From the NCBI RefSeq assembly GCF_902459465.1, contig NC_047076.1:248001-312000 (forward strand): DNA of 64,000 nucleotides, in the 5' to 3' direction. Positions 1 through 64,000 of the stretch are shown here, piece by piece (positions within the stretch are counted from its first letter, which is position 1; each line of letters begins with the position of its first letter). The stretch is from Asterias rubens (taxonomy: Eukaryota). The position numbers and the translations under genes are program-made. The notes beneath the pieces are model-generated. The model was given only the letters and a program-made list of their open reading frames with translations. It had not been told where the DNA came from and ran no database searches.

Positions 1-2
1 AG

Positions 3-1857
3 GTGAAGAAAGCTGGCAAGGCAAGATTCATTGGAATCACTGGCTATCCCATGGAGATTTATAGAAAGGTTTTGGAAAGATCTTCAGTTCACATTGACAC
101 TGCCCTGAGTTATTGTCACCTTACTATGCTTGATACATCGTTACTGAAGCTACTGCCATATTTAAAGGTAAGACATCTTGGTATGCAGGTTTAAGATATA
201 AAATAGCAACAAAGAAGCATTGGATGAAAGGATTTTATTTTCAAACATTTAGAAAGGTTACATGTTTTAGTAAAACATCAATTAGATTTTGGACCGTTGG
301 AACCCTCAAAACTCGCTTTGTAAACTTTGTCCAGGTTTGACCACTTGAATTTATTGAAGTTTGAGCAAAGACGTGGTTGTGAGAAGTTGCTTGTAATGAT
401 AACAATAAAGCAACAAATTAAAGAAAACTCTGTTTGGTATTTCTTCAAGTAGACTTATCTTAAAGCCATTGGACCCTTTCGGTACAGAAAAAAATGAATG
501 TTCACAGATTTACAAATAACTTGCAGGGTTTACAGAAGGTAGTGGTGAAAGACTTGTCTTGAAATACTATTCCATGAAATGCTTTACTATTTGAGAAAAC
601 AGTAAAACAATATCAATTCTCGATATTGAGAATTACAGGTTTATTTTAAACACATGTTATGACACCGCGAAACGAGAGGATACATGTACAAGGGTGGGTT
701 TTCCCGTTATTTTCTCCCGACTCTGATGACCGATTGAGCCTAAATTTTCACAGGTTTGTTATTTTACATAGAAGTAGTGATACACGAACTGTGGGCCTTG
801 GAAAATACTGTTCACCGAAAGGGTCCAATAGCTTTAAGGCTATGCATGGTGGAAAATACTAAGTATTTTGAGCAGAAACCAACTCTTCTCTGAGCCACCA
901 CTACTCACATAAGAGATTTTGAAGTGGCATCACCGCAAACCTTGACTTATCTTGTGCCTAATACTTGAATGTTTTTTCTCTTGGTTTCCAGGAGAAGAAT
1001 GTTGGGATAATCAATGCAGCTCCTATTGGCATGGGATTACTTACCAACAGAGGGCCTCCATCATGGCATCCAGCTTCTACGGACATCAGAAACGCTTGCC
1101 AGAATGCTGCCCTCTATTGCCAGTCTAAAGATATTAATATATCTAGATTGGCTGTGCATTATTCTCTGTCTCAGAATGCAGCAGATATTACAATGATAGG
1201 CATGGATTCAGTAGACATTATTGATGTGAATTTGCAACTCCTTAATGAATCATTGACAGAGGCTGAGCAAGAGACTATGGATTATGTCATTGATAGGTGA
1301 GAACTTGTTTCAATTCTTAAATATACATCTAGTTTTTTCCAAAATGCTGCAACTCCTTAAAAACACTTCACAATGTACGACGTGTTAAAAGACCAATATT
1401 TCTTGACTGGCATATGGCAGGCATTTCTTAGTGCCCATTTGTACTTCTTAGTGCCCTCCATTTTTAAAGTCAGTTGGACGGCTGACTTGCATATCCACCC
1501 TGACATTCAACAGTCATAGGCATGCACCTACCATGCTACGCTTTGTTTTACCCATTCAAAGAGGGACAGAAGGTACCCCAAATCATACGTGCAGTCCCTT
1601 TTTCTGGGGTTATCCCCCCATTCCCCGCCCCCCACCCAAAAACAAAAACAACGACGACAAAAACCTACAAAAAAACCTTAATAATAAATGACTAAAAGAA
1701 TAAATTCATTAGTAAAAGTAACATAATTAACCATAATACAAAATATTGATCTCCATTTGTTGACAGGTTCTTTAACCCTTTGGAAACGCATCACTGGGAA
1801 GGAATTGAGTTGAAGAAATACTGGGGGAATTTAAAGGAGCTAGAGAAGGCAAGTTAA
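3..1857 (+). CDS. Aldo-keto reductase, L-galactose dehydrogenase-like / D-arabinose dehydrogenase-like; 3' part only (last 3 exons)
   Basis: Exons 3-167 (ag|GTG...AAG|gtaaga), 992-1296 and 1767-1857 (TAA) join in phase 0 then phase 2. Peptide: VKKAGKARFIGITGYP...HIDTALSYCHLTMLDTSL...GIINAAPIGMGLLTNRGPPSWHPA...RLAVHYSLSQ...TMIGMDS...HHWEGIE. The IGITGY, LSYCH, GIINA-P-MGLLT and PPxWHPA motifs match my recollection of the galactose-dehydrogenase-like AKR subfamily. Confidence 0.88.
464..833. mobile_element. Kolobok-like non-autonomous DNA transposon (MITE), family A copy 1
   Basis: TIRs AGCCATTGGACCCTTTCGG...CCGAAAGGGTCCAATAGCT with TTAA on both sides (460-463, 834-837). AG termini plus TTAA duplication are Kolobok features. 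Confidence 0.8.
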
Positions 1858-2556
1858 GTTTACATGACCCTTTGGAGAACATAGCGACTGCAAGTGACTT
1901 GTACCAAAATGCCATGAGAAGCTGCAATATATGCAGGCGTGCAAGCGGATGCTACTAATATATGCAGGCGTTCAAGGGGGTGCTAATAAAATATAGTAGG
2001 CTTGCAAGTGGGTGCTAATTCGCATGTAAGCAATGCATACTGTTTTTACTGTGATCGTTATACTCAAGTATGGTGTTTATGAATGGGATTTATGAGTAGT
2101 GATGACTCTGTTTTAAATTGCCCTTGCAGTGGAAAGGACCTTGCATATCGCTCAGTTCTTAAATCACACAGCCACAATTCCCTGCTGGTTTTCAACAGCC
2201 CTTGCAGGGTCCTTTCAGCTGTGTGATGAAGGACTTTGCCTATGACTCAGTACTATATTACAGTCACAACCCTGCTGGTTTTAAATGGCGGTTAAAGACC
2301 TAGAAGTGGCTACTCATACTCTCTGATGAGTAATTGCTAAATGATCTTCATAATAATAATAATAATAATAATAATAGCCATTCGTAATGCGCCAAATCAA
2401 TCTTAAGAGATGTTCAAGGGGCAGACTTGACTTTGCAGTGAAGACTATTTTTGTAAGATTTCATATGTAATGATTACCTGATTGGTTTAGGAGACCATGC
2501 TGTATTAACTCAAGATGTTGCACTTTTAAGAGATAACAATACATGTACATGTACTT

Positions 2557-2724
2557 ATAAGGTTTATCACGAAAAGCAAAATATCAAGAGAGGGCGCTGT
2601 TGAACCTGCACAAAGATGTAGGCCATGCGTGCGCACGTTGTGCATGACAATAATTGTGATAGCAAATGCCCCGCCTGCCTACCCATTATAACGCATTTCG
2701 GTTCTGAATCGTGATAAACCTTAT
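2557..2724. mobile_element. Small MITE with 16-bp perfect TIRs
   Basis: ATAAGGTTTATCACGA at 2557-2572 and its exact reverse complement TCGTGATAAACCTTAT at 2709-2724. Confidence 0.65.
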
Positions 2725-4069
2725 TGCTTTGATTTATTAATGATTTATCAGAAAATTACTTTGCAAATAAATTATTTGTAACATTAAAGTGAAGTATTGT
2801 GTGTGAAGGGCTTAGCCAAGTTTCAGCATTCTTGAGCATGTCTTTGGGGTTCTATTGGTTTAGTTTGTAACAGAGTAAACGTTTTCAAAGTGCAAGGTTG
2901 GAAGAACCCAAGACTTGCAGTCTTTCGTGTTTAGAAAGATGATAAATTAGTTGAAACAACACATAGTTTCTCAAAATAAGAAGTGCTGTTCTGTACTTTT
3001 CATCGCTGATACTTACTAATAATCATGGTGTTATTTCTATTGTGTTGAAAATTCGGCACATAGTTTTTCAAATCAAGGCAAACACAGGAGATGAGTTTAG
3101 TTTGATAATGCAACCATTTTATTTACACATTGCGCACACATGACTTACTCACAGGAATGATTGTCTTGTCTATGGAATGTAAGCTTTTGGGGGTTTATTA
3201 AGTTTACATGATTGTTGATTGATATCTTTTACCAAATAAAAATTGACAACTTTAATTGAATTCAATGATCGTTTAATGTAAAGTGCATTGGTACGTTTTT
3301 TTGTAATGTGCTGTACAAAATTTGTTATAATTAAAGTATTATTATTTATGGTCTTTATACCGAAGGTCAAAAGAATTATAAGCTTACTTAATTTAATTTA
3401 ACAAAACAAATCATACCAAAGTGTACTTGTCAATATTATTTCAGGAACTGCAAATTTAGCATAAATTTGTTTAGCTGTTAAAGGATGTTCTGTTATATTT
3501 AAATTGTTGTATAACGGCAGTTATTCTGAATCACAAAAAATTAAGTTTTTAAAATATCTCATGATATTTTTCCCATTTAAATTGTTTGCTTTGAATAGTG
3601 GAGGACAAATAAAATCTTATTGTATGTAATTGGTGCAGGTTCATTTATAGGTATATGAAGAATTGCAGAATTTTATTTTATAAAAACATAAATTCAATAA
3701 AGAAATAATTTAATCTCACTGAAAGAAAATATATTTTGAAAATAATACTCGGCAATCAATCAACATTCCTTCAATTTTATTAACCTAAAAAGAACATCAG
3801 TTATTTGTTAAACCAATTATGTGACAAAACCCTGTATAAATTTTAATGAAATCAATATTTAATGTATTTTCATGGTTTGCTGAATAATTAAACCATTTTC
3901 AATATTATAAAACAATAAGATGCCTTACATTGCACAAGTTATTTCAAGAGGTTTTTTATTATTACCATGGTAATGGGAGTTCACTTTATGGCTGGAGCGG
4001 ATCAGAAGATCACATTACACAAGAACCTGCAGTAAACATATCACTGCAACTAGGGACAAGTTTGATTAA

Positions 4070-4126
4070 CGACCATTAGTCAACAATGCGACCATTAGTC
4101 AACAATACGACCATTAGTCAACAATG
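4070..4126. repeat. 19-bp tandem repeat, 3 copies
   Basis: CGACCATTAGTCAACAATG x3 with one substitution. Confidence 0.85.
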
Positions 4127-4402
4127 GTAACCTATGCATAAATACATCCTGTGGGTACCAGGCAAAGATCGCTTAATGTTCGACAATAGTCAACTGGTCT
4201 CTTGATCAGACTTGCTTTATAAATCAAAACGGTAAGCAATCAGGGCCTTTCTGCGAATTCAGCTGAAAACAATTAGGACTTGTCCTTCAGCGTGGTTTCA
4301 GAGAAGCACTTAGCAGTGATTTCAAGCTTAGCGGAATGTTACCAGACAAACCTTGAGACAAAGAACTAAAGAAATAGAGTTACACAACTCGCTGAACTAA
4401 TG

Positions 4403-7116
4403 TCAAGATACATCTAGTTCATCATCATCACGTAAGCTTGGTATACTATTTCTGTATGTCCTACTCTCTCCGTTTCCATGACTACCCATCCTTTGCTCCT
4501 CTGAAGCACGTCCGTGGTTTGTGTTCCCAGAATACATAGATTCTTGACCACTCATATGTCTACTCATCTGACCACCCATCTGGCTGCCCATCTGGCTACC
4601 CATCTGGCTACCCATCTGACCACTCATCTGACCACTCATCTGTCTACCCATATTGTTATGCACTGTTGTGGCAGACATCTGTGTTCTGATGGCCAATTGT
4701 CTTGCAACCTCTTCTTGAAACTGTCTTGCTCTTTTCTCCCTCTCCGTCTCACTCTGAATGTTCTCTCGATTCTCTGCATCCTTCCTCCATTTATCATCCA
4801 AGGTGTCTTCAATTTGATCAAAGAGAACGGTGTGTGGAGAACGGTTTCTTCTTCGAAAACGCTGGAAAAGTGAGAAGAAAAAGAATGGTAAGACTTGATG
4901 ACTTAATGTGACCAACAAAAGGACGTGAAACAGGATTCATACAACAGGTAATGCATATTGGGGCCTGTAAAACAGTGAAGTCTATAGTTAAAATTACAGG
5001 AAAATATGCAGTCAATGTTTTAGCACAAATACCACACGAGTTTACATAAAACAAACAATCAATAATTGGTTTAAATGCAATGTAAATTTAGATGAAAGAT
5101 CTACTGTGTATCTTTGTGTTTGATTACTTACTGTGAATTCACCGGAGACTGTTGGCCACTTTAAGTTTGGCATAATAAGCTCAGGCTGATAGTGGGGTTT
5201 GGGTGATATTGCTTGACGTCCAATCTGATGTCCCATGGATCTATCTGATCTTGGTTGAGGAAGACCAACGACTAAAGGAAGAGAATCAAGGAGTAATTGT
5301 CAATAATAACCAATGTACAGAGACAGGTGATATTTGAAGCTTAGCATGGTGTGAACCATAAGAATAAACAACATGTATAAATAATACTAAACTTGCGCTG
5401 AAAAGAGTCAGTTTGGGCTCAATGTATAAATAATACGTAACTTGCGCTGAAAAGAGTCAGTTTGGACTCAATGTTTCCAACAGTAAACAGTATATTTTAT
5501 TGCATTTATGGCTTTCCATTGTTTTCCAACCTTGGTTTGCAAAGTCTCAGGCTGTGTGACGTTGCAATACAAAGTAAGGAAAGCCTAATTAATACTCACT
5601 TATGTTCCTGTTATCTGACTTGAACTTGATGTTGTATGGATCATGGTCGGATGCTGTCACAAATTCAGGTAGACCTAATGGACCGAGTGGAGGATACTGC
5701 AAAAATAAAAACAACATCAATATTTACTAGATGTTAAATGAATATTGAGACTATTTTATGGCTGGCATAACGACTTAAAAAAAAAACATTTGAAAGAGGT
5801 GTGGTGTATGCATCAAGGTAGCCCACCTGGATGGGCTTTTATGGCTCTCTTTCATGAACTGACTGGTCGCTTGCAAGAAACAAGTTGATAATTAATGTGT
5901 CCATATGATCAATTTATCACTTTAATAATTGGTGCATGAAAGGGTTAACATTGGTCTTATAATAGTCACAGGCATGCAACTGTAACTTCACCAAAAAAAA
6001 AGAGGAAATTACAAAATTTAAATGATTTTGTATAGTATTTTTCAATTTTGAATGGTAAAACTGAGATTAAAAATAGAGGAAATCGGCTGATTCGAAGGAA
6101 AAGTTGCATGACTGTAGTCATCATTGGGGACTACGAAAAGAAAGATGTTTAAAGCAAGCCCAACAAGGTGGGCTAGAATCAAAAGTTACTTACCCCTCTG
6201 AAGTCATGCTTCCTCGGCATCTTATACTGGTCTTTGGTGTTCATTCCTTCTTTGACAAATTGTACCCTAGCCTCATGGGGGTCAAGTGTCTTGAATCTTG
6301 TTACTATCTTGCTACTTTGAGGTCTCTCGGGCTGAAGGATCTTGGGCAGCTGAAGAGACTTTATCCCGGATGGTTTAGCAGAAGCCTTCTTTTGCCCTTC
6401 ATTAAAAAAATTCACATTTAAAAAAGTTATTTGGTTTGTTATAAGAAAGAGGGTGAGTAGACAGGATTTTATGTTTTGGAAAATATTAATATCCTTTCTA
6501 CTCGGGAACTATGGAAAGTACTGAGTATACAGTGCTAACACATATCAGTGTGGTGTACATGTACTCCTATAACTGCGAGGTTTGTTCTGCTATCGTCACC
6601 ACAAAGCTCATAGGTTAATATAACATCAGTCTCTTAAAAATATCCGCCCTACACGTTTTCTGGATTTACAGATCTTTTATGAAATCAGATTATGAACCTT
6701 ATAGTTTTAGGAGCAGGTTTGGGTTACAACCGAATAATCTTCTTTATCCCTGATGCATCTAAATCCTTTTTATTGAGTTTATTTTAAAGTAAAGCAAAAA
6801 CCAAAATACCTGGAAAGGTTCCATATTTCCAAGGCTGCATACTCTCTCTTGAATTGCGTTTGGGCGGCTTCGGTAGGTATTGTTGGGGACGGAAGTCTGG
6901 TGGGGGGCGTGTCCAGATGTCATCTTCCTTGGGTGGCTTACGAATGACATAACTATCACTCCGTGTTAGCACTAGGTCTTGTCCAGCATTGAAGCGACCC
7001 TGTGTTGCAAACGTGAACTCTCGTACATTTAAGCTTTGCGTTGCAGAAGGCTGGCGTTGGTTGTGGTTTGAGGAATGAACGTCTGCAGAGTTTCTCATGG
7101 TCACCATTGTAGCCAT
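4403..7116 (-). CDS. C7orf78: C7orf78-like uncharacterised protein, 401 aa, 5 coding exons, with low-complexity QMSG/QMGS C-terminal extension
   Basis: Exons 7116-6810, 6396-6194, 5696-5600, 5271-5132 and 4861-4403 have canonical AG/GT junctions, phases 1/0/1/0, total 1206 nt. Motifs DIWTRPPPDF, IVTRFKTLDPHEARVQFVKEG...PRKHDFR, GLPEFVT...DPYNIKFKS, LIMPNLKWP and RFRRRNRSPHTVLFDQIE resemble C7orf78 homologues as I recall them. Not database-checked. Confidence 0.75.
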
Positions 7117-7857
7117 TGAGTTCAAAACTGAAAAATAATCATCAAGTTAAAGATTTAATATAACAATATTGGGATACCTGAGAGGTTTACATAACATCTT
7201 GTCACTGATACCTTATAACTTTACATCCTGTCATTGAAAAAGTGTAGTTAGTAAAGTGGTTTCACTTGCTTATTCAACCTTACCAAAGTTGCACAAACAA
7301 CATATAAAATCTGCATTAATTATGGTTAAAAAAGAAATCATAAACAAAATAATGTAGTCAACAATAACGAAAGCTGTTAGGGCATCACTGTTAATGTATT
7401 GTTACTATGTAATCCATTACTACTACTACTTACATAGCCTATAGCCACGATGGCTTTGCTTCAATTCCAGTCAGTACGTCTGACCTATTTGACATTTTCA
7501 TGAATATAGCGACGGGGTTTAGTTACAACATCAATGCTTTGGGGTGATATTGATCGCATTATGTGAGGTATAAAGTGACGCCTGTTTCTGGCTACTGTTT
7601 GTTTGTATGCAATCACTTTTGGGAACTTAAAGGAAACAGATATGAGTGCACTTGGTGCTAATTGTAAATAAAAAGAAACCATCATAATTTCTGAACGTAG
7701 TACAGAATTTAGCCCTGGTAGGACGTCAGTTAGTACCACTGCACTCAGTCCAACCATAGAGCAATGGTCCAACCTGGGGGAGATACAGAATTAGAATCGT
7801 AACTACACAACAAACATGATTGACAATAAATAACATCTTTTTGTTTTAATAACTCAC

Positions 7858-8781
7858 CTTTTATACATGTAGTAACAACTCGTTTCTTGTCAATAAATTG
7901 TCATTCTTGCGTCTCAAAAAATTAGGTTTTTAACATCGATACTGTTATTATTAGTCAGGATTTTATATGGTTTATCGTTCAGCACATGCACCCACACACA
8001 TAACGGGACCGGCCCAACAAGTGTATACAGGTTACCGTTGGTATAGCAACTTAGACTATTCCAAAAATTATTAGGGGTGTTGTAACTTGTTAAGTTTGAT
8101 TATTTATTTAAATTGTAACTATTTTACCACTCAAAAGTATTTGTTGTATACATTTATTACCATAAAATATGGTTAAGTTGTTTTAATTTATCTTTAGTAC
8201 AAATTACACGAATTTCAACAGTTTATGATTTTACAGGTTCCCCAAATTCGTCTATCGAGCATTCTTTTAGAATTTAGCAGGCGGATCAATTATTTCGACC
8301 ACCGACAAGTTTTCACGGGATGGTTATAGCGCCCTCTTGCGGCTAGAAAGCACACATTCCCAATCTTGCAAGGGATGCATGCGCTTCTAAGATTATGGAA
8401 ATTCTGATGTCACTTTGGGATTTAATGTCATAATTTGTCGATGTGACTGTGAGTGAGATCATGGTGGTGGACATAATCATATTATCACATCACATGGAGT
8501 AACAAAAGTGAAGATGCGAAGTGCCTGGCAGAAGTGATAGCTCTTTCCGTTCGTCCGTCCTCCATCATTTCACATCATGATGTCATGTCAACACGAATGA
8601 CTTAACAGTTTTTAACCGACCGACGATGTAAGATCGCACACTGGCTTTGCTGCTCTGAGTTGTAGACAATTATTTTGTAGAGGAAACCTCGGAGAATAAC
8701 GAACTACTACGCCTGAATAAATCAACAGAAGTATCATTACTTCATCCGTGATTAAGCAGACAACAGTTTGACGTTCTTTAG
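7858..8781. promoter_or_regulatory. Putative head-to-head promoter region between the C7orf78-like gene and ABCB1, with non-coding first exons
   Basis: Minus-strand donor AAG|GTGAGT at 7858 and plus-strand donor TAG|GTACGT at 8781 face away from each other. The interval 8280-8930 is visibly richer in CpG than its flanks. A CTCF-like motif lies at 8328-8342. TSS positions were not determined. Confidence 0.4.
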
Positions 8782-10141
8782 GTACGTATGCGTGTTTTGG
8801 GTTGTCCGGCTGGAAGGGTCGCACTTTCTCTTTTTAGTATTGGAGTTCACGGGGGTCCGCGACGCGATACACGGTGCGTGGGCCGGGCAGTCGAGGGTGG
8901 ATCCACAGCACTAGGTAGCAGCCGACATTGTATGATTGCATCTGTGGTAAATGTAATTGTTATTATTATTATTTTTTTTTCATAAAAGATAAAGCAAGGA
9001 ACCGTCTGTTTATTACTTGCAAGACGGGCATTTTAAATTAAAAACAATTTATTATAATTTGCCACATCTTGTAAGAAATGTGTCATGGAGAAAGGATATG
9101 ATACTCTATCAGACAATACATGTAAGTCAGAACATAGTTTGAAGTGTTGTGTATAACAGCAAAATTACCCGCACTGTTATTGTATAAGAATCATAAACAT
9201 TATTTAAAAAAAGATAAACTATCAAGTTTCATTTGCAACAAACGTTGAGCTTATAAAGTACATTGCCAATACAGCGCAGAAGCACAGTGGCAACATAATT
9301 ATGATCAAACACAATTAAAAAATGGTTAAAACCATGTTCCCAACATCATAGAAAGAACTCATCTACTAAGTTAATTAATCAGGGTATTTTTCATTTGTTG
9401 TCTTTCAAGACCTATATCAGGTAATTGTCTGTATTGCCTCAGACCTGTGCAATGTTAACCAATGAGTTTCCAAAGTAATTGTGAATTGCTATAATAAAGT
9501 ACATGTTTTCTTTTTGCAAATAGTTAAATTAATCCGCCAAAGAAAGTTGAATTTAAGTGCCAACTTTCAAATCATATCTTAAATTTATTTATCCCCCTCT
9601 ATGCTCAAATAAAGAGTAGTTTTGTTTGTAAGTGAAAAAGTAAAAGTTGAAAGCATTGTGTCCCACCCCCCCCCCCCCCCCAATATGTTGATGTTGTGTA
9701 ATACTTTTAAAGTGACCTTCCTAATAAATAGGCATAGGCTTGCTTTTAAACGATTGACCCATATTCTATGGTCTGACCATGGTGGTAGTTTCTATGGTCT
9801 GATGAGCTGACCAGTGGGACAAAGCATCTCTAATGGTGGTCAGTTCATTAGTATATAGACATTAGACATCTCACAATCTGGTGACATTGTGTTGTTGTGT
9901 AACACCCAAGCGTGACTAGTGGTCAGTCTAATTCAGATGTTTATTCTGAAACAATGTCCAACCATGCCTCAATATTGTCTGTGTTTTGGGGAATAATTTA
10001 GGTGTTTTTTTCTTCAAAACGATCAACATATAAAAGGGTGGCTGATGCAACAATAACTTTCAATAGGCCATTGCTTTTACATTTTATTTGAAAACAACTT
10101 GTAGACTGGCTCCCCTTCTATGACTTGAATTCATCCATCTA

Positions 10142-10412
10142 CCCAGGTCAAAATTCCAGTTGAACCTAGTTAAACTGGGTTTAACTGGAACTAGTTGAAA
10201 CCAGTTGATAAACTAGTTAAATACAGTTAAAACCAGTTGGTTTAATATGGAAAATGGACAGAGACCAACTGGTTTATAATGTCAACCTAGTTGAACACAG
10301 TTAAACCTAGTCCAAACCAGTTGGTTAATATGGAAAATGGACGAGTTTGATCACTATCCAGTTTAACCAGTTGACCCCAGTTAACTAGGTTCAACTGGAA
10401 TTTTTACCTGGG
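10142..10412. mobile_element. CCC...GGG-terminated MITE (CACTA/EnSpm-like), copy 1
   Basis: TIRs of about 35 bp (CCCAGGTCAAAATTCCAGTTGAACCTAGTTAA), flanked by TA on both sides. The interior has many ACTAGTT/CCAGTT/AACTGG motifs. Near-identical copies at 28643-28913 and 32150-32415. Confidence 0.8.
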
Positions 10413-10626
10413 TATGGAGCTACACAAAGCTCACTGATCCCCTGATCATCCTGGGTTGAATTCATTGTTAATTCACCCCTACCTCCATGATTCACCCATG
10501 GAGGAAGGAGGAACCTATTGTAAGAATATGTCTTATCACCCTGCAGCAGTGGAGGCATGGCACAACGGAAAGGAAACTCAATTGATGCTATAATTATGGA
10601 AAGGAAACTCAATTGATTTGTGTATG

Positions 10627-11030
10627 TAGTGAAAGTTTAAGGTAACTGAATGCAGGTGAAAGTTTAGGCATGGTTTAAGGTAACAGAATTTAGGTGAGCG
10701 TTTAAGGTAACAGAATGTAGGTAAAAGTGTAAGCATGGTTTAAGGTAACAGAATGTAGGTGAAAGTTTAAGGTAACAGAATGTAGGTGAAAGTTTCAGGT
10801 AACAGAATGTAGGTGAAAGTTTAAGGTAACAGAATGTAGGTGAAAGTTTAAGCATGGTTTAAGGTAACAGAATGTAGGTGAAAGTTTAAGGTAACAATGT
10901 AGATGAAAGTTTAAGGTAACAGAATGTAGGTGAAAGTGTAAGGTAACAGAATGTAGGTGAAAGTTTAAAGTAACAAAATGTAGGTGAAAGTTTAATGTAA
11001 CAGAATTTAGGTGAAAGTAAACACTATGAA
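10627..11030. repeat. 27-bp minisatellite (AAGGTAACAGAATGTAGGTGAAAGTTT), about 13 copies
   Basis: Direct tandem periodicity with occasional AAGCATGGTTT inserts. It explains the repetitive minus-strand ORFs at 10664-11037. Confidence 0.9.
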
Positions 11031-13174
11031 AGTACATTGTTTATCAATGAGGAATGTACAGGGCGTCTGGACATACAATATTGTACAAAACAGAATTATA
11101 TAATGCAGTAATTTTGTGAAGGGTTTTAAACCAAACTGAACAAAAAACAACTTTGTGATAATGTATGGGATATTTTTCTTCTGGAATAATGTTAAGATTT
11201 TGAAGTTTTAAATATTGAAGGAAAATTATTTAAAAAGTTTTCTTAACTACCCAAGACGCCTTACATAGGCTGTACCAGTTTGGCAGGGGGAAATTGTTAT
11301 TAGGTTTTATTGATACAATTATTAAACTTTATTGTAACATTTAATGGTTGTGTGTTTTTTGCTGGTCATTTTGGGGGGTTGGGCGTCTAAAAAATAATGA
11401 CATTGTTCAAACTGAAAAAATACCAGCATAGCAATCGACCAATTTCTATAGTCATCCATCGAACAGCAAAGCATCTCCAATATTGTTAGATAACAATTAA
11501 CTTCTAACTTAGAAGTTATTATCTAACAGGTTGAGATGATTTTCTGATTGATGGTTTGTCTGTTTAGGGAAGACTATAGGCCTACTGTACAGTGTGTTTC
11601 CAGTGGTGTGTTGTATGTCATTGTTATGTTGACAGGAAACTGTGCTGTTGTTATGTAATCTATAGGGATCATTGTGTCTAGTATTGAACCATCCCAGTCA
11701 CAGTCAAATGGCATAAATAGACCATCATGTTACCTACAGTCACAGTCAATGGGCATGTTACCTGCAGTTACAATACACTGACAATGCACACTGTCATCCG
11801 TTTGAGAAATTTTATATCTTGTATTTACAAAGTCACATAAAAACAAAATTTGTAAAAACAACAACTGAAGTTTTGAAATCAAAAGTTGAATGATTGGACA
11901 ATCTTCACAAGTTTGGCTAATGCAGGCCCGTTATGCTAATGCAGTATTGTTTTACTAAAAAACATCTAAAAGTATCAAAACATCTATAGATAAAAATCAT
12001 ACTCTATGTCTCTTCTTCTTCAATGATCTCCTTACAATGCAAACATTTCAATTGCTTTAATGGTCTACACATTTACAATAATTTTATACTTGAGTTGAGC
12101 TCCAAACATAAAACAAAAATGTTTCCTGTTTTGTACTGCTTTGTACTTCCTCCATTGGTAAAGCAGGGAAGGATATATTAAGTTTGCACAAAATAGTTAC
12201 TAATAAACTAAAAGTCAACATGCTGCAGTATGAGTTGAAATTGCTATAATTAACAAACACGCACACACCCCTATGAGGTTGGCCTGTATGATAACAATAA
12301 ACTGATGGGCCATATCAAATATTGGATGGCTTCATAATATAATCCAGACACTAGAGAACAAAGTAATGCCTCAAATGAGCCTGATATTTAAGCAAATAAA
12401 AAGTTGTTTTCAATGGTTTTTGGTTATTTTGTCTACTTTCTTTTCGTTTGTTAATATAATATTGAGCATTTAAAAATATTTATAAGAACCTAATTTCAAT
12501 TTAAAGTTATTTCTTTTGACCCACCCACCCACAATAATTTTATTTTAAACGTTGACTATTCTGAAAGTCTGCTATAGACTGGCCAGTCTCGTTCGTTGGG
12601 ACCTGTTTAAGTGTGTCTCAAAGTAATATAGGTGGGACCAATGTTGTCCCCGGCAAAAATGGTCAATTATGTCTTGTAAGATAAAAAATGTCCCTTTTCT
12701 TTATCAGTGGTTTCTAAGCAATAGTCTACTGGTCAAATTTACTGGTTTAATTAACAGCATGCAACTCATTGGAGTTTTACTTTCCCTTAACCTGTGTGAT
12801 AAAAAAGCACTGTACATTCAGCTCTATCCATGTCTTGTTTCATTCCATGCTGATCGTCACACAAGACGAAATTAATATTTAACCCTGATGCAATACTTAA
12901 ATGTCAAGCATCAGTGTTGTAGCTAGACCAATTTTAGCGTTGGGCTCTAAATCCAATTTAGTCCACCAAAATAATTGATTACATATGGGGCCATCAATGC
13001 TGTTGTTTGAATTCTCGGGGAAGTCTGTGCAAATCTCACTCAGCCCTCTCATTCAAGTGTATTTGCTGAGAGTGATGACCCTGGCACTGCCCACCTTGGC
13101 TACAACACTGTCGTCAAGCTTAGATCGTACATGTTATATCTGATGAATATTGAGTGATTTGACTCTGTATGGTG

Positions 13175-13280
13175 GTGGATATTACAATAATGAAGATTTC
13201 GTGGATATTACAATAATGAAGATTTCGTGGATATTACAATAATGAAGATTTCGTGGATATTACAATAATGAAGATTTCGT
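13175..13280. repeat. 26-bp tandem repeat, 4 copies
   Basis: GTGGATATTACAATAATGAAGATTTC starts at 13175, 13201, 13227 and 13253. Confidence 0.9.
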
Positions 13281-13319
13281 TTGCTTCAAGGGTCTACAAA
13301 GGGATTAAATCTTCTCCCA

Positions 13320-13483
13320 AAAATTGCACTGAGAAAACAGATTAATTACGAATAGAATCTAACTTAAAAATGTAAAATTGCACTGAGAAAACAGATTAAT
13401 TACGAATAGAATCTAACTTAAAAATGTAAAATTGCACTGAGAAAACAGATTAATTACGAATAGAATCTAACTTAAAAATGTAA
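13320..13483. repeat. 54-bp tandem repeat, 3 copies
   Basis: AAAATTGCACTGAGAAAACAGATTAATTACGAATAGAATCTAACTTAAAAATGT x3, immediately upstream of the first ABCB1 coding exon. Confidence 0.9.
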
Positions 13484-13557
13484 ACTGAACAAACGTTACC
13501 TTTAAGGTTTTATGTCTTTGATCAATAATTCCAGATGAGATTGTAATAGATGACATA

Positions 13558-16500
13558 ATGACTTTTGAGGAGGGCAACCCAACCTCAGAAGGAGCTCTTC
13601 CAAGAGAACTTCCAGGAGTCGCTGAAAGTCACGATGTAATATACTCTGATATCACCCAAAATAATAAGAATCCAGGTAAGACTTTTATACCAATGCCCCT
13701 TTCAGTTTAAAATGACCATTTGCTATTCTCTCAATTATTATTTGAATTATTAGTTGGTTAATTGCTAAAATCACATTGCAACCAACGGCCAATTTACGTG
13801 ACATTTACAATATTGAGAATTACACTGTTAAATCTTAGAAAATCTGAAACAAAAACATACAAAAATACACACTGGAAAAGACAAATGCAAACTTTATTAA
13901 TTACATTTGGGAGATAAACTGAGAAATGACAGAGGTTAATTATGTATACACCTCAAAAATATTGATAAAAAAAACAAGACACAAGATCATAGACTGAGAG
14001 GAGAATATTGAACTAAAGGTAGAGTCTCATACCGTCTTCTTTTTTTCCCCTTTCTTTCCAGAAATGAAAGTGTCTGAACCAGCTGACAATGACAACTTAG
14101 AAAACAAAACTGCAATTGTTGAAGACACAAAACTGGCCTTAAAGGAAGGAACTAAGACTGAGACAGAGGTTGAGAAGGTGGAAGTCAAAACTAGAAATGT
14201 TAGCACTCTTCAACTTGTAAGTTCTACCTGCCATTGCTCTTCCTTGTGATGAATTTAAATTTGTTTTAAAAATCATTCAAACAAAGACTAATGAATGGAT
14301 TTTCATAAATCTGTCATTTATAAAGACTAATGAATGGATTTTCATAAATCTGTCATATCTTTCTGCATACTTTTTATTCTGCTACTGTGTAGGAGTCTCA
14401 CATGGTCTCCTCCTCAAATTGCCCCCCCCCCCCACTTGAATCACTGGTACTTCCCCCATCACAGCCCGTCTTTCCAGTGCTGCTGCTTTGAGTTCATTGG
14501 TATCACAACCTGACCCTTCAGGGGAACAATACAATGTGTCAAGTGTTTTTTTCATAAGAAACAGTCATAATTTCTGTCTTTGTTTAAATAAATCTTTGAA
14601 CAAGTCTGAATAAAAGATTGTCAGCTAAGGCTCTTGCTATGATACTCCGGCATAGCCATTGCTGAAGCAATCAAATGTTCATTTTTTGTTGTCTGCACAC
14701 AGTTTCGGTTTGCTGGTCCTCTTGAGATCTTGATTATAATCTTAGCTATGATACTAGCGGTGGCTCAAGGAGCTGCACTCCCAATGGTTCTGTTTTTCTT
14801 CGGAGGAGTGACGGATGCTTTCATTGATTTCGGTCGTAACTCGGTAATTACTGAGATGACATCAGAGCGTAACGTAACGGATACCATGGTTACAATGGCT
14901 ACTCCACCGTAAGTCTTTACATTTTGCTGTTTTTACACAAAGTTATTTACATTTTGCTGTTTTTACTGTATTTAGTAGACACTGTATCCAATTAAACTTT
15001 AACAGGTGAATTTTATTGTGTCTGTCTTGATAATATTGCCTATAGGTCAGCATTATGTTGAAAAAAACCTTAAATGATGAACCTACCTTAAAAAAAACCC
15101 CAGTGAAGTCAACTAATCTACAAAACATAATGTTGAGATTTTTCTTTTTTATCAAAATTATGAAGAATGAAAGGAATAAGGACTTGTGGTTTTCATATTT
15201 TACTATTGAAACAAATCTGACAATAATGATCAACTTTTCATCTTATTCATCATTTTGTTAATACATTTTTGGTGATGTGTTTAGCACTGTCTAATCAGTA
15301 CTTTCCAGAGCTCTGGTAAAAAAATCACAGGCATATTACTAGGATGGGAATTGAACCCACGATCTTTGCAATTCTAGAGCGATGTAAATGGGTAAAACAA
15401 AAAATTATTATTCTTTATCCCGATGCAAATTTCCATCTATTAAAACATTTTGTGTTTCTTCTTTACAACAGACCGGTATCGAATCCTATTGCCATAGTTA
15501 CTGAGTTCTCCTACTACTATGCTATCCTGGGCGTCATCATAATGCTTGTAGGATACTTACAAAACATGTTATGGAATACAGCGGCTGAGAGACAGATTTA
15601 TAAGATCCGACTAAGATTCTATCAAGCAATACTTCGGCAGGAAACAGCTTGGTTCGACACTCATAAAGCTGGAGAACTAACATCAAGGGTATCAGAGTAT
15701 GTAGAATGGTTGTCTTCTCTTACAATTATCCAAAATATCAACAACAACAAATATTATAGCTTTTATTACACTTTTCTCTTTTTTAAGAAAAGGTAACTTT
15801 ATTGTACTTACTCTCTTAGATTTCAAAGAGGAAATCAAAGTTATGGTCATTGAAAAGTATGTTCACTTAAAAATTATTCTTGGATATTTAATGACTTGAT
15901 TTGTAACTTGTCCAAGAACATAGAATGTTTGTTTTCTTTTGACAATTTGAAGAACAACAACTCTCTGGTCAGTTGAGATTGGTATATACCAAGAATTGTT
16001 TGGCTTCTGTATTTATTTTACTAATCCACAAAAAAATCACCAGTTAGGATTTTTGTAACTATGTTTTCCTTTTGCTTCCACAGAGAAACTTCCTCTTGTT
16101 TCCATGGAGAGACAAACTTAAAAATTGTTAAACAAAACCGTCTTATTATCAAAACATTTGTCATTTTGATTTTTATTCCATTCTTTTCCAAAAGGACATT
16201 GACAAAATCTATGATGGATTCACTTGCCAACTTTTTCAGAAAAACCTTTTTAATTATTTTTTTATTATTTCCATTCTTTTGCAAAGGGATATTGATAAAA
16301 TCCGTAGTGGATTTGGTGACAAGCTTGGTCTTCTCCTGCAGTACACTGGGACTGCAGTTGGAGGTATCGCTCTTGGATTTATCAAGTCTTGGAAACTTAC
16401 TCTAGTTATTTTATCTGTAGCTGTTGTCATTATGGTACCGTCTGTATCCATTGGAATTGGGGTAAGTTGACTATCCAATGATTTGGGCCCAATTTAATGG

Positions 16501-19500
16501 CTCTACTGTCGTAAGCAAATAAGCAGTGCTTATGTAAGCAGGGAATTCTGCGCTCATGTGCAAACTCTAGGGCCAAATTAAAACTGTAAAGCAGAAAATA
16601 CTGCAAAAATTGAGTCAGGCACCAGCCACAACAATGCCAATTTTATGTAATTTGGGCTCACTGGTAACCTATTTCTGCTAAGCAGAACTAATCTGTGCTT
16701 ACCAAGTTTTTGTGCTTACAGGTTTTATGAAATTGGGCCTAGGTTACTAGTCATACTTTGCTTACACAGCTAGCGCAGAAATTCAGTGCTTGCACAGTAA
16801 GCGGAGAATGGTGACTTTAAAGCGCTGTTTTCATTTGTGAGCAGAGCCATGAAAATAGGCCCATGTGTCAACTTTGAAGCATCTACATTGATTAAATCAT
16901 CTTAACCTTCTTTGAAAACAGATGATTCGTAAGATGGCTAAAACTGCCTTAGATGCTTATGCCTCGGCTGGGGCTATTGCTGAAGAGGTTCTCTCTTCCA
17001 TCAGGACTGTGGCAGCTTTTGGAGGAGAACAGAAAGAAGTCGAAAGGTAAACATTTAACTCTTCTGCTTTCAAATATTTGACTACCACAATTTAGAAAAC
17101 TTAGAGGTTTGCAATCGGACACAGGGAGGTTTGTAACAGCAAGGACTATTTCAAATTTATCGGATAAAATTTTGATTTTTTAATTCTTTTTGATAGGTAT
17201 ACCAAAAGTTTATACAGTGCCAAGAAGCAATCCATTAAGAAAGATACAGTGCAGTCGTTCTTGGTTGGAACCTTCTACTTCAACTTCTATGCAACGTATG
17301 CGTTGGCTTTCTGGTAAGTCAACTCAGTGTCTTGCTTTAAGATGGTTAAATGGGGATCAGGTTGGCTCAGTGGTTTCTATCTCGGCCTTTTACCTATGTG
17401 CACCCCGGTTCGAATCCCTTGCGCTCAGATTGGGTTTTCAATCCCTACCTGATTGCCTGGGTACCTCCCCCATTGGGTTTTCAATCTCTACCTGATTGCG
17501 TGGGTACCTCCCTCATTGGGTTTTCAATCCCTACCTGATTGCGTGGGTACCTCCCCCATTGGGTTTTCAATCCCTACCTGATTGCGTGGGTACCTCCCCA
17601 TTGGGTTTTCAATCCCTACCTGATTGCGTGGGTACCTCCCCTATTGGGTTTTCAATCCCTACCTGATTGCGTGGGTACCTCCCCCATTGGGTTTTCAATC
17701 CCTACCTGATTGCGTGGGTACCTCCCCCATTGGGTTTTCAATCCCTACCTGATTGCGTGGGTACCTCCCCCATTGGGTTTTCAATCCCTACCTGATTGCG
17801 TGGGTACCTCCCCCATTGGGTTTTCAATCTCTACCTGATTGCGTGGGTACCTCCCCCATTGGGTTTTCAATCCCTACCTGATTGCGTGGGTACCTCCCCA
17901 ATTGGGTTTTCCACCCACATGAGGAACTGAGCATTTTTAATCGTTTCCAATTCATCCTGGGGTTTTTTGCGGTAACTGTGCCAGTGGGTGTTTAAATTTT
18001 TGTTTTTAATACACAAAAAAAAATTTAAATGATTCAGACAAAATTGTTTGTAGGCCTATACTGTGTGTAAAATATCAATAACAAGACTGTTTTGGTCTTT
18101 ATTTTTAATCAATGGATCAATTATTTGTGTCTTTCAGGTATGGGTCAACGCTGTATTTAAGTAATGAAATCACCCCTGGAGACATCATTGTGGTATGTTC
18201 TTTTTTCTTATCACTGACTTAACAAAAAACATTTAAAAAGAGGAATCCCGAAGCAAGATGTTTAATTACTCACCAAACTTTTCAGAACTGAGAAGTCACC
18301 CGAATTCCAAAGTCTACTCCTTGGTAGTATAATATATAGCAAGACAAGTTCTCAAAAGAACATGGTGTTACCGCACACCAAATATATTGATACCTCAACA
18401 TACAATGCCTCAAATCCTATATCTTACTAAACTTTGTACTCAACAGGCTTTTCTGTCCATCCTAATTGGAGCGTTCTCATTGGGTCAAGGCACTCCTTTC
18501 ATCACTGATTTCATCACAGCTAGAGGAGCAGCTAGTACCATCTGGGAGATTATTGACCAGGTAGGTTCCACTCCCCTCGAACCCATTTCCAGATCACCTC
18601 TTTTAAGGCATGTTGATTTGGTCAGTACCGCTTGTTTAATTTGTAGTTTATTTTGCAAATAATGTTTGAATTTTCTTGTTGCCATACCATAGATTCCAGA
18701 TATTGATAATTCATCTGACCTTGGCCTGAAGCCACAGTCATTGACCGGTGACATCACTTTTAAGAATGTCCATTTCTGCTATCCATCCAGACCAGACACT
18801 CAGGTGAGAGTACAACCTAGAATTTGGTATTTTATTTTATTTTTTGTGAGGTATCACCCAACTCACAAGGCCAAACGGCCAATTTGTTGTGAGGGTTACA
18901 CTTAACTGATTTGGGGCTGTCAATCCAAATCAACTGTCACCAGGGGCACGTTGCCACCTACTCCTGGGGCTGACACACGGTTACCCCCTTCACAGTCCCT
19001 AAAGGATGTAGGCATGGGTATCATCCACTAGGAGCCACCTACTCCAGGGAGGGGCTGACACACGGTTACCCCCTTCACAGTCCCTAAAGGATGTAGGCAT
19101 GGGTATCATCCACTAGGAGCCACCTACTCCTGGGGCTGACACAGGGTTAACCCCTTCATAGTCCCTAAAGGATGTAGGCATGGGTATCATCCACTAGGAG
19201 CCACCTACTCCTGGGGCTGAAACAGGGTTACCCCTTCACAGTCCATAAGGATGTAGGCATGGGTATCATCCACTAGGAGCCACCTACTCCTGGGGCTGAC
19301 ACAGGGTTAACACCTTCATAGTCCCTAAAGGATGTAGGCATGGGTATCGTCCACTAGGAGCCACCTACTCCTGGGGCTGACACAGGGTTAACCCCTTCAT
19401 AGTCCCTAAAGGATGTAGGCATGGGTATCGTCCACTAGGAGCCACCTACTCCTGGGGCTGAAACAGGGTTACCCCCTTCACAGTCTGTAAGGATGTAGGC

Positions 19501-22500
19501 ATGGGTATCATCCACTAGGAGCCACCTACTCCTAGGGCTGGAACAGGGTTAACACCTTCATAGTCCCTAAAGGATGTAGGCATGGGTATCGTCCACTAGG
19601 AGCCACCTACTCCTGGGGCTGACACAGGGTTAACCCCTTCATAGTCCCTAAAGGATGTAGGCATGGGTATCATCCACTAGGAGCCACCTACTCCTGGGGC
19701 TGACACAGGGTTAACCCCTTCATAGTCCCTAAAGGATGTAGGCATGGGTATCATCCACTAGGAGCCACCTACTCCTGGGGCTGACACAGGGTTAACCCCT
19801 TCACAGTCCCTAAAGGATGTAGGCATGGGTATCATCCACTAGGAGCCACCTACTCCTGGGGCTGACACAGGGTTAACCCATTCACAGTCCCTAAAGGATG
19901 TAGGCATGGGTAACATCCACTAGGAGCCACTACTCCTGGGGCTGAAACGGGGTTACCCCCTTCACAGTCTGTAAGAATGATAGAAGCCTGGTAGGAGCCT
20001 GGTTGGTAAAGCAGAATTCACTCTCGCCCAAACTTTTCGTAGAGACTATAGAGCTGATAGTCGGTCTTCTTGAAGAAAAAAAACCTAACATATTTTGGAC
20101 ATTCTATTTATTTTTATAAACCTCTAATTTTATTTGGCTTTGTCAGTTTGTTAAAGGTTTCTTCAATGAAATTTACAAATGAAACTAATAGTTATGAAAA
20201 TAAACTAAGGTTTAAGGAACGTCCCAAGCCCTTGAAGTCATTGAAATAATAGTCTTTTACAAAAATACATTTCTACAATGGCACTTATTACCTATTTTTG
20301 TACATTTATCTCCATCAACTCTTTTGCTTTATTTTTAAAGGTGTTGAATGGTTTGACCTTAGAGGTCAAACAAGGTCAGACAGTTGCATTGGTTGGTAGT
20401 AGCGGATGTGGTAAGAGTACCACAGTACAACTCGTCCAGCGCTTCTATGATCCATTGTCTGGATCGGTGAGTCTTTGTCTTTCTTTCATAAGACTTTTAT
20501 GCTGGAAATTTGTCCAAAGACAAAACAAAAAAAGTACAAATTGATAATTGTTACACCTATGTGTTAATTGTTTGATTATAATATAAACATATCTTCATCA
20601 GGTCAAACTAGATGGGAATGACTTTGCGCGACATCAATGTCAGGTGGCTGAGAGAGAACATTGGAGTGGTCAGCCAAGAACCTGTCCTATTCGCTACCAC
20701 CATTGCTGAGAATATCCGCTACGGTCGTGTGGATGCAACAGATGAAGAGATAAAAGCAGCTGCAAAGGAGGCTAATGCTCATGACTTCATATCTGCCTTA
20801 CCAGACGTAAGTTTTTTCATCTACACTTTCTCGCCACTATTTTACTTCTCAATAAAGATTATTAAAACAATCTTTTTGAAAATAAAAATCTCATTATTTT
20901 TTCTCAGGGATATGAGACGCTTGTTGGTGACCGAGGGGCTCAGCTGTCTGGTGGTCAGAAGCAACGTGTTGCCATCGCGAGGGCGCTAGTTCGTAATCCA
21001 AAGATCCTCTTGTTGGATGAAGCTACATCAGCCCTTGATACGGAGAGTGAGGCTACTGTCCAAGCAGCCCTTGATAAGGTAGGCTCTGCTACGGCTATAT
21101 ATGGATATGGCTAGATATGGATATGGCTAAATATGGATATGGCTAGATATGGATATGGCTATATATGGATATGGCTAGATATGGATATGGCTAGATATAT
21201 AGATATGGCTAGATATGGATATGGCTAGATATGGATATGGCTAGATATGGATATGGCTATATATGGATATGGCTAGATATGGATATGGCTATATATGGAT
21301 ATGGCTAGATATAGATATGGCTAGATGTGGATATGGCTAGATATAGATATGGCTAGATATAGATATGGCTAGATATGGATATGGCTAGATATAGATATGG
21401 CTAGATATGGATATGGCTAGATATAGATATGGCTAGATATAGATATGGCTAGATATGGATATGGCTAGATATAGATATGGCTAGATATAGATATGGCTAG
21501 ATATGGATATGGCTAGATATAGATATGGCTAGATATGGATATGGCTAGATATAGATATGACTGCTTGGATTCCTATGTCAGCCAATATGAGAGTACAGTC
21601 AGTGACATCTTGGATAAATACGCACCTTGGAAAACGAGATCAGTCAAGGTCCGAACTGAAGTCTCCTGGTTCAATGATGATATTCGTACAGCGAGAAAGA
21701 TCTGTCGTCAACTGGAGCGGAAGTGGCGGAAAAATGGCAAATTGGCAACACAACGACAAGAATATCGCAACCAATGTAAAGTAGTTAGGAATTTGATCAA
21801 CCAGGCAAAGATCATCCATTATTCATCTCAAGTACAAGAATCCTCAGGAGATCAAAAGAAGCTCTTCAAGATAATTGGTAAGTTGTTGCTCAAACCCAAA
21901 ACCCCTGTCCTTCCATCCACCTACAATAACCAGGACTTAGCAAACGAGTTCCAGAAATTCTTTGTCACCAAGATTTCAGACATCCGCTCATCATTTTCAT
22001 CAGTCCCTTACAACGTGCCGCAGACATTGCCACATCTTCAACCAGAGTGTAGACTATCTGTGTTTGAGCCTGCCACTGTTGCTGAGATTCAAAGGGTTAT
22101 TATGAAATCTCCTTCAAAATCCTGTGAGCTGGATCCAGTATCAACATCCATGATAAAGCAAAACATTGATATATTTGTACCCTACATCACTAAGCTTGTA
22201 AACGAATCTCTCAGTTCCGGTTGTTTCCCCGATAGCCTCAAAGTTTCCTACATCAGGCCGCTCATCAAGAAACCAAACCTGGACAAGGAGATATTTAAAA
22301 ACTACAGACCGGTTGCAAACTTAAAATATCTTGGAAAAGTCATCGAACGAGTAGTGTCATCACGTATTTCTGATCACATTCATACTTTCAACCTGTCCGA
22401 CGTGTTCCAGTCAGCATACAAGCCTTTCCATGGGACAGAGGCTGCACTAGTCCGTGTGAGCAACGATATTCTCTCTTCTATGGACAATGGTAACCTTACA

Positions 22501-25500
22501 GCACTAGTCCTGCTAGACCTGAGTGCTGCTTTTGACACTGTTGATCATAACATCCTTCTCTCTCGGCTCCAGAATCACCTTGGCATAGAGGACACAGCCC
22601 TAGCATGGTGCAAATCGTATCTCCACAATAGAACTCAGCATGTATGTATTAGCACTGCGATATCCGACCCTGTTGTTTTGAACTACTCTGTGCCACAGGG
22701 GTCGGTACTCGGCCCGCAGTGGTTTACGCTGTACACTTTACCGATTCGTGACATCATCCTCAAATTTAATCTGAATTACCATGTGTACGCAGACGACACT
22801 CAGCTATACATCACGTTTAAATCTTCTCAAGAAAACGCAAATGCATCTATTGCAAGACTTGAGAAATGCATCCAAGAGATTCGACGTTGGACACAACAAA
22901 ACTTCCTGAAGTTAAATGATGATAAGACAGAGTTCCTTTTATTTGGGTCACGTCAACAGTTAACTAAGGTTTCAGTGCCATACATCTCCATCGGTGATGC
23001 TCGGATAGCTCCCTCGCTAAAAGCTCGGAACTTGGGGGTTATTTTTGATTCATCGATGACACTTCAGCCACACATCAACAATATTGTTCGTTTATCATCA
23101 TATCACATCAGGAATATAGGTAAGATTCGCAAGTACTTGGATAAAAGTGCCACTGAAAAGGTCATTCACGCATTTGTTACTTCTCGTCTTGACAACGGCA
23201 ATGCTCTTCTATACAGTCTACCTAACAATCAGATTTCCCGACTTCAACGGCTCCAAAATACTGCTGCCCGCATTGTGACACTGTCTAGAAAATCCTGTTC
23301 TATCACCCCCATTCTGAAACAACTACACTGGCTCCCTATCTCTCAACGAATCATCTTCAAGCTGATGCTCATTGTCCACAAAGCTCTAAATGGCAAGGCT
23401 CCCCACTATATTTCTGAACTGCTTCAAGTTTACACTCCATCAAGGAATCTTCGATCAAGTTCCATGCTTCTCCTCATTGAACCCAAGTCTCGACACTTAT
23501 GGGGTGACAGGTCTTTTTCTTCAGCCGCGCCACGCATCTGGAACTCTCTACCACTTAATCTTCGATCTTGTGTTTGTACCGCAAAATTCAAGTCTCTTCT
23601 CAAAACTTATCTTATGTCACAGGTTTTCAATGACTAATTTTGTTGTGTCTGTTTTTCTTTGTGTTTTGTTTTTGTTTTTGTTTTGGTTTTACTGCGCCTT
23701 GAACACCCAGCAGGGTGGATATGTGCGCATTACAAGTCTTATTATTATTATTATTATTATTATATGGCTAGATATGGATAAGGCTAGATATAGATATGGC
23801 TAGATATAGATATGGCTAGATATGGATATGGCTAGATATAGATATGGCTAGATATGGATATGGCTAGATATAGATATGGGTACTATATATGCTGTAAGTT
23901 TGTTATGATTTAAAGCTAAGAGAGGTTAATGGTAACACCATGTGTATGAAGTCTTATTGGGATACAAGTTTCTCGGTTGCAGCCCCCCACCTGTGGAATG
24001 GCTTGCCTCTCACCTTTAGATCAAAACCTGACATTTTTTCATTCAAATCCAATCTCAAAACTTACCTCTTTAATCAAGCCTACCATTAATTTTTCCCTTG
24101 GTCATATATTAGCGGAGTGAATAATTTTTTCCAGATACCAGCGCTTTATAAGATTTATTATTTTTAGGTGTAAATCTCTTTTGAGTAGTGTTGGTTCTGA
24201 AAATAAGCGATGGCTAATGACTCCACATTTCAATCAGTATGCTCTGATCATCTACATCAATTTAATCTGCTAAGGCTTCCTACAAGAGTTGTACTCTATT
24301 TAAAACTCTTGTATTAACCTTGAAAATGTTAAAGGTCCTTCATATTGTGCCATTGTTCAGCTGCCTGCAGGACTTTATTTTAGTAATGTTGGTTCTGAAA
24401 AGAACCAGTGGTTAACGACTCAACGTTTTGATCATCGTGCTCTGATCGTCTACATCAAGTTAATCTTCTAAGATTTTCTACAAGAACTTTACTCAATTAA
24501 AAAGTCTGGTATTAATCCTCACAACATCAACGGTCATTCAAGTTGTGACATTTAGTTGAGTTGCCTGCAGGACTTTATTTTAGCATCTACACACTCAATC
24601 TTCCCCAGGTCCAGGCTGGCCGTACCACTATCGTCATCGCCCACCGTCTCTCAACAATTCAAAATGCAGACGTCATATGTAGCTTTAAAGACGGCAACAT
24701 CTTTGAGAAAGGTTCTCATGAAGTCTTGATGCAAGATAAGAATGGTTTGTACTCTGGTTTAGTCCAACTCCAGAGTCGTAAGGAAGAGAAGACTAAAGAG
24801 GAGGCAGAGGTGAAGGAAGAGGAATATGAAGATGAGGATGAAGAAGAAATTGAAGTAAAAGGTGAGATAGAAATTGTTTAAAATGCCTTTTTGGGGTACT
24901 TTTTCCCCCAAACATTTTTGTTTGTCAAAGGTTATGAAATGAAACAATTACTAGCAGAGTTTTTTAAAAGTAGTTTATTTAGTTCAATGCTTCATTTGTA
25001 TTTTCTTTTTTAATTCAAATGGTTGACTGATTTCCGTTCTTTTTTACAAATCAAATCATTAATTAGTGAATGCCCCAGGAAAGTTACCTTCTATCTGTCA
25101 AGTTGCTGATGCTACATCCACTGGTAAAGTGTGCACAAACACAATCTAACTGTGTGGCCTTTACTTCTAAGTCATGGAAAATAATACCACTTCCCAAACT
25201 ATTTGTGAAAAATTATTGGTACATAAATAGCCATTTTCGCGCTTTGAAAAAGAGGAATTTATAAGTGACATCACAATTAGCGATTAATGACAAATCATTG
25301 ACTGGGTAAATTTTAAATGACTTTAAATGAGGCTACCGTCCTTTAAATAACAACACATTTTGTTCACAGCGTGAACCCAGAAATAACTTTTTTCAAACTG
25401 ATGAGATTGTTGCTAGATGCTGATGTTTTCTATATAGATATCACGTGTGTAGTGAATTTCCTGTGTGATTTATATGGAACATTTGGATCTGGGGCCAATT

Positions 25501-28500
25501 TCATAAAGCTGTTAAGCAGAAATTACTGCTTTGCCAATTTCTTTGCTTAGCAAACATTGAGTGGGGCACCAGTCACAACAATAAGTAGGATTTGAAACTT
25601 TGCATGGTGGAGATAAGATATAGAAGAGTTTACGGTAACACCATGTCTTCTCCAGAAGACGATCAGAGCATACTGATCGAAACGTCGAGTTAAACCAACG
25701 GTTCTTTTCAGAACCACCTCAACTCATTTAGAGATCATTACATGGTGTTACCGCAAACTCTTATATAAGTCACAACAATGAAAACTTAATATACTTTTTG
25801 CGGGAGCCTGTTTCTGTTAAGTGATACTTTTTGGTGCTTAGAAAGTTCCTGTGCTTACAGGTTTTATGAAATTGACCCCGATACTAACCCATTGACTAAC
25901 CCATCTTAGTTTCTTATTATTTTCTTACCTGATACTAAGACTTTGATAGTGAGGAGGAGGATGTATATTTACCAGGTACGTGGTGTCTTAAAGAAAATCC
26001 AAACAAACCATTAGAGGAAGCACTTCATCAGTCTGTCCTCAGTTCATCCACTCGTCTCATTTTGCTCTAATAAGAGCCTTGAGAATATTTATACAGATTC
26101 AGATCGGAGCAGGGCCCAATTTAATGGCTCTGATTACCGTAAGCAAATAATCTGCGCAATTACTGAAGCAGGGAATTCTGTGCTTATGTCAAGCATATTT
26201 CATGGGTTAGCAAGGTGGCAGCAGATTTATAAAGTAAAACATAGGCAATTTTGCGCAAGAACTTTTGCTGACCATAGTTCATCTAAGTATAGTCCTAAGT
26301 GCCAATTGTGTCGCTCACCACAAAATAATGTAAGCCCTACTTATGAAAAACAATCAGATATTAGTGACACAATTCTTCATTTTTTTCTGCATGAATTTTA
26401 CTATATGGGCCTTTGGCAAATAATATGCCACACTCTTGGGAATTCCAAATTAGTCGCGACTAGTGTCGAAGTTGCGCACTAGTCGCCCAGGCTCAATTCC
26501 CAGATTGATGGAAATGTACTTTGCCATGTTTGCTGCCAACTATAGTGTTCTAAAAGCTCTCATTGTCTTCTGTAGTTGTCACTAAAAGTAAAGTTAGATT
26601 TCAGTTGCTTCTTTAGATTGTATAAAGCAATATTTATGTTTAGATTATTAATGTTGTTCTGATTTTGTTGTGTTGTTGTTCAAATCGTTGATGGTGTTGT
26701 CAATTCTATTGTTGTGTTATATTCATTTGGTTTGACCCATTTTTTTTTACACTGTTGTGTATTAGAACTGTATGCTCAGTACTTTCCTGTGAGTTCTGTG
26801 AAAATAAAATCATGGGCATATTATTCGGGTTGGATTCGAACCCACGACCCTTGCAATTCTAGAGCAGTGTCTTACCAACTAGACCACCGAGAGGCCGGTA
26901 GCTAGAGGCAGTTCGAATCCTTTGTTTTAGCAGTTGGTATTGCAACATTTTAATAGATGGAAATTTGCATCAGGGATTAGGGTGCCATTGTGTTATTGTA
27001 ATCTTTTGTTGTTCTTAGGATCAGCTGAAGCTCAGAATGCAGAGAAGGAACCGTTGTCATCATCTCGTCATCGGAATATTTCTGGCTCAAGTGACAAACA
27101 CACACCAGAACTGAATCGTGTGCAGTCTGCAATATCAGCGGCCTCAGATGTACCAGTGACAAAGGTACAGCTTGTCATCAATAATAATGAAGCAACAATC
27201 ATTTTTTTATTATACATGTATTTATTTATTTGATATCGAATTGTTGGTATCCGCAATTTACAGGTATCATTTTAAAAAAAAAAGGATATAATTATGTAAA
27301 GCGAAGTCCTATCTGTTATCCCTTAGCAATCTTGCATGATTCTTACTGAGATTTATTATTATTAAATTTTATTTTTGAAGGAGGATGAGGAAGATGTCTT
27401 GAAGAATTTTAGTTTTACTCGAGTGATGAAGATGAATTCTCCTGAGCTCCTCTACATGATCATTGGTGTTATCTGCTCAGCTTTCAATGGAGGAGTGCAA
27501 CCGGCTTTTGCAGTTATTTTCAGTCGAATTCTTGGAGTAAGCGGACTTTTCAATCAATTAACTCGACCTTCAGACTTTTAAACACCTCACGAGTCTGTAT
27601 TATTCATGAGAAAGATGTTGCAAACAACTTGCCAACTAACAGGACCAAGGGTATTAATGCAAAACAAAAGTTAATGGCCTGACGTTTCAACCCGAGCAGA
27701 GTGTCCCGATGCTTTAAAGGCAGTGAACACATTTGTTAATTGTCAAAGACCAGTCTTCTCACTTGCTGTATCTCAACAGATGCATAAAATAACAAACCTG
27801 TGAAAATTTGAGCTCAATCGGTCATCGAATTTGCGAGATAATAATGAAAGAAAAAACACCCTTGTCACATGAAGTTGTGTGCTTTCAGATGCTTGATTTC
27901 GAGACCTCAAATTCTAAATCTGAGGTCTCGAAATCAAATTCGTGGAAAATTACTTCCTTCTCGTAAACTGCATTACTTCAGAGAGAGCCATTTCTCACAA
28001 TGTTTTACACTTTTAACAGCTCCCCTTTATTCTTAACCAAGTAAGGTTTTATGCTACTAATTATTTTGAGTGGTTACCAATAGTGTCCACTGCCTTTAAT
28101 ATTCAATAATATTGGTTCTTATTATGATTTTTTTAATCTGTGGCATGTTGTGACTGAGTGGTCAAGCAGGCAGGTTAACTTGGACTTTGGTCAGCAGAGT
28201 GTTGGTTTGAGTACCGGTCTTGACACTTGTGTCCTTAAAAGCATGACACTTGATCATTATTGCTGCATCCTTTGGATGGGACATGAAGCCATAGGTCCTA
28301 TGTGTTGTGTACCTGTGGATGGGACATGAAGCCATAGGTGCTATGTGTTGTGTATCTTTGGATGGGACATGAAGCCATAGGTCCTATGTGGTGTACCTTT
28401 GGATGGGACATGAAGCCATAGGTCCTATGTGTTGTGTACCTTTGGATGGGACATGAAGCCATAGGTCCTATGTGTTGTGTACCTTGGATGGGACATGAAG

Positions 28501-31500
28501 CCATAGGTCCTATGTGTTGTGTACCTTTGGATGGGACATGAAGCCATAGGTCCTATGTGTTGTGTACCTTTGGATGGGACATGAAGCCATAGGTCCTATG
28601 TGTTGTGTACCTTTGGATGGGACATGAAGCCATAGGTCCTATCCCAGGTCGAAATTCCAGTTGAACCTAGTTAAACTGGGTTTAACTGGAACTAGTTGAA
28701 ACCAGTTGATAAACTAGTTAAACACAGTTAAAACCAGTTGCTTTAATATGGAAAATGGACAGAGACCAACTGGTTTATAATTTCAACCTAGTTGAACACA
28801 GTTAAACCTAGTCCAAACCAGTTGGTTAATATGGCTAATGGACGAGGTTGATCACTATCCAGTTGAACCAGTTGACCCCAGTTAACTAGGTACAACTGGA
28901 ATTTTGACCTGGGATGTGTTGTGTACCTTTGGATGGGACATGAAGCCATAGGTCCTATGTGTTGTGTACCTTTAAATGGGACATGAAGCCATAGGTCCTA
29001 TGTGTTGTGTACCTTTGGATGGGACATGAAGCCATAGGTCCTATGTGTTGTGTACCTTTGGATGGGACATGAAGCCATAGGTCCTATGTGTTGTGTACCT
29101 TTGGATGGGACATGAAGCCATAGGTCCTATGTGTTGTGTACCTTTAAATGGGACATGAAGCCATAGGTCCTATGTGTTGTGTACCTTTGGATGGGACATG
29201 AAGCCATAGGTCCTATGTGTTGTGTACCTTTGGATGGGACATGAAGCCATAGGTCCTATGTGTTGTGTACCTTTAAATGGGATATGAAGCCATAGGTCCT
29301 ATGTGTTGTGTACCTTTGGATGGGACATGAAGCCATAGGTCCTATGTGTTGTGTACCTTTGGATGGGACATGAAGCCATAGGTCCTATGTGTTGTGTACC
29401 TTAAAATGGGACATGAAGCCATAGGTCCTATGTGTTGTGTACCTTTGGATGGGACATGAAGCTATAGGTCCTATGTGTTGTGTAATGCACGTAAAAATAC
29501 ACTTATCGCTATAAGTAAAGGGGTTTGCTCCAGTGTTCCTGGCAGTGGCTGCTGAATGCACCATGACCTTGTAAACACAAAGTGTTACATAAATGGGTCT
29601 CGCTATTCAAAAACCTCAAACTAATGCTAAGCACTGTGATAATTAATAAAGTGCTAAACAAAAATGAGTTATTGTTGTTATTATTATTGTTTTTATATTA
29701 TTATTATTTTCTTGATTTACTTAGGTCTTTTCTTTGGATGATGACACAATACGTTCTCAGGTTGTCATATACTGCTTACTTCTCTTTGCACTTGGTGTTA
29801 TTGCATTCATTACCAATGGTTTAGGGGTAAGTACATCAACTTATTGGCCTAGCTTTTATTTCTTGTCCAGAACTGTTGATAAGAGGCAATCAGTATTTCC
29901 AAACATTTATTTGAAATTGCCCCGTACTTTGGTAACAAAACAATTGAAAGCACTTATATTTCAGCAATATCCTGTATTCATTAAGTTCAAACTACTGCTA
30001 AGTGTCTTGTCTCTTGGACCTAATTTCATGGCTCTGCTTACTGCAGAATTCAATGCTTACGTTCCTCATTCTCCGCTTACAGTAAGCGCTGAATTTCTAA
30101 ATATGCTGTCTTAACAAAGAAAATAAATTGTTTGTGATGCATTTGCTCAAGCAAAAAAATATTTGCTAAGCTGTGAAAAATATTCTTACATTAAGTGCAG
30201 ATTGTCATGCTTCTGTAAGTGTATAGATGTTTGACTGCGGTAAGCAGATTATAACCTTCAGGTGAGGTTTGCTGTAGCACCATGTTTAAATCGCTTTTGA
30301 GTTGGGATGGTTCCGAGAACAGTTCTGTCAGTTCTCAACAGAGATTTCCAAATGGTGCTAACGCAAAACCTCACCTGTTTGTATATCCCACCGGGCAAAG
30401 TTTGAAATCTTACTGAAGTTCCTCCCTCCATCTCTGTATGAATGATTGCCTTTAGAAAAAACTTTCAGAGAAGTGGGAGTGGGGTTAGAGTTAAGAATGT
30501 TTTAAAGGCAGTGGACACTATTGGTAAATACTCAAAATAGTTATCGGCATAAAACCTCACTTGGTAACGAGTAATAGGGAGAGGTTGATAGTATAAAACA
30601 TTGTGAGAAACGGCTCCCTCAGAAGTGACTTAGTTTTCGAGATAGAAGTAATTTTCCACGAATTTGATTTCGAGACCTCAAGTTTAGAATTTGAGGTCTC
30701 GAAATCAAGCATCTGAAAGCACACAACTTTGTGTGACTAGGGTGTCTTATATTTCATTCATATCTCGCAACTTCGACGACCAATTGAGCTCAAATTTTCA
30801 CAGGTTTGTTATTTTATGCATATGTTGAGATACACCAAGTGAGAAGACTGGTCTTTGACAATTACCAATAGTGTCCACTGTCTTAAAACAATGTAAGTGA
30901 AGCAAAACAAGTTTTAATATGTCATTAATATTTGCAAATTGTTGTTACCTGTAGGGTATGATGCTAGGCAAGTCAGGTGGGGAGCTTACAATGCGGCTAA
31001 GAAGATTAGCATTCAAGGCTATGTTAAGACAGGTAAGTCAAATAAATCATTATTCTGTAACAGGTCTCCTCTATAGATAAACTGCGCCAATAAAGTATCT
31101 AAACACTTACAAATGGTCAGATTTATCGGAACCTGAATTAGTGTGCAACAAAACCTTATTGGCGCAGTTTAGTTCCCGAAAGACGCCATTTAAAGCAAAT
31201 TGCATTTTGGCTTGCAGGTGCGTCAAGCGCTCAAATTACTAATGCAGTCACATCATTCACTAACCAATCATGCATTGAGTTTTATGAAATGTTTGCGTGT
31301 TGCTGTTCTCACGAGTAATGCATGATTGTGTGTTCTAAATTGCCTGTAAAGATGGCCGATTTACGTCATATTGCAACCTATCTATCTGTTTGGTAATCAC
31401 TCTTAAAATGAATGGCAAGGACAACTTTTGGCAATAGCAGACTACAACAGCTTTCAATAAAGCATTTTTAGAAATATTTTACTTCAAAGTAGTGTGGTTA

Positions 31501-34500
31501 TGTAGAAAGATATCAATTTTATTCCCCAAATTTTGAATCTCAGATTCAGATTGTGTAGCATTATTATTATTATTATTATTTATTCGGCCAAGATTTCAAC
31601 AAACAGTACAAGATACAATATTACTGTACTAAAGAAATATAACAGTATAAGAAACAACGAATGTAAACTTAAGACACCTAGAACAATTGTAAACCAATGA
31701 TTGAATGAGACAGAGCACTGGCAATCAAGCAAGACAATTATAAAAACAGACAGGACAAGCCCATTCTAAGATGGCCAGGATTAATAAAAGTGAACCTAAC
31801 CACTGTGTATTCCTATTGGGGATTAGTCTTCCCGCACGCGGACATATTCAACGATATCTTAAAAACGCAACCATCTTTTGAAATAAAATGTTCACATGTG
31901 CGTTATTGTGTACATCTACATTTCTATAGGATAAAAACAATCAAAACAGTTCCGAAAACAGAGGTTTACTTTGCCTTTAATTTCTTTAAGAAAAGTTGTT
32001 CTTGAGCACCATGGACAAAATGACTCTTGAGAGTTAAATCATTGGTAATAAGAGACGCAACTATGTACAATGACTCTTGAGAGTTAAATCATAGGTAATA
32101 AGAGACACAACTATGTACAATGACTCTTGAGAGTTAAATCATTGGTAAACCCAGGTCAAAATTCCAGTTGAACTTAGTTAACTGGGGTCAACTGGTTCAA
32201 CTGGATAGTGATCAACCTCGTCCATTTTCCATATTAACCAACTGGTTTGGACTAGGTTTAACTTTGTTCAACTAGGTTGAAATTATAAACCAGTTGGTCT
32301 CTGTCCATTTTCCATATTAAACCAACTGGTTTTAACTGTGTTTAACTAGTTTATCAACTGGTTTCAACTAGTTCCAGTTAAACCCAGTTTAACTAGGCAC
32401 CTAGAATTTTGACCTACATGTAGAAATAATAAGAGACACAACTATGTACAATGAGGAGAGCGAAGTCAAATGGAGCTGAAGCTTGACTAAGGTTGATGAA
32501 CATTGCTTTGACCAATCGTTGAGCAATACAGCAGACTTGATCGCTTGGAGGTGTTTGATTGGTCAGGCATTCCTCATCAAGTACCCACTGGTATTGATTC
32601 TGGTTGGAAATCTACATTTTAAAAACGAGAAATGAACAAACAAAGAAAAGACAATAAATCTGAGGTCAGTATAGAGATCTTTTTTACTCCGGGCTCGAAG
32701 TTGACACTGGACCCCGGCCCAGGCCTGAGGTCAGTGATTTGAGTGTCGGGCCAGTAAACTTACGACTATACAAGTTCGGCCGTCTTGTGTTTTCAATATT
32801 GACAGTTCACTGCATTTTTAAATTTTTTACTTTTGTTGAGTATTGAAGTTTTACAATGTACCCATAGAAAAAATGAGATAAAGTTTCTTTTAGTGATTGT
32901 TCCAGAAATTTTGTGGTCCTGTAAAAGTTTTGAGCTACCATATTGAGTTTATTGTCTCATTCCTTAACGTGACTGGGCAACAGAGGGCAGTGTGTGATCT
33001 GATGACAAACTTCAGAGGTAGGGTGTACCTGCACAAAATTTTAATAATTATTGAAACTGATCAAGGAACTAGAGTTAGTAATGCCTTAATATTTATAAAC
33101 AAAGTGAACAAGTTCCAAACAAGCAATCATTTGGTCACAAACGGCGATTCAAAAACGAGTTGTTTACGGGCTCTTTCAAGGCCATTGGTAAAGCAAGGGG
33201 ATCGCAAAAAACGTGTATCATGAACTTCATCGATATATGTACCTGTATGGAATTGTCGTCAAATTGTGCAATTTTTGGAAGGGGGGACAATCTTAGATAT
33301 ATGTAGAATCCTATACCAAGTGAACAAGTTGTGCAGACTATTCCCCCTTGTCACAATTTAACTAACAATGCTGTGATGGTGATTGCGCCCATGTAACCCT
33401 AACCCTAACCCTAACCCTAACCCTGGAGTGTTGTGGATTTTTTCCCCAAATCTGAGCCCTGTGATTGAAAACAACTCAAAAATTGTTTTTATGGAAACAA
33501 TTGGAATTTTGTTTGAATAAAATGAAGAATGTGATTTTACCTGTACTATTTGAACTACATCCCCATCTTCTTGTAGTGCAAGAACAAGCGGCTCATAGAT
33601 TGGGTTTGGCTGACAAACTCTTTCCAATAACTCGCACTGTCCTGCTACATTCCTTCGTGCGGGTCCGTCTTCGCTTCGTCCAGAAATGTTTCGCTCACCT
33701 TGTGGGAGTCCCAAATTAAATATCCATGGGAAGTTACGAATGATTTGATTTTCTTGGTTGCGAGTGAGCTGAACTATTGGGATCTGATGAACTCTGTCAT
33801 ACACCAACTGTGGATTTCCTTCCATGGCTTTAATGATATCTCGTTGGTTCTCTATTTGCTGTAATTGGTTGGTATTTAGAGGACTGATTGACTGTGCGGA
33901 GCATGTTGGGCAGCACTGCAATGATGAAACCTCGTTTGGTAGCGTCAATAAGAGAATGAAAACTGGTAGATACCAACTCAGCATCGTTGTAGCTTGTCAG
34001 AGATTTCAAGCAGGAGACTTTAATTCACAACTCTCAGTCGAACAATGTTAGACTAGAAATGGATTGCTCAGTAGATATGGTAAACAATGTCTGAACTGTT
34101 GGGAAATTCTCATTTACAACATGTGACCAGAAGGAAATAGTGACACTCAGTGTTAAAAATGTGCAGAGTAATAGTGATGTCATGTCATGCACTGTTTATT
34201 GTTAAAATGTTCATTCCTGTTTTCAATGAAATAAAGAATTTGCGTGTGACTGTATGCTTACTGGAGATCTGTAGGCGTATGTGTGACTGCACAAACAGAT
34301 ACGAACCATAACCACAAAGGTCCTTTGTCATTTAAATAAGCTTAGTCTGGGGAAACCAACCTTCAATAATTCAAGTATACATCAAGTGTTTTTTTAATGA
34401 CTCAAACCGTATGGTAAATTCTATGCTAAGAGTGCTTAAAGGAAATTATTTACAATGGAAATGATTCAGCATTTTGAAAAAGAATAAAACATTCTCAGAC

Positions 34501-37500
34501 TAAATTGTCTGCATTATTGTTGACTGGAACCCTTTACTAAAAATGCATCCTTGACCACAAGAATTAAGATACACAACTTTGCACAGGAACATGACTAAAA
34601 CCATTCATGAAGGTGTTGATATTGATAAACAGTGATGTAAAGCGCTCAGCGACGCAGCAAATCTGATCATCTTGAAGAGACGGCTGAAGAGTGTTATGTA
34701 CAGTACCTCAGCAAGTAGTATTTTAAGAGAAGCTTTTTACCATCGTTATCTTTAAACTGTGTCAACTTGATGTAAATCTGTGGACATGGTGTTTTGTGTC
34801 TTACAAAAAGGACCCAATCGTTTTAAACATGCTCTTCCTGTGTCAGTAAAGTAATATCCCAGTCTCGTTCCTTGTATTTCTAGGATGTTGCTTTCTTCGA
34901 TGATCACAAAAACAGCAGCGGAATTCTAACAACTAGGCTCTCGACAGAAGCTTCACAGATTCAGGGGGTGAGGGAAACTGAATGTGATAATTGCAATGTT
35001 TTTTATACTATTTTTCCTTTGGCACACAGAGAATGTATTTGTTTTGATACTAGCGTCAGACTTTCTTGTAAAAAAATAGTAAATTACAAAGAAGAAAAAA
35101 AAGGCATAGATTTTTGGTTTTTAAGAAAATGGCAAATGGAAAAATTGTGTGCCTCCTTATGCACCTCCACGAGTCCCCTATTGAACCCTAGTTCAGGAAG
35201 AAGATTGAAAGAAATGAAACACTGAGCTATCATTTATCCTTCCCTTTGCTCATCTTATCTTGATAGGTGACTGGTGATCGATTTGGGTTTATATCTCAAG
35301 GATTCTTCAACATCGGTGTTGCTATCATCATTGCGTTTATCTTTGGTTGGCAGTTGACATTACTCGTCTTAACTTTTCTTCCATTCATTGCCTCTGCTAG
35401 TCTACTCCAACTTAAGTTCCAACAAGGCAACGTCAAATCTCAGAAATCTAGTCAGGAAAGCATTGGAAAGGTAGGACACAATTTGTTGGGAAATATCAAA
35501 AGTTTTTTTATAAATTGTTAGGCACCCAGGAGCTGCGGAGCATTATCCATGGATGGATGCTATATAAATTATCATTATTATTCGTTTATTTGTTTGTTTG
35601 AAGAACCATTGACTCTTTTTATGAAAGCAATTATCGCTTGGAGTGCTTTCTGGCTGCTGCCAATTATAGCGTTAAATGGTTTTCCAGCAAAGTACCCAAA
35701 CTGCTTGCCAATATATTTTATTCTTTCATTAGTCTGCGTTTCTTTTAATCCCCTATGTAGGGTTAAAGTTTTGCATAAATCTATGGAGGTGGAGAATCTC
35801 AAATATCTTTTTTGGAATAGATTGTTGATTTGAAAAAAACGTTGTTGCTTTAAGCCTGGTTCGTACTTCCTGTAGATGCGATGACAATTTTGATGTCACA
35901 AATTCGGATGAGTTGAAATGTGCTCATTTGCTGGGAAACATTTGCTGCGAAACAGCCCTGTGATGTAAAAACTTGTATCGCATTGCAGGGAGTCTGAAGC
36001 GAGCTTTATTGTCAATGATTTGACTTGTGTGGTCTAGACCTCATAATGAGATTGAATCCTGGCTGTAACCAATTATTATGTCATCTCTTTTAAACAGATC
36101 GTCACTGAAACCATTGAGAATATTCGGACTGTGGCTAGTTTGACACTGGAGCCAAAATTCAATGAGCAACATACAGAGTTTCTCGCCAAACCTCACAAGT
36201 AAATATTTCACTTTAGTTATTTTGTATTTAGAAATTTAATAAAATAAACAAATGTATTAAGAAGGATTAAGCTGTGTTTGACATATTTGAAAAGTTAACA
36301 GTTTCAAAGTCGTTGGTTCAAATCCCACCCAAGTAATATGCTCGGGAAAGTATGTAGTATTCAGCGCTTACACACATTGGTGTATGGCTAAAACCAAAAT
36401 GAGTATACAAGTCATAAAGTATGTAGTATACAGCGCTTACACACATTGGTGTTTGGCTAAAACCAAAATTAGTATACAAGTCATATACACGCATGATATT
36501 CTTCCTATATAAGTCTGATTTCTGATTTGTTTGTCCCTCAGAATAATCAGCCAAATTGTTATTAAATAGCCTGATAAGATCATACCATCATGTAGGTCCC
36601 AGCCGCTGTTTTCTCAGTCATATGTCATCCATTTTTCAAAGGGTCAAGTATCATGTTTCTTTGAAGATTGAAAGTTAGTTTGCATAGAGAGAGGTTCATT
36701 ATAAGTCATTAAATGAAAACAGTTCCATAATTTAGAGCGACGGCACATCATTCCGGAGGTTGTTGATTCAATCCCGCTCTAGAAAGTTTTTCTTTGTTCA
36801 ACCCCAAATACTTGAATTCTTGTACCGTTTGATGATTGATTAGGACGAGTTTGAGGGATGCTCATCTATCTGGAGTTGCTTACGGTGCGTCTCAGTGTGT
36901 CATCTTCTTTGCTTATGCAGCAGCATTTCGCTATGGTGGCTGGCTTGTTGAAAATGGACACATGCAATTTGAGAACATCTTCCTGTGAGTATAAAAACAG
37001 ATCCTTGGGTTTTATTGTAACCTCAATGAAAATCCAAGCTGTCTAGTTGACTCATTTAGCAATACCTTGTTTTTAATTTTGTTTAAAAGACATGTTTGGT
37101 ATTTACTAAAATATATATTAGCATAAAAACTTACTTGGTAACGAGCAATGGGGAGCTGTTGATAGTATAAAACATTGTGAACAAAGACTCCCTCTGAAGT
37201 AAAGTAGTTTTTGAGAAGTATTTCTTACTAAAATATTTGAATCTGAAAAAGACTTAAGGGAGTGAAGGGTATGTTTGTAGCTTCTAGAATGTGCAATTAT
37301 AGAACAGAGGAGTTTGCCCTAGTGTTCCTGGTTTGATTGGCACCATTAAGCAACTTGTAAACCATTACATGGTGCTATGTAAAAAGGAGTAGGTCTCATA
37401 ATTCAAATGTAGTCCCACATACCTTGCAGGAAAATACTGAATGTTGAAGTACCTTGAGCCCTTCCAGAGCGTCACGGATGTGAGCGCTATATAAGAAGCC

Positions 37501-39100
37501 ACTAATATACTTATTATAGGAACCATGGTTTATAAGATTTTAACTAACCAGTCTGTGATTGGTTGGTCACTAACAACTATTTAGTATTGATGTGCTACAA
37601 TTCAAGTGAATGCTAGTTTTCACTGTTACTCTATGTGCTACAATTCAAGTGAATGCTGGTTTTTACTGTTACTCTTCTAAGGGTCTTCTCAGCCATAGTG
37701 TTTGGTGGAACTGGTCTAGGTCGGGCCATGGCCTCGGCACCAGACTATTCCAAAGCTAAGATGTCTGCAGCACACATGTTCAGGTTACTAGACAGAGTTC
37801 CTTCGATTGACAACCAAAACGATGAAGGATTAAAACTGGTATGAATTATTTTCTTTTATAACTAAAAATGTTCTATTAGATGGTTAGATGTTAAAGAATA
37901 AGCAATAAAACTTTTCTCACTTTTTTATTTTCAGGACAACTCTTCTTTTACCAACAACTTTGGCGTTTTAATAGATGGTTTGATGTTAAAGTGTAAACAA
38001 TAAAACTTGTCTCACTTTTTGTTTTTCAGGAAACATTTTCACCCGAGATTAACTTTGAAAGCATTCGTTATCGATACCCAACCCGCCCTGATGTACCGGT
38101 TCTACGAGGTCTGACTGTCTCTGTGAAGCCAGGAGAAACATTGGCTTTAGTTGGAAGCAGCGGTTGTGGGAAGAGCACGTCCGTTTCACTGATAGAGAGG
38201 TTTTATAACCCAATGTCGGGACAAGTGGTAAGACTTAAACATGCTAGGGACATTATCATTGTCACTGAACCAATGGTAACCTAACAAAATAGTTCCATTA
38301 AACATGCAAAAACTCTTTGTCATATTTCCCTAGAGTTTGGACAACCATGAGATAAAGATTCTGAACCTTGGCTGGCTTCGATCTCAAATTGGTTTAGTCT
38401 CCCAGGAACCAATTCTCTTTGATCGTACTGTGGCTGATAATATTGCATACGGTGACAACTCTAGAAAAGTATCAATGGAAGAGGTGATTGATGCAGCCAA
38501 GAAAGCCAACATCCATGACTTTATTGCTTCATTACCTGAGGTGAGTTTGATACATTCAAGATTTAGAGATTCATTTCTGAAAGCTGTGAAACTTATGACA
38601 GAGTAATATCAAATGATTTCCTCTTGGCTTTTAGGGTTATGAGACAAGAGTAGGAGACAAGGGTACCCAGCTGTCTGGTGGTCAGAAGCAGCGAGTGGCC
38701 ATCGCGAGAGCGCTTGTCCGTAACCCCAAGATCCTCCTTCTGGATGAGGCTACGTCTGCATTGGACTCCGAGAGTGAAAGAGTAAGTTCCTGCGGTGTTT
38801 CATGATCTTCAAATTGAGACTTGATTTAAGATCAGATTGGCTAAGAGGTACTCTCTTTAATCTTCATGATCTGATGAATCTTCCAATTTTATTTTCTAGG
38901 TTGTACAAGAAGCCTTAGACGAGGCCAAGAAGGGTCGTACCTGCATCACTATTGCCCACCGTCTCTCCACTATCCACGATGCTGAGAAGATTGCCGTCAT
39001 CCGCCATGGCAAAGTAGCCGAGTTGGGCAAGCATGATGAGCTCATGCAACTGAAGGGACAGTACTACAGTTTGTACACAGCACAAGATTTACAGAACTGA
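13558..39100 (+). CDS. ABCB1: ABCB1 / P-glycoprotein (MDR1-type full ABC transporter, TMD-NBD-TMD-NBD), 28 coding exons, about 1370 aa once a 1-nt insertion at about 20623 is removed
   Basis: Exons: 13558-13675, 14062-14216, 14703-14908, 15472-15696, 16287-16461, 16922-17046, 17197-17313, 18138-18192, 18447-18560, 18693-18803, 20341-20466, 20602-20806, 20908-21078, 24609-24861, 25940-25975, 27019-27164, 27381-27536, 29725-29826, 30955-31032, 34884-34967, 35267-35470, 36098-36198, 36844-36984, 37682-37838, 38030-38227, 38334-38540, 38635-38781, 38900-39100. All introns are GT-AG with matching phases. Both NBDs have Walker A (GSSGCGKST), Q-loop (VSQEP), signature (LSGGQKQR), Walker B/D-loop ([11 protein letters not shown]) and H-loop (IAHRLSTI). 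Exon sum is 4114 nt = 3n+1 because of the extra T. The start ATG is inferred. Confidence 0.95.
16485..16862. mobile_element. Nested pair of GGGCC-terminated MITEs (PIF/Harbinger-like)
   Basis: Outer element GGGCCCAATTTAATGGCTCT...AGAGCCATGAAAATAGGCCC. Inner element about 16571-16740, GGGCCAAATTAAA...TTATGAAATTGGGCCT. The superfamily is inferred from GGGC termini. Confidence 0.6.
17352..17920 (+). mobile_element. tRNA-derived SINE with an internally amplified 43-bp minisatellite (11 full copies plus 1 partial)
   Basis: A-box TGGCTCAGTGG and B-box GGTTCGAATCC, followed by ATTGGGTTTTCAATCCCTACCTGATTGCGTGGGTACCTCCCCC repeats at 17429-17915, ending in a TTTTCCACCCACAT SINE core-like motif. Confidence 0.75.
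18954..19975. repeat. 81-bp minisatellite, about 12.6 copies, amplified from an interspersed repeat
   Basis: Unit GCCACCTACTCCTGGGGCTGACACAGGGTTAACCCCTTCATAGTCCCTAAAGGATGTAGGCATGGGTATCATCCACTAGGA. A single unamplified copy is at about 50388-50460. Confidence 0.9.
21093..23880. repeat. 16-bp tandem array (GCTAGATAT[G/A]GATATG) split by a LINE insertion
   Basis: About 29 units at 21093-21558 and about 7 units at 23763-23880 flank the LINE. Confidence 0.9.
21559..23762 (+). mobile_element. 5'-truncated L2/CR1-group non-LTR retrotransposon with uninterrupted reverse-transcriptase ORF (frame open 21535-23637)
   Basis: RT motifs [43 protein letters not shown] and YADDTQLY, with L2-type C-terminus [17 protein letters not shown]...FKSLLKTYL. 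Short 3' UTR with GCGCCTTGA...GCGCATTACAAGT and a (TTA)n tail at 23741-23762. No APE domain, because the element begins just before LDKYAPWKT. Confidence 0.93.
23958..24165 (+). mobile_element. Second, older L2-type LINE 3' fragment
   Basis: 23958-24089 translates [43 protein letters not shown], followed by an L2-like tail AGCGCTTTATAAGATTTATTATT. Confidence 0.75.
24180..24582. repeat. Diverged tandem duplication of an element of about 200 bp
   Basis: Two related units (TAGTGTTGGTTCTGAAAA...CTGCCTGCAGGACTTTATTTTAG) at about 24185-24383 and 24383-24582. The 5' part matches the reverse complement of the MITE interior at 25650-25720. Confidence 0.65.
25492..25878. mobile_element. Harbinger-like MITE interrupted by a second MITE (25619-25767, TIRs of about 28 bp, TA ends)
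   Basis: Outer GGGCCAATTTCAT...ATGAAATTGACCC. Inner TATAGAAGAGTTTACGGTAACACCATGT...ACATGGTGTTACCGCAAACTCTTATATA (2 mismatches). Confidence 0.7.
26780..26925 (-). mobile_element. tRNA-derived SINE (related copies at about 15305-15385, 47163-47335, 48760-48880, 52960-53050)
   Basis: Reverse strand reads CGGTGGTCTAGTTGGTAAGACACTGCTCTAGAATTGCAAGGGTCGTGGGTTCGAATCC (A and B boxes), followed by a non-tRNA body. Degenerate copies recur in the window. Confidence 0.7.
27718..28095. mobile_element. Kolobok-like MITE, family B copy 1
   Basis: AGGCAGTGAACAC...GTGTCCACTGCCT with TTAA flanks at 27714-27717 and 28096-28099. Confidence 0.8.
28141..29610 (+). mobile_element. Degenerate SINE (Deu/Nin-domain-like) whose core is amplified into a 43-bp minisatellite (28270-29484, about 22 copies)
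   Basis: Decayed tRNA-like head at 28141-28230, then ACACTTGTGTCCTT, then the unit CTTTGGATGGGACATGAAGCCATAGGTCCTATGTGTTGTGTAC, then the SINE body resumes (GCACGTAAAA...GGGGTTTGCTCCAGTGTTCCTGGC). Family assignment is from recalled consensus. Confidence 0.7.
28643..28913. mobile_element. CCC...GGG MITE copy 2, inserted in the 43-bp minisatellite
   Basis: Same sequence as 10142-10412. It splits a unit at GTCCTAT|ATGTGTTG with a 2-bp AT duplication. Confidence 0.85.
30506..30882. mobile_element. Kolobok-like MITE, family B copy 2 (opposite orientation to 27718-28095)
   Basis: TTAA|AGGCAGTGGACACTATTGG...CCAATAGTGTCCACTGTC|TTAA. The interior is the reverse complement of copy 1. Confidence 0.8.
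32021..32148. repeat. 50-bp tandem repeat containing duplicated last codons and ancestral stop of the nested gene
   Basis: Units start at 32021, 32071 and 32121, and the unit resumes at about 32426-32452 after the MITE. The reverse strand of the unit reads [10 protein letters not shown]. Confidence 0.85.
32150..32415. mobile_element. CCC...GGG MITE copy 3 (inverted relative to copies 1 and 2; right TIR clipped)
   Basis: Starts CCCAGGTCAAAATTCCAGTTGAACTTAG and ends ...AATTTTGACCT without the terminal GGG, followed by filler ACATGTAG. Confidence 0.8.
32414..33984 (-). CDS. Secreted Cys-containing protein, Spaetzle/neurotrophin-like cystine-knot candidate, 213 aa, nested antisense in an ABCB1 intron
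   Basis: Coding exons 33984-33541 (148 codons, donor CAG|GTAAAA) and 32611-32414 (acceptor TAG|ATT, 65 aa plus stop) join in phase 0. N-terminal hydrophobic signal peptide [21 protein letters not shown] and dibasic site PARR. Domain: [41 protein letters not shown]...[15 protein letters not shown]...LIVHSCVS. Upstream: TATTTAAA at 34338-34331, donor CCA|GTAAGC at 34262, acceptor at about 34091. The gene model is well supported; the family assignment is inferred. Confidence 0.72.
33394..33423. repeat. Interstitial telomere-type repeat (TAACCC)5
   Basis: Five perfect hexamers. A (TTAGGG)3 run also occurs at 48738-48755. Confidence 0.85.
37310..37515 (+). mobile_element. SINE 3' fragment with L2-like tail
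   Basis: GGAGTTTGCCCTAGTGTTCCTGG matches the SINE body at about 29520. Ends GAGCGCTATATAAGAA, an L2-type tail. Confidence 0.5.
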
Positions 39101-40273
39101 TGGATATTAAGGTTCGTTTACCTAGATTTGACCTTCAATAACAAAAGTTGTTTTCCTTCAGAGGGGCAGAGATCAAAGCATGTCTGTGGCGATACATGGA
39201 ATCATGAATGCTCACCAAGTGAAGCCTGGATCATTCTTCCTGTGAATGCGATATGAATTCTGACGTCACACATTTAATGAAATGCTTGACTTTTAACCTA
39301 GTGTGCTAGTTTATAAGGCAGGTATTAATTTTGGTCGGTTTGACAAAAACAACAATTCTTTTTCATTGACAGTTTAACACTGTAAAATTATTTCAATAGA
39401 ATTACAAAAATGTCTGCTGTTTTTAAACTCCAGGGTGCTATGGGTCACATGATGTGATGGTCACATGGTGTCACCTCAAGGTCACATGACCCAGGGGTAT
39501 TATGCTTAAATTTTAATGAAGTGTGTGAGTGTTAAGGTTGTTATAATTGGTGTGTTTTCATTAATTTCCCACAAAGTAGTTGTCCAAAATTCAAAGAGGA
39601 TATGGAAGTGCTTTAACTATTCCAGAAATTATTATTGATATAATTTATAAAGTGTGACCAAAGAACAATATATATATATAAATTGGAGTTGCATCTTAAT
39701 TTTCAGCAACTTGTGGCTCACAAGATATTATTTGTATATATAGCTCCTCATAATTAGTACTGGGGTTTGTATCTAGTGTGCTTTTTAATTAACAGCTCAC
39801 GAATGAGTATGGAAGTGATGTAACTGCTACAAAAAGTAACTATTTTATAACCCATAAAGCGTGATCAAAGAACAAAATATTCTTTATATTGAAGTGACAT
39901 CTTATTTAAACAACTGTAACTCATTGGATTTTATTTGAATCTAGTTCCATACAGCTAATAGTCAAACTATTTATTAAGTTTTACTGTAGAATATATAAGA
40001 CAATCCATCCACAGGGTTTCAAGTATTATTAAAAATGTTCAGCTACGACTGTTGCTAAGGGTGTTGCTAAGTATGTACTGTACTTGAAGGCATGATGATG
40101 CTGGAACCTAGCCGTAGCCGTAGCTATAGTCACCAGTTCAGGCATGGCAGTCATTTTGATCTTGTCTTATGAAACAAGCAGGTATTTATGATATTTTTTT
40201 GCAATTTTACATTTTGCAAATTTTTTGCAAACACTGCTTTCTTGTGAGTCTATGATATAAAATAATAAATTCC

Positions 40274-42385
40274 AAATCACAAGGGGTAAGTCCAGCATTT
40301 TTATCTATTTTGGGCCAAATGTTGAAAAAATCACAAGGGGTAAGTCCAGCATTTTTATCTATTTTGGGCCAAATGTTGAAAAAATCACAAGGGGTAAGTC
40401 CAGCATTTTTATCTATTTTGGGCCAAATGTTGAAAAAATCACAAGGGGTAAGTCCAGCATTTTTATCTATTTTGGGCCAAATGTTGAAAAAATCACAAGG
40501 GGTAAGTCCAGCATTTTTAGCAATTTTGGGCCTAAAACTGGAAAAAATCACACAAGGGGCAAGTCCAGCATTTTAAGCCATTTTGGGCCTAAAATTGAAA
40601 AAATCACAAGGGGCGAGTCCAGCAATTTAAGCAATTTTTGGGGGACTAAAATTGAAAAAATCACAAGGGGTGAGTACAGTAATTTTAGCCATTTTGGGCC
40701 CAAAATTGAAAAAATTACAAGGGGTTAGTCCAGCATTTTTATGCCTTTTGGGCCTAAAATTGAAAAAAATCACAAGGGGCAAGTCCAGCATTTTCAGCCA
40801 TTTTGGGCCCCAAATTAAAAAAATTACAAGGGGTTAGTCCAGCATTTTTATCCATTTGGGGCAAAAAATTGAAAAAATCACAAGGGGCAAGTCCAGCATT
40901 TGTATCCGTTTTGGGCTCAAAATTGAAAAAATCACAAGGGGTAAGTCCAGCATTTTAAGCAATTTTTGGCCTAAATTGAAAAATCCCAAGGGGCAAGTCC
41001 AGCATTTTTATCTATTTTGGGCAAAATGTTGAAAAAATCACAAGGGGTAAGTCCAGCATTTTTATCCATTTGGGGCAAAAAATTGAAAAAATCACAAGGG
41101 GCAAGTCCAGCATTTGTATCCGTTTTGGGCTCAAAATTGAAAAAATCACAAGGGGTAAGTCCAGCATTTTAAGCAATTTTTGGCCTAAATTGAAAAATCA
41201 CAAGGGGCAAGTCCAGCATTTTTATCTATTTTGGGCAAAATGTTGAAAAAATCACAAGGGGTAAGTCCAGCATTTTTAGCAATTTTGGGCCTAAAACTGA
41301 AAAAATCACACAAGGGGCAAGTCCAGCATTTTAAGCCATTTTGGGCCTAAAATTGAAAATATCACAAGGGGTGAGTCCAGCAATTTAAGCAATTTTTGGG
41401 GGACTAAAATTGAAAAAATCACAAGGGGTGAGTACAGTAATTTTAGCCATTTTGGGCCTAAATCTAAAAAAATCACAAGGGGTAAGTCCAGCATTTTAAG
41501 CCATTTTGGGCCTAAAATTGAAAAATCACAAGGGGTAAGTCCACCTTTTTTAGCCATTTTGGGCCTAAAATTTAAAAAATCACAAGGGGTAAGTCCAGCT
41601 TTTTTATCTATTTTGGGCCCAAAATTAAAAAAATCACAAGGGGTAAGTCCAGCATTTTTATGCCTTTTGGGCCTAAAATTGAAAAAAATCACAAGGGGCA
41701 AGTCCAGCATTTTCAGCCATTTTGGGCCCAAAATTAAAAAAATTACAAGGGGTTAGTCCAGCATTTTTAGCAATTTTTGGCCTAACTTGAAAAATCACAA
41801 GGTGCAAGTCCAGCATTTTTAGCCATTTTGGGCCTAAAATTGAAAAAATCACAAGGGGTAGGTCCATTATTTTTAGCCATTTTGGGCCCAAAATTGAAAT
41901 AATCACAAGGGGTTAGTCCAGCATTTTTATCCATTTTGGGCCTTAAGTTCAAAATAATCATTAGGGGTAACCTGCATTTTTATCCATTTTGGGCCCAAAA
42001 TTGAAAAAATCACAAGGGGCTAGTCCAGCATTTGTATCCGTTTTGGGCCCAAAATTGAAAAATCACAAGGGGTAAGTCCAGCATTTTTAGCCATTTTGGG
42101 CCTAAAATTGAAAAAAATTAAGTCCAGCATTTTTATCCATTTTGGGCCCAAAATTGAAAAAATCACAAGGGGTAAATCCAGCATTTTTATCAGTTTTGGG
42201 CCAAAAATTAAAAAAAATCACAAGGGGTAAGTCCAGCATTTTTAGCCATTTTGGGCCCAAGCTTGTAAAAATTACAAGGGGTTAGTCCAGCATTTTTTAT
42301 CCCCTTTGGGCCTAAAATTGAAAAAAATCACAAGGTGTAAGTCCAGCATTTTTAGCCATTTTGGGCCCAAAATTAAAAAAATCAC
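40274..42385. repeat. 54-bp satellite array, about 39 copies, with higher-order blocks
   Basis: Unit AAATCACAAGGGGTAAGTCCAGCATTTTTATCTATTTTGGGCCAAATGTTGAAA with starts at 40277, 40331 and 40385. It explains all ORFs between 40207 and 42503. Confidence 0.92.
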
Positions 42386-42453
42386 AAGTGGTAATTATCT
42401 GTTTTGGGTACAAAATTAAAAAAATCAAAATGGGTACATAAATAGGTCCAGCA

Positions 42454-42546
42454 AAAAGTTTGAGAATACCAATAAGAAATAATAAAAAGTTTGAGAATAC
42501 CAATAAGAAATAATGAAAAGTTTGAGAATACCAATAACAAATAATG
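42454..42546. repeat. 31-bp tandem repeat, 3 copies
   Basis: AAAAGTTTGAGAATACCAATAAGAAATAAT[A/G] x3. Confidence 0.85.
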
Positions 42547-44910
42547 AAAGCAAGTAACTAATGGGAATGCCAGACAATTGACAATTTCAGTCAAGTAGTG
42601 GTTTTTATTTATTTTTGTACAGTAGGAAACCTGATGGAGCATAATAAGTTTAGTATCAAATCTCAGAAAGACATTTAGAGAAATTGCAATAATATTCATT
42701 TGCGTACAAAAGCTAATTTATTTCCTATCCAATTACCTTCCCTTCAGATTGTGTACAATGTGCTGAAATAGCCGCATTCAAAAAACAATGTTTGGTGGTT
42801 TAGCTGAAACTAACCAGAATATTGCTTAATAACATCACAAATGAAAACAGTTCAAATAATGTGGAATATTTGCAAGATTGCGAAAATAGCATTTTGGATT
42901 TCTAAAATAGTTGTTATACTACAGCATTAAGGTCTAGCCTACATATAAATGACTCAATTTCTGTAAGATAAATAATGCATAAATCACAAAAATAGTTTAC
43001 TTATCCAATCACCCTTAGCTAATCAATAAAAATTTATATTTTTAAAGTTAAGAGAATATCATTAGGCAAAATTGTAGTACGAAATATTTTAACTCATTTT
43101 AAATCATTTTTAATAAGATTACCCTTTCTTCACTCCACGATGAACATAAATTTGACACATATTGCACAAAGCAATTATGTCTGAGTTTCATTTCTTGGTT
43201 TCCAATTTCATAAAAATGATTTGAGGAAGCAAAGAAGCATTAAATGTAAAGTAAAACATGATTTTTCTCTTCAAGTAAACAAGGTGTACCTCTTGATAAA
43301 GCCTGAATAAAAGATCTGAGGTTCAAACTGCTTACTTAACTTGTAAAATCAAAGAGCAAATTCCTCGTAAACTAAATAAGAAAACAAATCTAAAATCAAC
43401 TCCATCACTTTGTATTGATCCGAAAAGTTAATCTTTTAATTGAACTAGTTCTTAAAAACACGGAAAAACTATTTAGAGAAACAACATATTTAGGCTCATC
43501 TGAAAAGTATGAAGAAAATAACGTAGACCATAGTATGCAGAGATTGTAGTTTTAACTGATAAGAAAAATAATGAGTTGAAGAGAATAAGAGTCGGAGCAA
43601 GTCTCGCAACGTTGCTTGATTGATATCGGAAGAAAAACAAAATCGTGGACAAATTTTCAAATATGCCAAAGACTTTCAGCTTCATCGTTAAACAAAGTTG
43701 AGTAAAACAACAGCCTTCAAAAACTAGTTATCAGATTTTAATATTTTTAGTAACATGGATTAAAATGATACAATAGTTTGGTTAAAATGTTAGACAATCT
43801 TTAAGGCTTCACAAGAATTCACATCAAATTAACTTTTAACTACACCTACAATATGATGCTTTACAAAAGCCAACAGTATAAAAATATTAAACCTAAACTA
43901 AAACTCTTCACTATTTTCACTGTCTTTTCTCACATTCTCATTCCTTTTTTACTTACCTTCCCAGCGTTTTGTACTTTATATGAATACTTAAGCTAAAAAA
44001 ATATTCACAGATATCTCAAGCACACGTTTAAAGCGAGCTTTTCTTTATTGCAGTTCACGCTGTACAGTTTGCGTCATTAGTTCTACATTCACTCTCTAAA
44101 GCTTAAGCTCTCTTTTCCCTTAACTGAACTTAAAGACTTGATAAGATGACGATAAACTCACTTCATTGTCATCTAGTACTGATATATACAGATGTAATTT
44201 GGAAGACTTCATCCTTCCCCTTTTTTTAGCTGGGTGCAACTAGGGAGGCAAATACTTGTACAGAGAATCTTCTTATCACTCAAATCTTGACTCAAGACAT
44301 TTTCTACTTTCTTACTTTTCCGGAAATGAAAACATGATTTAAAACTGAAAGGGGTTTAGTTTGTTGCTGCGGAATACATCTACCTGTAACTTGATTATAA
44401 AATACAACCTAACCGTATCATTAACCAACAAGTATTGAAAACGATTGAATTTTGTGTGTGTAAGAACAAATATTTAGATATCAACATGGTTTCATTGCAC
44501 AGAGCGACTATATGACATTTTCTGATCTGGTTAAGTAGCTCTTTAAAATGAACGATCTGTTGAAACCTGAAAACAAGAACACAAATGTTTGCCCAAATTC
44601 ACAGAGCTGCAAAACCACAAAAAAATGATGTTGACCAGGTTTAAAAGTTATCAGCCAAATTACCACCTGTATAGTTGGTGACTGGTATCCTGCTGATTTC
44701 TGCTTAGCAGACAATTGTCAAGCAATATTTCCTGCTTAAGCAACTCTATGAATTTGTGCCTGGGTGTTTTATCAATGTGCCTTTACAGTTATTCACATCT
44801 TGGTGGTGTTCCTTGTTTACAGTACACATCATGAACAGAAGAAAATTCTTGTAGAAAGGGGGCCAGACTATTTTTTCGTAAAGCCATTCAAAAGGTTCAT
44901 AACTAGCCTT

Positions 44911-45061
44911 TCAGAACTCTGCTTAGCGCAAATAACCTGTTTCGATTTCAGCAATATAAATACAACCGCCAGCTAAATTGGACTTTCAGAACTCTGCTTA
45001 GCGCAAATAACCTGTTTAGATTTCAGCAATATAAATACAACCGCCAGCTAAATTGGACTTT
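44911..45061. repeat. 75-bp tandem duplication downstream of the integrin stop codon
   Basis: TCAGAACTCTGCTTAGCGCAAATAACCTGTTT...AAATTGGACTT x2 with one mismatch. Confidence 0.85.
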
Positions 45062-45173
45062 TATATACCTCAGGTTTCTTATCTCAATTTATGAGTACAT
45101 TTACAAACTTTTTGGTTCTTTTTGTCGAAGAGTAATCTTTGTCAGTGAGTTTTGCTGAGCGTTTTGATAACAA

Positions 45174-48100
45174 TCATAAATCAGCCCTCTTCTCATCGGT
45201 ATTAACTGGGTCATACTTTCTCCGTTTGAAGAAACCACACTGGAAAATAAAAAGAACGAAACCATGACTGGTAAATTATTTTAAAAATAACATGGAAGGT
45301 TTCCACACCGTATGATGGGGAGTTAAATTTGAGTTTCATTGAGCTACAATGAATTCAACATCATCATCATCATCAGATGACTGCACAGCAAGAGGACACA
45401 AGCTTTTCCCATTCTCGCCTGTCTTGCTGTCTTGTGTTATTCTCTGAATCTCAAGCGAGGAGAGCAGAACATTCTGTGGCACTAATCTTGCGATGTACTC
45501 TATCTTAAGTAGGCACCGACGACTTTGTCTGCGTCAGACATGAGATTAATTCAACATACACACCCCCACAACAACAGGCAATTCAAAGCAAAAATGTATG
45601 CAGCATGGTTTATAATAAATTAAAATAATTAAACAATTTTTTTTTTTCTCTTTCTACGTTTCCTCCATCTTATTACTTGACAAATAAGAACAAAATATCT
45701 TTTTCTTCTTTGTTTCTAGCTTGATTGTAACTATGCACACAGTTTTTTTTTTTTTGGGGGGGGGACACCCAGAATTTTAAACATTGACTATTCTGAGTTG
45801 CCCCTTACTAAAAGGTTTTCTCTTTAAACTCACCTTCCATAATGCAAAGATGACGAGAGCTAGAAGGAGAAGACCTCCCAAGATGGCTAGAATTATCACC
45901 CAGATGGGAACTTGCTTTGATGCAGGTTCATCTGGACTAACTAACGTCAAGATCTAAATGGAGAAAAAGAACATTGTTAAGCCCCTAACACATCAAAGAA
46001 ATTTAGCAAGGGTCCCTTGCTAAAATTGTAGCATGGTTTAAAATTTTACAAAATGTACCTTGTGTGAATTGACAACAATTTTTTCTACTCTCCGAGTTTT
46101 CTTGCAAAATCTTGTCAAACATTGCAACAGTTTACAACCATGTTCAAATTAAACAAGGGACCCCAGTAACTGAGATACAAACTGACATCTCCTAATGACA
46201 AGGAATGATTTATGAAGGCACAAAAAACCTGCTTGGAACAAAATAGTGCATAGAAAGATAAAAGTGGGAGATTGGCGGGAAAAAAACCTTAGTAGTCCAG
46301 GAGGGGAAATTAAAAGGTTTTGAACCATCTTCAAGGTCTGATGACAATCATGATTAATGGCCTCATTAAACTGCAATATTCTAGAGATTAATGCATCTTG
46401 TATTGAAGAGAAGTAATATAGAGAAACTGAGAGAAGGTTTCAATACAAAGTCAGCATCCCTTGAGGTTAAAAACAAACAAGAACAAAGATAAGAATAAAA
46501 TGTCGTAACAAACATAACATTTTGAAAGTTCGTAATAATCATAGAAAATAATAATGGTGTCTTTTATTAAAGACTCAGCTCCCTGGGGAGTATACAGCCT
46601 GTTGTGCATCAAGGTAAATCAATCACAAGAACCGTCTCTACCCTCGCAGGAACCCATTTATACCCCTGGGTGGAGTGAAGCCATCATAGTAGAGAATCTT
46701 GTTCAAGGACACAAGTGTCATGACCAGGTTATGAACCCACCAGAAGTTAAGTGTGATTTACTATTAACTGGCATAACAAGCCACAAAGACTGTATGAGTT
46801 TGGAGAAAGTTTCTTGAGGAATAATTCAACATTGTTTGGTGTCAACTGAGCTTGTGTTTAGCATTGGGTATAAGTTACCTCTATCTTGGCTTTTGGAAGT
46901 TCCAGTGGATCCACTGAGTAAGGCGTATTGATGACCTCAGCCGTCGCTACCGATGAAATCACAAACCTTTCAAAATTCATCTGAAATAAAACAAAAAAAA
47001 TAATCTTCAAAGATTTCAGGCTTTTTGAGGTAGAGAAAAATCTGTTCTTAAAGTCTGATAAAGCCTTATTGAAAAGTATTTTTAACTTAATAGATTTTAA
47101 ATTTCCATCGAGGATAAAGAATATTAATTTTGGTTTTTACCCTTTATCCTTTTATCCTTACCAGGCTATCTCAGTGGTCTAGTTGGTAAGACATCTGCTA
47201 AAAGTGCAGAGGTCGTGGGTTTGAATCCCAACCTAGTGATATGCCGGTGATTTTTCACAGGACTCTGGAAGGTACTGATAGTACACAGCTGTGTATACAG
47301 TGCTAACACAAATCGGTTTAAGGGTAAAACCAAAGTTATTTAATTAATGAGGCAATATTTCATACCTGTACAAATGAATTATTCCATGATCTTGACCACA
47401 ACTTGACGACTTCACTTTCACCTCCTTTAATTTCGTTGATGGTACATCTGATCTTAAGACAGAATCCCGTTGAGCAATCAATGTTCCCAGTTTGGCTAGA
47501 GGGTTCCTCAGCTTGCCTCTTGTTCCTAAACATAGTCGTGTTGTTGTCTTCTCTCCCAATGGACGCATTGATAAGCTGATTGGTCTCTTCAAGCTGTAAG
47601 AGTTAATAAATTTCACCATGAAGTTATTTGTTTGGTAATCACTTTTAACATAAATGGCAATATAAACTTTGGTCAGAAGTCTACAGCAGGTTTCGTATAA
47701 AGCATTTTGAGTAACATTTCACTTTGAAGTTATGTGGTTAGGTTTTTATTTTCCAAAATTTGAATCTTGGATGCGAACGTTTCTAGACGGGTTTCACATT
47801 TTGGCAAAATCTCAAAAATGCGATAACCTTTAGGAATAAAATATTCAGATGTTAGTTTTAATGAGTACATTTATAGAGGAATGAAATATTCAGATGTTAG
47901 TTTTAATGAGTACATTTATAGAGGAATGAAATATTCAGATGTTAGTTTTAATGAGTACATTTATAGAGGAATGAAATATTCAGATGTTAGTTTTAATGAG
48001 TACATTTATAGAGGAATGAAATATTCAGATGTTAGTTTTAATGAGTACATTTATAGAGGAATGAAATATTCAGATGTTAGTTTTAATGAGTACATTTATA

Positions 48101-51100
48101 GAGGAATGAATTATTCAGATGTTAGTTTTAATGAGTACATTTATAGAGGAATGAAATATTCAGATGTTAGTTTTAATGAGTACATTTATAGAGGAATGAA
48201 ATATTCAGATGTTAGTTTTAATGAGTACATTTATAGAGGAATGAAATATTCAGATGTTAGTTTTAATGAGTACATTTATAGAGGGTTAGAACAATCGAGC
48301 AGTGCCAAAAGGACCAACTTTGGCTTTAAAGAGGGAAGAATCACATGTAAATACTAAGCAGTATTCATTTATTGATTCTGTTGTCAGGAAAGGGGAGGCG
48401 GGTGTTGAGTGACATTCAGAGAGAGATGTAGAAAGAATGACCTGATTACTGATTTGGTGAAGGGGGGGGGGGGTTGAGAATGAAGTCAGCTGAACTTTGT
48501 CGTGAAAGAAAAGACAAACTAAAAGCTCTATAAAAGATTTCTTTGTAAAAAAAGCTGTATTATAGAATTAGCTGATACAGGCTGCTTACCAACCCATAGG
48601 ACAGAGTGTATAAATGCCAAAATTGTTAATTGTCTGACTTTTGGACCCTAGCAGAGTCTTTCTGGAATGCTAATTGACAACACAACAAACATGGAACAGG
48701 TATAAGTACATTTATACACATGTCCATGTGTGTTTAGTTAGGGTTAGGGTTAGGGTTAAGACTCTGCTAGTCCTGGGTTTAAATCCCACCCGAGTGATTT
48801 GCCTGTTATTTTTTTTCCACAGAACTCGGAAAAGTATACAGTTTTTACATACATCATTGTATAATTGGTAAAACCAAAATGAAGACTGTGCTAGAATCAA
48901 AACGTCAGACCAATAACTATTTTGTGCATTGTAATATCAAGGTAAAACACTTCACTCTGGGGGGAGGGGGGGGGGCAGCCGATATCGATGGGGGAGGGGG
49001 GGTATTGAGGAGGGCAAGAAGGAGAGGTTTACTTACAATAAGCTCCAGAGGATTAACCTTTCCAATGACATCACAGCTAATCCCTTGGCTGGGTTCAACT
49101 TTCATCAAATACAGGAGATAGTTGCCATTCTCATCGGTCATTGGCCATTGGATGTCAAACTTTGTTAATCCAGCATTACTAGGACCATTATTCCTGACCT
49201 ACAAGAAACATTATAACAAACTTAGTAAACTTTGTTAATCCAGCGTTACTAGGACCATTATTCCTCACCTACAAGAAACATTATAACAACTCATTAAGGT
49301 CATGGGCCAAATGTCATAAAGGCTGTAAGCATAATAACTTGCTAAGCACAGAAAAGCACAGTATAGAAACAGGTTACCCGCCAAAACTACATTTAGTTTT
49401 CATTGTTGTGACTGGTGGCCCACTCAATGTTTGCTGAGCAAAGATATTTGCCAAGCAGTATTTTCTGCTTAACAGCTGAATGAAATTGGCCCTGATAGCT
49501 TCTTAATGAACAAATGAAGCAAAGTGTTGAAAATTTATTCCAGCAAGTAACAATGTTTGAAAACTTAGAAAAGAGGATTGTGTTTTATTACTTATTTAGA
49601 GAAGAAAGGGTTGGTTGGTAATAGACACAGGCGATACACTTAATTAACAACATTAACAAAACATGATGTTCAATAATAAAGCCTGGAGTAAAGTTGTTTT
49701 CAACTGTAATATCAATACTGCAATCTTGACATATAACTTCTAAGTGTTCTTCCCAACATTAAAAATGTCAATTATTTATAATGAATAATTGATTATCTTA
49801 CCTCATAAACATGGATTACCAAAGGCCCTGCTTCACTGTCTTTAATAATCTCAGGATTAACAGCGCCCTCTGGAGAAAACGCTACCTGGGCTGGTATTGA
49901 ACGCCTGATGGCAAAAAAAAACAATAAACAAATATATAAATATTATAAACAGAGGTAGTCAATTATCAAGCAAAATATAATTAACCAATTCAAAAGGTCC
50001 TTTTTTTCCTTCTTTTTTTCTACTAATTTTATTTCAATTATCTCCAAACGATAGCAAGAAACTGTCTAAAACAGAAAAGGATTACAGTCTTTATAAGTAA
50101 AAAAGAGCACAATACACACAAAAATGATGACTATATAAACAAATGATTACAACAATTCTAAAATGAGGATTGTGTAAACAAACCATGAAAAGATATATAT
50201 ATATAATCCAAAATCATTTAAAAATGTACCCAGTCAGTTTCCCTTGTGGTTTATCATTTGATATATATATATTTTTTTGTATTTTTTTGTATATATACAT
50301 ATTTTTTTTTTATGAAAGTTGCCAGACACACAAGGCCTGAAGGCCACTTCAAGGTGTGGGCTACAATTACTTTACTCCACAGGCCATTGCCACCTACTCC
50401 TGGGGCTGAAACAGGGTTACCCCTTTCACAGTCCATACGAATGTAGGCTTGGGTATCATCAATAACCCATAATACTGAAGATGATTTGTTTGAAAAGAAA
50501 CAAGTTGTAATGAAGACTTACCCTAGGAGCACGAGATCTACTTTAGCTTGTACTGGGATAGTTACATTAAAATGGTTATCCATCATCGTTGAGTCTTCTG
50601 GATTTTCACTGAAAATAAAAAACTCTGATTACTCAAACATCGATAAGTTTAATAGATATTACTTTTGCATTGGGATAAAGGAAATAACATGTTTTTTTTT
50701 TTTTACAACAATGTGTAAGAAGTCCAGAGTTTTGTGAAAACAATCCACAGGCAAATCACTTGGGTGAGATAGCTCAGTTGGTAGAGCACCGGCATGTTAA
50801 TCAGAGGTTTTTGGTTTAAATCCTGCTAGTAAATTTGTCCTTGTTCAACCCCAAATTCAACTAAAATTTACCCAATCAGTTTCCCTCGTTTGTTATTGTT
50901 TGACAACACCAAATAAAGTAATTTTGAAGTCAAGTTATACTTACCTTCCAGCTAACAGCGCGAGTGTTACAGATGATAAATCCCCACTCAGACCAAAACT
51001 AGAGAACTTCAACACAACGTTAACCTGAACAACAAACATACAACAAGAAATGCAAATCAGAGATGAGCAAATAATCTGTGCTGATGCAAGCAGGGAATTC

Positions 51101-54100
51101 CGTGCTTACATCAAGCATTAGCAGGGAATTCCGTGCTTACATCAAGCATTAGCAGGGAATTCCGTGCTTACATCAAGCATTAGCAGGGAATTCCGTGCTT
51201 ACATCAAGCATTAGCAGGGAATTCCGTGCTTACATCAAGCATTAGCAGGGAATTCCGTGCTTACATCAAGCATTAGCAGGGAATTCCGTGCTTACATCAA
51301 GCATTAGCAGGGAATTCCGTGCTTACATCAAGCATTAGCAGGGAATTTCCTTGCTCACATCAAGCATTAGCAGGGAATTCCGTGCTTACATCAAGCATTA
51401 GCAGGGAATTCCGTGCTTACATCAAGCATTAGCAGGGAATTCCGTGCTTACATCAAGCATTAGCAGGGAATTCCGTGCTTACATCAAGCATTAGCAGGGA
51501 ATTCCGTGCTTACATCAAGCATTAGCAGGGAATTCCGTGCTTACATCAAGCATTAGCAGGGAATTCCGTGCTTACATCAAGCATTAGCAGGGAATTCCGT
51601 GCTTACATCAAGCATTAGCAGGGAATTTGTGCGTGTGTACTCCCACCTTACTAGGCATTCTTGGCTTACACAGCTTGCGCAGCAATTTGGGCTTGCACAG
51701 TAAGCGGAGTTCTTAACTGCAGAACTCAGTGGTAAGCAGAACTCAGTGGTAAGCAGAACTCAGTGGTAAGCAGAGCCATGGAATAGGGCCCTGCATGTAA
51801 GGTAGACAAGTAACTATACTAGTCTTATAACAAGTTGACTGCTACCTGACTTGTCCAAGTCCTCTACTCGCACAATACTTCAACTACTAATTGACTTGCC
51901 CTAGTCCTCTATCCATTTAATACTTATGCTACTATTCGACTTGTTCTAGTCCTCTATTTACCTGAGACTTCCCCATGAGTGGGTTTCCAATATCACATGT
52001 GACTGTATTAAACTCATTCCGGCAAGTCACTGGATAATCCTATAAAAAAAAGTTAAAAACATCTAATATTTAATATTTAACCCAACCAGGAATGACAAGT
52101 ACTTCTCGATTATGGCATTCTCTTCTTACATACTCAAGTCTTTACTTAAAGTCTTGCCAGAAAGTTTTTGTACAGTCTTAAGTCTTAAATTCACTCACAA
52201 TAATTTCTAGATAAGTAAACCTTTAAGACACTCTTGATAAGACTCCTTCTTGAAGTACAAGACATTCTTACAGGATGTATTACCAGATCCTATGCACAAA
52301 GTCCTTTGGCGTTTCTATCACATTGGAATTTATTCTTAAGATCTATTTGTAATCTGCGATTCTCAGACTTTCAAATTCACTAATCATTGACTAACAATGA
52401 GAAGGACCATGTAGTGTTATGACGATAAAGAAAATGATTTGATACAACTGGGTCATTTAAGAAGTACTACTTTAAAGGATTTGGGTACTTTTTCAAAATG
52501 TCCATAGATTTACATTAAACTTACAGGGTTTGAAGATAATGATAGTGGAAAGCTTCCATTCAAATCTCACTTACTGAGGTGCTGTAGTTTTTGAGAAATG
52601 TGTAAAACAATGTCATGAAAATACGTTCGAAATGATTAAAATAATTTTCGTCTCATGAGACAAAAATTATTTGTATTACATTGTTTTACTCATTTCCCCA
52701 AAACTACAGCACCTCAGCACGTAATGTTTTCAGGGAAACTTTCTACTATCATTATCTTCAAACTGTTCAAGTTTAGTGTAAATCTGTGGACATTGTGTTT
52801 TGGGTCCTACAAAAGTTACATAGACCCTTTAATAATCACATGAATAATGTGGGATTATGAACTCAGCTTCCAAGCATCAGGTACAATAATCACAAAGACT
52901 CATTTAGAAACAAGTATAAGATTTATTAACTCAGTTTTACCGATGTATTTTAGTACTGTATACTCAGTATTTTTCCCAGAGTTCAGTGAGAAAAAAACCA
53001 GGCATATTACTCGGTGGGAGAGGAACCCACAACCTTTACCATTCTAGATGTTATTTAATATTGAATTATATACTTACTACTGCTTTGCGTTCTACTCCTA
53101 CAAATTGAAGACTTGGTGGCGCTATGACTTGGATGGTTGCTAAGAAGGCAGCCTCTCCTTGATTATTCACAACAACGTTTAGATTTAATGATTCACTTCC
53201 ACCAATCAGGAGAAAGCCTGGAGACCTGAAGAGTTAAAAGAGTACTGGTTACCAGCTAAGTTATCATGATACCTGCACAGAACAGTTATCAGCCAAGTTA
53301 GATTTAATGATTCACTTCCACCAATCAGGAGAAAGCCTGGAGACCTGAAGAGTTAAAAGAGTACTGGTTACCAGCTAAGTTATCATGATACCTGCACAGA
53401 ACAGTTATCAGCCAAGTTAGATTTAATGATTCACTTCCACCAATCAGGAGAAAGCCTGGAGACCTGAAGAGTTAAAAGAGTACTGGTTACCAGCTAAGTT
53501 ATCATGATACCTGCACAGAACGGTTATCAGCCAAGTTAGATTTAAATATTCACTTCCACCAATCAGGAGAAAGCCTGGAGACCTGAAGAGTTAAAAGAGT
53601 ACTGGTTACCAGCTAAGTTATCATGAGACCTGCACAGAACAGTTATCAGCCAAGTTAGATTTAATGATTCACTTCCACCAATCAGGAGAAAGCCTGGAGA
53701 CCTGAAGAGTTAAAAGAGTACTGGTTACCAGCTAAGTTATCATGAGACCTGCACAGAACGGTTATCAGCCAAGTTAGATTTAAAGATTCACTTCCAGCAA
53801 TCAGGAGAAAGCCTGGAGACCTGAAGAGTTAAAAGAGTACTGGTTACCAGCTAAGTTATCATGATACCTGCACAGAACAGTTATCAGCCAAGTTAGATTT
53901 AATGATTCACTTCCACCAATCAGGAGAAAGCCTGGAGACCTGAAGAGTTAAAAGAGTACTGGTTACCAGCTAAGTTATCATGAGACCTGCACAGAACGGT
54001 TATCAGCCAAGTTAGATTTAAAGATTCACTTCCACCAATCAGGAGAAAGCCTGAAGACCTGAAGAGTTAAAAGAGTACTGGCTACCAGCTAAGTTATCAT

Positions 54101-57100
54101 GAGACCTGCACAGAACGGTTATCAGCCTAGTTAGATTTAAATATTCACTTCCACCAATCAGGAGAAAGCCTGGAGACCTGAAGAGTTAAAAGAGTACTGG
54201 TTACCAGCGAAGTATAATCATCAGAAATCAGACTAAAAGTAGGAAGAATATCATAAGAGAATATCAAAGTCTTATAAAGTGCATGTCACTTATATACAAT
54301 ACAATGGGTTTTTATATAGCGCCATTTCATTTAGACCACAGCGCTTTAAACGAATAATAGCAATGCAGATAATACAACAAATGAACAATAAAGCAATAAA
54401 CAGACACTAAGGGAAAAAGATGTTTTTTAAGTGCTTTCTTGAAAATAGGCAGTGACAAGGTACTCAAGGCTCTAAGTGTATTAACATTTTAACAGAAAGA
54501 TGGGTTAAATTCTGAGACCCAAAGCAGCACCTTGTAAGGGTTTTTACAAGGTGCTACGGCGCATTCAGCAGCCACAGCCAGGAACATCCGGGCCAACCCC
54601 TTCCCCTTTTTGATAAGTGCACTGGGTTTTTTAATGTGTGTGACACATTAAGTACACGGCATTAGTGGTGAAGTGTCTTGCTTAAGGACACAGGTGTCAT
54701 GACTGAGACTCAAATCCACACTCTGCTAATCAGACACACCAGAATTTGAACTCGCTGCTCTTAACCGCTCAGCCCACAACACTTCCACAAATCATATCAT
54801 GCTAAGTCATGTAAGTGATGAATTTCTTGAGCCATGAACAGCAGTAATTTATTGACTTGACTTACGTTGTTGCTTGTACTGCTAGGTCCGGTATACAGAT
54901 GTTCTCTTTGCAGTTATTATTCAGATACACCTAAGGAGGGGTTTCAAATCAAATGGTGAATTCTCAGCTTCGGAAACTTTGAAATTCCTTAAGAGGCAAA
55001 GTTTAAACTTGTTTAATATGCTATTAAAGCCCATTTATTATTCAAAAAAATCACCAAAGTCTCATGCTGTTTAAGTTTCTTAATGAAAGTAGGAGTTTAT
55101 TAGAGACAAGTTTCTTCTCAAAAGTAAGTACACAGTGAGTTTGTATAGATTATTTTACCTGTTTCATTGAGCTAGACATAGAGTCCGTTTTCAGGAAAGG
55201 TTTCAGTTCATAAGGCTGGAACGCTGTTCCTTCTTCATTCAGACTATATTCATTAGTCACCGAGATTGGACGGAATTTATCTCGGATAACAGGCTAGAGG
55301 AACAAACAAATAACATTTCAGAAAGTTAACAAACCAGAAAATACATTTACTTCTTTCTTTTCCCTCATTTAGCAAAACAGATTTTCAAAGGTATATTTAA
55401 AATTTGAAAAACAACACTTAAATTAAAGCAACACTTAAATGTGAGAATTTTTTAAAAGGAGTCAGTAAAATAATGTTGCAATTTGGAATCTGAAAAAAAA
55501 AATATACATATATTACACTGAAATCTGCAAACCATCTCTACTTAAACAATTTGCTTTTCACTTGGTGAATTTATGATCAAATTGATATCTCTATCAAAGA
55601 TTTCCATAAGTTTTCAAACTGATTAAAAGACTTTAAAAAAAAAACGCACCTTGACATACGCCAAGCTAGCTCGACACCAACTCTCATTTTTAGTAAGCGT
55701 CATCTCAAACATTTGTTCAGTAGTTCCAGGTGTGGCACCTCCAGCGAACAGCGCCCTCGGACTAGCTATTTGATACTCATCTAGTGAAAGTTTGTACATG
55801 ACTTCTGCAGGGAGGATGGGGGAGACAAGGAAAATTGGAGGATGGGGGAGACAAGGAAAATTGTTGAAAAATGGAAGAGAATTTCTACAACTCTTACAAT
55901 ATCAAAGGAAAAAGAATAAATGGCCTGATGTTTTGAGCCTTAAAAGAGTCTTTTTCAAAGGCAAATTGACAACACAACAAACATGAATAGGTACCTAAGT
56001 GCTATTATAAGCTGTGAAGTGGAAATACATGAATAGACAGTGAGAGAGCATCAGAAAGCACACAGCATTTTACTCTTTACAATAACATACATTCTTACTA
56101 CAGCAAACTACGCTGAAAGTACAGTCAGTATTATATCTGTTTTTGATGGAAAGTAAAACTGAAACAATTTGACTTCAATTAAGGCACATATCATTTGTGA
56201 AGATACAGTTTAGTCTGACAGCTTGACTTACTTGCAGTATCTGGAATGTGTCTTCCTGTATACGTAAAGCAAGTTGTAATTTCAAAACTGTAGAAGAAAA
56301 AAGACGAAAAGACGAAAAAAACAAAAAACAATGAGCACTAAGACTATACTTTCTTTTAAATAACACAAAATAATAACCAAGTGAATGACAAAATTTAATT
56401 TATAAAATATTAACATGTTGATTTTCTAAATTAAACAAGTTAGAGGAGAATGCTTATTTTTGTTTACTACCACATGTTAGAAAGTCTGCTTCAATCAAGC
56501 AATCAATTTACAAACGCTTTAAACAAATAAAATAAGTTGCTTTTTAGGAGATAATTTATTCAAATGACCTAAGTTTTGTACGTACCTTGTTACTTTGGAT
56601 CCATCAGGGAGTGTGTACGTTTTATTATCTAAATTAATCCCCTCAGGACTGATGGACAAATCAGCTTTTAATAAAATGATCGGCCTTGCCCTGAGAACAA
56701 ACCAAACATGGAGTAAATCATCAAATATATAAAAACCTAGCAGTAAATCTCTTTCCACTCATTGCGATGGCATTTAAGTCCAGGTTACTATGGCAACCTA
56801 GTCCATAGAGAATAACCTGTGATCCAACCTAAGGCTAAATACATACAGATGTGAATATGAATAATAAAAACCTCAAATATGAAATGAAATATAAGAAGCT
56901 ATATTGAAGATGACCATATGTTATAACTCTCATTCTAACTAGGATTTATCATTGCCAAAGTTCCAATACGGAGACTGTAATTGTCATTTTTAAATTATAA
57001 AATTGAAATATGGTTCTCCATGTTGTTATTTGATATTGAAGGAATCATAAAAAAATGTTTAAAAATAGCTGAAAAATTTAATCAACACAATGATTCTGCA

Positions 57101-60100
57101 ATTAGAAAGCCTTTTTTTTCACAGTAGTTGAGTGTTTGAAATCATATATGGAAAAGTGGATTAATTGATTCATACTAATTATCAGAAAAGAGTTGGTTTG
57201 GATGAGGCCCCCCTTTTTCCTAATCCCCCTAAATGAGCGATGATTTCAAAGGAGGCTAAAATATTTGTATTTATTTTTTATTTTTAAATGATTTTTGGGG
57301 TTGAGCAAAGACTTGACTAGAGTTTTATCGGAATTCTTCTAACTTGATTTTACCTTACAAGTACTGTAGTGTCGGAGTTCTGAGCACCAATTAAAATATC
57401 TGTGTGAAAAAAAGTCACAATTTCATCCATGATTAAAGATCTAATATGACGTTTAAATTGCACCTTTAAGCCAAAAAACAATTTGATATTTGCAAGAAAG
57501 TCACTGTCTCACTGTGATCCATTGAGATCTATGCATTGGTGTGTTCAATTTGTGTAGTAGGAAACATTGCTCCAAGCAAAGACAACTTTGACATCCGAAT
57601 GGCATAGTAAAAGCTGAAATATAAACTGCTTCTTCAGCTTCTTCACGAAAAAAAAATCATCCAAATTCATAACAAAATAATCCTGATTTCAGATTTCAGA
57701 TGAAAAATAAAGCAACACTGACCGAGTTCTTTGTACTCAGAAACTCTTTCCTTCTTTAAGGAAAGGAGGGCAATTTGTTATCAAAATTCATGAAGAAAAA
57801 TCCTGGTTAGATGAAAAAACAGCAACACTGACCGAGTTCTTTCCTAATCTGTCAGCTTCAGGTGTTAGAAATCGGCAGAGTTTGATAAAACTCATTCTTT
57901 CTGACGGGAAAAAGGGAAATACTCTTGGGACTCATGGAGCAACAGAACAAAATGATTGGTTTTGATATTTACCAGGGTAATTATTCTTATCCATATCAAG
58001 TCCTCCTGCTAGCGAGAATCCAAATGTTGTAATATCCTTCAGGTTTAACCCGGCAGGAGTCAGAACCTGAAGGAGGAATAACAAAGTAACAAAGACAACT
58101 TGTCAACAAAAATTAAAATGCGTCCAAACCAAACATTGCAACTATTGATACTTCAGGTTTAACCCAGCAGGAGTAAGAACCTTCAAGAGAAATATTAAAG
58201 ATCACTTGTCAACAAAATTATAAATGCGTCCAAACCAACATTGCAACAATTCATGCTCGAGAAATAACCCAGCAGGCATTTACTACCTTTAGGAGGAATA
58301 ACAAAGAAACAAAGACAACTTGTCCAAATATAAATGTGTCACCCTGTCATCATTCATCGTTAAATAACACACTATTTAGCCCTCAGTCAAAATGGGAATC
58401 AAACTGTGAAATAACAAACTGTCATCCTTATCTAGACAGAGTTCTAGTCATCCTTCTTATAATCTCTCACAATGTGTGCTGAGATCCCACGAATACAGAA
58501 ACAGAAACAGGCAAGAAAACAAAATCTATTTGGCCTTCCAATTTAATTTCAATTCAATTCAATCAGCTTTTATTTCCATATTGGTGACAAAGGAGAATAA
58601 TAAACAAATTAGGTATAATTATTTCTGAGGTTTTGTTCACTCAAATTCTACATCATGTTAAAGACTAAAATGTGAAGGTACAGTGTACAGTGGTAGGAAG
58701 TTTAATGTGTATCAATGAATTCCTTGCAAATTACACAATTTCAATAAATATCAAGTTTTACAGAACCATCTCTAAATCATGATAAGGCACTAAAGAAGAG
58801 TAAAGCAGTTTGATTATGTAACGGTACCTGCTGTCGATTTCACCAAACTCTTCCTAACTTAGGATTAATCATAGGACTCGAGACGAGTTATATCCGTATC
58901 CAAAGACACTGAACCCATCCTAAGTTAGGACGGTTACTCGTTCTAACTCGAGATAAGATTAATCCTAGCATTTCGTGAAATCAGCTGCAGGGCTGATCTA
59001 TAGAAGATGTGACCTATGTTTACATTCAAACTGCCCTCTGTTGACAAAACACTATAATACGTCATGTTTCGCCAGGCACCGAGTTGCGTAGTTATAGTAA
59101 GATTGCGTACACTTTCTAGCTGGCTGCCAAAACACAAAGGTTTTGCCCGGCGGTATGTGCGCGAATCATGTTATGGTTTTCGTGTGACATCAGAGGTCAC
59201 ATCGTCTATATACACATAGCTTTAAGGCTATTTAAAAACAAATTTGCTGATTTTTGAGAGGGCAAACAAATCAGAAATCAGACTAAAGTATTAATACTAT
59301 AATGTGAGTTATTAACCTGCCAAGGTGTTAACTTGAGCCCATCTCGTCCTCCAATGTAGATATAAACTTCTCCACTTTGATCCTCACCATGGTAAGGTGC
59401 ACTAAGAGCGATATCTGTCAGTTAATGGAATACAGGTAGCTATCAACACAATGTTTAGTTTGTTTATACAAACAGGGGCTTGTGACGACAGATTTCTGAA
59501 GCTTGTACTTCCCTGTACTAATCTTGGTCAAGATGTTTTTTTACTGTCCGAAGATTAAACAAAAATAACAATAATAATAATATGATATGAAAAGCCAAAC
59601 ATCTATGAATCAATTCTCTCCCTTAGACTATTGTTGGGATCAAGAGGCATGCGAAATTCAGACAATCTTTGACAAAACATTCTTTTTTCTTCAGTTTGGC
59701 GGAGTTTCATAAATAAAAGTTTCACAAAATAATAGTCTTTCCACAACTATCTTTGGAATATACACAACAAAATATGATTAGAGTTTAAGCTTATTTTGTA
59801 CAAAATAAATGACAACTTTATCATTTATTTGTTTTCTATATTACCAGGACCCATTTTCATAGAGTGGCTTAAGCAGAAAGTATTGCTTAACAATTGTCTG
59901 CTAAGTAATAGTTAGCAGGCATCAGGATTATACTTTGAGAAATGGCATTTTGGCTGGTGACCAAATACTGGGAACCATTTAATTTTGTCGTGAAAAATTC
60001 AGTGTGAAAGTGCTTTACAACAGTAACAGCAAATTGAGAATATATGTAGATAATATTCATCATCATCATCAGGTCAAGCTTGCTCGACTTTCTTTGACAC

Positions 60101-62914
60101 GTTTCTTCAATCTTTCTCTGTCGTTCATTGCATTTGGTAGATCTATGAATATTTTTTTCTTCTTGTAATATTACTTAACATAAACTGAGGCTCAACAAAC
60201 TTTCAGTCAAATAGAGAGTGTTGTGATGCTCATAGCCAGCCTGTGGCTGTCTGACCCAGTTATTGCAAGCAGAAGTGAGCTGGCCCTCACGCCAAACAGT
60301 ATAATAAAGACTCAACCAGCTCAACCAGGCAGTAACTTGGTTAGCATTCATAATTCATAATTCAAAGGCCTACTCTGATCAGTCTCCAATATGCTAGAAC
60401 TACTAGGACCAAACATATCTGGGCCCAATTACTGCTTAGCAAATTTCTTTGCTAAGCAAAAAATAAGTGGGCACCAGTTTCAACAATGTAAACCTGATAC
60501 AGACGTATCTGGGCCCAATTTCATTTCAGCAGAACTTATTTTTTTGCTTAGAAAATTCTAAGCAAAAAAACAAGTGGGCACTAGTTGCAACAATGAAACC
60601 GGGTACATAAGCTTTTAGTTCAAAAATAAATCTTCCTTTTTCTAGGGCTAAAAATCAAAAACAGACTATAAAAAGTCGAAAGAATTTCATGCACGAGTTC
60701 GATGATGCACAGTCAGCAGTCCTGACTGGTAAACTATTCCACACTTTCCCTACAGTAACTAAGAATGGACGTCATACAATGGAATAGTCTCCCATCCAAT
60801 TACAGCCAACAATCAACATTAATTAACTTAAGACTGATTATGTAAATGATGTTTTGCCCTGACTGTTATGAGGAAGTGAGATTGTATCTTACCATTAAAG
60901 CCATCTTGGTTGATATCTCCAATAGATGCAATGGCTGTACCTAACCTGGACTGTGTCATCTGACCCGTAATAGTACTGGCTTCACTAAATTCAAGCTGCA
61001 ACCAACAAATACAATAAATAGCAAACCTATTATTTTATAACATATGTTGGGTCCTTAAGTAAGAATATTTTATTACATATGTTGGGTCCTTAAGTAAGAA
61101 TATTTTATTACATATGTTGGGTACTTAAAGCCATTGGACCCTTTCGGTAAACAGTGTTGTCCAAGGTCCACACTTTGTGTACCACAACTTCTATATCAAA
61201 TAACAAACCTGTGAAAATTTAGGCTCAATCGGTCATCGGAGTCGGGAGTAAACAACGGAAAAACCCACCCTTGTTTCCGCGCGTTTCGCCGTGTCATGAC
61301 ATGTGTTTAAAATAAATCCGTAATTCTCGTTAACGAGAATTTATATTGTTTTGCTGTTTTCTCAAAAAGTAAAACATTTCATGGAATAATATTTCAAGAG
61401 AAGTCTTTCACCATTGCCTTCTGTAAACCCTGTAAGTTATTTGTAAATCTGTGAACTTTTATTTTTTTTTTCTGAACCGAAAGGGTCCAATGGCTTTAAG
61501 TAAGAATATTTTACAGAGGACTATTTTATTAAGTACAAGGACTGACCTCAGAATTAGGTTTTTTGTGACAAGGGTGTTTTTTCTTCCAATATTATCTTGC
61601 AATTTCGACAGCCAATTGATTTCAAATTTTCAATTTTTGTTTTAGTGCATATGTGGAGATACACCAAGTGAGAAAACTGGTCTTTGACAATTACCATAGT
61701 GTCCATTGTCTTTAAAGATGATATTGTTATTAACTTGACAATGTCATCTGTTGAATGCTGAAAAAGTCCTGCATTCCAAAGCTATAGAGTCTTTGATATC
61801 TTCCCCATAGGGTTTCTAAGTTGCGTTAGAATCAAGGTGTAAAATTACACAGATATTTCTTAATCAAACTCACATTTTCCTTTTGATAGAAGACATAAAC
61901 TCTTCCCGCTTCCCATTTTTCTGCTGTGCTTCTGTAAGCATACATTGGTGCTCCTACAAGAACATCGTCAAACCTACAAAAAAAACACCATAACATTCAA
62001 AACTTGGAGAAATGTTTCTTTAAATGACACATTCTAAAATATCCTAACCCAATTTCAAAGAGCTGCATAAGTAAAAAATATTGATTGACACATTTCTGCT
62101 TAGCAGAAATGAGCAGGATACCAGTCATAAATTGTACATGTGACACGGTAGTTTGGCTGGTAACCTTATTCAAGTAAGCATAATTTTGTTTATGCTTAGC
62201 AGCTCTATGAAATTGGGCCCTGCTGTGTAAACCTGAATCTCAAAGGTACTTCAATTATATTCAAATCATGTCCAGTATTGCCACTATCACTATTTATTAG
62301 AGTAGTACAGCACTCCTCCATAGTGTACATGAAGCCTTATCAATCCATGCCAGTCCACAACATAATCTGAGTGGGTGGATGCAATTGAAATGAAGCAATA
62401 CTCTGTAGCTCAAGGGTGCAAATTACCCAAGTTAGCCCATGATCAGGGAATTATACCAAATTTCATTTCGATTCAAATTTCACCCAAGCATATAACCAAC
62501 CCCCCTCCTACTTCAAGATGATCTTTCCAACCACTTCATCCAGACAGCTAATTGTTTTTCCCCTCAGGGGGTTCACACCAAGGGGATCCAACATCAAAAA
62601 ACATATTGTCCACTCCTTAAGATACAAACATCCTTGCTATAACCAAGAGGCCCTCAAGGGTGTTAAATTTCAGGAAGTAGAAAAGATACAATGACAATCT
62701 CAAACAACTTGGCTGACATTTATCGCTCCCCTGCGAGGATGAGAGTACAACTTCAGGCCAGTGATATTGCCTCTCCTATGCTCCTCAACATCTTTAAGTA
62801 CGCTTACCCATCTCCATTGACATCCACGGCAGCAACGGAGTAACCAAAATAAGACGCCATCTGCTCACCCGTGAGCTCCGCTAGGATGTTGAGACCGGAA
62901 TCAAAGATGGACAC
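45174..62914 (-). CDS. Integrin alpha chain (alpha8/alphaV/alpha5/PS2-like class); 3' part, 21 exons, 745 aa; 5' end lies beyond the window
   Basis: Exons: 62914-62808, 61973-61874, 60995-60893, 59414-59317, 58066-57973, 57399-57354, 56690-56586, 56287-56232, 55804-55650, 55293-55159, 54930-54866, 53225-53078, 52039-51962, 51024-50945, 50608-50522, 49904-49802, 49198-49037, 47593-47366, 46980-46879, 45953-45834, 45239-45174. All GT-AG, phases consistent, total 2238 nt. FG-GAP/Ca-binding repeats ([60 protein letters not shown]), genu ([10 protein letters not shown]), CDIGNP, furin site RNKR, TM segment [24 protein letters not shown] and cytoplasmic CGFFKR. Confidence 0.95.
45358..45540 (-). 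mobile_element. RTE-type LINE 3' fragment
   Basis: Reverse strand [19 protein letters not shown]... runs into a (GAT)n tail, a typical RTE end. Confidence 0.45.
47840..48283. repeat. 45-bp minisatellite, about 10 near-perfect copies
   Basis: AATATTCAGATGTTAGTTTTAATGAGTACATTTATAGAGGAATGA. It produces the spurious [18 protein letters not shown]. Confidence 0.92.
49157..49291. repeat. 70-bp tandem duplication spanning an integrin 3' splice site
   Basis: Units start at 49157 and 49227. Each carries TTCTTGTAG|GT and about 42 nt of exon sequence. Confidence 0.85.
49304..49492. mobile_element. Harbinger-like MITE (another copy at 62048-62220)
   Basis: GGGCCAAATGTCAT...ATGAAATTGGCCC termini, with an interior shared with the other GGGCC-terminated copies. 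Confidence 0.65.
50765..50890 (+). mobile_element. tRNA-derived SINE fragment (related piece at about 36730-36810)
   Basis: GATAGCTCAGTTGGTAGAGCACCGGC A-box head, decayed B-box, then TTGTTCAACCCCAAAT body. No intact cloverleaf. Confidence 0.55.
51089..51627. repeat. 31-bp minisatellite, about 17 copies, inside a Harbinger-like MITE (about 51065-51791)
   Basis: AGCAGGGAATTCCGTGCTTACATCAAGCATT. The same motif occurs once inside MITE copies at about 16538 and 26168. The element ends GCCATGGAATAGGGCCC. Confidence 0.9.
52476..52828. mobile_element. Kolobok-like MITE, family C
   Basis: TTAA|AGGATTTGGGTAC...TACATAGACCCT|TTAA with imperfect TIRs. The interior resembles the other Kolobok-like copies. 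Confidence 0.6.
53139..54208. repeat. 119-bp tandem array, 9 copies, spanning an integrin intron-exon junction
   Basis: The GAGACCTGAAG motif recurs at 53221, 53340, 53459, 53578, 53697, 53816, 53935, 54054 (variant) and 54173. The first copy is the true acceptor and start of exon 53225-53078. Confidence 0.93.
54290..54460 (-). mobile_element. L2-type LINE 3' fragment
   Basis: Reverse strand reads [11 protein letters not shown], followed by AAGCGCTGTGG...GGCGCTATATAA tail. Confidence 0.5.
58037..58325. repeat. Diverged triplication (units of about 110 bp) spanning an integrin 3' splice site
   Basis: Related units with AG|GT acceptor-like junctions at 58066 (real), 58180 and 58286. Confidence 0.75.
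58828..58991. mobile_element. Short palindromic MITE
   Basis: CCTGCTGTCGATTTCACCAA pairs imperfectly with TTCGTGAAATCAGCTGCAGG. Internal AGGATTAATC / GATTAATCCT inverted pair. Confidence 0.55.
58999..59210. mobile_element. MITE with TATAGA-type TIRs
   Basis: TATAGAAGATGTGACCT pairs with AGGTCACATCGTCTATA (1 mismatch). Confidence 0.6.
60058..60150 (-). mobile_element. RTE-type LINE 3' end
   Basis: Reverse strand [24 protein letters not shown] followed by (GAT)n. Confidence 0.6.
61129..61495. mobile_element. Kolobok-like MITE, family A copy 2, inserted at TTAA within a 35-bp tandem repeat (about 61032-61517)
   Basis: Perfect TIRs AGCCATTGGACCCTTTCGG / CCGAAAGGGTCCAATGGCT with TTAA flanks. 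Opposite orientation to 464-833. The host unit resumes as TTAAGTAAGAATATTTT. Confidence 0.85.
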
Positions 62915-64000
62915 CTGTCGAGATGGTCATAGGGCGGAAATAAGAGTTAGAGAAGATTGGGAGGGGAATCCAGAGGGAGAGAAGGATCCTGATTAAGATG
63001 GAGAAAAATGACAAGAAAGAATCCAAGACATACAGAGTAATCACCCTTCATATCTTAGCTTACTTTCAATCTTAGCTAAACAAATTTAATTTAGCTCAAT
63101 TTCAATCTTGGATTAACGAATAGCCCAGAATTAAACTAAGGTTTAAGAAAGAACCCAAGACGTACAGAGAAATACCCTTCATATCTTAGCTCAATTTCAA
63201 TCTTAGCTTAATGAACAGCCAGAATTAAACCAATGTCTGCTCTGGTCATGACAATGGTCTCAATGCCCCTTGAAAATATTCTAATTAACTTGAAGATTTT
63301 CCAGAAGAGGTTCTCTTCACAAAATCAAAATGGCCTTGCCCTTTCAAAGATTAAATTTCAGGCCTGTTTGAGTTTCTATAGTGAGGTAGAAATTGAATGC
63401 TCCTTACATTTGACTTTAATTTAGTATTCCCAGAGGTTCATATTTTAATTTGACAATTTCATATCACAATGAGAACAAGCTCAGAGTAGAACTCGACCTC
63501 TGGTTTGCATTTGGTAAATAACGATGTTCATCTACACATGAATCAACATGAACATTTATAAAAAGACAAGTCAACTGTAAACAAATTCCTGCCTTCCTCA
63601 GTAACGACAATCCGAGTAGCTCTAATATTAAATATTCAACATCCTGATTAATTTATGCATCATATCCTTGTAGACGTACAAGATTAAATCACTTTCTAGT
63701 TAAATTATTGTTAGCAACATAAAAAATAATGTTGACTTAATATTTACTAATTTATAATTCAATGCATTTTTGATGACTGCAACCTTGAAGCAGTTTTTCA
63801 GCCAGTGTTTGCAATAAAAAAAAAAATTATGCATTGTACAAAATAAAGAACACATTTAAATTTATGAATGCATGACAAGGGAACGTTTAAACATAGCATC
63901 TGAGGGTAACTATGACAACCTATGCTTCAAGCACAAATGGTAAAGTTTCTATTGAGGCTGCTTAATTTGGGATGAAAAGCTAAATATGATGAAAATAGGA

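Follow-up and report, generated by a model that had tools for sequence, protein, structure and literature searches.

Within an intron (31033-34883) of a plus-strand ABCB-type transporter gene of Asterias rubens lies a second gene, read from the minus strand, that is transcribed and spliced. We consider it likely that this is a functional gene for a secreted pro-ligand with a two-disulfide cystine knot, that it belongs to an ambulacrarian family, and that it is under positive selection. All positions refer to the window, namely the whole stretch of 64,000 nucleotides that was analysed (NC_047076.1, positions 248,001 to 312,000 of the forward strand). An earlier reading of this DNA from its letters alone (the sequence-only reading) had placed the gene in the intron of an ABC transporter gene, and this was confirmed, as the plus-strand exons flanking the intron match Pfam ABC_membrane.

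The coding region starts in an ATG-initiated ORF at 33984-33358 on the minus strand. The first 148 codons of this ORF form coding exon 1 (33541..33984, minus strand), which ends at a CAG/GTAAAA donor with its GT at 33540/39 and encodes the leader, the pro-region, a dibasic RR and the first half of the knot domain. The intron that follows (32612..33540, minus strand) is in phase 0, splits the knot domain and ends in an AG at 32613/32612, preceded by a pyrimidine-rich tract. Coding exon 2 (32414..32611, minus strand) consists of 65 codons (32611-32417) and the stop codon (32416-32414), and includes the QW motif, Cys II, a CC pair and Cys V. The joined product of the two coding exons is 213 aa long. 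A (TTAGGG)n-like run was also seen near 33387-33430, within the intron of the nested gene.

Contigs of four public runs were mapped onto 30800-35100. Exact joins of 32611 to 33541, with 0 mismatches, were found in contigs of 940, 813 and 820 nt that come from three runs of three studies, and in these runs the depth was near zero over most of the 32612-33540 intron. The exact join and the near-zero intron depth together indicate that these three runs are RNA-derived and that the splice is real. The remaining run (X1), a metatranscriptome, contained only a 198-nt piece over the acceptor boundary of exon 2 and is uninformative on splicing. The contigs are unstranded and silent on tissue, expression level and transcript start; despite this, the orientation of the gene is fixed by the GT..AG boundaries and the ORF. 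The second coding exon, which the ORF track misses, and its junction with the first (33541>32611) had both been proposed in the sequence-only reading, and both are present in the transcript contigs.

At the 3′ end, the contigs reach 32368. The 3′ UTR therefore has a minimum extent of 32368..32413 (minus strand), and it runs into a high-copy MITE-like insertion. Depth in bins 32096-32383 is at the level of a repeat, and more contig pieces of similar depth were found at 31778-32087. The 3′ UTR probably extends to at least 31778.

At the 5′ end, the minimum extent of the UTR is 33985..34236 (minus strand), contiguous with the coding exon and free of introns, as found in contig record 14 of run X3. 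The contig of this run is unbroken over 33541-34236, and those of runs X4 and X7 extend to 34192 and 34116, respectively. The sequence-only reading had included a separate non-coding first exon, which was rejected. The longest contig passes the sole plausible acceptor unbroken, none of the mapped run contigs gave read depth in 34256-34399, and the candidate upstream donor, CCAGTAAG, reads CCATTGAG in Asterias amurensis and is not conserved. The TATA-like box from the same reading, TATTTAAAT (34330..34338, minus strand), is present and invariant in A. amurensis. The 5′ end of the longest transcript contig lies approximately 95 nt downstream of the box, which is part of a roughly 95-nt block with almost no differences between the A. 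rubens window and A. amurensis. A putative promoter element, the AP-1-like heptamer TGAGTCA (34398..34404, minus strand), is also identical in A. amurensis and within the conserved block. As this block is near-invariant, whereas the 5′ UTR downstream of it has several indels between the two Asterias species, a conserved core promoter around TATTTAAAT is plausible from the sequence comparison.

When the product of exon 1 was used as the query, an orthologue with 86 % identity was found in A. amurensis (P0001; 212 aa, listed as "uncharacterized protein"), together with two short ORF read-through fragments with 97-98 % identity. The A. amurensis gene has two exons, with the same donor and acceptor contexts as the gene in the window, and it is antisense inside an ABCB-type transporter gene of 1367 residues with two ABC_membrane plus ABC_tran units. 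The spliced contigs and this orthologue bear out the earlier proposal of a spliced gene within the intron. Among the catalogued A. rubens proteins found, two paralogues are present and the spliced protein of the nested gene is absent, and the gene therefore appears to be unannotated in A. rubens. A nested antisense gene can thus escape a public gene set that catalogues two of its paralogues.

None of the Patiria and Acanthaster family members that were checked is nested in an ABCB gene: the closest genes in these genera either neighbour a NOX5-like gene or form tandem clusters, each with two to four genes. The nesting is therefore documented within Asterias only. The sequence-only reading had further raised the possibility that, through its antisense position, the ligand gene is linked to the ABCB pump. 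Nesting in two Asterias species only lends this no support, and cross-talk between the ligand gene and the drug pump is pure speculation. We regard the nesting as an accident of where a duplicate came to lie in the Asterias lineage rather than as a regulatory device.

The 213-aa product consists of a hydrophobic leader (approximately residues 1-21), a conserved helical pro-region that includes a CCPTC motif, the dibasic RR (residues 110-111; 33657-33652) and, C-terminally, a domain of approximately 100 aa. The leader, a putative signal peptide, was judged by eye and by the presence of such a leader in all relatives. The sequence-only reading had named a signal peptide, a CCPTC motif and a pro-region that ends in RR, and the minus-strand ORF does carry a hydrophobic leader, CCPTC and RR. 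The count in that reading of six cysteines after the dibasic site, without a terminal CxC, was also correct. These are C117, C124, C163, C175, C176 and C206. Based on the cysteine register of the family alignment, the profile matches in the PDB and a profile-profile alignment with a neurotrophin, C124 corresponds to Cys I, C163 to Cys II and C206 to Cys V, and either C175 or C176 aligns with Cys IV. The mature part includes two extra cysteines in the window copy (C117 and C175) and three in A. amurensis. The cleavage site of the window copy is only PARR, and its last residues derive from the transposon (MITE-like) insertion, which altered the stop region.

An exhaustive phmmer search returned 34 cluster representatives. 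The named representatives are all uncharacterized ambulacrarian proteins, apart from P0024, a Staphylococcus repeat protein that was set aside as spurious. Members were found in sea stars (Asterias, Acanthaster and Patiria), brittle stars (Amphiura), crinoids (Anneissia and Antedon), sea cucumbers (Apostichopus), sea urchins (Lytechinus, Strongylocentrotus and Diadema) and acorn worms among the hemichordates (Glandiceps and Ptychodera). By these sequence matches, this is a multigene family restricted to echinoderms, where it occurs in all five classes, and hemichordates. At least five further loci of the family are present in the A. rubens genome, on contigs C16, C22 (two loci), C11 and C12. 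For the paralogous loci with both halves matched, the break falls near profile position 153, suggesting a shared intron. The A. rubens protein LOC117299802 (P0006) is a 99 % match to a paralogous locus in the genome. A literature search, the coverage of which was incomplete and which is therefore weak evidence of novelty, found no description of the family.

In an alignment of 22 family members (A1), the N-terminus is hydrophobic in all full-length relatives and the pro-region is conserved, with the motifs CCPxC (in sea stars), then Q..QI, NP.LL and PIV.LT..Q. Most members have a furin-type site, RxRR or RKKR, and the order of leader, pro-region and basic site ahead of a knot domain, as in the cystine-knot ligands, is shared by the window copy, with RR only. 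The C-terminal domain contains exactly four invariant cysteines as well as the QW (Q-W-x3-E) and E-x-C motifs. In terms of a canonical knot of six cysteines and three disulfides, the invariant ones align with positions I, II, IV and V; III and VI are absent from all 22 relatives. As only these four are conserved, the knot is reduced to two disulfides, in keeping with the caveat in the sequence-only reading that the knot may be reduced or atypical. In NGF the cysteines pair as I-IV, II-V and III-VI. By analogy, disulfides I-IV and II-V would be kept and III-VI lost, leaving an open two-disulfide knot.

For the fold and profile searches, the orthologue P0001 was used as the reference in place of the 213-aa product. 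An AlphaFold2 model built on A1 (pLDDT 78, pTM 0.71) has the elongated β-strand fold of the knot domain, as judged by its structural matches. In the PDB, each of the top 28 Foldseek matches is either a neurotrophin or coagulogen, with a best E of 6.6e-3 and probabilities of up to 0.97. Among 48,161 representative chains compared using VIA-align, 13 reached Z≥2, and all of them are cystine-knot growth factors, with Z of 5.9 for coagulogen, 5.2 for NGF, 5.2 for proNGF, 3.4 for noggin and 2.8 for IL-17A. In the AlphaFold DB, NGF, BDNF, NT-4, Spaetzle 4, Spaetzle 5 and coagulogen were matched in the Swiss-Prot set, and most of the matched clusters are of proteins with a Spaetzle or an NGF domain (best E 1.6e-4). 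When the family profile was run against 177,635 PDB sequences, cobra NGF came first (E 0.46) and coagulogen second (E 0.53), with the cysteines in register. An hhalign comparison of the family profile with the neurotrophin of the same genome gave E 1.1e-4 and placed the four invariant cysteines on I, II, IV and V. Each score is modest, and the sequence links to NGF and to coagulogen are weak taken singly; it is the agreement among the searches, of sequence and of modelled structure, that supports placing the family within the neurotrophin/Spaetzle/coagulogen cystine-knot superfamily.

The nested protein was not placed in the Spaetzle, NGF or IL-17 families proper (PF16077, PF00243 and PF06083). 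No Pfam match was obtained for the product of either exon or for P0001, even at E≤10. PF00243 matches 3 of the 22 relatives (best E 9.8e-4), and PF02035 (Coagulin) matches two (best E 6.5e-5); the nested protein is matched by neither, and its orthologue is not matched by PF00243. PF06083 matches none of the 22, and the cysteine spacing differs from the C-x4-C...C-x-C of that family. PF16077 likewise gave no match in any of the 22 relatives, the exon products or P0001, and none in the whole genome, where the controls were silent too, so that absence from the genome is not proven. The proposal of a Spaetzle/neurotrophin-like cystine knot thus stands for the superfamily, on the structure and profile searches, and falls for the Spaetzle family itself.

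The canonical neurotrophin of A. rubens is found elsewhere. A six-frame search of the genome with PF00243 found only four loci, all on contig C6, and none of the four is in the four-cysteine family. Contig C6, a different chromosome from that of the nested gene, carries a canonical six-cysteine neurotrophin gene, which scores 86 bits to PF00243 with the domain matched in one open frame, as well as two genes of the NT2 type that end in CCSC. The nested gene is therefore not the canonical neurotrophin gene.

The nested protein shares with the neurotrophins the leader, the pro-region, the basic site and a C-terminal β-rich knot domain of about 100 aa; the two align in register at the Q-W...E-x-C motif and at Cys I, II, IV and V. 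Neurotrophins are also the best Foldseek matches, and a parallel homodimer was predicted for the nested protein, although solved neurotrophin dimers may have shaped this prediction. However, neurotrophins have Cys III and VI, whereas the nested family lacks both and hence would have no threaded knot. In addition, an intron divides the knot domain of the nested gene, whereas the neurotrophin in this genome has its NGF-domain match within one open frame. Spaetzle proteins (PF16077), the Toll ligands of arthropods, have the fold of the same superfamily and are activated by cleavage of a pro-protein. Spaetzle 4, Spaetzle 5 and clusters with the Spaetzle domain are among the best AlphaFold DB matches and are often aligned across the pro-region too. 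Spaetzle is multi-copy, as is the family of the nested gene, and this fits an immune role. Unlike Spaetzle, the nested protein has neither a PF16077 match nor the C-terminal CxC.

The window protein and P0001 form a pair with support of 100/100 in a maximum-likelihood tree, on a long stem of 0.96. The pair is located within a sea-star clade (97/96), and it has no Patiria or Acanthaster orthologue in the tree. The terminal branches are 0.15 for the window protein and 0.01 for P0001. An acceleration in the lineage of the window copy was considered and dropped, as parsimony against other sea-star paralogues splits the changes 11 versus 12.

Divergence was calculated for one orthologue pair, the A. 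rubens window and A. amurensis. Over the whole coding sequence, dS is 0.059 and dN is 0.086, giving a dN/dS of about 1.5 (1.46). The mature domain has a dN of 0.14, which exceeds the intron rate 2.8-fold (Fisher p 8e-5), and the pro-region one of 0.041, not distinguishable from the intron rate. The intron of the nested gene differs by 0.050 and has seven indel events, none of them a multiple of three. The coding sequence has two, each of 3 nt, where 4.9 events would be expected at the intron rate (the probability of seeing no frameshift is about 0.007). That the mature domain exceeds the neutral rate while the frame is kept points to positive selection on that domain rather than to decay. The overall dN/dS of about 1.5 and the neutral rate of the pro-region indicate that constraint on the window copy is partly relaxed.

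These figures bear directly on the possibility that the gene is a recent paralogue that entered the ABCB intron and is still transcribed and spliced while drifting towards a pseudogene. We regard this as unlikely. It would account for the dN/dS of 1.46 and the pro-region evolving at the intron rate, for the degenerate cleavage site (PARR), for the cysteine that differs between the two Asterias species, for a stop region rewritten by the MITE insertion, and for the absence of the protein from the catalogued A. rubens proteins, where two paralogues are listed. However, relaxed constraint cannot raise the nonsynonymous rate 2.8-fold over that of the intron, and the copy has no premature stop and no frameshift, where 4.9 indel events would be expected (P 0.007). 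Moreover, the family-invariant residues all survive along the stem branch of 0.96, and the splice sites and the promoter block are conserved in both species. A functional, positively selected copy is the reading that we prefer, and the question is then what kind of cystine-knot protein it encodes. A clotting or structural protein like coagulogen, with the pro-region released and the knot domain polymerizing in wound plugging or coelomic clots, seems improbable to us. The coagulogen of horseshoe crabs is the best structural match (Z 5.9), over 132 residues that include part of the pro-region, and a helical segment precedes an NGF-like domain in both proteins. Coagulin also has the best E-value of any single Pfam family among the relatives, and the coagulogen profile match has an E of 0.53. 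Nevertheless, the Z gap to NGF is <1, which is a tie by VIA-align. Coagulogen, to our knowledge known from chelicerates only, is a single-chain, clottable protein far richer in cysteine, and neither its 16 cysteines nor its two defined clotting-enzyme sites are seen in the nested protein. Contig depth, an unreliable guide to expression, is modest, whereas a clot protein would be abundant, and the predicted symmetric parallel dimer resembles those of neurotrophins.

An IL-17-type cytokine, a member of the other cystine-knot family with only two disulfides, is in our opinion hardly credible. IL-17 (PF06083) has the cystine-knot fold, also without one of the three knot disulfides, and four conserved cysteines; clusters bearing PF06083 are among the language-model neighbours of the nested protein, and IL-17A was matched at Z 2.8. 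However, the missing pair is a different one. IL-17 structures retain knot cysteines II, III, V and VI, whereas the nested family keeps I, II, IV and V. PF06083 matches 0 of the 22 members, and NGF and coagulogen score much higher in the structure searches. The nested family would thus be a second natural case, after IL-17, of a cystine-knot fold with two disulfides, in which a different pair was dropped.

For the preferred reading of a functional pro-ligand, we propose, by analogy with the architecture of the family, that the pro-protein would be secreted via its leader and then most likely cut at the basic site, as are neurotrophins and Spaetzle. Outside the cell, the mature domain would serve as a ligand in the form of a parallel homodimer, with Toll-like receptors, p75NTR and Trk as candidate receptors, and positive selection on this domain would be of a kind that is common for immune or reproductive ligands. 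A homodimer model of the mature domain has an ipSAE of 0.35, compared with 0.01 for the best control, a value that may reflect memory of solved neurotrophin dimers. Across runs, at least 78 % of contacts agree and the pLDDT of the partner is at least 62. The ipSAE is above the mark for a homodimer prediction; of 30 solved homodimers 21 attain this mark, as against 0 of 23 solved monomers, but among solved homodimers from animals only 7 of 16 do so.

A broader, speculative suggestion, which we regard as unlikely, is that the four-cysteine ambulacrarian family is the deuterostome counterpart of Spaetzle, i.e. a set of fast-evolving endogenous cytokines, activated by proteases, for p75NTR or for the much enlarged Toll-like receptor repertoire of echinoderms. 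If so, the ABCB-nested Asterias copy would be a positively selected member of that set. The Toll-like receptor families of echinoderms are very large, with 222 genes cited for a sea urchin in one review (PMC6043800). As a multigene family that bears protease sites and is fast-evolving in the one pair tested, the family offers candidates for endogenous ligands that would act on Toll, p75 or Trk receptors.

The nested gene, a minus-strand gene of two coding exons in the ABCB-type transporter intron, belongs to a family of four-Cys proteins known from echinoderms and hemichordates, and at least five paralogous loci of this family are present in the same genome. These are C16:2339193-2341349, which corresponds to the annotated A. 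rubens gene LOC117299802, C11:7589860-7592357, C12:12729090-12731856 and two matches on contig C22 (C22:5264799-5265651 and C22:5269187-5269462). In the paralogues for which both halves were matched, the break point falls at the same profile position. Both C22 matches contain an in-frame TGA or TAG and may be broken copies.

Contig C6 of the same genome carries one canonical neurotrophin gene with six Cys and two NT2-type genes (jointly, C6:10185959-10186285, C6:19440416-19440682 and C6:19428151-19428357). The canonical neurotrophin scores 86 bits against PF00243, with the domain match contained within one open frame, and both NT2-type genes have the CCSC ending. These three genes are distinct from the nested-gene family.

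Tandem runs that include family members were also found in other sea stars, with four genes in Patiria miniata (locus L018, 6424-19414) and two in Acanthaster planci (locus L019, 6791-12467). The products are 205-254 aa in length, and none of the six genes gave a Pfam match. The nested-gene family includes both Acanthaster genes and at least three of the four from Patiria.

Two short read-through fragments from ENA contigs, P0002 and P0003, match window positions 33541-33825 and represent two further, haplotype-like variants of exon 1. They differ from the window at 2-4 residues per approximately 100, and at some of these residues the A. amurensis state is found, which hints at amino acid polymorphism in the nested gene. 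The nested-gene intron contains a short telomere-like (TTAGGG)n run (33387-33430), and translation of the ORF through it produces the GLGLGLGL tail found both in the ORF list and in P0002.

Compared with A. amurensis, the sequence around the stop codon of the nested gene (32021-32452) is rearranged. The last codons lie in a unit of approximately 46 nt that occurs here three times, and the first copy hosts a high-copy element whose ends are inverted (ggtcaaaattc...gaattttgacc). This insertion turns a YYK-stop C-terminus into YYFYM-stop, and transcript contigs from public RNA-derived runs enter the element. In the host intron and its flank, positions 30800-30943 and 34688-34831 showed extremely high contig depth with many joints in these runs, and belong to highly abundant repeats or transcribed elements.
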